From Squalus acanthias (lineage: Eukaryota), in assembly GCA_030390025.1 (NCBI GenBank), contig CM059432.1, positions 34,784,001 to 34,848,000 on the forward strand: 64,000 bases of DNA. Direction: 5' to 3'. This document shows, one piece after another, positions 1 through 64,000 of the stretch. Each line of letters begins with the position of its first letter. Within the stretch, counting starts at the first letter, position 1. Both the position numbers and the translations under genes were made by a program. The notes below the pieces were generated by a model. That model searched no databases, was not told where the DNA came from, and worked only from the letters and a program-made list of their open reading frames with translations.

Positions 1-114
1 GAAGGATGTTCTTCCCAGTAGTGCAGGACACCACTTTGGCCAGCTGCAGGATATCACGTCTGTGACGCACGTGCTGTCCACGTACTTGCAGCATCAACAG
101 TAAGACTATGAGTC
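1..114 (-). CDS. Secreted phospholipase A2 (group I/X-like), coding exon 2, running off the window start
   Basis: Acceptor ccttttctccacag ends at 115. The phase-1 exon reads (G)LIVLLLMLQVRGQHVRHRR-DILQLAKVVSCTTGKNIL: hydrophobic signal end, RHRR proprotein-convertase site, then an sPLA2-type N-terminal helix with Gln4 and Cys11. Confidence 0.78.
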
Positions 115-149
115 CTGTGGAGAAAAGGAGAGTGAGGGTGTGAGCTGTG

Positions 150-927
150 GACAGAAATTCTTAGAATCCATAATTTGAGATAAAGTTAGTGAGCATTTTA
201 TGAAATTCATGGTTACTCGAGGACAGTTATCAAGTACTTGCTAAAGGCAAGTCATACGTGACAAAGTTAACGAGCTTTTTGAAGAAGGGATGAAGGGAAT
301 GCAGTTGATGGTGTGTGAATTTTTAGAAGATGTTTGATTAGGTGTCTCATAAAAGGCTTGTTCGAATAATTCAGGTATATGGTAGAAGAGGAAATGTAGC
401 AGCATGGATAGAAAGTTGGATCATGGACAGGAAACAGAGTTAGAGTAAATGGGTAGTGTTCAGATTGGGGAAGGGTTGGAAGTGGTGTACCCCAATGGTC
501 AGTGCTGGGTAGACTATCATTTTTGGTATGTATAGATGATTTGGACTTGGGCAAAGGGAACATAATATTAAAATTTGCCAATGACATAAAAGTAAAAGGT
601 TTTGCAAAGAGTGAGGAGGACTGTCAGAGACTTCAGGAAGACACATGGGTTCGTGGAATAGGCAAGCAGGTGGCAGATGCAATTTAATGTGGATAAGTAC
701 GAGGTAGTAGATTTTGGGAGGAAAAGCAGGAAATGAGTGCATACCCTCAATGGAAAGACACTGAAGGGTGTGGATGAACAGAGGGACCCAGGGTTCAAAT
801 ATATAATTCTCTAAAAGTGTGAATACAGGTAGATGCAGCAAGCAATTAGGAATCCAAATAGTAAGTTAGCCTTTATTACAAAAGGATTGGAGTATAAGAG
901 CAAAGAAGTCTTACTGCAATTATATTG
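150..927 (+). mobile_element. Old degenerate CR1 LINE RT fragment in the sPLA2 intron
   Basis: Broken motifs such as IDDLDLG..ILKFANDIK with many stops. Confidence 0.8.
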
Positions 928-2678
928 AATCAAAGAATCATAGAAATTTACGGCTCAGAAGGAGACCATTCGGCCCATCGTGTCTGTGCCGGCTGAAAAA
1001 GAGCTATCCAGCCTAATCCCACTTTCCAACTCTTGGTCCATAGCCTTGTAGGTTACAGCACTTAAAGTGCCTATCCAAGTACTTTTTAAATGTGACGAGG
1101 GTTTCTACCTCTACCACGCTTTCAAGCAGTGTGTTCCAGACCCCCACCACCCTTTGGGTAAAAAAGGTTCTCCTCAACTCCCCTCTAAATCTTCTACCAA
1201 TTACTTTAAATCTATGCCCCTGGTTATTGACCTCTGCTAAGGGAAATAGATCCTTCTTCTCCACTCTATCTAGGCCCATCATAATTTAATACACCTCAAT
1301 TAAGTCTCCCCTCAGCCTCCTCTGCTCCAAAGAAAATAATCCCAGCCTATCCAATCTTTCTTCATAGCTAAAATTCTCCAGTCCTGGCAACATCCTCGTA
1401 AATCTCCTCTGTACCCTCTCTAGTGCAATCACATCTTTCCTGTAATGTGGTGACCAGAACTGTACACAGTACTCTAGCTATGGCTTAACTAGTGTTTTGT
1501 ACAGTTCTAGCATAACCTCCCTGCACTTATATTCTATGCCTCAGATAATAAAGGAAAGTATCCCGTATGCCTTCTTAACTACCTCATCTACTTGTCCTGC
1601 TACCTTCAGGGATCTGTGAACACGCACTCCAAGGTCCCTCTGTTCCTCTACACTTCTCAATATCCTACCATTTATTGTGTATTCCCTTGCCTTGTCAATC
1701 CTCCCCAAATACATTACCTCATACTTCTCCGGATTGAATTCTATTTGCCACTTTTCTGCCCACCTGACCAGTCCATTGATATCTTTCTGCAGTCTACAGC
1801 TTTCTTCCTCACTATCAACCACACAGCCAATTTTTGTATCATCTGCAAACTTCTTAATCATGCCTCCTAAATTGAAGTCTAAATCATTGATATATACCAC
1901 AAAAAGCAAGGGACCTAGTACTGAGCCCTACAGAACCCTACTGGAAACAGCCTTCCAGTCACAAAAACACCTGTCGACCATTACTCTTTGCTTCCTGCCA
2001 CTGAGCCATTTTTGGATCCACTTTTGCCTTGGATCCCATGGGGCTTTTACCTTTCTGATCAGTCTGCCTTGCTAAGATCCATATAGACTACATCAAACGT
2101 GCTTAACTTATCGACCCTCCTTGTTACCTCCTCAAATAATTCAATCAAGTTAGTCAGACACGATCTTCTCTTAACAAATCCATGCAGACTGTCCTTGATT
2201 AATCCGTGCCTTTCTAAATGACGATTAATACTGTCCCTCAGAATTTTTTCCAATAATTTTCCCACCACCGAGGTTAGGCTAACTGGCCTGTAATTACTCG
2301 GTCTATCCCTTTCTCCCTTTTTAAACAACAGTACAACATTAGCAGTCCTCTAGTCATCCAGCATCACACCTGTAGCCAGAGAGGATTGGAAAATGATGGT
2401 CAGAGCCTCAGCTATTTCCTCCCTTGCTTCTCTTAACAGCCTGGGATACATTTCATCCGGGCCTGGCAATTTATCTACTTTCAAAGATGCTAAACCCCTA
2501 AATATTTCCTATCTCACTGTTTAATCTCATCTAATATTTCATACTCCTCCTCCTTAACTACAATGTCTGCATCGTCCCTCTCTTTTGTGAAGACAGACGC
2601 AAAGTATTAATTTAGAACCATGCCTACGTCTTCCACCTCCACACACAGGTTACCTTTTTGCTCTCTAATAGGCCTTCT
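928..2678 (-). mobile_element. CR1 (HER1-like) LINE, 5'-truncated
   Basis: NYRPVSLTSVVGK, YINDLD..KFADDTK and FFTQRVV motifs; (CTATGATT)-type tail at about 928-945. Confidence 0.92.
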
Positions 2679-2719
2679 GAGGAATTGTGAATTCCTGTGA
2701 AGTCTTGTAAAGGTCTTTA

Positions 2720-3429
2720 GGGGGAAAAATTGGGTTGATTTGTGCCTCTCGTTAGCGCCCCCAGGGGGCGCAAATCCCCTAGCGCCCGGGCGCGGCACCA
2801 CTAACATCTCCTGCGTAATTCAGCGGGAGGTTAGCGGCGGTGGTAGCTGGTAGCACCCCGCAGCACTGCGCAACCGCCAATGACGTCATCACCGTGCGCA
2901 GAGCCCCGGCCGCAAGCTTCCCTTGCGCCCTCTGACCTGTCGGTGGACGATATGTCCGACAGAGCCAGGGGGCGTTTCTGCAGCGGCGGCAGTGGTGCTA
3001 GTAAAAGGGGCAGGTGTCGGGTGGCCATTTTTTTTTGGTCGACTGCCAGCACCTGCCCCCTTCCCCTTTTTTCCTCGGGGTGCCGGCCGCGATCGCTCAG
3101 TCCAACATTCCTCTTGAGTGCTGGGCTGTTTTCACGGCACCCCGCTCTCCGGTGGTCTAGCAGGGCCCCGGTGCATGCAGCGCTAGGCTCCTCCCCTTTA
3201 ATCAGGGGAGGAGGCCTGCAATGACGAGGCGCTACGTGCCAAGGCGTGTGGCGCTGTTGCACGCATCGCCACGATCTTCAGTTATAGCGCCCCAAGAAGG
3301 AGGTGGAGCGCTTCCAGTAGCTTCCTGCTTGGGCCGCTACTATTGAATTTCCAGCGGAGGGGCACTAACTTTTTGGGGGGGCGACATTAGCCCCCCAAAA
3401 GGGGCGCCATCCAATTTCTCCCCCCCCCC
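2720..3429. mobile_element. GC-rich non-autonomous Harbinger element (MITE A)
   Basis: TIR GGGGGAAAAATTGG / CCAATTTCTCCCCC; repeated TAGCGCC motifs; visibly homologous to 23719-24511. Confidence 0.8.
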
Positions 3430-3563
3430 ACTAATTTCTCTGATTTTGTCAGCTTTTGTCTCACGTTTATATCACTTCCGCCATTTACCCATCTCCTGTT
3501 TTCTATTTAAACACTTTACAACAAGTCATTCTACTTTGTCTCTCTTGTGGGGGTGGGGGTGGG

Positions 3564-4115
3564 GGGGTGACTTTTGGATGACCAAACAGCAGAGCGTGCT
3601 GGCCCGTTGCCCATTCTGGGGGGCAAAGAGGTGGCTGTGATTTTGAGGTTCTGGACTCCGGCCTCGTTTACATTGGCCAGCGATCTGCACGGTGCCAAAC
3701 GGGCATCACAGGGCACCTCGCTGAATTAAGGCTGCCAATTTGGGCCACCACGGGTGGCTGCCAGGCAGGTGTGTGGGGGGTGGGGGCAAGGTTCGTGATC
3801 GCAGTGGGGGGTGGTCCCGGGTTGACAGTGGCCCAGATTATTTTTGTCAGGCACTCTTGCTCCTCCAGGCCCCACAAAAATATCAAACGTACCGTGCGTG
3901 GCTGGGCCTCTTTGGTTCAATTACCCTGCATGGTGCATGTTCCAAACAATGATGGCATTCAGGGTCCCCTGACCCTGACCAGGACCCTATTTGTATATTA
4001 AAAGGGACTTAGAACCTGAAACAGGCGGCCTTTCAAATATAGCCGGTCGCATTGCCAGTGTAGGCTACTGACCCCCATACTGAAACCTAAGGCAAAACAA
4101 GTTAAAGTCCACCCC
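3564..4115. mobile_element. Probable older GC-rich MITE
   Basis: Imperfect TIR GGGGTGACTTTT / AAAGTCCACCCC bounding a GC-rich block. Confidence 0.4.
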
Positions 4116-4184
4116 TGTGTGTGCTATTTCCCCTCCTTCTTCCCCTTGTTCGATTCCTTTTTAAATACTGTCCATCTGTAATAT

Positions 4185-4290
4185 CTTTCAGTTCTGTCGA
4201 AGGGCCCACAGCTGAAACGTTAACTCGTTCCTTCTCTCCACAGATACTGACCGGCCTGCTGTGTATTTCCAGCAGTTCCTGCTTTAGCTT
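4185..4290 (+). mobile_element. Penelope-type short element with a degenerate hammerhead
   Basis: GTT-CTGTCGA..GAAACGTT-AAC followed by the same downstream sequence as the copies at 40612 and 61050. Confidence 0.6.
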
Positions 4291-4320
4291 GAAATCGCTA
4301 TTGGTTTTTACTCATGGAGG

Positions 4321-4765
4321 AACAACAACAACAGCTTGTATTTATATAGCGCCTTTAACGTAGTAAAACGTCTCAAGGCGCTTCACAGGAGCGTTATAAA
4401 ACAAAATTTGGCACCGAGCCACACCAGGAGATATTAGGTCAGATGAGGTAGGTTTAAAGGAGCGTCCTAAAGGAGGAAAGAGAGGTAGAGAGATGGAGAG
4501 ATTTAGGGAGGGAATTCCAGAGCTCAGGGCCTTGGCAGCTGAAGGCACGGCCACCACTGGTGGAGTGATTAAAATCGGGGATGCTCAAGAGGCCAGAATT
4601 AGAGGAGTGCAGATATCTTGGGGGGTTGTGGGGCTGGAGGAGGTCAAAGAGATAGGGAGGAGCGAGGCCATGGAGGGATTTGAAAACAAGGATGAGAATT
4701 TTGAAATCGAGGCGTTGCTTAACCAGCAGCCAGTGTAGGTCAGCGCACACAGGGGTGATGGGATC
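4321..4765 (-). mobile_element. L2 LINE 3' fragment
   Basis: LHWLLVKQRLDFKILILVFKSLHGLAPPYL..LWNSLP; (TTG)n tail. Confidence 0.85.
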
Positions 4766-5215
4766 TAAACTGAAATGGGATATAAATTTGACTTTGGCGG
4801 TGGCGCAGTACGGTCAACAGCGAATCGACAGCCTGTTCTGCAGTCTGCCTGATTTTCTTTTTCATTGACATCAAACGAGCTGCCTATTCGCTGACTCCCG
4901 TTTTGCACCATCGCCCGAGTCAAACGTATACCCCAATGTGTTTGTGTCACATTTCCCCGTCCACTATCTTAATGGAGGATTCGGACCGAAGAAGGTTGTA
5001 CAAATGTGCTAGTCGTTAATCGGCTATTTGCACCAGGCTGTATAATTGGGATTGTTATCACCGAGCTTTGTGCTTTCTCTAAATAGCACATTTCGAATGC
5101 TGAAATTAATTTTGATTTAATTTAATAACTTCCTGCCTCTCTGAAATTAGCCCTGTATTATTCAGAAAGAACATTCAAAAAAGAAAAATATAAAAGTAAA
5201 ATGCCTTGCACTCAC

Positions 5216-5255
5216 CAGTACAAATCCGCAGGATAGTCCCACGTTTAGCTGGCAT
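5216..5255 (-). CDS. Secreted phospholipase A2, coding exon 1 (start of signal peptide)
   Basis: ATG at 5255; 40 nt encode MPAKRGTILRICT plus G, followed by a GTGAGT donor. The phase-1 end joins the exon at 114 in frame (G|GA = Gly) to give a continuous signal peptide. Confidence 0.7.
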
Positions 5256-5352
5256 ATTTGAAAACTCTCCGTTGCTGGCTGCAAACTGCCTTTTCCCTTC
5301 AAACCTCAGTGGGCTCTGTCTGCTTTCTTTTGAGGTTTTAATCTTGCCTTTT

Positions 5353-5372
5353 TTTGCTATAATTATAGCAAA
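5353..5372 (-). promoter_or_regulatory. Putative TATA-like element inside a perfect 20-bp palindrome upstream of the sPLA2 ATG
   Basis: TTTGCTATAATTATAGCAAA is self-complementary and lies about 100 bp upstream of the ATG at 5255. Confidence 0.3.
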
Positions 5373-5919
5373 TTGGATGCAACATTTACTCACCCCGCCA
5401 CTCCCCTGAAGCACTGATTTACTTTCTAGGAGAACGCACATTGTGCCATGTGAGCCTGAATCTTTCTCTCACTGCCCCGAGCAACAAGGGAAACGAATGG
5501 AAAAATACAACTTTAAATACACAGGAGGTGTGGGGTCTATCCCCTGACATAGGGGTCCCCTCACCAACTGCCAGTGGTGGGCTTCAGACAGTGGCGGAGC
5601 GGAGACTGACCACGTTCTCATTGAAATATTGTTTCCGCAAATTCATGACTTGTTCCCATGAGCTAACAACAACAATAACAACAACTTGTATTTATATAGA
5701 CTCTTTAAATTAGAAAAAACATCCCAAGGGTTTCACAGAAGCATAATCAAAATATGAGATACACACTAGTTACGGATGGGAGTGAATGGTTACCTGTTAA
5801 GCGTGTACTGAACAAATGCAGGAGCTGAAGCAGAGATGCACAGGTGCCAGACGGGAGGGAATCACAGCCTTTAATATCACCGTTTAATGGACACCATCAC
5901 CTGACCTAACACCTCGCTT

Positions 5920-6895
5920 CATAAGAGCATAAATAGTAGCAGGAGTAGGCCATTTGGCCCCTCGAGCCTGCTCCGCCATTTAATGAGATCATGGCTGATC
6001 TGATCTTGGGCTCAGCTCCATTTCCCTGCCCGCTCCCCATAACCCTTCACTCCCTTGTTCAAAAATCTGTCTATCCCCACCTTAAATATATTTAATGACC
6101 CAGTCTCCACAGCTCTCTGGGGCAGAGAATTCCACAGATTCACGACCCTGTGAGAGAAGAAATTCCTCCTAATCTCAGTTTTAAATGGGTGACCCCTTAT
6201 TCTGAAACTATGCCCCCTAGTTCTAGATTCCCCCATGAGGGGAAACATCTTCTCTGCATCTACCTTGTCGAGCCCCCTCAGTATCTTATATGTTTCAATA
6301 AGATCACCTCTCATTCTTCTAAACTCCAATGAGTATAGGCCCAACCTGCTCAACCTTTCTTCATAAGTCAACCCCTTCATCTCAGGAATCAACTTCGTGA
6401 ACCTTCTCTGAACTGCCTCCAATGCAAGTATATCCTTCCTTAAATAAGGAGACCAAAACTGTACGCAGTACTCCAGGTGTGGTCTCACCAATACCCTGAA
6501 CAGTTGTAGCAGGACTTCCCTGCTTTTATACTCCAACCCCCTTGCAATAAAGGCCAACATTCCATTTGCCTTCCTGATGACTTGCTGTACCTGCATGCTA
6601 ACTTTTTGTGTTTCATGCACAAGGACCCCCAGGTCCCTCTGAACTGTAGCATTTTGTAATCTCTCTCCATTTAAATAATAATTTGCTTTTTTATTTTTCT
6701 TACCAAAGTTGATAACCTCACACTTTCCCGCATTATACTCCATCTGCTAAATGTTTGCCCACCCACTTAGCCTGTCTATATCCCTTTGCAGATTCTTTGT
6801 GTCCTCTTCACAACTTGCTTTCCCACCTATCTTTGTATCATCAGCAAATTTGGCTACAGTACACGTGGTCCCTTCATCCAAGTCATTAATATAGT
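5920..6895 (-). mobile_element. CR1 LINE 3' fragment
   Basis: ORF 6012-6743 with [15 protein letters not shown] and the CR1 3' UTR. Confidence 0.92.
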
Positions 6896-7599
6896 TGTTA
6901 ACCACATGGAAAGTTTCAGGGCCCTTCTGTACAGAGGAAAGAAAGCAATTTTTTCAAAGAAATACCTGGTATTCATTGGCTCACCAAATATGCAGGTTGC
7001 AGGAGTAGAAGGTAGTGAATTGCTCCCTCTTGTTGTCAAGGATTTTTGAAGACTTCTCATTAGCATGCATTTGAAACAGCACTGCCAGGTTAAGTCTGAA
7101 TCGGACATGGGCAGATTGGGTTTCACTGGCTGGGTTTAAAGATCTCCGTCAGATCTGACTAAGTCACTAGTCAGAGAAGAGCAGGAAGTTCTCCCATTGT
7201 CCTGGTCAACATTCTTAAGAACATAAGAAATTCCTCTTCCTTTCATCAACACCACCAAAACTAGATTAACTAGTCATTCAACCTATTGCTATTTGTGGGT
7301 TCTTGCTGTGTGCATAATGAAATGTTCCCACATAACAATAGTGATTACACTTCAAGGGAATTCATTGTATGTAAAGCGCTATGGGATTTATCTGAGAGAT
7401 GTGATAAGGTCCTACATAAATGTAAGAAAACAAGGTCTGTTTTAACCCTCGGACTACCAACTAGTCTGGAAAAACTCTTGCTACAATGGGTCTGTCAGTC
7501 TTCTTTGGAGCTTATATCCCTGCATACTGAATCAAACTTCAAATTAAGATTTGAAGAAATTAAATATTGAGAAATAGCAAAGTAGGAAGTGCTCCTCTT

Positions 7600-7935
7600 T
7601 ATTATTCATTCTCGGGATGTGGGTGTCGCTGGCAAGGCTGTCATTTATTGCCCATCCCTAGTTGCCCTGAACTGAGTGGCTTGCTAGGCAACTTCAGAGG
7701 GCAGTTCAGTCAACTACACTGGTGTGGGACTGAAGTTACATAAGGGGCAGGCTGTGTAAAGACAGCAAGTTTCCTTCCCAGAGGACATTAGTGAACCTGT
7801 TGGGTTTTTACAATAATCCGATAGCTTCATGGTCACTTTTACTAATACCAGTTTGTTATTTCTAGATTTTTTTGAAACTGAATTCAAATCCTCAAACTGC
7901 CGTGGTGGGACTCGAACTCACTTCCTCTGGATTAT
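7600..7935 (-). mobile_element. tRNA-derived SINE with CCACATCCCGAGAATGAATA-type tail
   Basis: Same family at 34720-35090(-), 36200-36440(+), 46065-47015(+), 47700-48060(+) and 56680-56880(+). Confidence 0.7.
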
Positions 7936-10079
7936 TACATTACCTGATCTAATTGTTTTCTCAGAGGAATCAATGTTAGGTTCAATGAGCCCAGTTGGTA
8001 AATTTTTGGAAGAGTTCCATCCTCAACAGGTGCACCTTTGAAAATGTTAAAGTAATGTGCACTCAAATGTCTTTTTTAAAAATGGAGAATTCCCATTGTG
8101 CAGGATCCCACCAAGGGTTGAAAAAGTGGGAAAGAAAGAAAGAACAGGAAGCCTTGCAATTATATCGTGCCTTATGACAGCTGTCAGAAACATCTCAAAA
8201 CACTTCACACAAATTACTTTGAAGTGAAGTAGGCACATGGGGAAGCCAATTTCCACATAACAAGATCCCACAAATATCAACAAAATGAATGACTAATTCA
8301 GCTGTTCTTGGTGGTGTTGGTTGAAAATCACAGGGTAGAGCAGCAGAGAGACTTAAGGGTTAAGATACACAAATCTATAAAAGTGGGAGGACAATTTGAG
8401 AAAACTGTAAAAGTTATGTGGCATCCTAGCTTTTATAAACAGAAGGCATAGATTCAAAAACACACAGGTAATGATAAATAAATCATTGGTTAGGCCACAG
8501 TCAGAACATGGTGTGCAATTTTGAGCTCCTTACTTTAGGAAGGACGTCAAGGCCATGGAGAGGATGCAGAAGGGATTTACTAAGATAATCCCAGAATGAA
8601 AGAAAGAACTTGCATTTATATAATGCCTTTCATGACCTCAGGCTGTCCAAAAGCACTTTAAAACCAATTAAATACTTTTTGAAGTGCACTGTTGTAATGC
8701 AGGGATACATGGCAGCCAGTTTGCACACAGCATAGCTATTTCAGAGAACCAACACAATGGCCTCTTTCTGTGCTGTTAAAATTTGAGGGAGGAAAATTGG
8801 CCAGGACTCCTGGAGAACTGACTGCTCTTCTTCAAATATTGCAAAGGGATCTTTAATAACGTGACTGTCTCACTGGTAAATTAATCAGACACGTCACATA
8901 ATCTCCTGGGGTCTCCATTCCATTAACAACACTCACTCGAACAGGTAAATGGGATTTTGCCCGGTTGACAGCAGCTGACAATTTAGAGAGGCCTGACATT
9001 TCATTATATTTTCACGCTTTCTCTCTGTGTTAAAGAACAAGTGACGTGGCTTATTCTTCATCCTTGTATCAACAAAATATGAAACAAAGAAAAAAGAATG
9101 AGGTTAAGAAGGAAAGAAAATAAGAGGGAAAGCGAAAAAAGGAAAGAAAGGAAATAATGAAAGAAAGGGGGGCACAGAACTGAGCATAATACTCCAATTA
9201 TGGCCTAACCAATGTCTTGTACAAATTCAATATCACTTCCTTGCTTTCATCTTCAATACCACCTGTGTATGAAATCCATAATCCCATTTCCTTTTATGAC
9301 CTTTGCTCCCTGCACTCCCGCTGTTAAAGATCAATGTATCTGCACCCTCGATCTCGTCGTGCTTTTGTTGTACATAGCTTCTTTTCACCCCTCATCCCTT
9401 TCAAGACTGAGATTGATAAAATTTTGTTGGGTATGGGTATCAAGGGATATGGAGCAATGACTAGTAAATGGAGTTAATCTAGTTGAATGGCGAAACAGAC
9501 TCGAGGGGCTGGATGGCGTATGCTCTGCTTTTTCACAGACTTGGGGGTGGGGTGAGTTTCCACAGACATTCTCCCGCTCGTCCTCCATAACTTCGATGGA
9601 AGAGCCACAGAATTCTTGGAAAAAAATGTAAACATTTCTGTCATTATTCTGGGGGCTTTGCAAAATCTTCCGACAAAGTTATGGCAATCGGAAGAATCCT
9701 GGTTAAAATTTAATCCCATTACTACTTCCTTTCACTGTCCTTTTCCTCAGTACTTTCATGTTTCTCTGCATTGAACAGAATCTGGAACCTATCTGCCCAC
9801 TCCATTAGCCTGTCTCAGTCCTCTGAAACTCCTGCACACAGGTTACCAAGTCCCCTAATTTGATATAATCAGTATCGGTCCACTTATACCAATGTTAAAA
9901 TCATTTATACAAATGGAAAGCAAAAGAGGTCCCAGCACCAATTCCTGGACCACCATTGTCCACATCCAACCAATCTATAAACCATCCATTGAGCCCTACT
10001 CTTTTCCATCTGACCCCTAGCCATTCCTCTATCCATGTTGTTACAATCACTTTAATATCATTTGCAATGAGTCTCTTAA

Positions 10080-10530
10080 CTGGAAGCTCGACACCATCCA
10101 GGACAAAGCAGTCCGCTTGATCGGCATCTCATGCCACTAGTCCAAACATCTACCCCCTCCGCCACCAGCGTAAGCTGCCTGCAGTGTGTACTATCTACAA
10201 GATGCACTGCAGCAAGTTGCCAAGGCTCATTCGACAGCACTTCCCAAACCCGCAACCTCCACCACCTAGAAGAACAAAGGCAATAGGTGCTTGGAAACAC
10301 TTATCACCTCCAAGTACCCCTCCAAGTCACACAGCATCGTGACTTGGACATATATCGCCATTCTTTCATCATCACTGGGTCAAAATTCTGGAAATCCATA
10401 CCTAACATCATTGTGGGAGCATCTTCAACACACAGACTGCAGTGATTCAAGAAAAAGGCTCACCATCACATTCTCAAGGGCAACTAATGTCGGCTTTGCC
10501 AGTGACGTCCACATCCCGAGAATGAATAAA
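10080..10530 (+). mobile_element. 3' fragment of a LINE (CR1/L2 group) that shares its tail with the SINE above
   Basis: Degenerate QDKAVRLIG..CTIYKMHCSKLPRLIRQH, then the GCCAGTGACGTCCACATCCCGAGAATGAATAA tail; a minus copy lies at about 26945-27165. Confidence 0.65.
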
Positions 10531-12099
10531 AATTTCACCAAAAATTGTAAAATTATGATTTTCCATCCACGAGTGAATGGCGAATGAGGTTTCTTCCCCC
10601 TGCCCTGGGGCCTGGACAATGAACTCTTCATAAGGTGGACTGCTAGCATGTCAAACTTTTTGAGTTAATTTTTTTCTGGGGAGAACCACAGGGCACCGTT
10701 GAGGCCTGAAGCCATCTAACTCATTAGAAGCCCATGTTATAAGGAGAGCACTGCACATTGCGGGGGGGGGGGGGAGTACATTTGATCGACTGTGACCCCA
10801 TGATCATCGGCGGATATTGAGAAGCACTGAGGACCTTGCCAAATTGTTTATCTCTTGAAGTACCACTTTTGCTTAAAAATAGGATTGGTATATTTTAACC
10901 CACCATTTACTGAGAAAGATCTGCTGTGGTTTGGGTTCTGTGCCAATTGTTGAGGGAGGAGGGAGGAAGGGATGATTAAATTGCAGGTTGGCTAAACTTC
11001 TATATTTGAACTATGTTTTATTTTTCAGATCCAATACATAGAAGGCATCTAGCGATTTTTGAATTATACTATCTTCTATTTATTATATTTTTTCTCCTTG
11101 AGTGACTGTGTAAGTGAGAAAGATTCACTACATTTAGGAGCACAGTAATGCCGCATGGATAATAATTTCTATGAATATAAATGGTTTGGACTGAATGAAG
11201 ATCATCTTCATCTCCTCAAGTATGAGATCAGAAACTGTGGTCTGTCATAAACAGTATAGAGTTCCATCAGCAGTAGCGAGAGTAAAGGTTAATTGAATAG
11301 ATCCTTGCGGTTTATTGAGGTGCTGAAGGATTAATTTAATTCCTTGATTTTTGGCTTGATTCTCATCTCCCATTTCTTTGCTTTGAGGTAAAGCTCCAAG
11401 ATGTCTGAAATGAAGCAAATATTACACGACAGCAGAAGAGATTGGTATTCTTTGGTAATCCTAATTGCCTAGACATTATCCTCTTTCTAAGCTGCCTCAG
11501 CCTGTTTGTTTGGAGGCGTTAAAAAGAATCAGGTCCAAGCCCTGGGACACCAATTCCAGAAGTTCACCACAAACCAGCAAAGCTGCAGTGATTAAACTTG
11601 GTAAGGGATCATTTCTGACACAGCCCAAGAAATCAGCACCTTTCCTGGCAGTACTGCGTTTAATCATACACCGGGCATCTGCTCGCTTGGGATAACTTTC
11701 CAAGTTTGTCCATGATTTCTCGAAAGGAATGCTAATTAGATGTCAAACCACGGGCCCCGTTTGCCTGTTCGGGTAGACGTTAAAGATTCCACGATACTTT
11801 TTTCAAACAGGAATCTTGGTGACCTGGCCAGTATTCCTCTTTAAACCAAAACCATCGGATTAACTAATCATTCATCTCATTTGCTGTTTGTGGGACCTTG
11901 CCATGCACAAAACTGCTGCCACAATTATCTACAAAACAACAGTGACTAGACTCAAAAGTCATGAGAATTGCTTTCTCATGCTAAGGTGCTATATAAATGC
12001 AAATCTGACAGCGTAAAAATGGCCCCATTTTTTTTAAAGGTTTGCATTTCAGTCTAAAATTAGGCAAGTTCTTTCTTTTCTTTATTTTAAATATAATCC

Positions 12100-13235
12100 C
12101 TCCTTCACTGACCTGGATTCTGTCCTGTATTAAATCCCACTCCCTTATCATACCTGTCTTCATCAACCTCTATCAGCTACTCATTCCTCAACTAATTGAA
12201 TTCAAAATCCTTATCTTCATTTACAGATCCCTCCGCAGCTGCCTCCAGCCCTACACTCCCATCTCACTTCCCATCTGCTCTGCTGAATCTATCTTCCTCC
12301 CTTTTGTTCCACATTGGTGACAGAGCATTCTCAGCCCCACAACAGCAATATCAACCACAACTTACATTTATATAGCGCCTTTAATGCAGAAAGACGTCCC
12401 AAGGTGCTTCACGGAGGCGTAAATCAAAAAAAAAATCAATGCCAAGCCAAAGAAGAAGATTGGAGGAAGGGTGATTAAAAGTGTGGTCAAAGGGGTGTGT
12501 TTTAAGAAGGGTCTTTTAGAAGGAGTGAAAGGTGGAGAGTTTGGAGGGGAATTTCAACATGTGGAGCCGAGATGGCTGAAGGCACAGCTGCCAGTGATGG
12601 GGCGAAGGGAGGGAAGATGCATAAGAGGCCAGAGTTGGAGGAACAGAGAGTTCTAGAGAGGTAGTAGGGTTAGAGGAGGTTACAGAGATAGGGAGGGGTA
12701 AGATCGTGAGGGGATTTAAGCACGATGATGAGAATTTTAAATAGGAGACATTGGGGGGCTGAAAGTCAATGTAAGTCAGCAAGGACAGGGGTTGATGCAG
12801 GCTGCAGAGTTCCACTTTCTGGATGCCTCTCCCTAATCCCTTCTGCCTTGCTACTTCTCTCACCTCCTTCTTGACATCAATAACATCAACTTCATTTATA
12901 TAGCACCTTTAACTTAGTAAAACATTCCAAGCCGCTTCAGAGGAGCGTATTAGGAGAGGTGATTAAAAGCTTGATCAAAGAAGTAGGTTTCATGGAGGGT
13001 CTTAAAGAAAGAGAGAGGGGCAGTGGGTTTAGGGAGGGAATTCCAGAGCTTAGGGCCTAGACGGCTGAAGTCACAGCCGCCAATGGTGGGGCAAAGGGAA
13101 CAGGTAATGCATAAGAGGCCAGTGTTGGAGGAACACAGACTTCTTGGAGGGTTGTAGGGCTAGAGGAGGTTAGAGAGGTAGAAATAGTTGAGGCAATGAA
13201 GTGATTTGAACATGAAGTTGATGATTTTAAATTGG
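12100..13235. mobile_element. Cluster of L2 3' fragments (12100-12330 +; 12350-12800 -; 12880-13235 -)
   Basis: Similar to the L2 at 4321-4765, with CAA/TTG tails. Confidence 0.7.
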
Positions 13236-14526
13236 AAGAGTTGGAAAGACAGAGGGCGGTGCTCTACCCGGCAAGTGGCAGGAGGCCCTCGCCGCAAGTC
13301 TTCCGTGCCATGTGGAGGGAGGTAGCCCAGCAGGTCTCGGGCAGCACTGTGGTCCCCAGGACCCACACACGGTGCAGGAAGAAATTTAACGACCTCACTC
13401 GGGTGGTCAGGGTGAGTCAATCCTTCAACAAACGCTTCATACCACCATCTGTATCACAATCTTCACACAGTGCACAAAGCACCACACCCCCAGCACTCAC
13501 CCACCAATAATCTCCACCTACCAAGATTCACACCCACATCTCAGACCTTGCACACAATGACAGCTATTCAACTATAGCAGGCACATCATCCAAACACTTT
13601 GCTCCACACTCACTCACACACTTTCCTTTCTCTTGCAGTCCAAGGTGGTACACAACAGGAGGGAGCAGGAGTGCACAGGCGGGGGACAAGCCGACACCCA
13701 ACTACTGTCTGAGCTGGAGACTATTAGGTACCAGCTGGTGGGCGCTGTGGCCACCGGCGAAGTTGAGCCCCTTGCGGCCAACAACAGTATGTTCATCCCT
13801 ACTCCTTCTTCTCACATCCCACTTCCCCCTCACCCCACAAGCCTTTCGCATGTTCTAACTAATCATGTTGTCTCCATGCATTTCTCCCTTCCTGCCCCCC
13901 TCCCCTCACCTTAACCCAACTCTTGTCCCTTTATACTTTCAGATGATCAGAAAGCACCTGAGGCGCATGCCCCTGAGGGCAATGTTGAGAGCGAGGTGGG
14001 AGAAGACGAGTAGGAAGAACACACCGCGTCACTGCATGTCTCACCCGCAGGCACCAGCTCAGATACTGGAACCACGCATTCTTTAAAGGCTAGTATAGTA
14101 GTGAGATCTGCACAGGGTGATGCACCAGGGATGAGCGGGCTGCAGCAAGGCCAGGGGGGAAGGGTAGCTCGGGGGCCAGCTCCCCGGAGGGTGAGTTTGT
14201 GCGCGAGTTCTACTGCACAGGATTCAGATGAGAACCTCGATGGGGAGGCCTTTAGAAGAAGGGTGATGGGCATGCACGCGGAGATGATAGGTGCAATGAC
14301 AAGGGTGTCCGAGAGCCTGTCAGCAATGATAAGGAGCGTGGAGGAGTCCACCTCCAACATTGCACAAGGCTCTGCGCACACCATGGAGCCCATCATTTCC
14401 AGTCTGCTAAGGATGGTGGACTCCCAGAGAGACCGTGGCGAGCCAGACCTGATGCTGCATGTGATGGGCGATCTGGCAGCTTCCACTGCAGCACAGGCGG
14501 ATATGACGCAATGTCTTAGTGCTGTA
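13233..14526 (+). pseudogene. Harbinger Myb/SANT-like gene: exon 1 (13233-13411), exon 2 (13639-13786), 5' part of exon 3 (13943-14526)
   Basis: WREVAQQVS..RTHTRCRKKFNDL trihelix motif; GT-AG introns keep frame (SKVVHNRREQECTGGG); in-frame TAG at 14011. Confidence 0.85.
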
Positions 14527-16935
14527 AAGGATGTCACTGAGAGGCTGCAGGACACTGAGGCGGGAGGGTGAACAGCCAGAGGTCGTTGTCCATATCGGTA
14601 CCAACGACATAGGCAGAAAGAGGGATGAGGTCCTGCAGGCAGAATTTAGGGAGCTAGGGGAGAGATTAAAAAGCAGGACCTCAAAGGTAGTAATCTCCGG
14701 ATTACTCCCGGTGCCACGTGCTAGTGAGTACAGGAATAGAAGGATAGAACAAATGAATGCGTAGCTGGAGAGATGGTGCACAAGGGAGGGCTTCAGATTC
14801 CTGATGCATTGGGACTGTTTCAGGGGAAGGTGGGACCTGTACAAGCCAGACGGGTTACACCTCAACAGAGCCGGGGCCAATATTCTTGCGGGGAGATTTG
14901 CTGGTGCTGGTCGGGAGGGTTTAAACTAGCTTGGCGGGGATGGGCACCAGCATATAGGAGTAGAAAAGAGGAATAAGGTGCATAAAAGAGTGAGTGTGTT
15001 GGATAGTACTAGAGAAGAAAGTAGTACTAGAGACGGAAGTAGTACCATATTAGATAGGAGCAGACTAAGAAAGACTACGAAAAATTCAAAAATGGGTTTA
15101 GAATGTAGGTACGTAAACGCACAAAGTGTGGTGAATAAGGTTGGTGAGCTACAAGCACAATTAGCCGTGTGGCAACATGATGTTGTGGCAATAATGGAAA
15201 CGTGGCTTAAAAACAGTGAGGACTGGGCACTTAATATTCAAGGGTACAAGGTATTCAGAAAAGATAGGAAGGAAGAAAGCGAGGTGGGGTGGCAGTGCTG
15301 ATTAAGGAAGACATTGTAGTGTTGGAAAGGGAGGATGTTCTTGAGGGGACAAGGACAGAATCCATTTGGTTAGAGTTGAGGAGCAAAAAGGGTATGATCA
15401 CACTATTAGGGGTATTCAATAGGCCTCCAAATAGTGAGAGGGAGGTGGAGGAGCAAATCTGCAGGGAAATCGCAGAGATATGCAAGAGCTATAGAGTGGT
15501 GATATTGGGGGACTGTAATTACCCAAATATCGATTGGGATAATGCTAGGGTAAAGGGAAAGGAGGGGGAGGAATTTCTGAAATGTGTTCAGGAGAAATTC
15601 CTTTACCAATGTGTTCTTGGCCCAACTAGGAAGGAGGCATTGCTGGATCTGGTGCTGGGGAATGAGGTGGGCCAGGTCGACCAAGTGTCTGTGGGAGAAC
15701 ACTTGGGTACGAGTGATCATCGTATCATAAGATTTAGATTAGCAATTGAGAGGAGCAAGGAACAATCTAGAGTGGAACTTCTAAACTGGAATAGGGCTAA
15801 CTTCAATGGGATGTGAAAGGATCTAGCCAGGGTAAAATGGAACCAAAGACTGACAGGAAAAACTGTAACGGAACAATGAGTGATCTTTAAGGAGGAGATG
15901 TTCCAAGTACAGGCTAGGTACATTCCAACAAGAGGGAAGGGTAAGGGAACCAAAGCAAGGGCTCCTTGGATGACGAGGGAGATAGAGAAGATGATGAAAC
16001 AAAAAAAGAGAGTGTATGATCCATGTCAGGTGAATTCTTCAAGGGAGAACCAGATCAAATACAATAAGTTGAGAGGGGAAGTGAAGATGAAAATAAGATT
16101 GGCAAAGAGAGAATATGAGAGTAGAATGGCGGTTAACATAAAAGGGAACCCAAAAATCTTCTACCGGCATGTAAACAGTAAGCGGGTAATAAGAGGCGGG
16201 TGGGGCCTATTAGCGCCAAAGAAGGTGTTATATGCTTAGAGGCGTAGGGCAAGGCTAGAATACTCAATGAGTACTTTGTATCGGTGTTTACTAAGGAGGT
16301 GGATGCTGACATAATATCGGTAGCAGTGGAAAAGGTAGAAGCAATGGAAGGGGTGAAAATTGATAGACAGGATGTACTAGAAAGGTTGGGTATGCTTAGA
16401 GTGGATAAGTCGCCCAGTCCAGATGGTTTGCATCCTAGATTGCTAAGGGAATTGAGGGAGGAGATAGCGGAAGGGCTTGCCATAATTTTCCAATCTTCCC
16501 TAGATGCGGGGGAGGTGTCTGAGGATTGGAAAGTGGCAAATGTGACACCATTGTCCAAGAAAGGGTGTAAGGACAATCCTAGTAACTACAGTTTAACATC
16601 TGTGGTGGGTAAAGTTTTAGAAACAATAATCAAGGAAATATTAACGTGCACTTGGAGAGGTTTAAGCTAATTAAGGAGAGCCAACACGGATATGTAAAAG
16701 GCAGATCATGTTTGACTAATCTAATTGAATTTTTTGATGAAGTAACAGGGAGGATCGATGAAGGCAATGCAATGGATGTTGTCTACATGGATTTTAGGAA
16801 GGCGTTTCACAAAGTACCACATAGAAGGCTGGTTAACAAAATTGAGGCTCATGGAATAGGTGGGTCTGTGGCAGCTTGGATAAGGAATTGGCTTAAGGAC
16901 AGAAAACAGCGAGTTGTGGTAAATAGCTGTTTTTC

Positions 16936-19900
16936 ATAAGAACATAAGAACATAAGAAATAGGAGCAGGAGTAGTCCATTCGGCCCTTCGAGCCTGCTCC
17001 GCCATTCAATGAGATCATGGCTGATCTTCTGCCTCAATTCCATTCACCGGCCTTATCACCATATCCCTTGATGCCCTTACTAGTCAGAAATCTGTTGACT
17101 TCTGTTTTGAATATACCCAATGACTGAGCCTCCACAACCCTCTGGGGCAGAGAATTCCAAAGATTCACCACCCTCTGTGAGAAGAAATGTCTTCTCATCT
17201 CAGTCCTGAATGGCCTACCCTTTATCCTGAGGCTGTGGCCCCTGGTTCTAGACTCCCCAGCCAAGGGAAACATTCTCCCAGCATCCACCCTATCAAGCCC
17301 TGTAATAATTTTGTATGCTTCAATGAGATACCCTCTCATTCTTCTGAATTCAAGAAATTACAGGCCTAGTTTACTCAATCTCTTCTCATGCAACAGTCCT
17401 GCCATCCCAGGAATCAATCTCGTGAACCTTCGTTGCACTCCCTCTATGGCAAGTATATCCTTCCTTAGGTAAGGAGACCAAAATTGTACACAGTACTCCA
17501 GGTGTGGTCTCACCAAAGCCCTATATAATTGGAGTAAGACTTCTTTACTCCTGTACTCAAATCCTCTTGTAATGAAGGCCAGCTTACCATTTGCCTTCCT
17601 AATGGCTTGCTGCACCTGCACATTCACTTTCAGTGACTCATGTACAAGGACACCCAGGTCCCTTTGAGCATCTGCATTCCCCAATCTTTCACCATTTATC
17701 AAATACTCTGCCTTTCTGTTTTTTCTACCAAAGTGGATAACTTCACATTTATCCACATTATATTCCATCTGCCATGTTCTCGCCCACTCACTGAGCCTGT
17801 CGAGATCCCCTTGAAGCCTCTTCACATCCTCTTCGCAACTGACACTGCCACCTAGCTATGTGTCCTCAGCAAATTTGGAAATGTTACATTTAGTCCCCTC
17901 ATCCAAATCATTGATATAGATTGTGAATAGCTGGGGCCCAAGCACCGATCCTTGCGGTACCCCACTAGTCACAGCCTACCATCCTGAAAAAGACCCGTTT
18001 ATCCCTACTCTTTGTTTTCTGTCTGTTAACCAATTCTCAATCCATGCTAGTATATTACCCCCAATTCCATATGCCCTAATTTTGTTCACCAACCTCTTGT
18101 GTGGGACCTTATTGAAGGCCTTCTGAAAATCCAAATACACTACATCTACTGGTTCCCCTTTGTCTACTCCACTAGTTACATCCTCAAAGAAATCCAATAG
18201 GTTTGTCAAACAGGACTTCCCTTTCATAAATCCATGTTGACTCTGCCCAATCTTACTATTAGTTTCTAAGTGCCCAGTTATTTCATCCTTTATAATAGAT
18301 TCCAGCATTTTCCCAACTATTGATGTGAGGCTAACAGGTCTGTAGTTCCCTGTTTTCTCTCTCCCTCCTTTCTTAAATAGCGGGGTTACATTTGCTATCC
18401 TCCAATCTGCAGGAACCATTCCAGAATCTATAGAATTTTGGAAGATGACAACCAATGCGTCCACTATCCCAATGGCCACCTCTTTCAAAACCCTAGGATG
18501 TAGGTCATCCAGTCCTTTGGATTTATCGACTTTTAGTCCCATTCATTTTGCTAGTACTGTTTTTTTACTAATAATAATTTCTTTAAGTTCCTCATTCTCA
18601 CCACACCCTTGGTTTTCTCGTATTTCTGGGAGGTTTTTTTGTGTCTTCCTCCGTGAAGACAGAAACAAAGTATTTATTTAATTTCCCTGCCATTTCCTCA
18701 TTCCCCATTATAATTCTCCCGTCTCTGACTGTAAAGAACCTACATTTACCTTTGCCAGTCTTTTCCTTTCCTTTATAGAAGCTTTTACAATCCTTTTTTA
18801 TATTTTTCGCTAGTTTATGCTCATATTCCATTTTCCCTTTCTTTATCAATTTCTTGGTCCCCCTTTGCTGATTTCTAAAAAGATCCCAATCCTCAGGCTG
18901 ACCGCTTTTTCTGGCAACTTTATAAGCTTCCTCCTTTGACTTAATACTAGCTTTAATTTCTTTTGTTAGCCATGGTTGGATCACTTTTCCTTTTGGGTTT
19001 TTATGCCCTAGAGGAATATATGTTTGTTGCAAATTATGCATTATTTCCTTGAATGTTAGCCATTGTATGTCCACCTTCATACCTTTTAGTGTAGTCTCCC
19101 AATCTACCATGGCCAACTTGTCCGTCATACCCTTGTAGTTTCCTCTGTTTAGATTGAAGAACTTAGTTTCAGATTGGACTACATCACTCTCAAACTTAAT
19201 ATAAAATTCAATCATATTATGGTCACTTGTCCCTAAAGGCCCCTTTACCACAAGATTATTGATTCGCCCTTTCTCATTACACGGTACCAGATCCAGAATA
19301 GCCTGTTGGTTTGTTCATCCCTGTCTGGCATAAAAATAAAACAAAAAAGGTGACTCAACCATGGCTGACAAGGGAAATCAGGGATAGCATAAGATCCAAT
19401 GAGAGGACATATAAATTGGCCAGAAAAAGTAGTAAACCTGAGGATTGGGAGCAGTTTAGGATTCAGCAAAGGAGGACAAAGGGATTAATTAAGAGGGGGA
19501 AAATAGAGTAAGCTTGCAGGGAACATAAAAACTGACTGTAAAAGTTTTTATAAATATGTGAAGAGAAAAAGATTGGTGAAGTCAAGCGTAGGTCCCTTGC
19601 AGTCAGAATCAGGGGAATTTATAATGGGGAACAAAGAAATGGAAGACCAATTAAATACATACTTTGGCTCTGTCTTCACAAAGGAGAACACAAATAACCT
19701 CCCAGAGATGTCGGGGAACATAGGGTCTAATGAGAGGGAGGAACTGAATGAAATCAGTATTTGTAGGGAAATGGTGTTAGGGAAATTGACGGCATTAAAG
19801 GCCGATAAATCCCCAGGGCCTGATAATCTACATCCTAGGGTACTTAAGGAAGTGGCCCTAGAAATAGTAGATGCATTGCTGGTCATCTTCCAAAATTCTA

Positions 19901-21912
19901 TAGACTCTGGAACAGTTCCCATGGATTGGAGGGTAGCTAATGTTACCCCACTGTTCAAAAAGGTGGTAAAGAAAAAACGGGGAATTATAGCCTGACATCG
20001 GTTGTGGGGAAAATGCTAGAGTCCATTATAAAAGATGTAATAGCAGAGCACTTGGAAAACAGTGACAGGATTGGACAAAGTCAACATGGATTTACAAAAG
20101 GTAAATCGTGCTTGACTAATCTACTGGAATTTTTTGAGGATGTAACTGATAGAATAGATAAGGGAGAACCAGTGGATGTGGTGTATTTGGACTTTCAGAA
20201 GGCTTTCGATAAGGTCCCGCATAAGAGATTAGCGTGTAAAGTTAAGGCACATGGGATTGGGGGAAAGGTACTGACTTGGATAGAGAACTAGTTGGCAGAC
20301 AGGAAGCAAAGAGTTGGAATAAACAGGTCTTTTTCCGAGTGGCAGGCAGTGACTAGTGGGGTTCCGCAGGGATCGGTCCTAGGACCCCAGCTATTCACTA
20401 TATATATTAATGATCTAGACGAGGGAACTAGATGTAATATCTCCAAGTTTGCAGATGACACAAAGCTGGGTGGGCGTGTGTGCTGCGAGGAGGATACCGA
20501 GAAACTCCAGTATGATTTGGACAGGTTGGGTGATTGGGCAGAAGCATGGCAGATGCAGTATAATGTGGATAAATGCGAGGTTATCCACTTTGGTGGCAAA
20601 AACAGAAAGGCAGATTATTATCTGAACAGCAATAGATTGGGAGAAGGGGAAGTGCAACGAGACCTGGGTGTCCTTGTGCACCAGTCGCTGAAGGTAAGCA
20701 TGCAGGTACAGCAGGCGATTAAGAAGGCAAATGGTATGTTGGTCTTCGTAGCGAGAGGGTTTGAGTACAGGAACAAGGATTATCTTGCTGCAGCTGTACA
20801 GGGCCTTGGTGAGACCACACCTTGAGTATTGTGTGCAGTTTTGGTCGCCTTATCTGAGGAAGGATGTTCTTGCCATGGAGGGTGTGCAGCGAAGATTCAC
20901 CAGACTGATACCTGGGATGGCAGGAATGACGTACGAGGAGAGATTGGGTCGATTGGGCTTATACTCGCTGGAGTTTAGAAGAATGAGAGGAGATCTCATT
21001 GAAACTTATAAAATTCTAACAGGGCTAGACAGACTGGATGCAGGAAGGATGTTCCCGATGGCGGGTGAGTCCAGAACAAGAGGTCACAGTCTAAAGATAA
21101 GGGGTAAGCCATTTAGGACAGAGATGAGGAGCAATTTCTTCACCCAGAGAGTGGTGAACCTGTGGAATTCTCTACCACAGAAGGCAGTTGAGGCCAAGTC
21201 AGTAAATATATTCAAGAAAGAGTTAGATATATTTCTTAAGGGTAAAGGTATCAAGGGATATGGGAGAAGGCAGGGACAGGGTACTGAGTTTGGATGATCA
21301 GTCATGATCTCATCGAATGGTGGAGCAGGCTCGAGGGGCCGAATGGCCTACTCCTGCTCCTATCTTCTATGTTTCTATGTTTCCCTGGTTGGTTCCTCCA
21401 CATACTGATCCAGGAAACCATCTCGCATTCCAAGAATTCGTCCTCCACACTATTAGTGGTCATTTGATTTGCCCAGTCAATATGTAGATTAAAGTCTCCC
21501 ATGATTACCGTATTGCCCTTGTTACATGCACTTCTAATCTCTTGATTGACACTGTGCCCTACATTACCACTATTGTTTGGTGGCCTATACACAACTCCCA
21601 AAAATGTTTTCCGCCCTTTGCTGTTTCTTAGCTCCACCCAAACTGATTCCAGTTCTACATCATGATCTGCCAGGCCAAGATCTTTTATCTCTACCGTACC
21701 GATCTCATCCTTATTAACAGCGCTACGCCACCTCCTTTTCCTTTTTGTCTGTCCTTCCAAAATGTTGAGAACCCTAAAACATTCAGTTCCCAGATTTGGT
21801 TACCCTGCAACCATGTCTCTGTATTGGCAATTACATCATACCTATTTACTTCTATTAGTGCCATTAATTCATCCACCTTGTTGCGAATGCTACGTGCATT
21901 TAGATAAAGTGC
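16936..21912 (-). mobile_element. Middle CR1 (16936-19307 and 21383-21912)
   Basis: (TTCTTATG)n tail at 16936; VEEPTRE|QAILDLV is split by the inner element; the 5' end is at [12 protein letters not shown]. Confidence 0.9.
19308..21382 (+). mobile_element. Inner CR1, 5'-truncated
   Basis: RT motifs [11 protein letters not shown] and KFADDTK; (CTATGTTT)2 tail ending at 21382. Confidence 0.92.
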
Positions 21913-22819
21913 CTGGAGGATGGTAGACAGTGGTGTTCCCCAAGGGTCAGTGCTGGGGCCACTGCTTTTTTTGATATATATAAATGACCTGGATATTTGA
22001 ATACAAAGTAGAATTTCTAAATTTGCCGATGACACCAAACTTGGAGGTGTGGCAAACAGTGAGGATGATACCAATTGACTGCAACAGGACATAGAAAGGC
22101 TAGCAGAATGGGAAGACAAGTGGCAGATGGAATTTAATACAGAGAAGTGTGAGGTGATGCATTTTGGCAGAAGGAACAGGGAGAGGCAATATACACTTAA
22201 TGGCACAGTTTTAAAGAGTGTGCAGGGACAGAGGGAGTTAATGTGCATAGATCCCTGAAGGTGGCAGGAGATATTGAGCTGGTTATTGCGTCCAGTTCTG
22301 GTCACCACGCTTTAGGAAGGATGTGAAGGCCCTTGAGAGGGTGCAGAGGAGATTTACCAGAATGGTTGTGGGGATGGGGGATCTTCGCTACAAGGACAGG
22401 TTGGAGAAGCTGGATTCGTTTTCATTAGAGCAACGGAGGTTGAGGGGTGATTTGATAGAGGTATATAAGATTATGACGGGCTTGGATAGGCTAGACAGGG
22501 AAAGGTTGTTCCCACTAGTTGATGGTACAAGGACTAGGGGACACCGATTTAAGGTTTTGGGCAAGAGATACAGGGGGGATGTGAGAAAAAACTTTTATAC
22601 GCAGCAAGTTGTGAGGACCTGGAATTCGCTGCCGACGGAAGTGGTGGAAGCGGAGACACTCAATGTTTTCAAGGGGAAACTGGATAGGCACTTGAGGGAA
22701 ATAAACTTGCAGGGCTATGGGGATAGAGCAGGGGAATGGGACTGACTCAATTGCTCTGCAGAGAGCTGGCATGGACTCGATGGGCCGAATGGTCTCCTTC
22801 TGTGCCGTTATGACTCTCT

Positions 22820-23707
22820 GGGGGGAAAATTCAGTTGGTTGCGCCTCCCGTTAGCGCCTTAAGAGGGCGCTAATGGGGCGCAAAGCAACTAGCGCCCGGG
22901 TGTGGCGATGTTTGCGCCGCTCGCGAAATTAACTAGACATTTTGCGGCGGCGCTAAACACTACCGCCACGATCTCCTGCGCCAGCAGATCGTGACGTCAG
23001 TCGAGTGCGCAACACCCCAGTAGCGCCCCGGAGCGGATATTGAGTGGTGCTCCCTGCCTTACCGCCTGACGCTAGCAACGACAGGTTGAGGGGAGCGTTT
23101 TGCAGTCAGGAAGGGACTGGGGGAGCGCTATTTAAAGGTGAACGCTTCCTGCCTTTTTTTGTTGGTGACATTTTTGAACCACGCATTCTGAGAGAGAGAG
23201 AGACTTCTGGAGAGATTCAACGCTGTGTGAAGGAGTTTTGGGTACTGAGCAGCACTTTGCAGGTTCATTTTGATTTGCCCTTCCTTGCATCTATTTAGAA
23301 GAGACTGTGGGGGCTGCACTCTGAGCTCTTTCCCTGGGCCTCTCCATTGTTCTTTCCAGCAGATTTGATGTACAGGTCTCTCCAGGCCGAGATTCAAGGC
23401 TGCAATGAGCAGGATGTGGATGGAGAGCAAGGTCAACCCTCCCCTTTAAGAACTGGCTGGCGCCATTGTGTCTCTGTTTCATTGCTGACTGACATCACAT
23501 GAGCTTCACCAGCGCTCTGAGGTAGCGCCTCGCTCCTCAGCCTTTGCGCCTTAAGACAGGTGTGAAGCGCCTGATTTAGCGCTCCAATCACCTCCAGGGG
23601 CGATAAAAGCCAAGTTTGCAGTCAGAGGCGATAATTAGCGCCAGGCGCTAATCTTTGCGCCTGGCCGATAATTGCACCCAAATGGGGCGATATTGAATTT
23701 TTCCCCC
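22820..23707. mobile_element. Non-autonomous Harbinger element (MITE B)
   Basis: GGGGGGAAAATTCA..TGAATTTTTCCCCC; left end matches the 26838 terminus; flanks TCT/TAT. Confidence 0.85.
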
Positions 23708-23718
23708 TATGACTCTAT

Positions 23719-24511
23719 GGGGGAAAAATTCAGTTGGTTTGCGCCTCCCGTTAGCACCTTAAGTGGGCGCTAATGGGGCGCAAAGCAACTAGCGCCCGGG
23801 TGCGGCACCGCCCACGCCTCCTGCGAAATTCAGTGGGAGGTTAGCGGCGGCACTAACCGGTAGCGCCCTGTGGCGCTGTGCCGCTGGCGATGACTTCATC
23901 GCCTTGCGCAGCGCCCCGCTCGCGCTCCGGCCGTGATCTTCGGTAGCGCCCCTTGACTTACCACCGGATGCTATGTCCGACGGGTTCAGGGGGGCCTACC
24001 TGCGGCCGGGGCAGTGCTAGTTAAAGGGGAGGTGGCGAGCGGCCATTTTTGTTGCTGGCTGCCTGCCAGCTCCTGCCCCCGTTGCTGTCCCCGGCCCCCG
24101 TGATAGCCCCCCCCCCCCCCCCCCCCCCCCCCCGCGAAGTGCCGGCTGCGCTCCAAGAGCCCGGCACTTCTCTTGAGTGCCGGGCTCTTTTGCCGGCACT
24201 GCCGATCTCCGGGGGCCCAGCTGGGCCCCGGTCCGCGCTGCGCAAGGCCCCTCCCCTTTAAGAAGGGGAGGAAGGCCTGCAATACCGCGGTGCGACGTGC
24301 CACAGCGACTGGCGCTGCAGCACGTAGCGCCACGATATTGACTCGCAGCGCCCCAAGAGGGATGTGGGGCGCCTCCAGTAGCGCCCCGCTTCCCTCTTGG
24401 GGCGCAACCACTTAATTTCCGGTGCAGGGGCGCTAATTTTTATGGGGCACTAAAAGTAGCGCCCCGGCGAAATTAGCGCCCCAAAGAGGGCGCGACGTCA
24501 ATTTTTCCCCC
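23719..24511. mobile_element. Non-autonomous Harbinger element (MITE C)
   Basis: GGGGGAAAAATT..AATTTTTCCCCC with TAT on both flanks. Confidence 0.88.
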
Positions 24512-24521
24512 TATGACTCTA

Positions 24522-25058
24522 ATGCAGTCTATGCTTGGTGGCATCCAATCTCAGACTGCTCTCATGCAGTCTCAGCTTGATGCCACGCAAGCTCTGACTG
24601 CTGCCATCATGGCTGGGTCTACCACCGTCCACCGGGGCTTTCACGGTGTCGCAGCAGGCCAGCAATCTGTACTCCAACAAATTGCTAGGGATGCTGAGGT
24701 GCTGCCATGGGGGAGTGACAGTGGGTCAGTGGAGCAGGAACCTGCTGTCCTCTCTCAGGATGACAGCATTCCTGCTCCTACCACTGCCACTCCGCCATTG
24801 CCCTTGTTGCTGCCGGTCATCCAGCCAGCCCAGACTGCTGCTGCTCATGCTGAGATGGTGCAGTCTACAGCTGGGCCTTCCAGGCCCACAGGTGGTCAAG
24901 GGCGTCATGCAAGGCCATCTGAAGTCTCCCACACGGACACTCAGCAGCCTTCCACCAGCCGTGCTGCAGCCACTGGGCCAACACTTCATAGGAGCACTAG
25001 AGTAGGCAAAGGCACAGTAACGACAGGCACTAAGGGATTGCACAAGATGAATAGTTAA
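24522..25058 (+). pseudogene. Harbinger Myb/SANT-like gene, 3' part of exon 3
   Basis: MQSMLGGIQ..HRSTRVGKG continues the frame from 14526; the C-terminus matches 38048-38215(-). Confidence 0.8.
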
Positions 25059-25239
25059 TATTTTGGTGTAAATATGTGTTCACTGATTATTGATAAATTT
25101 ATTAATTCAGTTTGGATTATTTTGTGGTCTCTCTCATTTCAGCTTAGCGCTGTGAAATGGCCTGCGACAGGGAAGGAATGATGTGGGGTTTAATTTATTC
25201 GAACTGCAATCTGATGAGCCGGTCACGGACCGACCTTCC

Positions 25240-26300
25240 GGAAGGCCGATTGATTGGCTGCCTCCACCCTCGCTCCTGTTCCTCCTTCTCCTCATCTCAC
25301 TCTTCCTCCTCCTGAAGTGGTCCCGCAATCCCTGGTGGCAAGGGCTGGGCCCTCATGATGGCCCAGTTGTGGAGCGTACAGCAGATCACCATGAAATGGG
25401 ACGCACACTCCGCCGAGTACTGGAGGGCTCCTCCCGAGCGGTCACGGCAGCAGAATCGTTGCTTCAGCACCCCGATGGTCTGCTCAATGATGTTCTTGGT
25501 GGCAGCATGGCTCTCATTATATGAGTGCTGGGCAGGAGTGTTGGGGTTGCGGAGGGGAGTCATGAGCCAGGTGGAGAGCGGATAGCCCTTGTCTCCAAGC
25601 AGCCAGTCACGAGCTTGACGTGGTGGCTGGAAGAGTGCTAGCACACCGGTCTGGTGCAGGATAAAGGCATTGTGGCTGCTGCCAGGATAGCGGGCATTGA
25701 CGGTGAGGATTCGCTGTGTGTGGTCGCTCACAAACTGCACATTAAGTGAATGGTAGCCTTTGCAGTTACGGAAGATCTCAGGATTGTTATGCGGTGCCCG
25801 CAAAGCCACGTGGATGCAGTCAATGGCGCCCTGCACCATGGGGAAGCCCGCTATCCTGGCAGAGCCACATGCATGTTCATCCTGCTTCTCTCTGGTGATG
25901 AGGAAGGAAATGTAGTCCCTTCTCCTACTGTAACCTCCCGGATGCAGCGATGGACGGTGAACTGCGAGATGTTAGCTATATCTCCCGTTGCAGACTGGAA
26001 GGATCCACTGGCGAAGAAATTGAGGGCGACGATGACCTTGACTGCCACTGAGAGAGCCATGGTCGCCCTGATCTGAGGCTCAAGGTCTGGTTGCAGGAGG
26101 TGGCAGAGTTCTGTGACCACCTCCTTGCTGGAGCGGAGCCTTCTAATACACTGGCTTAATTGGAGGAAGGAGAAATGTTCTCGGAATACCCTCAGAGGGT
26201 AAGGCCTCCTGTTGAGAGCCCTGATGGTCCTCCTCCTTCCTCTGGCCACATGCTCCAATCTTTCTCGCTGCCTCCTCTCCCTCCACAGTAGATCCTGGAG
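25240..26300 (-). pseudogene. Harbinger (HARBI1-like) DDE transposase, frameshifted
   Basis: [48 protein letters not shown]. Confidence 0.92.
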
Positions 26301-27164
26301 GGTGAGGTCGACTGACAGTACAAACCTCATTAATGTAACCAAGTGTAGCACTTTGATATGTTGTGAGAATAAATGCAACTAATTATTAGTAGCCACAACA
26401 CTCCTGATACTAAACAACCTTTAAATATCTGAATTAAACTGTTGCACAATGTTAAACTGACAAGGAAGCAGTACAAGAGCACTAACCTGACAGCTACGAC
26501 GCATTACTGAGGATCCCTTTAAGTAGCGCCCCTGGAGCCGGCATCCACCTGCTTGATGCCTCCTCTCCCTGTCGCTGTCGGGGCGAGGCGCTAAGGCGGG
26601 GGTAACAATGAATTTTGCTGATCGGGCGCCCAGTGAGCGTTGCAAACTCACTGATGTCACGATCTGCCTGACGCTGAGGTCCCTGGCGGTAACTCGTAGT
26701 GGCGGCGCTACGGGGGTGCTGGATTTGACATGCGTTGCTGGATTCGCCTCACCTCGCCCCGGCGCTACTGCATCAGCGCCCCATTAGCGCCCCCGCCAGG
26801 CGCTAACTGGAGGCGCTAACCAACTGAATTTTTCCCCCTTTATTTCTTTTCTACTTAACCATAGGGAGCATCTTAGCGCAGTCCGATCCTTTCCAAAATC
26901 ACTTTCCAGAAAGCAATTATTTAGTTTAAAAAATATTTATATTAATTCTTGGGATGTGGGCATCACTGGAAAGGGCGGCATTTATTGCCCATCTCTAGTT
27001 GCCCTGAGAAGGTGGTAGTGGGCTTTTGTCTTGAACCACTGCAGTCCGTGTAGTGAAGGTACTCTCACAATGCTGTTAGGTAGGAAGTTCCAGGATTTTG
27101 ACCCAATGATAATGATGGAACGGTGATTTATGTCCAATTCAGGATGGTGTGTGACTTGGAGAGG

Positions 27165-27510
27165 TACTGTACGTATACATGAGCTGACACTGAGATATAC
27201 AAGGGACGTACAGTATCAGACAGGAGTGACTCGTTCTCTTTTACCCACTGTGTAATGTACATGTACAGAATCTGACACTGTGACACACGCGAGCCGTACA
27301 GTACCAGACAATAGTGACTGGTTCCCTTTTACCTGGTGTGTACTGCACACGTACAAGAGCTGACACTGAGACACACACGAGCCGTACAGTACCAGACTGG
27401 AGTGAATCATTCCCCTTTACCTGATATGTATATGTACATGAGGTGCCACTAAGATGCACACAAGTTGTACAATACCAGACAGGAGTGAATCGTTCTAGTT
27501 TACCATTCCT
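27165..27510. repeat. Minisatellite, about 88-bp unit, four copies
   Basis: CTGACACTG recurs at 27184, 27272 and 27360, with a diverged fourth copy; GTACAGTACCAGAC core. Confidence 0.85.
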
Positions 27511-28493
27511 ATTTTGTGCACAGTGTACCATTCAGGGAGTGTCGTAAAATGCAGCCAAGCTGAACATAGTAGAAAAGGTGAAGGCTTTTCATCTCCTGCC
27601 AGCACATGCAACAGATGCCAGGCAGACAGCAAGCAGGGTAATAGCGAGGGCACACATCAGACACCAGATGGTTATTAGTCCTAAAGTTGTAGCGTAGACA
27701 CAGTTAAACCACAATTAGTGTTAGTGACTGAAACACATTGAGATGGACTTATTTTAGTTCCATTTTATTTCAGCTCAAATCTTGAGCCGTATTTAATATT
27801 TATTCACAAATTACTGTTCTGTTTTATATTAAAACATATAATAAATTTCATACCAGAACTGCAACGTGTCAGAACACCAAAGGGGTTTTGGCCCTGAACT
27901 GCGAGTTCTGAGGTTGCTAATACTCCACAGTTTTATTTTCCCTTTGATGAATATATTGGTCTGGCACGGACCCATTCAAACATCATAGAATCATAGAATA
28001 ATACAGCACAGAGGAGGCCATTTGACCCATTGGCACTGATGAAAGGATGAAAGGAACAGCTCTCCCTGATGAGGGATGTAGTACAATTGAGTAAATCTCC
28101 ATGGGCTGGTGTGGACAAACACACAGGGTGTGGTGTTTCATTTCCCCTGACTTGTGCTGGATCATGGGTCTGCAGGCTTTGCCCAAGTGGCTGTTCTTTT
28201 ATCCGTTATTATTGGAACTCAGCGGCAGCTAGCTATTCAACTGTGAAGGGCATCATAGCTTCTGCTCAAAATGGAGTGGAGAGTTACTCCAGTGGCCTGG
28301 CCAACATTTCCCCCTCACCCAACACCACCAAGAATACTGTTTGTGTGATCTTGATGTGCACTAAATAGCTGATGCGTTTGCCTACATTCAAAAGTCATTT
28401 ATTGCATAAAGCTCTTTGCAGTATCTCAATGTGATAAGGCGCATTATAAATGTAAGGACTGATAGTCTGATTTATGCCAGGAGAAATCAGGAA

Positions 28494-28630
28494 CAGGAAG
28501 TGCGACTGAATGTTGTTTCCCCTGTCTCGCCATGGGATGACGTGTATTGATTGTGTTCTTGCTGCATTATGTGATTCAATGCTGTCAGCTTCAGCTTGTG
28601 TTAGTGGTCGTCCTCTGGGATTTGTAGTTT
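28494..28630. promoter_or_regulatory. Candidate promoter motif cluster (ETS, CRE half-site, ZNF143/SBS)
   Basis: CAGGAAGTG at 28494, TGACGT at 28538, and CTGGGATTTGTAGTTT at 28615-28630 (reverse strand ACTACAAATCCCAG). Confidence 0.4.
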
Positions 28631-28829
28631 TACCTTCACGCTACTTCGCAGAAAATTTTAGTCGATAATTGCAAAGCAATGATGCTAAACCAGCTGCTGA
28701 AATGAGCAAATCTGTAATTGGAGCGGACTGGCTCTGGTGTGGAACTTTGTGTTACTGCGATCGCTCTGGTCAGCCTGCTACTGATCCTCTAGTTAGAAGT
28801 GATTGCTAACTGACCAATCAAGGGGAGTG

Positions 28830-29130
28830 TCAGCAATCAGTGTGTTACTGAGGCCAGTTGGCCCAGGTTTGATCTCCGATCTGGGTTGAGTTAGCTGCTC
28901 TCCACTGGAGGCAGTAGTTGGGGTATTGCAACTGAGCGCAGTGCTAGAGGTGAATTGTCCAGGGTTTCTGCTCCCATTCCTAACTCCTGTCTGAATGGCC
29001 ATCTATGAGGATATGACATGAGGACTGGATCATGGTGGGCTGTGATCCTGTCTACGTTTGAATCACTCACTGATCGGGCTCACACTTGAAAGGTGGCCAC
29101 TTCAGCGAGATATTGTAGGGCATCAGGTAC
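28830..29130 (+). mobile_element. Old SINE-like interspersed repeat
   Basis: Related sequence at about 48090-48310(+) and 58250-58395(-) (CCAGGGTT..CTCCTGAT..CAGT core). Confidence 0.5.
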
Positions 29131-29133
29131 CTA

Positions 29134-29587
29134 TGGAACTGTCCCTTTAATAGTCAATTCCTTTGATGGGGGCAGGGCATATACTCCTTTAATAGGCAGT
29201 ACCTCCGACGGTGGGGTGGGGGAGGACTGTACCCCTTTAATAGGCAGTGCTTTCGATGGGAGGGGTGGGGGGTAGGAACTGTACCCCTTTAATAGGCAGT
29301 GATTTCACGTGAGGGGGTTTACGTACCCCTTAATAGCAGTGCATGCGATGGAGGGGGGGGGGAGAGGAACTGTACCCCTTTAATAGGCAGTGATTTCACG
29401 GGGGAGGAGGATGTACCCTTTAATAGGCAGTGCTTTCGGGGAGGGGGTGGGGGGGTGGAGAGGAACTGTACCCCTTTAATAGGCAGTGGCTTTGATTGGG
29501 GGGCATGGGGGGGAGGAACTGTACCCCTTTAATAGGCAATGCCTCCGATGGTGAGGGGGTGGGGGAGGAACTGTACCCCTTTAATAC
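29134..29587. repeat. G-rich minisatellite, about 10 units of about 45-60 bp
   Basis: Core AGGAACTGTACCCCTTTAATAGGCAGTG separated by variable G-run spacers. Confidence 0.9.
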
Positions 29588-29862
29588 CATCTACAAGGCA
29601 CGAGTAAGGAGTGTAATGGAAGAGAGAGAAAAATAAATGTTAAAAATGAGAGAGGAGATTAAAAGAGAACAAGAGCAAATTTATTAATCCTACATTTATA
29701 CTACACAGTACTGGCTGCATGTCAGTGCTGGGGCCTCGGTTATTTACAATCTATATTAATGACTTAGATGAGGGGACCAAGTGTAATGTATCCAAGTTTG
29801 CTGATGTTACAAAGCTAGGTGGGAAAGTAAGCTGTGAGGAGTACACAAAGAGTCTTCAAAGG

Positions 29863-30364
29863 TGAGAAGTCGCACAACACCAGGTTATAGTCCAACAGAT
29901 TTATTTAATTTTACAAGCTTTCGGAGCTATCGCTCCTTCGTCAGGTAAGTTAGCAATGAGAGAATCTCCCAGAATTCACAATTTAAACCCAGACAAAATC
30001 TATTCACATTATTCGCTACAACAAAGAGCACAGCCAAGACAATGAGATGTGTCCCAGGGGGTCCAGCGTGTCAAACCACCTGCTGGCTGCATATCCTGTC
30101 AATTTGTGTTCTTGTGTTTTTAAAAAAAAAACAAAAAAACAAAAAAAAAAAAAAAACACCTGGGAAGACCGGCCATGATGTCAAGTCACGTTCTGTATCG
30201 TGACATGAACCCGATATCGCGATTGAGGCCATCCTCATGAGTGCGGAACTTGGCTATCAGTTTCTGCTCTATGATTTTGCGCTGTCGTGTATCTCGAAGG
30301 CCGCCTTGGAGAACGCTTACCCGCAGATCCGAGGCTGAATGCCCCTGGCTGCTGAAGTGTTCCC
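29863..30364 (-). mobile_element. Penelope-like element 3' fragment (GIY-YIG C-terminus plus 3' region)
   Basis: EHFSSQGHSASDLRVSVLQGG..EQKLIAKFRTHEDGLNRD; 12-bp TSD AGTCTTCAAAGG at 29851-29862 and 30365-30376. Confidence 0.88.
29911..29948 (-). ncRNA. Minimal hammerhead ribozyme motif
   Basis: UUAC-CUGACGA-A-GGAGC(GAUA)GCUCC-GAAA-GC-UU-GUAA. Confidence 0.75.
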
Positions 30365-30477
30365 AGTCTTCAAAGGGATATAGACAGGTTAAGTGAGTGG
30401 GCAAGAAGGTGGCAGATGGAGTATAATGTGGGGAAATGTGAGGTTATTCACTTTGGTAGGAAGAATAGAAAAACAGA

Positions 30478-31240
30478 GGCCCAGAAATTCGCCTCTCCGG
30501 CTTGCCGCGGGGGTAAGGATCGCACGCGCACTTACCTACCGCGCCTGCCGTTGTGTTTTGGGCCCACGGGAACTTCAGCTCCTGGTCCTGCTCCAAGAGC
30601 CGGCGCGCAGTGCTTGCGTGTCCCAGGGGCGTAGTTAGTGCGATGCGTCCCCTGGGATCACGTGGGCCATGGAGAGCCAATGGCAGCAGACCATCTTTCA
30701 TTCATAGATTTGACAGGAAGAGCTGTCAAATCTGTGAATTGAAATCGGCCCCAAAAGAACAGCTAAACTTAAAATAATTTTTTTTTAAAACCATCACATT
30801 TATAAAATAACTGTAGTTAAATAAATTAACCACTTTAAACAAAAATTTAATTTTTGAAAAAATTAAAATACTTTTTAAAAGTGATAAAAATAAACTTACC
30901 TTTCTTTAAAGTATCTACAAAAGATAAACCTGTTGAAAATTTTTTAAATTATACTTAATTAACCACTTACCTTGTTGAAAACGGGTCCTGCGCCTCCTTT
31001 TTATAAGCGTAGGTTCTTCACTCCTTCCCTCGCGTAGAAACCTGAAAAAAAATCTAAGTTCGCTGCATGCGCGCAGCCTCTACCGCGCACGCGGTTCACC
31101 TAGGAACCGCCCCCTTCACCAGACCAGAAGTTCCGGTTTCCCGCGCATGCGCAGTGCATGCAGGAAACCGGCACTTCGAGACGCATTACGGGTGAGTACG
31201 CACTGAGTACTCACCCGGGAAGGGCCTGAATTATTGGCCC
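30478..31240. mobile_element. Harbinger-type MITE with GC-rich arms and an AT-rich centre
   Basis: TIR GGCCCAGAAATTC / GAATTATTGGCCC (10/13 match); AGA TSD; excision restores CR1 KTESFLNG. Confidence 0.8.
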
Positions 31241-32227
31241 AGAATCTTTTTTAAATGGTGAGAAATGATTAAATGTTGGTGTTCAGAGGGATTTGGGTGT
31301 CCTTGTACATGAAACACAGAAAGTTAACATGCAGGTACAGCAAGCAATTAGGAAGGCAAATGGTATGTTGGCCTTTATTGCAAGAGGGTTTGAGTACAAG
31401 AGTAAGGAAATCTTACTGCAATTGCACAGGGCCTTGGTGAGACCACACCTGGAGTACTGAGCACAGTTTTGGTCTCTGTACCAAAGGAAGGATATACTTG
31501 CCTGCGAGGTGAGTGCAACCAAGGTTCACTACATTGATTCCTGGGATGAGAGAGTTGTCCTATGAGAAGAGATTGAGTAGAATGGGCCTATACTCTCTGG
31601 AGTTTAGAAGAATGAGAGGTGATCTTATTGAAATATATAAGATTCTGAGGGGGATTGACAGTGTAGATGCTGAGAGGCTGTTTCCCTTGGCTGTAGAGTC
31701 TAGAACTAGGGCGCATAGTCTCAGGATAAGGGGTCGGCCATTTAGGACTGAGATGAGGAGATATTTCATCACTCAGAGGGTTGTGAATCTTTAGAATTCT
31801 CTACCCCAGAGGCCTGTGGATACTTAGTTGTTGAGTATATTCAAGGCTGAGATCGATAGATTTTTAGACTCTAAGGGAATCAAGGGATATCAAGGAAAGT
31901 GGAGTTCGAGTCCGTATGGCCTACTCAAGCTCCTATTTCTTATGTTGTTATGTTCAGTGGATGCTACTTGAGAAAGAGCAGGGAGTTCTCTTGGCATCCC
32001 GGGCCAACATTCCTCCCTCAGCCAACACAATAACAACAACATGCATTTATATAGCGCATTTAACATAGTAAAACATCCCAAGGTGCTTCACAGGAGCGTA
32101 ATCAGACAAAAATTGACACCAAGCCAAAGTCGGTCATTATCACATTGCTGTTTGCGGGAATTTGCTGTGTGCAAAATTGGTTGCCGCATTTCATACATTA
32201 CAACAGTGGGGAGTGGAACTAACCAAA

Positions 32228-34030
32228 GGCGAAGGTAAATGTAGGTCCTTTACAGTCAAAGACAGGAGAATTTATAATGGGGAATGAGGAAATGGCAGAG
32301 AAATTAAATAAATACTTTGTTTCTGTCTTCACGGAGGAAGACACAAAAAAACCTCCCAGAAATACAAGAAAACCATGGGTGTGGCGAGAATGAGGAACTT
32401 AAAGAAATTATTATTAGTAAAAAAACAGTACTAGCAAAATTAATGGGACGAAAAGTCGATAAATCCCAAGGACCGGATGACCTACATCCTAGGGTTTTGA
32501 AAGAGGTGGCCATTGGGATAGTGGACGCATTGGTCGTCATCTTCCAAAATTCTATAGATTCTGGAATGGTTCCTGCAGATTGGAGGATAGCAAATGTAAC
32601 CCCGCTATTTAAGAAAGGAGGGAGAGAGAAAATGGGGAACTACAGACCTGTTAGCCTCACATCAGTAGTTGGGAAAATGCTGGAATCTATTATAAAGGAT
32701 GCAATAACTGGGCACTTAGAAACTAATAGTAAGATTGGGCAGAGTCAACATGAAAGAGAAGTCCTGTTTGACAAACCTATTGGATTTCTTTGAGGATGTA
32801 ACTAGTGGAGTAGACAAAGGGGAACCAGTAGATGTAGTGTATTTGGATTTTCAGAAGGCCTTCAATAAGGTCCCACACAAGAGGTTGGTGAACAAAATTA
32901 GGGCACATGGAATTGGGGTAATATACTAGCATGGATTGAGAATTGGTTAGCAGACAGAAAACAAAGAGTAGGGATAAACGGGTCTTTTTCAGGATGGCAG
33001 ACTGTGACTAGTGGGGTACCGCAAGGATCGGTGCTTGGGCCCCAGCTATTCACAATCTATATCAATGATTTGGATGAGGGGACTAAATGTAACATTTCCA
33101 AATTTGCTGAAGAGACAAAGCTAGGTGGCAGTGTCAGTTGTGAAAAGGATGTGAAGAGGCTTCAAGGGGATCTCGACAGGCTCAGTGAGTGAGCGAGAAC
33201 ATGGCAGATGGATTATAATGTAGATAAATCCACTTCGGTAGAAAAAACAGAAAGGCAGAGTATTTGATAAATGGTGAAAGATTGGGGAATGCAGATGCTC
33301 AAAGGGACCTGGGTGTCCTTGTACATGAGTCACTGAAAGTGAATGTGCAGGTGCAGCAAGCCATTAGGAAGGCAAATGGTATGCTGGCCTTCATTACAAG
33401 AGGATTTGAGTACAGGAGTAAAGAAGTCTTACTTCAATTATATAGGGCCTTGGTGAGACCACACCTAGAGTACTGTGTACAATTTTGGTCTCCTTACCTA
33501 AGGAAGGATATACTTGCCATAGAGGGAGTGCAACGAAGGTTCACGAGATTGATTCCTGGGATGGCAGGGACTGTCGTATGAGAAGAGATTGAGTAAACTA
33601 GGCCTGTATTCTCTTGAATTCAGAAGAATGAGAGGGTATCTCATTGAAGCATACAAAATTATTACAGGGCTTGATAGGGTGGATGCTGGGAGAATGTTTC
33701 CCTTGGCTGGGGAGTCTAGAACCAGGGGCCACAGCCTCAGGATAAAGGGTAGGCCATTCAGGACTGAGATGAGAAGACATTTCTTCACACAGAGGGTGGT
33801 GAATCTTTGGAATTCTCTACCCCAGAGGGTTGTGGAGGCTCAGTCATTGGGTATATTCAAAACAGAAGTCGATAGATTTCTGACTAGTAAGGGCATCAAG
33901 GGATATGACGATAAGGCCGGTGAATGGAATTGAGGCAGAAGATCAGCCGTGATCTAATTGAATGGCGGAGCGGGCTCAAAGGGCCGAATGGCCTACTCCT
34001 ACTCCTATTTCTTATGTTCTTATGTTCTTA
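32228..34030 (+). mobile_element. CR1, 5'-truncated, very similar to 16936-18755(-)
   Basis: RT motifs, (TTCTTATG)n tail, and the shared variant MRGYLIEAYK. Confidence 0.92.
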
Positions 34031-35642
34031 ACCGGATTGCTTTTCAAAAGAGTCGGTATAGACTTGGTGGGCAGAATGGCCTCCTTCTGTGCTGTACTAT
34101 TCTATTCTAGGTCAGGTGACCAAATGCTTGGTTAAAGAGGTAGTTTTTAAGCAGCGTCTTAAAGGAGGAGAGAAAGGCGGAGAGATAAAGAGTTTGGAGA
34201 GGGAATTCCAGAAATTAGGGCCTAGACGGCAGAAGGCACGGCCGCCAATGATAGGGCGAAAAAGTGAGGGATGTACAAGAAGCTAGAGTTGGAGGAATGT
34301 AGAGTTCTCGGAGGGTTGCGGGGCTGGAGGAGGTTACAGAGATAGGGAAACCACCAAAAAACAGATTAACTGGCCATTCATCTCATTGCTGCTCACAGGA
34401 CTTTGTGTAAAATGGTTGCTTATCAACCGTCATTGCATTTCAGAGTAGTTAATTGTGTGTGAAGTGATTTGGGACATTTTTGAGAGATGAGATAAGGGAA
34501 TCTATAAATCCAAGACTTCTTTTCACTGCCTCCTCATATCGTTGTGAAGTTGGGTACAGCAGTGTTCACAGATGGTATTTGTGCACAATCACCAACCTTC
34601 CACCACCAGTCATTCTAATAGATCTCCTGTGGCATTGCTCATGTTAACTCAGATGACATGAACATAAATTTATATCAATATCTTTTTGTGGTTTGCTCTA
34701 CCTCTCTACTGTTTTTTTTTTCGTTTTTGGGATGTGGGTGTCTCTGGCAAGGCCGACATTTATTGCCCATCTCTAGTTGCCCCAAGAAGGTGATGGTGGG
34801 CCGCCTTCTTTCTAGTGGCTTGATACAACTGAGTGACTTGCTAGGCTACTGATTACAATCACATTAGTGTGGGACTGAAGGCGCATACAGGCCAGACTGG
34901 GTAAGGATGTCAGGTTTCCTTCCCTATAGAACATTATTGAACCAGTTGGGTTTTTACGACAATCCGACAGCTTCATGGTCATTTTTACTGTTACCAGCTT
35001 TTTAAAACAGAATTCAAATTCTCAAATATGGTGGGATTTGAACTCGCTCTCTGATTTACTAGTCTAGTAACAGATCCACTACACTACCGTACACAACAGC
35101 AGTAACTGGTCGAAGCAGGAGAGCCGTCAATGTGGCAGCAGGGCTTCTATAGTAAATTAAGTGTTTTCTTTGAAGCAAGTGATAAGATTCTCCTGAATTA
35201 CTTTTTGTAATATGTTTTCTGTCTGTCTTGTTCCTCTTCTACTTGTGCTGTTGTGGTTTTCTGACTGTCTTGCACTCATTCTGTTTGTCCCAGTATCTAT
35301 AGGCCTCTGTGGTGGCCTATCTCTTTCTCTCATGTCAGCCTTTTCCTCTTTGCAGTTCTGTTTTCATGCTTCTCTATTTCTTTTGTCAGGTTTGTCTTTC
35401 TGGTATTGTGGAAGAAGCAAGGAATATTATTAGCAGAAAGAAAACAGGGAAATAGAAAAACACAAAAAAGATTTTGGTGAAATTTGGATAGCAAAAAGTT
35501 GAAAGAGTAAAGCTCGCACTGGTGTGCCTACATGTCAGGACATAGGTGAAGCTTCATGATTGGTGACATACTTGGGGACCAGTGCTGGGTGTCAATCATG
35601 TGTTAGAGTCAGCCAATTAGAGGGAGGTAAAATAAATTTTCC

Positions 35643-36035
35643 AAGAAAGAAAAGAACTAACTTGCATTTATATATAGCTCCTTTCATGACCTCAGGATGT
35701 CCCAAAATGCTTTACAACCAATGAAGTACTTTTGAAATGTAGTCACTGTTGTAATATAGGAAATGTGGCAGCCATTTGTGCACAAAAAGCTCCTACAAAC
35801 AGCAATGAAATAAGCAAACAGATAATCTGTTGTTGGGGTTTATCTTTAATGTCCACCTGAGAGGGCAGATGAGGTCTCAGTTTAACGTCTCATACGAAAT
35901 ACGCACCTCCGACAGTGTAGCACTCCCTCAGTAGTACTGCAGTCAGCTTAGATTATGCGCTCAAGTCCCTGGCGTGGGGCTTGAACCCATGACCTGCTGA
36001 CTCAGATGCGAGAATGCTATCACTCAGCCTGACAC
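35643..36035 (-). mobile_element. DeuSINE (SacSINE1-like)
   Basis: Reverse complement of the family at 51615 and 59528. Confidence 0.75.
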
Positions 36036-36774
36036 TTATATTTCTAGGTTAGAATAAATTTGGGTGTGATTGAGAGTGACTGCGAAGTGTTACAGAAAAA
36101 TGTTATAGGAAGTGCGAGTGATGCACAAGACTTTTGATATATTACTATAGAGATCTCCCATGTGGTTGCTCAGTGACTCTCATTGTTTTTATATTACAAA
36201 TGCCCTTTAGGGAAGGAAACCTGCCATCCTTACCTGGTCTGGCCTATATGTGATTCCAGCTCCACACCGTTGTGGTTGACTCTTCACTGCCCTGTGAAGT
36301 GGTCTAGCAAGCCACTCCGTTGTATCAAACCAGCACAATGCAGCGGTTCAAGAAGAAGGCCCACCACCATCTTCTCAGGGCAACTAGGGATGGGCAATAA
36401 ATGCAGGTCTTACCAGTGACACCCACATCCCAAGAATGACACGGGGAGAATGTGCAAACTCCACACAGACAGTCACGCAAGGCCGGATTCAAACCCGGTC
36501 CCTGGCGCTGTGAGGCAATGCCCTCTCTTAAACACGCACAGCTGAACACGAATTCAGCAGCAGGAAGGACCCCCCCACCAGTGCTATTTAAAGGGATCAT
36601 CAACTAGTTGTTGATTAATTTCTACTGTCTACTGGTTGTTGCTGAGTTTGTAGAAGTGTTTGGTGCTTTGTACAGTAGGTTAAAGTTTCTAAAGTCTACA
36701 GGGAGTGGTGTGGCACATGGTGAAGGACTTTGTCCTGACTTCAAGGATTCTGCACAGCCCACTTACTCCAAGGC

Positions 36775-37900
36775 ATGGGTGCACTAGTAGGCATTCCACT
36801 TGGCCTACAGCATGACAGGGAGAATGAGCAGAGGTGACACAGAGCAGGACAAGCTGAGGGAAGAGGGAGGAGGGGGAGAAGGGCTCTCAGCAGGAGGCCA
36901 TGTCAGCCCAGGGTGTTCAGGGAGTAATACTACTACCTGAACCTCAGCGAGGAACAGTGTGTCAGATGTCTGCACTTCACCAAGGACGTCTCACTGAAAT
37001 CTGCCACCTGCTGCAGCCACAGCTGCAACCTCAAAGCAGGGCGAGGATCGCATTGCCAGTGGCTGTGAAGATCACGGTGGCCATGAAGTTTTATGCGTTG
37101 GGCTCCTTCCAGGCTGGAGCAGGAGATATTTGCAACATCTCCCAGATTACCGTGCAATGTTGCATTAGGAAAATAACTGAGGCTCTGTATTCCAAGAGAG
37201 CCGAATTCATTTCCTTTTCTCTGGCAAGAGAGCAGCAGGCGGAGCGAGCAGGCAGCTTCTCGAGGATTACAGGCTTCCCTATAGTTCAGGGTGCCATTGA
37301 CTGCACGCACGTCACTTTGCGGGCGCCGCATGTAAACGCTGAGATGTACCGCAACCGAAAGGGATTCCACTCCCTCAGTGTCCAGCTGGTGTACGACGAT
37401 ATTCAGCGAATCTTGCAGGTCAATGCCCGGTATCCTGGCAGCAGTAACGATGCCTTCATTCCGCGGCAGTCCCATCAGCATTTGGGCTACCACAACAAAC
37501 CAGAGGGTAGCTTCTGGGAGACAAGGGCTATCCGTTAACAACATGGCTCATGACTCCGGTGTGCAACCCATGGGCACGTGGGCAACATTCATACAACAAA
37601 AGCCATGCTGCCAAAGTATCATCGAGCACACCATTGGCGTGCTGAAGCAACGCTTCCGCTGCCTGGACCACTCTGGAGGAGCCCTGCAGTACTCAGCAGA
37701 GCAGATGTTGAGATTCGTGGTGGCCTTGCCATCATGAGGGCACAGCCTTTGCCACCAGCCATACAGCAACCAGCTGAGGAGCAGGAGGAGGAGGAGGAAG
37801 AGAAGGGAGGAGGCAACCCAGACAGCCCCTTTCTGGCCGGGCTGACCATGACTGACTCATCCGGCTGCGATACGGGTAAACGCAACCCCAATTCCACATT
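36775..37900 (+). pseudogene. Harbinger DDE transposase, frameshifted
   Basis: [49 protein letters not shown] at 37981. Confidence 0.92.
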
Positions 37901-38047
37901 CACCAACATCCCACACCTTACCTTCCCTCTGTCGCTGACCATCACAGAGTCCGCATGGCCACAATGCAAAAATACAAGCCAATAAAAAATAAACATTCCA
38001 AACCAAATTTATAAATTAAATCATGCCATATTGCATACAAACGTAAA

Positions 38048-38215
38048 CTAATCACCCTTGTGCATTCCCTCAGTGCCTGTCTTCCGTGTGCTTTTGCCTG
38101 TCCTAGTGCTTCTACGCAGTCCTACCCCAGTGACTGCAGCATGGCTGGTGGAAGGCTGCTGACTTTCAGTGCAGGAGACTGCAGATGGCCTTGGAGGACG
38201 ACCTTGAGCAGCTGT
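38048..38215 (-). pseudogene. Harbinger Myb-like gene C-terminus (native orientation)
   Basis: QQPSTSHAAVTGVGLRRSTRTGK..GMHKGD* matches the end of ORF 24513-25058. Confidence 0.8.
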
Positions 38216-38222
38216 GGAGATA

Positions 38223-39366
38223 GAGCGTGCTCCAATGTTCTCAGATGCTGCACTGGAGGCCTTGGTGGAGGAGGCGGACAGGAGGAGAGAGGGAGCTAGG
38301 AGGCCCTCCAGACAAACTCTGCAAAAGTAGTGGGAGCAGGTAGCCTTGGTGGTCAATGCCAGAAGTCAAGACCCGTGGATCTGGATGCAGTGCCGCAAAA
38401 AGTTAATTGACCTCACATGAGTGGTCAAGATCAGTGAATTCATCTTCAAATGCCATATTCCACCAACTGCACCACTAGCCTCACACACTGCTCAAGGCAC
38501 CACACCCCCATTATTTACCTATCAACAATCTCTATTAACCAGAACTCATACCTCACATTCATAGCTTCACCTCACCCACACACAATTAGCACTGCTGCAA
38601 GCCTCACACTCGCAGCTTGCACACACTGTCAGCTATTCAACCATGACAGGCACATCACCCAAACATATTGCACAACACTCACTGACACACTTCCCTCTCT
38701 CTTGCAGGACAAGTTGGCCCATAACCGGAAACAGCAGGAGCTAACTGGTGGGGGAACAGGCACGGCTGCATGACCTTACCCTGATGGAGGAGATGGTGGT
38801 TGCCATCATTGGAGTGGCCATCGCTGAGCCCATGGCCAGCGGCAGGGCTGAAACAATTGAAGATGACAGTATCCTCATACCTAATCCTACTTCTGACATC
38901 CCACTTCCCCCTCATCCCACAATCTCTTCTGCTTTCCCCCCCTCCTCTCTCCACAGCTCTACCCTTGTGCCTTTCTCCTTTCAGATACCCAAGAACTGCA
39001 ACCTGGCCAGGCAGTGGTGAAGGAGCAAGAACTGGAAGAGGAAGAAGGCACTGATGATAAAGACAGGGCACATCACTCAATTTAACACTCACAGCCAGCA
39101 GCTCAGATACTGAGGGCTGGATTTTGTCTTGGGGTCGGGTTGGGGTCATGTCCTCCGCATTTCGTGTTCCCCCCCCCCGACTCCAGATTAATGTGGATGA
39201 ATGATGCAATTTTCACTTAATTGGGCAATTGAGTTCCAGCATGTGGGAACCCATGAACTAATTAGTGGTTTCAGTCTGAAAGTCGCCTCTGATGATGTCA
39301 TCATTGCTGCTGCATTGCAGGTCAGAGACTGCCTGCCTGGCTTTTGCTGTGAGTGAGTGGACCTGG

Positions 39367-39397
<31 letters not shown>

Positions 39398-40017
39398 CCA
39401 TGCAGTCTCTGAAGACATTCAATGCAGCAGCATCAGAGGCGACTTTCACACCTAATACTACTACCTTCATCACATCTCCGTTGTAATAGTGGACCTGCAG
39501 CTGATAGTCAGCTATGCACTTGTGCTCCCGCCAGGTTTCACTGGAGTGTTTCACACCAGGCGTACTTCACGTCAGAAAAGGGTTAAACTAGCTAAAACGT
39601 TTCAAAATGGCATTACAGAGCCAATTTAGGGCTTGTTAAGGGCTTTAATGGCCTCTCCCGCCTCTTGGAGGCGGGACGGAGTCGGGAACCCCGCGACTGA
39701 TTTTGTCAAAATTGCGTGGAGGCGGGATGGAGTCGGGATGGGGTCGGGACCCCCGACCCCGCAAATTTAACCCCCCACACGCCTCCAAACCCGACTCCAC
39801 GGGTCATTCAAAATCCAGCCCTGACACTCCGCCTACTTTAGAGGATAGCATAGACATGGGATCTGCATGTGGTGAGACACTGGGCATGAGTGGCTTGCAG
39901 CCAGGGCAGGGCTCAAGGGTAGCGCAGGTGCCAGCTCCCCAGAGGGTGAGGTCGCACACGAGTTCTGCTGCAGAGGACTCAGATGAGCACTTCGATGGGG
40001 CAGGCTACAGAAGAAGT
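38223..40017 (+). pseudogene. Inverted Harbinger Myb/SANT gene segment (exons about 38223-38429, 38708-38868, 38985-40017)
   Basis: ERAPMFSDAALEALVEE..WMQCRKKLIDL and DKLAHNRKQQELTGGG; same intron positions as 13233-14526. Confidence 0.8.
39114..39821. mobile_element. Harbinger-type MITE inserted in the Myb exon
   Basis: Perfect 13-bp TIR GGGCTGGATTTTG; TGA TSD at 39111-39113 and 39822-39824. Confidence 0.88.
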
Positions 40018-40469
40018 CAGTATTCTTGAAGGTCAAACTCTCTTCCCCAGCCACTTCCAGCACCTGCTCCAGCCAGAATGACCCTCCCCTTTAAGTAGTG
40101 CTGGCCTCGCATGAACTTGGGCCCCTGCTGAGGCGTGCAGCCACTCAACAGCATGTTTAGTGCTACCTCAACACTGCAATCATTTAAATTAGCAGGCAGC
40201 ACAAAGTTTGCGAGCTGCCTGCATCGGAAGCAATGGCATGTGTTAACCATGCATTGCGATCCCTGTGCCTGTTTTCAGGGGCTATCAAATTTAGGCCCCC
40301 ATAGAGTCTAGTGGCAGGCAGTTCCTTGTATATGGTGGTTATACCTGTGGGGGCGGGGTGGAGGGAGAGAGTCGTTACCTCACTCCCATGTCATTTACAA
40401 GGGATTTAAATGCTCCTGTCTTCTTAGCCCCAGGAAATGTGTGGGGACCCGATGAGAAAGATATTGAGA

Positions 40470-41215
40470 AGACTATTGATATGTTGGCCTTTATTTCAAG
40501 GGGTCAGAATACGAAAATGAAGAAGTGATGCTTCAGTTGTACAGAGCCTTGGTCAGACCCCATCTGGTGTACTGTTTTCAGTTCCGGGCACCAAACCTCA
40601 GGAACGATATAAAAACAGAAAATGCTGGAAATACTCAGCAGGTCAGGCAGCATCTGTAGAGAGAGAAACAGAGTTAACGTTTCAGGTCGATGACCCTTCA
40701 TCAGATCCGATATATTGGCCTTGGAGGGGGTACATCGCAGCTTCACCAGAATGATACCAAGGATAAAAGAGTTAAATTATGAGGACAGGTTGCATAAACT
40801 TGGCTTGTATTCCCTTGAGTTTAGAAGATTGAGGGGTGATCTGATCGAGGTGTTTACAATGATGAAAGGATTTGGTAGGGTAGATACAGAGAAACGATTT
40901 CCTCTAATGGGTGAATCCAGAAGAAAGGACACAATCTTAAAATTAGAGCCGGGCCATTCAGGAGCAAAAGCAGGAAGCACTTTTTCACACAAATGTAGTA
41001 GAAATCTGGAACTCGTTCCCCAAAAGGTTGTGGATGCTGGGTCAATTGAAATTTTCAAGACTGAGATCGATAGATTTTTGTTATGTAAGGGTATTAAGGG
41101 ATGGGGAGCAAAGGCGGGTAAGTGGAGTTGAGGTACAGATCAGCCATTATCTAATTGAATGGGGGAACAGGCTCGAGGGGCTGAATGGCCCACTCCTGTT
41201 CCAAAATTCCTGTGT
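40470..41215 (+). mobile_element. CR1 3' fragment
   Basis: [18 protein letters not shown] and the CR1 3' UTR. Confidence 0.88.
40612..40707 (-). mobile_element. 96-bp Penelope-type insertion carrying a hammerhead motif (40673-40706)
   Basis: 7-bp TSD CGATATA; minus strand CUGAUGA-A-GGGUC(AUC)GACCU-GAAA-CG-UU-AAC. Confidence 0.8.
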
Positions 41216-41840
41216 TCACCTGCTTCCTGTCCACAGAGCACTCAAGGAGAGGAACATAGCCTCACTGTGAGCTATTTTCTGTAATGCTCCTGTGTATATT
41301 ACACAGGTTGATGCAAAATATTTTCAGCTGTCATGCAGAGAAAACGGAAACACGGTTGTGTTGGTGCTAAAGAATCCTGCCCCAGTCACCGGCACCCGTG
41401 GCTTCCTTAACTGGTGTTTGTATACAGCCTGTGTGTAAAAGGAGACCCATTTAATTAATTAATGATTTCCCCCAGGGTGCAGTGCAGGCCCTGTGTACCG
41501 TGAAGCAGAAAAGGCAGCTGGTTTGGGGGCAGATGTGAAGTCTGTCAGCCCAGCTTCTGCTCGTCAATCACTCAGCTCTCTCTCGGTGCGTGTGCCTCTT
41601 TGTAGATGTACGTGTATCGTGAACGGCACTGGGTCAAGGGGAGCGTGCGAGGGGATGGCGTGTTTTGAGGACCAGCGCTCCTGCCTTTCAGCCCTCAGCA
41701 TAATCAGCTCCGTCAACGTTCTGCTTTCTCTCTTTATCTCAGCCACATCTTCGCAGTTCCTGGACCCCGACGTGAGTTATGCATTTGTTTTCTCTCCCTC
41801 TCTGTTTCTCACTGACACCCTATCCTCTGCGTCATTGTAG

Positions 41841-42005
41841 TACTGAGCTGCCTTGGTGCTACTGGTTACCACAGGCAGTGCTCTGACTACCTGGGGAGGC
41901 CTGCAAATTCCCTGGACACTTGATAAGAAAGACAAATGTTTGCTACAGAGAAACTCTTGGGGACCGTGCAGTCTCCTCCGCTCAAATATGTATCAACTGC
42001 CAGAG
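41841..42005 (+). other. Candidate host-gene exon (5' UTR plus possible ATG), preceded by a 69-nt intron at 41772-41840
   Basis: GTGAGT donor, pyrimidine tract, CACTGAC branch-like site and TAG acceptor; the exon ends CAGAG|GTAATG. ATGs at 41936 (MFATEKLLG..) and 41988 (MYQLPE). Confidence 0.4.
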
Positions 42006-42339
42006 GTAATGGTGCATGATCCTCTGTTTCCTCTTTTGCTTCCTTCACTTCTTCCCGGCACTGGATTATGCACTGCAAGGGGATTTATTTTTCTCTCTGT
42101 TTTTAGTGTCTTCCTCATTTTATTGGATGCATGTTAAACTCGACGGCTTGTTGAACGTTTTGTTCTGTCACTGGGGAAAGTTTTACGATGGGGGCTTTGT
42201 GATGTTCCTTTAAGAGGTGGTCAATCGGAAAACATTGCTGGGGAGGAGGGAGAAGAGCGGGGGAGGAGCTGGCTGAAGGGTGTTCACAGTAGTTTAGACC
42301 AGATGATAACTGAGTCTAGCAAAGGAGACAAATTAATAA

Positions 42340-42755
42340 AAAATCCAGGGGTGATGGGATGAGAATAACATTAAGAGGAGATTTAAAAGAGGTGTTCAAA
42401 ACATGAAGGCTTTTGATAGAGTAAATAAGGAGAAACTGTCCACTGGCGGAAGGGTCAGTAACCAGAGGACACAGATTTAAGGGAATTGGCAAAAGAACCA
42501 GAGGGGAGATGAGGGGAATATTTTTACGCAACGAGTTGGTGACCTGGACTGCACTTCCTGAAAGGATGTTGGAAACAGATTCAATAGTTACTTTCAAAAG
42601 GGAATTGGATAAATACTTGAAAAGGAAAAAAATTGCAGGGCTATGGGAAAAGAGTGGGGGAGCCGGACTAATTGGAGAGCTCTTGCAAAGAGCCGGCACA
42701 GGCAAGATGGGCTAAATGGCCTCCTTCTGTGCTGTAAGATTCTATGATTCTATGT
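42340..42755 (+). mobile_element. CR1 3' fragment
   Basis: FKRELDKYL and (ATTCTATG)n tail. Confidence 0.85.
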
Positions 42756-43059
42756 CACCAGATAAGACACCATTGCTGCTTTGATGGCTAATTCAATCAA
42801 AGTTGATGATTGTTATTGGCTTCATTGTGCTTGTGCCTCAAAGGAAAGGACACTCTTAAAATCCAGGGACCCTCTGGTGATCTTGAGTTTCCTATTCAGC
42901 CGTGTTGGTAATTTCTGTCTGGGTGGAGGGGAGAGGCATTCTCCCGATCTCCGGCCGTAACTTCAGTGGAAGATCGTCAGAAACCCCCGATCGATGGCGT
43001 AAACGGACACGTACGCCGTTTCTCCTTATTTTCCGTCGATGTGTGCTACTGTGCCGGGA

Positions 43060-43385
43060 CTACTTCTTCTTAGGCAGTCCCTCGGAACCGAGGATGGCTT
43101 GCTTCCACACTAAAAATGAGTTCTCAGGTGACTGATGAGTCCAATGCGAGACCTACAGTCTCTGTCGCTGTTGGGGTTGTCCATGAGGGTCCTGACGTTC
43201 CAGGTCCCGAACTTCATTTTAAAGGGTGGAAGATGCCTGTGCGTGAATTCTTTTAACGTGGGGTGGCCGTTGCACACCAGCTACCACACAGGCTTGACAG
43301 AGCAAGGTCTTGGTCCAATGGCAAGGGGATCCAAGACGATTGGAGACCAGGCTCTGCTACATCGGCCTAGCACACACACACAAAC
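43060..43385 (-). mobile_element. Internally deleted RTE-clade LINE derivative
   Basis: 5' UTR, then MKFGTWNVRTLMDNPNSDR (ATG at 43217), fused directly to a roughly 100-bp 3' end with an (AAG)n tail. Confidence 0.7.
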
Positions 43386-44235
43386 ATACTCCTTCTGTCC
43401 TCCCTCCTTTTTTTTACCAACAATCTATGACTGTGGCCACAGATGTGGGACCACTGGCAGGGGACACGAAATGTGGCACTAAAGTGGGAAACGGTGGCGG
43501 GCATGCGAAGACAGACTTTTATTTCAAGTGATGTGCTTATAGGATGCAGCCAGAGGCAAGTTGCTGGGAGTGCGGAAAGTTGGAGAAAATGTATAGCTGC
43601 TAGCGGGCAAGTCTGAGATTTCTCCTAACCTAAAGCAAGGAAGCTTCATATCATAAAACAAATTCAACATAAACAGAATTCTGGCTCATGCATTAGCAAG
43701 TCGTGTGTTGTTACTCTGGTTATGGTCTTGTTGAGGACTGACAGCCTGCTTTTATTGTGCAGAAGTGGAGTTTATTGAGACCAATGGAAGTGGTTTGCAC
43801 AACTTTTGAGCAGGATCATTAGTTCTGCGGCAGCTACTGATCATTCTTTAACTGACTGCTCCTTTGTCCAGTTCGATTCTGCTCTAATTTCGGGTTTACT
43901 TTCATTAACTGCACCTTTCAACATCACTTGCTACAGTAATGGTATTCTAGGTTAACCTAATTACAGTGGGAGAAGGGGAAAGTTCTAATTTGAGAAAAGA
44001 CAAGCTCCACTTGAAATGTGTGCTCCTTGTTCAAAATCGCGTCCATGCAATACTCGGCCAAACTCTGGAAACCAGCTTATGCAATTGTATTTGAACTACT
44101 AAATTAAATTTCTTTTCACAGCAAATTTAAGCCAACATTGTCTCACTACCAATAAAAGGCTTCCGCTTGTTCCAAGAGCTGTACATTTCACAGCCAACAA
44201 GTGTCTGATAACAAAAATAACTGAGTGAAGTGAAG

Positions 44236-44576
44236 GGAGTTTGCACATTCTCCCCGTGTCTGCGTGGGTTTCCTCCGGGTGCTCCGGTTTCCTCCCACAG
44301 TCCAAAAATGTGCGGGTTAGGTTGATTTGGCTATGATAAATTGACCCTTAGTGTTAGGGGGGGATTAAATATGTGGGGTTATGGGGATAGGATGGGATAT
44401 GTTAGGGGGAATTAAATACGTGGGGTTATGGGGGTAGGGTGGGATATGTGTACTGTGGGGATTAAAGCAGGGACAGGGTACTGGATTTGGATGATCAGCC
44501 ATGATCGTATTGAATGGTGGAGCAGGCTCGACGGGCCGAATGGCCTACTCCTGCTCCTAGATTCTATGTTTCTATG
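44236..44576 (+). mobile_element. V-SINE (HE1-like), 5'-truncated, with a CR1/HER1 tail
   Basis: V-domain TTTGCACATTCTCCCCGTGTCTGCGTGGGTTTCCTCCGGGTGCTCCGG; the tail matches the 3' end of the CR1 at about 21270-21382. Confidence 0.85.
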
Positions 44577-46094
44577 AGATACGAGTGCAACAAGATGTCA
44601 GTCCCTTGACAACAACTCAGCTTTATCAGAAAATTGACTGCAACAGTGAATGCCCTTTCCAAACATTACGTTTCAAATCATTCAGCCAACAGGACACTAT
44701 AATCAGAATGACTATAAAATTGAAACAATAATAGTGAAGAGATGCTGCAGATATCTTTCCTTTTGATGTGCATAGGACAAACTGTTGAGTGGATTATGAA
44801 AAGATACCTTGAAAATGGAACCAGATGTAGACTTAAGGATAATTGAAAAAAATTGACACAGTGGTGCATGTTAATCTATTGGATTGAAAGGGCTTCCTGG
44901 AAGCATAGCTACTAATAAATAGTTCTAATGTAACAGAAATGTAACACCAACTTCAAGCTCTATGAATTGTAGGAGTAATTTCTTGAATTCACACTCCTGG
45001 TGCAGAGTTTTGCACACTGGGACCACAGCACTCTGTTAAGTGCATACATCTCTGTAAATTTGATCTGCGAGCTAGATTTTGCACATCCTCCATTATGCTT
45101 TGATGTGGTGGGAGCCTATGCCAATGAGCTAACATTGTAAAGTTGGGCAGAGTCGTCTCAGTGCACTGTGGGCGAGTATAGCCCAGGCAGAAAACCATTC
45201 CTGTCACAGCTGCAAAATTGGGGTTTAGATTATATCTTTGGTCTGCAGTGCTGATTTCTGCATAACAGGGGTTTAAAATGTGACAGACATGACCCCCAGC
45301 CACTGGACTGCAGTCTGTCCTGTACAACTACACAGCTAGCTTCTAAATGAGTTGCACTGTAAATAGAGAAAGCTTTGGTCCTGTTTGACAGTACAAAGTG
45401 AGCGATATCACATCTGCTCTCATCACAATCATTCTGGGTATTCACATTAGCCCACCAGAATCCGGGTAAGTGACAGGGAGAGGGCTGCGGGAGGATCCCA
45501 CAGGAGGCGGGAGTTTGGATCAGTGGAGGCCGCGGCTTTCTACGTGGGGCCGGGGTGGGGGGGAGGCAGTCCTGCTCCTCCTGGCCCCACGAAGGAAAGT
45601 TTTACACTCACCTGAAGGGCCTCTCCTGTCTACAGGGCCGCAGTGAAATTACGGCAGTAAAGTACTGACACCAGAAAAGCCATAAAGGAAATTCAAGTAT
45701 CACGCAGAAAAAGGATAAAATGACTAGCGCCAAATCTTCCTCTGTGTTGTACCATTTTGCAGAGAGATTTAGGGACTGTTAGGGTAAAAGCCCAGGAAAA
45801 TCTACCCTAGAATCTTGCATTTTGATATTTAAACCTAAATAAAAAAGAAAGGATTTACAAGAAGAATGTGAAATGGCTATCAGCTCTGTCAATTTCTCAC
45901 CCTAAACTTTAGGTGGTGCCACTAGCCAATCACATAAAATAAAAAGATAGATTTCCTGTTTTCATTGCAAGTTGTTACAAGCGGGGAAAGGATGTGCAGT
46001 TGGAAGCTAGGTGAAGAAAAACGATCGTGACTGAGCTCTACATAACAGTTTAGCGGGAACAACAGTGGGAACAGTAGTGTAGTGGTTATGTTAT

Positions 46095-46633
46095 TTTATG
46101 GCCTCCTATCTTCCACCCTCCGTAGTCTCCGCTCAACCAAAACTCTACTGCCCGTATCCTAAGTCACACCAAGTCCCGTTCACCCATCACCCTCGTGCTC
46201 GCTGGCCTACATTGGCTCCTGGTGCGGCAACACCTCAAATTTAAAATACTCATCTTTGAGTTCAAATCCCTCCATGGCTTCACACCTCCCTATCTCTGGA
46301 ACCTCCTCCAGCCCGACAACCTTCCAAGATCTCTGCGTTCCTCCAATTCTGGCCTCTTCTGCATCCCCGATTTCCTTCGCTCCACCATTGACAGTCATGC
46401 CTTCAGCTGTCTAGGTCCTAAACTCTGGAATTGCCTCCCTAAATCTCTCTGCCTCTCTATCTCTCTCTCCTTTAAGATGCTCCTTAATACCTACCTCTGA
46501 CCAAGCTTTTGGTCACCTGTCCTAATATCGCTTTATGTGGCTCAGTGTCAAATTTCATCTGATAATGCTCCTGTGAAGCACCTTGTGATGTTTTACTATG
46601 TTAAAGGCACTATATAAATACAAGTTGTTGTTG
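46095..46633 (+). mobile_element. L2 3' fragment inserted in the tRNA head of a SINE (46065-47015)
   Basis: LAGLHWLLVRQHLKFKILI..LWNCLP and a TTG tail; the SINE head GTAGTGGTTATGTTA resumes CTGGACTAGTAATCCAG. Confidence 0.8.
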
Positions 46634-48552
46634 CTACTGGACTAGTAATCCAGAGGCCTGGACTAATACTCCAGACAACATGAGTTTAAATCACACCAGG
46701 GCAGTTTAAGAATTTGAATTCAGTTTAAAAAAAGCTGGGACCAGTAAAAGTGACGATTGTTGTAAAAACCCAACTAATGTCCTTTAGAGATAGAAACCTG
46801 TCATCCTTACCCAGTCTGGTCTTTATGTCACTCCAGTCTCACACCAACGTGGTTGACCTCTTAACTGCCCTCTGACGTGGCTGAGCAAGACACTCAGTTG
46901 TATCAAACCACTCGCAGTGGTTCAAGAAGAGGCCCACCACCATATTCTCAGAGCAAATAGGGATGGGCAATAAATTTCGGCCTTGCCAGCAACGTCCACA
47001 TCCCGAGAATGAATAATGTGAAAAAGTTTACCCAAGAATCCTAACAGAGAAAGATGAGCAAAAGCGGAAAGAACTAAGTTCTCCGACAAAAGCAATTAGC
47101 AGACCACATGGTTGAGCAAAGATGGAAGAAGCTTCCGGAAAAGTAACTGATCTCATGGTAATGAGATTACAATGAAAGTTAAAAGGACAGATGGCTCCTA
47201 GTGTGTATCAGAACAATTCTCTTAATACTTGGCCTCGGCACCTCTGAGTGAATCAACAATGGTGTTGATGTCATTCTAATTGCATTTCAGAAAGATTTAA
47301 ATTCAAAATAATTATTTTAAAAGGACATTCTGACTCCCTTAGGGAGACAGAAGTGTTTTTCTGGATGTAATTTTACTTAAACAAAAGGCTAACATTTGTC
47401 CCCATCTCTCTATCATAGTGGTTAGGTACTGAATAGCAGCCCAGAGCTCAAATAGGACCGTGGCAAGTTGTGAAATTTAGTTCACCAAATCCGGTCATTT
47501 GTGGGCCAGTACCACAAAATCTGCCGGATTGCTGTAAGTACCAAACCGGTTCACTAATTTCCTGCAGAGAAGAGAGAGGGAGTTGAAGTGGTGAGCTGCA
47601 GGCAAGGAACACTCCTGCAGACAGAAAAGAGCTGTTCAGCAGTGTGGCCTGTTTTATTTCTCAGATGCTGACTGACCTGCTGTACATTTCTAGTACTTCC
47701 TGGGTACAGTAGTATTGTGGTTAAAGTACGACCCGAGTGACCAAGAGGTTGTGAGTTCAAATCCCAGCATGGCAAGTTGGGAAATCGGCACCTGAAAAAA
47801 AACGACATGGAAACTGCCAGATTGTCATATAAACCCAACTGGTTCATTAAAGTCCTTCAGAGAAGGGAACCTGCCATCCTTACCCGGGCTGGCCTTTGTG
47901 TGGCTCCATTTCCGAAGTGGACGATTGACTCTTGTGCCCTCTGAGGTGGTTTAGTAAGCCAGTTGTTAAAAAGAAAACCTTTGCTATGAAGGCCCACCTT
48001 CATGACAATTAGAGATATGCAATCAATGAAGCTTTTGCCAATGTTACTCACATCCTAAAAACAGTTGCAATATGTTGCTCATAAACCCTGGAAGGTCCAG
48101 GGCTTGATTCCTAAGTCTGCGCAGAGGGGGATGAGGGGCTGATCTGAGCACAGGGTACTACAAATGGCCTCGGTATCCTTGAGCTAAGGAGGACAAAATC
48201 AGCCAGGGTTCCTGCATCAGATTGTGATCCAGTGACACCTAATGAACCGTACCTTTGTGTGTGGATGTTGGGTGAGGGCTGGATCGGACTGGACTGTGGT
48301 GCCAGGTTATGGTCGGAAAAGTTGCTGACACTTGGGGAAAATTTTGTGTTCACCAGCAATGTCAGTTAACAGCCGTTGGAAATGGCCACAACGCTAACCA
48401 AGTGAAATTGGTCTGGGTGGCATGGAGATAGGTGGCACAGCATTTCTTTTCACTTCATATTTCTCCACATTATATTCCATTTGCCATGTTCCTGCCCATT
48501 CACTTAGCCGGTCTATATCCCCTTGAAGCCTCTTTGCATCCTCCTCACAACT

Positions 48553-51228
48553 TTACATAGGATTACATAGGATATACGACAGAGAAACAGGCCATTCGGC
48601 CCAACCAGTCCATGCCGGCGTTTATGCTCCACTCGAGCCTCCTCCCGTCTTTCCTCATCTAAATCTATCAGCATAACCCTCTATTTCCCTTCTCCCTCAT
48701 ATGCTTGTCTAGCCTCCCCTTAAATGCATCTATGCTATTCGCTTCAACCACTCCTTGTGGTAACGAGTTCCAGATTCTCACCACTCTTTGGGTAAAGAAG
48801 TTTCTTCTGAATTCCCTATTGGATTTCTTGGTGACTATCTTATACTGATGGCCTCTAGTTATGCTCTTCCCCACAAGTGGAAACATTCTCTCCGTATCCA
48901 CTCTATCAAAACCTTTCATAATTTTAAAGACCTCTATTAGGTCACCCCTCAGCCTTCTTTTTTCAAGAGAAAATAGACCCAGCCTGTTCATCCTTTCCTG
49001 ATATGTATACCCTCGCATTTCTGGTATCATCCTTGTAAATCTTCTCTGCACCCTCTCCAGTGCCTCTATATCCTTTTTATAATATGGCGAGCAGAACTGT
49101 ACGCAGTACTCCAAGTGTGGTCTAACCAAGGTTCGATACAGGTTTAGCATAACTTCCCTACTTTTCAATTCTATACCTCCAGAAATAAACCCTAGTGCTT
49201 GGTTTGCCTTTTTTATGGCCTTGCTAAATAACCTGTGTCGTAACTTTAATGATTTGTGTATTTGTACTCTGAGATCCCTTTGTTCCTCTACCCCACCTAG
49301 ACTCGCACCCTCCAAGTAATAAGTGACCTCCCTATTCTTCCTACCAAAATGTAATACCTCACATTTATCTGTGTTGAACTTCATTTGCCAATTATATGCC
49401 CATTCTGCAAGTTTATTAATGTCCTCCTGTAATTTGTTGCAGTCCTTTCAGTATTGACTATCCCCCCCAATTTGGTGTCATCTGCAAATTTAGAAATTGT
49501 GTTTTTGATTCCAAAGTCTAAATCGTTAATGTAAATTGTGAATAGCAGTGGTCCCAGCACTGATCCTTGTGGAACACCACAACCCTCCTTCTGCCACTGT
49601 GAATAGCTACTTTTTACTCCTACTCTCTACTTTCTGTCTTGAAGCCAGCTAGCTATCCATTCTGCTACTTGTCCCCTAACTCTGCATTCTCTGACCTTGT
49701 TCATCAGTCTATTATGGGGTACCTTATTGAAGGCCTTTTGAAAATCTAGATAAATTACATCTACTGCATTACCATTGTCTACTCTCTCTGTTACCTCTTC
49801 AAAAAATTCAATGAGGTTGGTCAAGCCAGACTTTCCCTTTTGAAATCCATGCTGACTATTCATTATTATGTTTTTGGTTTCTAGATGTTCTTCTATTTTC
49901 TCCTTTAGTAGGGATTCCATTATTTTCCTACCACCGATGTTAAGCTGACTGGTCTATAATCCCCTGGACATGTTCTATCCCCCTTCTTAAATATCGGTAT
50001 TACATTAGCTATCTGCCAGTCCTCTGGCAATACACCTTTTTATAATGAATTATTAAATATGTGTAGTAATGCCTCTGCTATCTCTTCCCTAGATTCTTTT
50101 AAAATGCGTGGATGCAATACATCCGGACTAGGGGTTTTATCCTCTTTGAGTTTGATTAGTTTATTTAATATATCCCCTCTTTTTATTTTAAATGCACTTA
50201 TCTCATTACTAATCTCATCATCCAATGTCATGTCCACCTGTTCTATCTCCCTGGTAAATACTGAAGCAAAATAATTATTTAATATTTCCGCCATCTCTCT
50301 ATCGTTACCTGTGGTATTATTCTGTCTTAATTGCCGTATTCCCATCCCAACCTTCCTTTTTTTATTGATGTGCCTGTAAAATATTTTACAATTTTGTGTT
50401 ATGTTCCTTGATAATTTAATTTCATAGTTCCTCTTTGCAATCCTAATTGTTTTTTTGACTTCTCTCCTAATCTCTTCATATTCTTCCTTATCATGCACTC
50501 CCTGTTGTCTATGTACTTAATGTATGCCTCGTTCCTTACCCTCAATTGTTCCCTTATGGCTTTATTCATCCATGGAGTCTCATTAGTGTTTAGTTTGTTC
50601 TTTCCTTTTAGCGGAATATATTGTTTTTGCACTCTGTTTAAATGTTTCCTATTTCTGTTCTGTTCTGTTCTACATCGTTGTTTGCCAATATTGTTGCCCA
50701 TTTTATTTTCCCAAGTTCTGTTCTCAGCCCCTCAAAATCAGCTTTTCTCCAATCTATTACCCTGGTTTTTGTCAAACTTATGTCCTTCTCAATTATCATC
50801 TTAAAGCGGATTATATTATGGTCACTATTGCCTAGATGTTCCCCTACTTTTACTTCTCTTATCTGCTCTGGTTCATTCTCCATATCTAGATCCAATAGCA
50901 AATCCTCCCTTGTTGGGCTTTTTACACATTGGGTTAGAAAGGAGTCCTGAACACATTGTAGGAACTCTGTTCCCTTATCCCCTTTACCTACCTCTTCTGT
51001 CCAATTAATATCGGGGTAGTTGAAATCCCCCATGATTATTATTCTATGTTTTTTACTAATTTCCCTAATTTCTCTGTATATTTCTTTCTCTACCTCCCGT
51101 CCACTATTAGGTGGTCTGTAGACTACACCTATTAGTGTGATTGATCCTTTATTATCTTTTATCTCTATCCATATGGATTCTATTTTTGTCTTGCTGATAG
51201 CTGTGTCACTTTTTTCTATTGCCATTAT
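48553..51228 (-). mobile_element. CR1 (endonuclease plus RT, 5'-truncated) nested in an older CR1 fragment (48455-48552 and 51229-51365)
   Basis: GVVYRPPN, MGDFNYP, SDHN and RT motifs; (ATCCTATGTA)-type tail; host CR1 KLGGN|V..CEEDAKRL is split. Confidence 0.9.
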
Positions 51229-51614
51229 GTTATTCCCACCTAGCTTTGTATCATCAGCAAACTTGGATATATTACATTTGGTCCCCTCATCCAAATCATT
51301 GATATAGATTGTGAATAGCTGAGGCCCAAGCACTAGTTACAGCCTGCCAACCTGAAAATGACCTTCTCTCGATTTTTGTTTCCATTGACTTCCGATCCGA
51401 TTTATGTGAAAATGACCCCCAATGAATGGAAATGGCACCCAACCATGTTTACTGTAATACAGCAGAGCCTCTGTATACTCAACTAAGTTGATAGTCTTGG
51501 CTCAGTGGTAGTGGTCCCACCTCTGAGACAGAAGGTCATGAGTTCAAGTTCCATTCTAGAGACTTGAACATAGGCTGACACCAAAGCAGTACATCTTTTG
51601 GAAGAGACAAGTGT

Positions 51615-52055
51615 GTCAGCCAGTGGCTCAGTGGGTAGCACCTTTGCCTCTGAGTCAGAAGGTTGTGGGTTCAAGTCCCACTCCAGCGACTTGAGCACAA
51701 AATCTAGGTTGACACTCCAGTGTCGCTGCACTGTCGGAGGTGCCATCTTTTGGATGAGACGTTAAACCGAGGCCCCGTCTGCTCTCTTAAGTGGACATAA
51801 AACATCCCATGGCACTATTTCAAAGAAGCCTTGGTGTCCTGGCCAATATTTATCCCTCAATCAAAATAACAAAAACTGATTATCTGGTCATTATCACATT
51901 GCTGTTTGTGGGATCTTGCTGAGTGCAATTTGGCTGCTGCGTTTCCTACATTACAACAGTGACTACACTTCAAAAAAGCACTTCCTTGGCTGTAAAGTGC
52001 TTTGGGATGTTGGGTGGTCGTGAAAGGCACTACATAAATGCAAGACTTTCTTTCA
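51615..52055 (+). mobile_element. DeuSINE (SacSINE1-like)
   Basis: tRNA head GTGGCTCAGTGGGTAGCA..GGTTCAAGTCCC, Deu-type core and L2-like tail. Confidence 0.8.
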
Positions 52056-52099
52056 CTAACCGAAGCCCCGTCTACCCTCTTAGGTAGACGTACGACCAC

Positions 52100-52470
52100 C
52101 ATATTCCATCCCCCTTTGCGCTGCCGGTAACTGGCAGCGCCCTGGGGAAAAAAAGTGGCGTGGTGATGTCAATTAGCATGCAACGCCGACTTAACGTCAC
52201 CAACGCGAACTTCGACCTTAGCGCTGAATTCAGTGCTGTGTCCTAAGGACCCGCGGTTAACCTGGTGTGCAAGCAGGCTGACAGTGGTGATGTCTGCAGC
52301 TCTTAAAGGGACACATACATCATTCAGGTAAGTTTGAATTTAAGGGTTTGGACTGGTTTTTTTTGATTTTATTGAAGTGGTGGCTTGCTGCAATAGATGT
52401 GAAAAGTTTTTTAAGTGTGTAGGGAGTGCTGCTGGATGCTTGCAAGGGCTCAGATGGTAAACGAAGGCAC
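52100..52470 (+). mobile_element. Probable Harbinger subterminal/5' UTR fragment
   Basis: GC-rich with AGCGCC/TAGCGCT motifs, a TTAAAGGG box and then CAG|GTAAGT. Confidence 0.4.
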
Positions 52471-52610
52471 TTTGAGAAGACAGAACATGCTGCAAATACT
52501 CAGCAGGTCACACAATATCCGTGGAGAGAAAAACAGAGTTCACATCTCAGGTCGACATGCTGCCTAACCAACTGAGTATTTCCAGCATTTTATGCTGTCA
52601 TTTCTGATCT

Positions 52611-52760
52611 TACCGAGAGCAGCGGCGAGAGCGGACCTGGTCGGGGACAGAGCAGAGCCAGGGGAATAAAGAGCGGAGGAGAGAGAGGCCCAAACTCACC
52701 GAGAGCAGCGATGAGAGCGGACCTGGTCAGGGACGGAGCGGAGCCCGGGGAATAAAGAGC

Positions 52761-52798
<38 letters not shown>

Positions 52799-53945
52799 AA
52801 AAAAAAATCGAGGAGTGACATCACAGGACAGCAGGTAGGTGATTGGTTGGTGAGTATTACAGTTTTTTTCATCTCTAAGCTCGCTAAGAAATTGTAAATT
52901 GCTCTAACTTTACTTTATTAAATTAGTAACTAAAACTAGGTAAATCAATTAAGTAATAAAACTAAAATAATTTATTTAAAATATAATTAATTAACTAATC
53001 AAATAAATAAAGAAGGTTAGATAGATATGGCAGTGCAGGTGGTGTGCCGTAACTGCAGCATGTGGGAGTTTGTGGAGACCAGCGAGATCCCGAGTAACCA
53101 CATCTGTGTTAAGTGTCTGCTGCTCGAGGAACTTCGACTCCGAGTTGTTGAGCTGGAGTACGAGGTACAGACATTGCGGGGCATCAGGGAGGGGGAGAGT
53201 TACCTAAACACTTTGTTCCAGGAGGCAGGCACACTCCTTAGGTTAAGCAGTACTTTAGAGTTCATCAATGGTCAGGGACAGGAGGATGCGACTGCGAGTC
53301 AGGAAGGTATGGGGACCCAGGATGTAGTGATGGAGGAGCCTCGGCCCTTGACTTTGACCAACAGGTATGAAATACTTGCTAGCTGTGGGGATGAGAACAA
53401 GGACTGCAGGGCGGATGAGCAAACTGACCATGGCACCATGGTACAGGAGGCCATACAAGTGGGGGGAGTGAAAAGGAATGTGGTAGTGGTAGGGGACAGT
53501 ATAGTCAGAGGGATAGATACTGTTCTCTGCTGCCGCGACCGGGAGTTCCGAAGGTTGTGTTGCCTGCCAGGGTAAAGGATGTCTCCTCACAGCTGGAGAA
53601 GAACTTAGAGTGGGAGGGGGAGGATTCAGTTCTCGTGGTCCATGTAGGAACCAATGACATAGGTAAAACTAGGAATGAGGTTCTGCTGAGAGTTTGAGGA
53701 GCTATGGTCGAAATTAAAACGCAGAACCTCACAGGTAATAACCTCTGAATTGTTACCTGAGCCACGCGCAAATTGGCATAGGGACAAACAGATTAGAAGG
53801 TTAAATGCGTGGATCAAAGAGTGGTGTGGAAACCAGGGGTTTCAATTTATGGGGCACTGGCACCAGTGCTGGGGAAAGAGGGAGCTGTCCTGTGGAGACA
53901 GGCTCCATTTGGGCCAGTGTCCTGACGAATCGAATAACTAGGGCG
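52611..53945 (+). mobile_element. CR1 5' end: tandem-repeat 5' UTR and ORF1 (zinc finger/leucine zipper plus SGNH esterase), 3'-deleted
   Basis: ORF 53027: CRNCSMW..CVKC, heptad leucines, VVVGDSIVRG, HVGTNDIG; two roughly 87-bp repeats at 52611-52770. Confidence 0.88.
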
Positions 53946-54116
53946 GGGGGTGGGAGGATTCAGGAAAGGGTAAATTCAAAACAAAGTGATTATCTGCACA
54001 AACATTTTTGTGTCCTTCTGCGTATGTGCGCTGTCACCGAGGCCGCTCATGCGCAGTACCTCACAGTTGCAGCTGTAGTGTGGGCCGGGCTTTCCTCAGC
54101 TCCATGGAATTCTGGA

Positions 54117-55698
54117 TAAGCCTCTTCCTTTAATCTAATACTATTTTTAAGTTCTCTTGTTAGCCACGGGTGGACCATTTTTCCCGTGGTGTTTTTATTC
54201 CTTAAGGGAATGTATATTTGTTGCGAATTATGAATTATTTCTTTAAATGTTTGCCCTTGCTTTTCTACTGGCATATCTTTTAATCTAGTTTCCTAACCTA
54301 ACTTTGCCAACTCGCCTCTCATACCTACATAGTTTGTTTTGTTCAGGTTTATGACCCTAGTTTTGGACTTAACAAAATCACTCTCAAACTCAACATAAAA
54401 TTCTATCATATTATGATCACTGCTCCCCAGAGGCTCCTTTACTACAAGGTTATTAATTAACCCTGTGTCATTGCACAGTACTAGATCTAAATTAGCCAAT
54501 TTCCACGTAGGTTCCTTGACATACTGATCTAGAAAACTACCTTGAATGCATTCCATAAACAAAATTAGGGCTTATGGGATTGGGGGTAATATACTAGCAT
54601 GGATTGAGGATTGGTTAACGGACAGAAAACAGAGAGTAGGAATAAACGGGTCATTTTCGGGTTGGCAGGCTGTAACTAGTGGGGTACCACAAGGATCAAT
54701 GCTTGGGCCTCAGCTATTCACAATCTACATCAATGATTTGGATGATGGGACCAAATGTAATATATCCAAGTTTGCTGATGATACAAAGCTGGGTGGGAAT
54801 GTAAGTTGTGAGGAGGATGCAAAGAGGCTTCAAGGGGATATAGACAGGCTAAGTGAGTGGCAAGAACATAGCAAATGGAATATAATGTGGTGAAATATGA
54901 AGTTATCCACTTTGGTAGGAAAAATAGAAAAGCAGAGTATTTTTTAAATGGTGAGAGATTGGGAAAAGTTGGTGTTCAGAGGGACCTGGGTGTCCGTGTA
55001 CACGAATCACTGAAAGTTAACATGCAGGTACAGCAAGCAATTAGGAAAGCAAATGGCATGTTGGCTTTTATTACAAGAGGATTTGAGTATAAGAGAAGAT
55101 GTCTTACTTCAATTATATAGAGCCCTGGTGAGACCACACCTGGAGTATTGTGTACAGTTTTGGTCTCCCTACCTAAGGAAGGATATATTCGCCATAGAGG
55201 GAGTGCTATGAAGGTTCACCAGACTGGTTCCTGGGATGGGGGGATCGTCCTATGAGGAGAGATTGAGTAGACTAGGCCTATATTCTCTAGTGTTTAGAAG
55301 AATGAGGGTGATCTCATTGAAACATATAAAATTCTTACAGGGCTTGACAGGGTAAATGCAGGGAGGATGTTTCCCCTGGCTGGGGAGTCTAGAACCCGGG
55401 GTCACAGTCTCAGAATAAGGGGTTGCCCATTTAGGACTGAGATGACAGGAAATTTCTTCACTCAGAGGGTGGTGAATCTTTGGAATTCTCTACCCCAGAG
55501 GATTATGGAGGCTCAGTCGTTGATTATGCTCAAAACAGAGATTGATAGATTTTTGGATGTTAAGGGAATCAAGGGATATGGGGATAGGGTGGGAAAGTGG
55601 AGTTGAGGTGGAAGATCAGCCATGATCTTATTGAACGGCGGAGCAGGCTTGAGGGGCTGAATGGCCTACTCCTGCTCCTATTTCTTATGTTCTTATGT
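54117..55698. mobile_element. CR1 with an inverted 5' segment (54117-54560 -, 54555-55698 +)
   Basis: An endonuclease-linker segment on - abuts the RT-to-tail segment on +. Confidence 0.8.
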
Positions 55699-57739
55699 AT
55701 AATGAGTTGCCAATCCTGTATCACTCATTTTACACTATCGCAAAAAGTTAAAATTATTCCTGTTGTAATTGAGAGAGTTGTCAGCAAATTAATTATGTTT
55801 GGACACCTCCATTCATTGGTTGTACCTTGGATAAGGGTCTCTAAGTTGGCAATGTGGCCCAGGGGCAGCCTGGTGCCCACTTCGGTTTCTTGTCGTCGTA
55901 CCCATTCACCGGCTAGATGCAATCAAGAGAGGGGGTGGCTGTCATTGCAAAATGGGCAAGAAAGGCCCGAGGGTCAGCAGTGAATCTAGTGGCTGGACGG
56001 TTGGGAGAGAACGGGCACGTCCAATTCTCACCTGGAAGATTGTGGACTAAAGTTTGGCCTTGGACCATACTTCTATTCAGGGCTGGTAAAGTCTTCGGTT
56101 TTTCATCAAATTACTTCTGTTGTCACTTTGAACGACATGCCTCTTGGATATCTACCCTTAGAGACATGACGCTGACCACAGGAACATGGGAATTGCTAGA
56201 CAAAAAAGACCATGGTCTATCTAGTTCGCCTTCTGCCATCCTGGTAGTCACATGATACAGTGATCATGGGGTTGTTGACTAATCATAGCAATCATTCTCT
56301 ATCAATTCGTCTGCAACAACAACAACAACTTGTATTTATCTAGCACCTTTAACGTCCCAAGGCACTGCACAGGAGTATTTTAAGACAGACTCAGACATGA
56401 GGTGAGGAAATCCCCAGTGGTGGAGAGCTTTGGGAACCATAGGTCCAAAGTTACCTGCTCTGTCCAAGCATGTCATGTTTCAAATTACTCATATACCATA
56501 TCCCAAAATGTGTCCATCCTGCTTATTTCAAGCTTATTTGTTGTTTGAAAAACCTGGTTTAAAAAAAACCTTTTCAAAAAAAAAAGTTAATTTCCCTAGC
56601 CATGTGGGGAGGAGCAAGGTTTTTTAAAATTCATTCTTGGGATGTGGGCGTCACTGGCAAGGCCGGCATGTATTGTCCATCTGCCGTCCTGACCTGGTCT
56701 GGCCAATATGTGACTCCAGACCCACAGCAATGTGGTTGACTCTTAACTGCCCTCTGAAATGGCCTAGCAAGACATTCAGTTGTATTCAAGAAGGCAGCTC
56801 ACCACCACCATCTCGAGGGCAATTAGGGATGGGCAATAAATGCTGGCCTTGCCAGCGACGCCCAGATCCCATGAATGAATAATAAAAAAAACTCTAGTAG
56901 CCCCAAGAAGGTGGTGTTGGGCCTTCTTCTTGAGCTTCTGGTAGTGAGGTTGAACAAAATGGAGGGGAGGGATGATGAGGGGAAGTGCCCACAAGCAGTT
57001 GGAGAGATGACTTTTGACTTTAAGGAATCTTTTAAAACTGGGGAAAGAGGTAGTAAGGTGAAGAGGTTTAGGAACAGGGTTTTAAGGGCTGAAAGTTAAT
57101 TTCCCCAGCCGTGTGTTTTTTTTTTTTAATTCATTTTTGAGATGCGGGTGTCACTGGCAAGGCCAGCCATTGATGCTGGAGCAGAGGGAATGGTAGGACG
57201 GGAATAACGCACATCATACCAGAGTTGGAAGAGCAGAGTGCATGCTGGTAAATAGGGCTGGAAACAACTGCAAGATGGAGAAAGGTCACAAGAAATGACT
57301 TAGGAACATAGGAATTGCTAGACAAAAAATACCAAGGTCCATCTAGTTTGCCTTCTACCATCCTGGTAGTCACATGATTTGAAGACACATTCATGAAAGC
57401 ATGAAGGCCAACTGCAATTTGTAATTTAAAAAATTCAGTGACCTCACATCCTTATCAGTGTCACTATCAAGAAAAAATCAACTTATTAAAAATATTTTCA
57501 ATGCAAGCATCAGTCTCATCTTGGTTCCGTTATACCAAGAGCAATAAAGCAAAATTACACCATAAAATATCTCTGATTGACCAAGATATGAAAGTCCTGT
57601 CACATGGTATTCCTGGGCAATTAGCTGTCAGTTTATGATCAACCTTTCATTTAAAGTATTGGAGATCACTGGAGCAGATATCGTTTTATTAAGAAGCTCA
57701 AGTGCAGGACCAAACCACATGATGCAGGACACGAAGACT

Positions 57740-58170
57740 GAAGCAAATAGGAGAGAAGATGGGATAAATCACGATATGATAGAAGTGTTTCTAATTATGA
57801 AGGATGGGACAGGATAGATAGAAGCAGATGGTTTCCAGTAGTTGAGAGGTCAAGAATGAGTGGTCATAGATATACCAACAACAACAACTTATATTTATAA
57901 GATTAAATGTAAGAGATTTAGAACAGAGGCAGGAGAAACCTCTTTACACAGAGAGTTGTGAGGCTGTGGAATTCATTTGCTGGGTTAGTAATTGAGGCAG
58001 AAATTATGTCAACATTCAAAATTAGCTTAGATAGGTGGATGAAGGGAAAGAGGTTGAAGGGATATGGGAACAGGGTGGGTAAATGTAATTAGGACTATTT
58101 GCTTGCGTGGAGGGCAAATGTCAACACAGACTGGTTGGGCTAAATGACCTATTTCCATGTTGTACCTTAC
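57740..58170 (+). mobile_element. Old CR1 3' fragment
   Basis: Degenerate DMIEVFLIMKG..FTQRVVRLWNS. Confidence 0.7.
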
Positions 58171-59527
58171 CTGTATGTATTGAGTAATATTATAACTAAG
58201 TTCAAATTAGTTTCCTACCTTGTTTTCTCTATCACATTCATCCTTTCTTTCTGGACAGGGTGGCAGTCATATTGACTATCTTGAGTGGCATCACAGCTAA
58301 GCCCTGATTCTGCCTAGGCACTTTCTACACAGACACTTTCCAGTAGGGTGGGCGGGGGGTTACTGGGTAGTGATCAGGAGCTGGTACCCTGGGGTTAAAT
58401 TTGACCCTCCCTCCCAGCACTGGGGTGGGGCGGGGGGAGAATTATTGCTATCCTGAGTGACATTAGTACAGGGACCTATCCCATGCTATCGACCCTTCCT
58501 TCTCCAACTAGCTTTCCCTCTCTCTTCTCCACCCGAGTGATGCTTAAGGTGGTAATGACAAGAAGCTAGCCAATGGTGAAGCGCTGTATAAACACAAGTT
58601 GGAAAAACGGTGACAGTTTTACTCATGGGGCTGAATTTCAGCTTTTCTGTCTCAACTAAATAAATCAGCGATCCCTCTTGTATCTGTCATTAAATTGCCA
58701 ATAAATTTTAATGTCAGGCTTAAACGCCAATAACCTGTTGAGATAAAGAACGTCAAAGCAGCTAGAGGGGAAGATATCGCTAAGATAACACAAACCGTGC
58801 TGACATTTATTTTTTAATTTGTCCTCATTAATGACTTATTGCTATCAATATGATGGCAAATCTTGGCTGCAAAGAGTGGATAAGAGGATCATAAATTAGC
58901 ACGAGAAAAACAGGATTAAGTGCATCCACTGGAAAACTTAGATGAAATGAAAATATATTGAACCATTGACATCGTTTCACTGTGAGCACAGGTAGAAATA
59001 TATTGCTTCTCTGATTGATCGCATGTGTTCGTTATGAGGGGTAGATTACATGCTAATTATTGGCAAAAAGGGGCCCTGCATCAACATTGTGCATTCTGGG
59101 TTAACTGCCCTATCAGGGGGATCTTTCCGAATTTGGCCACGGGTAGGGTAGTGTTTAGAAATTGCAGGGCTTGTTGGGCATGAATTTCCCACCAACTGGG
59201 GGCCCTCAATGAGCCTTGTAGCCTCGTCGAGGAAGAGACCGAAGCTCCGGCCTCTGAATACTATGTTGACATCCAATGGGGCCCCCTGACAGGTGTCTTC
59301 ATTTCAGAAAAACGCAGTGCATGATCTGGTGAGTGTAAAAAGCAGTGGAGGAAATGGGTTGTCACATGTGCTGTTAGGCAACGAAAGAGAGAGAGAAGAA
59401 TGTGCCTTGTACACATTTGTGTACGTGCATAGTTGCAAAACTAAAATAATCTTTGTACGAAGTGCCCGTATGGGCTCTTGCAATTTACTGGGATTAGAAT
59501 CAGTTTAACCAGTCTTGTGCAAACTTC

Positions 59528-59990
59528 AGTGTCAGCCATCGCTCACTGGTAGCACGCTCGCTTCTGAGTCAGAAGGTTGTGGGTTCAATTCCCACTCCAG
59601 GGACTTGAGCACAAAATCTAGGCTGACACTAAGGGAGTGCTGCACTATCAGAGGTGCAGTCTTTTGGATGAGACGTTAAACTTAGGCCCCGTCTGCCCTC
59701 TATGTTGGACACAAAAAATCCCATCGCACTATTCAAAGAGGAGATGGAGAGTTCTCCCGGTGTCCTGGCCAATGCTTATCCCTCAACCAATTTCAATAAA
59801 ACAGATTATCTGGTCATTATCACATTGATGTTTGTGGGAGCTTGCTGTGTGCAAATTGGCTGCCGTGTTTCCTACATTACAATAGAGACTACACTTCGAA
59901 AAGTACTTCATTGGCTGTAAAGCGTTTTGGGGCATCCTGAGATTGTGAAAGGCGCTATATAAATGCAAGTTCTTTTTTTCTTTTTTTTTT
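59528..59990 (+). mobile_element. DeuSINE (SacSINE1-like), near full length
   Basis: Same head, core and tail as 51615. Confidence 0.82.
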
Positions 59991-60230
59991 CCAAGAAGTT
60001 TTTGAGGAGAAGCATCGGGCAAATGGTCCTTCCTTATTTATCGGGCTGGGCGCTGAATACTTGACACATGTGGGTATACAAAAGGAGGAAAGGCTAGTTG
60101 GCCAATCTGGAGCCACCTGAGCAATGGAAAAAATTGTAACTATTAGTATGTAGCTGGTAGAGGGTTGTCCAGCAGCAAATGTTGCCAAGTTGGCCAGAAA
60201 GGCTGATCTGAAGCACCAGCTGCCATTGTT

Positions 60231-61030
60231 ACATAGAATCATAGAATGATCACAGCACAGAAGGAGGCCATTCGGCCCGTCGAGCCCGTGCCGGCTCTCT
60301 GCAAGAGCACTTCAGCTAGTCCCCCCCGCACTTTCCCTGTAGCCCTGCAAATTTTTTTCCTTCAGGTACTTATCCAATTCCCTTTTGAAAGCCACAATTG
60401 AATCTGCCTCCACCACCCTTTCAGGCAGTGCATTCCAGATCCTAACCACTCGCTGCGTAAAAAAGCTTTTCCTCATGTCGCCTTTCGTTCTTCTGTCAAT
60501 CACCTTAATTCTGTGTCCTCTGGTTCTCGACCCTTCCGCCAATGGGAACAGTTTCTCTCTATCTGCTCTGTCTAGACCCCTCATGATTTTGAACACCTCT
60601 GTCAAATCTCCTCTCAACCTTCTCTGCTCTAAGGAGAACAACCCCAGCTTCTCCAGTCTATCCATGTAACTGAAGTCCCTCATCCCTGGAACTATTCTTG
60701 TAAATCTTTTCTGCACCCTCTCTAAGGCCTTCATATTCTTCCTAAAGTGCGGGTCCCAGAATTGGACACAATACTCCAGTTGAGGTCGGACCAGTGTTTT
60801 ATAAAGGCTCATCATAACTTCCCTGCTTTTGTACTCTATGCCTCTATTTATGAAGCACAGGATCCCGTATGCTTTTTTAACCGCTATCTCAACCTGCCCT
60901 GCCACCTTCAATGATTTGTGCACATACACCCCCAGGTCTCTCCTGTTCATGAAACCCCTTTAGAATTGTACCCTTTAGTTTATATTGCCTCTCCTCGTTC
61001 TTCCTACCAAAATGTAGCACTTCATACTTT
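60231..61030 (-). mobile_element. CR1 3' fragment
   Basis: ORF 60312-60950; (ATTCTATG)n tail. Confidence 0.92.
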
Positions 61031-61049
61031 CATACATCATACCATGACA

Positions 61050-61220
61050 ACAGAACAAAAGAAAAATACTGCGGATGCTGAAAATCTGAAATGAAAATGC
61101 TGGAAACACTCAGCAGGTCAGGCAGCATCTGTGGAGAGAGAAACAGGGTTAACGTTTCAGGTCGATGACCTTTCATCAGAACTGGAAGATGTTAGAGGTA
61201 AACAGTTTTTAAGCAAGACT
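61050..61220 (-). mobile_element. Penelope-type short element with a hammerhead motif (61148-61182)
   Basis: GUU-CUGAUGA-A-AGGUC(AUC)GACCU-GAAA-CG-UU-AAC. Confidence 0.8.
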
Positions 61221-61489
61221 GTAATTATACTGCACCTGGTGCCCACTCCAAGTGAGACTACCCACTGGAGGTGATCTCACATCTCTTGCTTCAGTGCCCG
61301 CAGGAGTCAGGTGGCCGACCTTATTCCCGAGTTAGACTGCCACTTTTGCATTGATGTGGATCTGAATGGGTCCAATGGAGCTCTTGAAAGTTTTACAGAC
61401 CAATTTTTCAATCTAGAATGCAGGAAATGATGCTCCTGTACAGATGCTCCTAATATATAAAAGAAATAGCCACCCAGAGAAAAATATTT

Positions 61490-62800
61490 TACTGTTTTGA
61501 AATTTTTAGAATTTTTTCCCTCATACTCCCTCTTAGTTTTCCTTATCCTGCTCTTAAATTCTTCTTATTTTTTCATATTCTCCTTTAGTTTTTTCATAAT
61601 TATTATTCTCATAGTTCTTAAGACCCTCATTAATTGGTTTCTAACCTCTTGGTTTAACCATGACATCCTAAAACTACAAGTAGCTTCCTTTTTTAATGGA
61701 ATATACTTATACTGTACCTCTGCAATCTCTCTTGTTAAAAACATCCCACTGTTGTTTTAAAATCCTGATTCCCAATTTCTCCTTCCACTTCACTTCTGCT
61801 AGCTCACTCCTCATCTTTCTAAAAGCTGCCCTAATCCAATCTGGTGTTCTAGGTTTTGTATTGACATTTTCCCTTTCTAGTTTGATATTAAACCTGATCA
61901 TATTGTCGTCACTGCTCCCAAGGTGCTCACCCACATTTAGCTCATCTGCCTGATCTATTTCATTACTCAGAACCAGACCTAGCATTGTCTCTGCCCTTGT
62001 AGGCTGACTAACACACTGCTTGAGGAAGGAGTCCTGTACACATTTTCGGAACTCCATTCCCTTTTCTCCATTTACTCCCTCACTGCCCCAATCGATAATT
62101 AACATATCCCAGAACAATAATTCTGTTATTCCTATTCATCTCTCTAATCTCGTATCATAGAATCATAGTATGATGCAGCACAGGAGGAGGCCATTCGGCC
62201 CATCGTGCCTGTGCCGGCTCTTTGTTAGAGCTATCCAATTAGTCCCACTCTCCTGCTCTTTCCCCATAGCCCCATAATGTCTTTCCCTTCAAATATTTAT
62301 CCAATTCACTTTTGAATGTTACTATTGAATCTGCTTCCACCACCCTTTCAGGCACTGCATTCCAGATCACAACAACTTGCTGTGTAAAAATATTTCCTCA
62401 TGTGGCCTCTGGTTCTTTTGCCAATCACCTTAAATCTGCGTCCTCTGGTTACCGACCCTTCTGCCACTGGAAACAATGTCTCCTTATTTACTCTATCAAA
62501 ACCATTAATGATTTTGAACACCTTGATCAAATCTCCTCTTAACCTTCTCAACCTAATCTGACTGCAGATTTCTTCTTCCTTTTCCTTCCCACAGTGTGGA
62601 GGTCTGTAATACACCCCTACTAATGGAACAGGCCATTTTATATCTTTGAGATACAAACTCTCTCTGTAACCTTTTTTGTCTACATCAATCCTCTCTACAA
62701 CATGGATTCCCTCTTTAACTGATATTGCCACTTTGTATCCTTTCTTATATTTTCTATCCCTTCTAAATATATTATCTCCCAATGTTCCATTCTTGTCCAG
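61490..62800 (-). mobile_element. Old CR1 endonuclease region with a younger CR1 3' fragment inserted (62151-62552)
   Basis: GVYYRPP and EHLGSSDDN motifs; the insert is flanked by CTAATCT at 62144 and 62553. Confidence 0.8.
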
Positions 62801-62931
62801 TTGGCAGCCAGATTTCAGTTAATGCTATTTATAGTTTTTTCTGTAAAATAATTGCTTCCAGTTTATTTCCCACACTCTGCACATTGCAGTACATGCATCT
62901 TAACCCTTTTTGTTTGCTTTTTTAAACACTA

Positions 62932-64000
62932 CAGCTGTGAAATTGGAGCCTTTAGCATGGCTGCTGAGGCCGAATTTGAAGAAAAAATGGCGGCCGCCAC
63001 GCTTCCACCCGCTTCCAGCAGGTCCTGCGGCAGCCGCCATTTTGGGCAGGTCAGCAGCGCTGCCATTGCCTGCGTTCGCTCCAGATATTTAGATAACGCA
63101 GATCGTGATGTCAATGAGTGTGCAACGCTGATTTGACATACAATCTGCCATTTTCGACGTCGCCACTCCATTTAACGCCCTCTCCTAATCACGAACAGTT
63201 GACCATGCGTTCAGCAGCAGGAAGGAGCCCCAGGCTGTTTGAAGAGATCATCAACAACTTGCAGCTGACTTGCTTTTTCATTTCTACTGGCTGTGTAAGT
63301 TTGTGCAACTGTTTGGAGCTTTCCAGAGTTATTTAAAATTGCTGAGGTGACAGGGAGTGTTGTTGCAAGTGGAGAACGCCTTGCTTCTCATTTAAAGGGT
63401 TCTGCTCACACCACTTGCTCCCAGTCATTGGGGCTCTACTTGCAGTCCCCCTCGTGCTCGAGAATGACAGGGAGATGGAGCGGAGGCAGCGAAGAAGAGG
63501 ATGATGTGCTCACAGAGGGAGGAGGAGGAGGAGGGTTCTCAGCAGGAGGCCTTATGCACATAGGGTCTTCTGAGAGCACTTTACCTGAACTTAAGCAAGG
63601 AGCAGTGTATTCACAGAACACTGCCACCTCTTGCAAGCAGACCTGCAGCCTCAGAGCAGGGCGACCACAGCTCTCCCAGTGGCTCTCAATGTCACCGTGG
63701 CCCTCAATCTTTTCGCCACCGGATCCTTCCAGCCTGGAGCAGAAGACATAGCTAACATCTCCCAGTTCGCCGTCCATCGCTGCATCCGGGAGGTCACAGA
63801 GGCTCTCTACTCCAGGAGAAGAGACATCATTGTCTTCGTTCTGAACAGAGAGAAGCAGGAGGAGCGCATATGTGGCTTTGCCAGGATATCGGGCTTCCCC
63901 ATGGTGCAGGGCACCATCGACTGCACACACCTGGCTTTGCAGGCACCGCATATCAATCCTGAGATGTTCTGTAACTGCAAAGGCTACCACTCACTTAATG
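62932..64000 (+). mobile_element. PIF/Harbinger transposon 3, left part with a degraded transposase (about 63425 to the window end)
   Basis: ALNLFATGSFQ and GFPMVQGTIDCTHL..KGYHSLN. Confidence 0.85.

Follow-up and report, generated by a model that had tools for sequence, protein, structure and literature searches.

Structure of the locus

The window, by which the whole analysed stretch of 64,000 nucleotides of Squalus acanthias DNA is meant, contains two non-autonomous Harbinger-type elements, designated B and C, in the tail of a LINE. The LINE in turn interrupts, at 14524|24520, the putative Myb gene that belongs to an autonomous Harbinger of greater age. A further non-autonomous copy, designated A, lies outside this nest. 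The features are listed below by their positions in the window.

2720..3424, + strand: element A, an older relative of C outside LINE tails (TIR ends, alignment to C)
13241..14524, + strand: 5' part of the Myb/SANT gene (ORF2) of the older autonomous Harbinger (weak Pfam matches, contig junctions, reading frame)
14525..22808, + strand: CR1-like LINE inserted in Harbinger ORF2 (endonuclease, RT motif, tail)
22809..22819, + strand: tail unit 1 (TATGACTC) followed by TCT, the target duplication to the left of B, in which one base departs from TAT
22820..23707, + strand: element B, non-autonomous, Harbinger-type, 888 bp (TIR, TSD, subterminal words)
23708..23718, + strand: 11-bp spacer composed of TAT (right duplication of B), GACTC, and TAT (left duplication of C)
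23719..24511, + strand: element C, non-autonomous, Harbinger-type, 793 bp (TIR, TSD, subterminal words)
24512..24521, + strand: right duplication of C (TAT), the remainder of unit 3, and a final TA overlapping the LINE target
24520..25058, + strand: 3' part of Harbinger ORF2 (open frame 24477–25058, joined to 14524 in other copies)
25297..26378, − strand: Harbinger transposase in two frames, broken (DDE_Tnp_4, HARBI1 homologues)
26749..26838, − strand: TIR and subterminal region at the one end of the autonomous element that survives (81–83% similar to the left termini of B and C)

The Harbinger identity proposed in the earlier note is upheld by the surrounding element, in which Pfam DDE_Tnp_4 matches the transposase at 25300–25971 (E 1e-33) and a 60-residue piece of ORF2 (P0001, 13241–13420) matches Myb_DNA-bind_4 and Myb_DNA-bind_5 weakly, at E 2e-4, both under the Pfam curated cut-offs. 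The homologue search with the transposase returned eight proteins, all from sharks and all annotated as putative nuclease HARBI1; the best, from Pristiophorus japonicus, is 76% identical. The ORF2 frame runs on across the 14524|24520 junction, and the sequence that precedes 24520 in public contigs matches 14500–14524 (94 and 119 contigs in two runs). The Myb gene and the minus-strand transposase are convergent. The outer flank of the surviving end at 26838 is TTT; the outer left end of this element and its TIR were not found within the window. Pfam returned no match for the 3' part of ORF2 on its own, for four of the six pieces in the Harbinger search, or for two of the four pieces in the LINE search, and Rfam returned none in 22400–26900. 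B and C, to which this autonomous partner is tied through the common end sequence, are classed as PIF/Harbinger-type (PHIS) on the DDE transposase of the partner, the 12–14-bp TIRs, and the 3-bp TSD.

The tail-bearing LINE, a putative CR1 as labelled in the earlier note, contains an endonuclease match (Exo_endo_phos_2, E 1.9e-12, at 15268–15813), an RT motif (FADD) near 22020, and an octamer tail. Other LINE sequence of some 5 kb, nested within it (~16935–21911), splits it in two, and the pieces flanking the nested block match adjoining parts (776–1005 and 1026–1264) of another LINE in the window. The nested LINE at 16937–18713 is 97–99% like 32272–34030 on the opposite strand, so that this part is young. 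The trinucleotide TAA is common to 14525–14527 and 24520–24522, that is, to both LINE junctions.

Other Harbinger copies are present in the window. At 36858–40016, a transposase (+, 36858–38008) is followed by the 5' part of a Myb gene (+, 38220 onward), and the 3' end of the Myb gene stands on the minus strand just before that 5' part; this copy is probably the product of an internal inversion or of the fusion of two copies. Its Myb gene contains a 708-bp element of another family (39114–39821) with a 12-bp TIR, GGGCTGGATTTT, and a perfect TGA duplication; in its flank, positions −4, −1, and +4 are A, C, and T, but +1 is C. Another transposase, at 63299–64000, is 76% like 25297–26378 and runs past the end of the window. 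Short tandem arrays were also observed, with 88-bp units at 27164–27495 and 52-bp units at 29159–29586.

Two elements in consecutive units of one LINE tail

The arrangement of the insertion site, read directly from the window, is TATGACTC-TCT-(B, 22820–23707)-TAT-GACTC-TAT-(C, 23719–24511)-TAT-GACTC-TA. Excision of B and C, each together with one copy of its 3-bp duplication (TCT/TAT for B and TAT/TAT for C), restores three perfect TATGACTC units plus TA, which shows that B occupies the second unit and C the third. The layout described in the earlier note, with two elements in consecutive tail units at one phase of the 8-mer, is thus confirmed letter by letter, and the nesting likewise bears out its claim that the family was active after the LINE landed: the autonomous Harbinger was inserted first, then the LINE, and then B and C, in either order. 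The chance that any pair among three random insertions would fall at most 11 bp apart in the window is ~0.001, a figure for this single window.

The TIRs of B span 14 bp, of which 13 match, and those of C are perfect over 12 bp; in B, one change lies in the left duplication and one in the left TIR. The TIR pattern, searched with up to two mismatches, has 10 matches in the window against 1.84 expected, and none of 100 shuffles reached 10. Seven of these are both ends of A, B, and C and the end of the surrounding element at 26825–26838. Matches to the terminus pattern in two viral loci and one metagenome locus were discarded as chance, with no element beyond the pattern. The left 40 bp of B agree with the 26838 end at 37/39 positions and those of C at 37/40, as the earlier note had stated for roughly this length, and the likeness extends to 82–90 bp at 81–83%. 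The label MITE used in that note fits in part: the longest ATG frames, of 63 codons in B and 36 in C, indicate that both are non-coding, and both are abundant in public contigs, but their lengths of 793 and 888 bp lie above the 100–500 bp given for MITEs (PMC2836001). Inside C, a run of 27 Cs (24107–24133) is missing at the corresponding place in A. Inside B, about 217 bp (23286–23509), starting near a splice-donor-like stretch, are skipped by public contigs in three of four runs, which represents a shorter B-type subfamily.

An old tandem duplication of one element with its tail unit, followed by divergence, could account for the 95% identity of the first 86 bp of B and C (81/85 columns) and for a spacer equal to one unit plus a duplication. 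Identity falls to 64–69% inward and at the right end, however (130/202 over the next 200 bp and 99/144 over the last 150 bp), and the middles (B 330–600, C 300–540) are not alignable, with an alignment score of 20 against a shuffle mean of 18.8, so that B and C represent two subfamilies and two insertions rather than a duplication. The earlier note had drawn the same distinction from the shared ends and differing interiors. Furthermore, C is nearer to A, 20 kb off, than to B (544/701 for A and C against 518/734 for B and C), the octamers of the spacer are intact while the elements are 30% different, and in public contigs B and C are each abundant and appear as distinct types. A duplication was accordingly rejected on the unalignable middles and the kinship of C with A, and we regard it as highly improbable.

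It is scarcely more than conceivable that B and C were inserted into a source LINE elsewhere and were co-copied with it as an extended 3' end, a process by which LINE-tail junctions could increase in number even if targeting did not recur. In its favour, the inserted block is closed by a tail unit that has TAA in common with the target, and the 5' junction bears TAA as well. This route would still require two insertions in one tail, however, the tails of this LINE mostly continue into unrelated flanks, and the left ends of B and C mostly adjoin mixed flanks. CR1/L2 copying begins near the 3' end structure, which also counts against co-copying.

A local effect, in which the first element attracted the second, or the autonomous copy attracted both, and the motif fixed no more than the exact base, appears rather unlikely. 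It could operate through short-range hopping or through binding of the Myb protein to resident subterminal words. B and C do lie inside a related autonomous element, 2.3–4 kb from its surviving end, and the words AGCGCC/GGCGCT occur 9 times in B, 13 times in C, and 8 times in the autonomous end (shuffle means below 2), against 10 occurrences in the remaining 61 kb of the window. In contrast, B and C belong to different subfamilies, and one therefore did not arise from the other by local copying.

Flanks of other copies and the target motif

The stretch is contained in 20 public runs, four of which, bearing four organism labels from three studies and consisting entirely of contigs, were compared over 22700–24640. 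Among the rows listed (24 of 6,733, covering part of the contigs), loose ends occur at the left TIR of C, before 23719, in 350, 437, 423, and 420 contigs in the four runs, and at the left TIR of B, before 22820, in 368 contigs in one run. Copies in the tail align through the reference and give no loose end, so these counts cover non-tail copies only and would not reflect even a large tail share. The agreement of the outside sequence is 0.37–0.39, which indicates that the left ends are scattered over many unrelated locations. In the four runs, the final ten majority letters before C are AAAAGACATA, AAAAGACAAA, AAAAGACATA, and AAAATACATA, and those before B are AAAACACATA in one run. All four runs have the left-flank majority AAA(G/C/T)AC ahead of the triplet, the endings being mostly AAA(G/C)AC-ATA and the triplet ATA or AAA; these are majority letters and not a logo, and because a flank with a terminal T is displaced from the rows counted, the last letter is biased. 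The extended target preference suggested in the earlier note is thereby supported for the left arm; the rows listed show left flanks only, and the right arm is assumed by symmetry. No joint skipping B, C, or both, as an empty allele or orthologous site would give, was present among 15 of 1,165 listed, none of the listed contigs spans the locus, and the tail-plus-TIR junction had no match in the genome-contig collection.

On the basis of these flanks and of the Harbinger3_DR system, the preferred target would be a near-palindromic sequence of about 15 bp, approximately AAA(C/G)AC-WWW-GT(C/G)TTT, of which the central three bases would be duplicated on insertion. In (TATGACTC)n tails, ACTC precedes and GACT follows each inner TAT, an arrangement that fits the core A-S-N-C-[WWW]-G-N-S-T, and an insertion in one tail unit would leave the adjacent unit whole, so that a three-unit tail could offer two good sites 8 bp apart. 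When scored against AAASAC-www-GTSTTT, with 12 arm positions, both filled sites match 7/12 arm positions and contain the core; the unfilled unit 1 matches 5/12 and lacks it. The tail fits the strict core at exactly the two filled positions. Across 62,313 bases, the core is found 14 times, compared with 9.9 on average in shuffles. Ten other tail-like stretches were inspected, all of them empty; six fit the looser core only and none the strict core. Read on the opposite strand, the filled site is AGAGTC-ATA, near the majority AAAGAC-ATA, and the loose-end majority differs from the reverse-oriented tail at three of the last ten places. If both tail sites are to be filled by three insertions distributed over 14 equal sites, the probability is 0.033, against 1.5e-9 without preference; with looser cores it is 0.0026 (49 sites) and 0.00016 (197 sites).

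Several points weigh against this motif-based account. The tail matches no more than 7/12 arm positions, and among the 10,215 A/T triplets of the window, 382 do at least as well; the core was formulated with these data already in view; and the site of A does not match the core. The left flank of A ends in TTA outside any LINE tail, the earlier note having likewise reported a different flank at 2720, and its right end continues into extra Cs; no TSD was recoverable from the flanks of A (2720–3424).

The earlier note had further proposed that the family may favour CR1 tails in their own right, and this was not supported. The flanks at hundreds of left ends per run are mixed, with a Harbinger3_DR-like majority; the tail fits a general motif; and in run X16, 230 contigs extend the LINE tail as ATGACTCTATGA followed by mixed letters, with no TIR in the majority. 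Strict tail specificity is rejected on the mixed flanks and on these tails without an element. A form of true tail targeting, in which the family or a subfamily is tuned or tethered to the LINE 3' end and tails are hit far beyond their fit to the motif, is unlikely on the same observations and on the position of A and the autonomous end outside tails. It would be favoured by the occupation of both full sites of one tail by two subfamilies, which make up two of the three non-autonomous copies in the window, and by the existence of retrotransposons that aim at other transposons, Tx1 and Tx1-Mar (PMC4494074). In its boldest version, which we hold to be doubtful, the shark Harbinger has had its core shifted from CWG to A/T and its arms tuned, and (TATGACTC)n LINE tails are its main landing pad, filled unit by unit; it would then be a DNA transposon that tracks the spread of a retrotransposon and builds head-to-tail arrays in its tails.

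The double insertion is probably explained by an extended target preference meeting an abundant repeat that happens to fit it, a hot spot rather than homing. B and C would belong, as non-autonomous copies, to a Harbinger family that is abundant in sharks, and would depend for their movement on two proteins supplied in trans by an autonomous relative, namely a DDE transposase and a Myb/SANT protein. By analogy with Harbinger3_DR, the subterminal AGCGCC words are probably where the Myb/SANT protein binds. Two subfamilies would each have occupied one of the two tail sites, and motif fit by itself may account for the double hit. This explanation predicts fewer insertions in (TATGATTC)n tails and in first units, with both orientations equally frequent. 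The earlier suggestion that LINE tails offer the family a low-harm target found no support.

Relation to known systems and significance

The closest likeness is to Harbinger3_DR and Harbinger3N_DR, which share with the present family a DDE transposase and, to judge by the weak matches in ORF2, a Myb protein, as well as non-autonomous derivatives, a 3-bp TSD, and an extended palindromic target (PMC3016246, PMC2836001). The target preferred by Harbinger3_DR in zebrafish is AAACACCWGGTCTTT (PMC3016246), the left arm of which is AAACAC, while the right arm reads AAAGAC when reverse-complemented. In contrast to its CWG, the triplet here consists of A/T only (TAT, TAT, and TTT, with majority ATA/AAA), the host is a shark, and a fitting site recurs in a LINE tail. 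For Harbinger, both proteins are described as required, the Myb protein as binding the ends, and the preference as spanning 9–15 bp (PMC2836001). NuwaI elements (PHIS) resemble the family in TIRs of 12–61 bp that start with GGG, in two ORFs with a Myb/SANT domain (putative in the present family), and in their animal hosts, but their defining CWG duplication is absent here (PMC4482050, Han et al. 2015). The strict PIF/Harbinger TSD, TWA, does not agree with TAT, TAT, and TTT in the window or with the ATA/AAA majority, TTA being seen at the left flank of A only. Placement in NuwaI (CWG) or in strict PIF/Harbinger (TWA), as these are delimited in PMC4482050, was therefore rejected on the TSD. Plant PIF/Pong elements and Tourist MITEs such as mPing likewise have a two-protein system, an A/T-rich 3-bp TSD, and a 9-bp preference, whereas their TSD is TWA, the elements here measure 700–900 bp, and the arms here are longer (PMC2836001).

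Double insertion through site preference has been described as a source of tandem dimers of the P-element, hobo, and jockey in Drosophila (PMC5932611), which, like B and C, are head-to-tail pairs arising from two insertions at a preferred site. In contrast to those dimers, B and C are separated by an 11-bp spacer of two duplications plus 5 bp, because two adjacent sites of an 8-bp repeat were used rather than one site twice. Dada (PMC3706591) and Tx1/Tx1-Mar (PMC4494074) also insert at a fixed base of a multicopy sequence; these are reported almost solely in their targets, whereas hundreds of unrelated flanks per run were seen here. A rule of thumb for target-specific elements is that more than 20% of flanks belong to one repeat type (PMC4494074). 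PMC4482050 reports PHIS elements as absent from sharks in the genomes of January 2014, and PMC9179366 reports Harbingers as absent from the elephant shark and calls for more species; on these statements, the family described here is probably undescribed in those terms.

A literature search that extended to few subscription journals and excluded Repbase returned no publication that describes DNA transposons inserted in the tails of LINEs; if tails should prove enriched beyond their fit to the motif, this would be a case of a DNA transposon targeting the tail of another element. The shark family appears to keep the arms of the 15-bp Harbinger3_DR target while the duplicated core differs, a combination relevant to target recognition by Harbinger proteins. 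One mobile element can, moreover, seed hot spots for another, in that each new copy of such a LINE may bring with it two adjacent landing sites.
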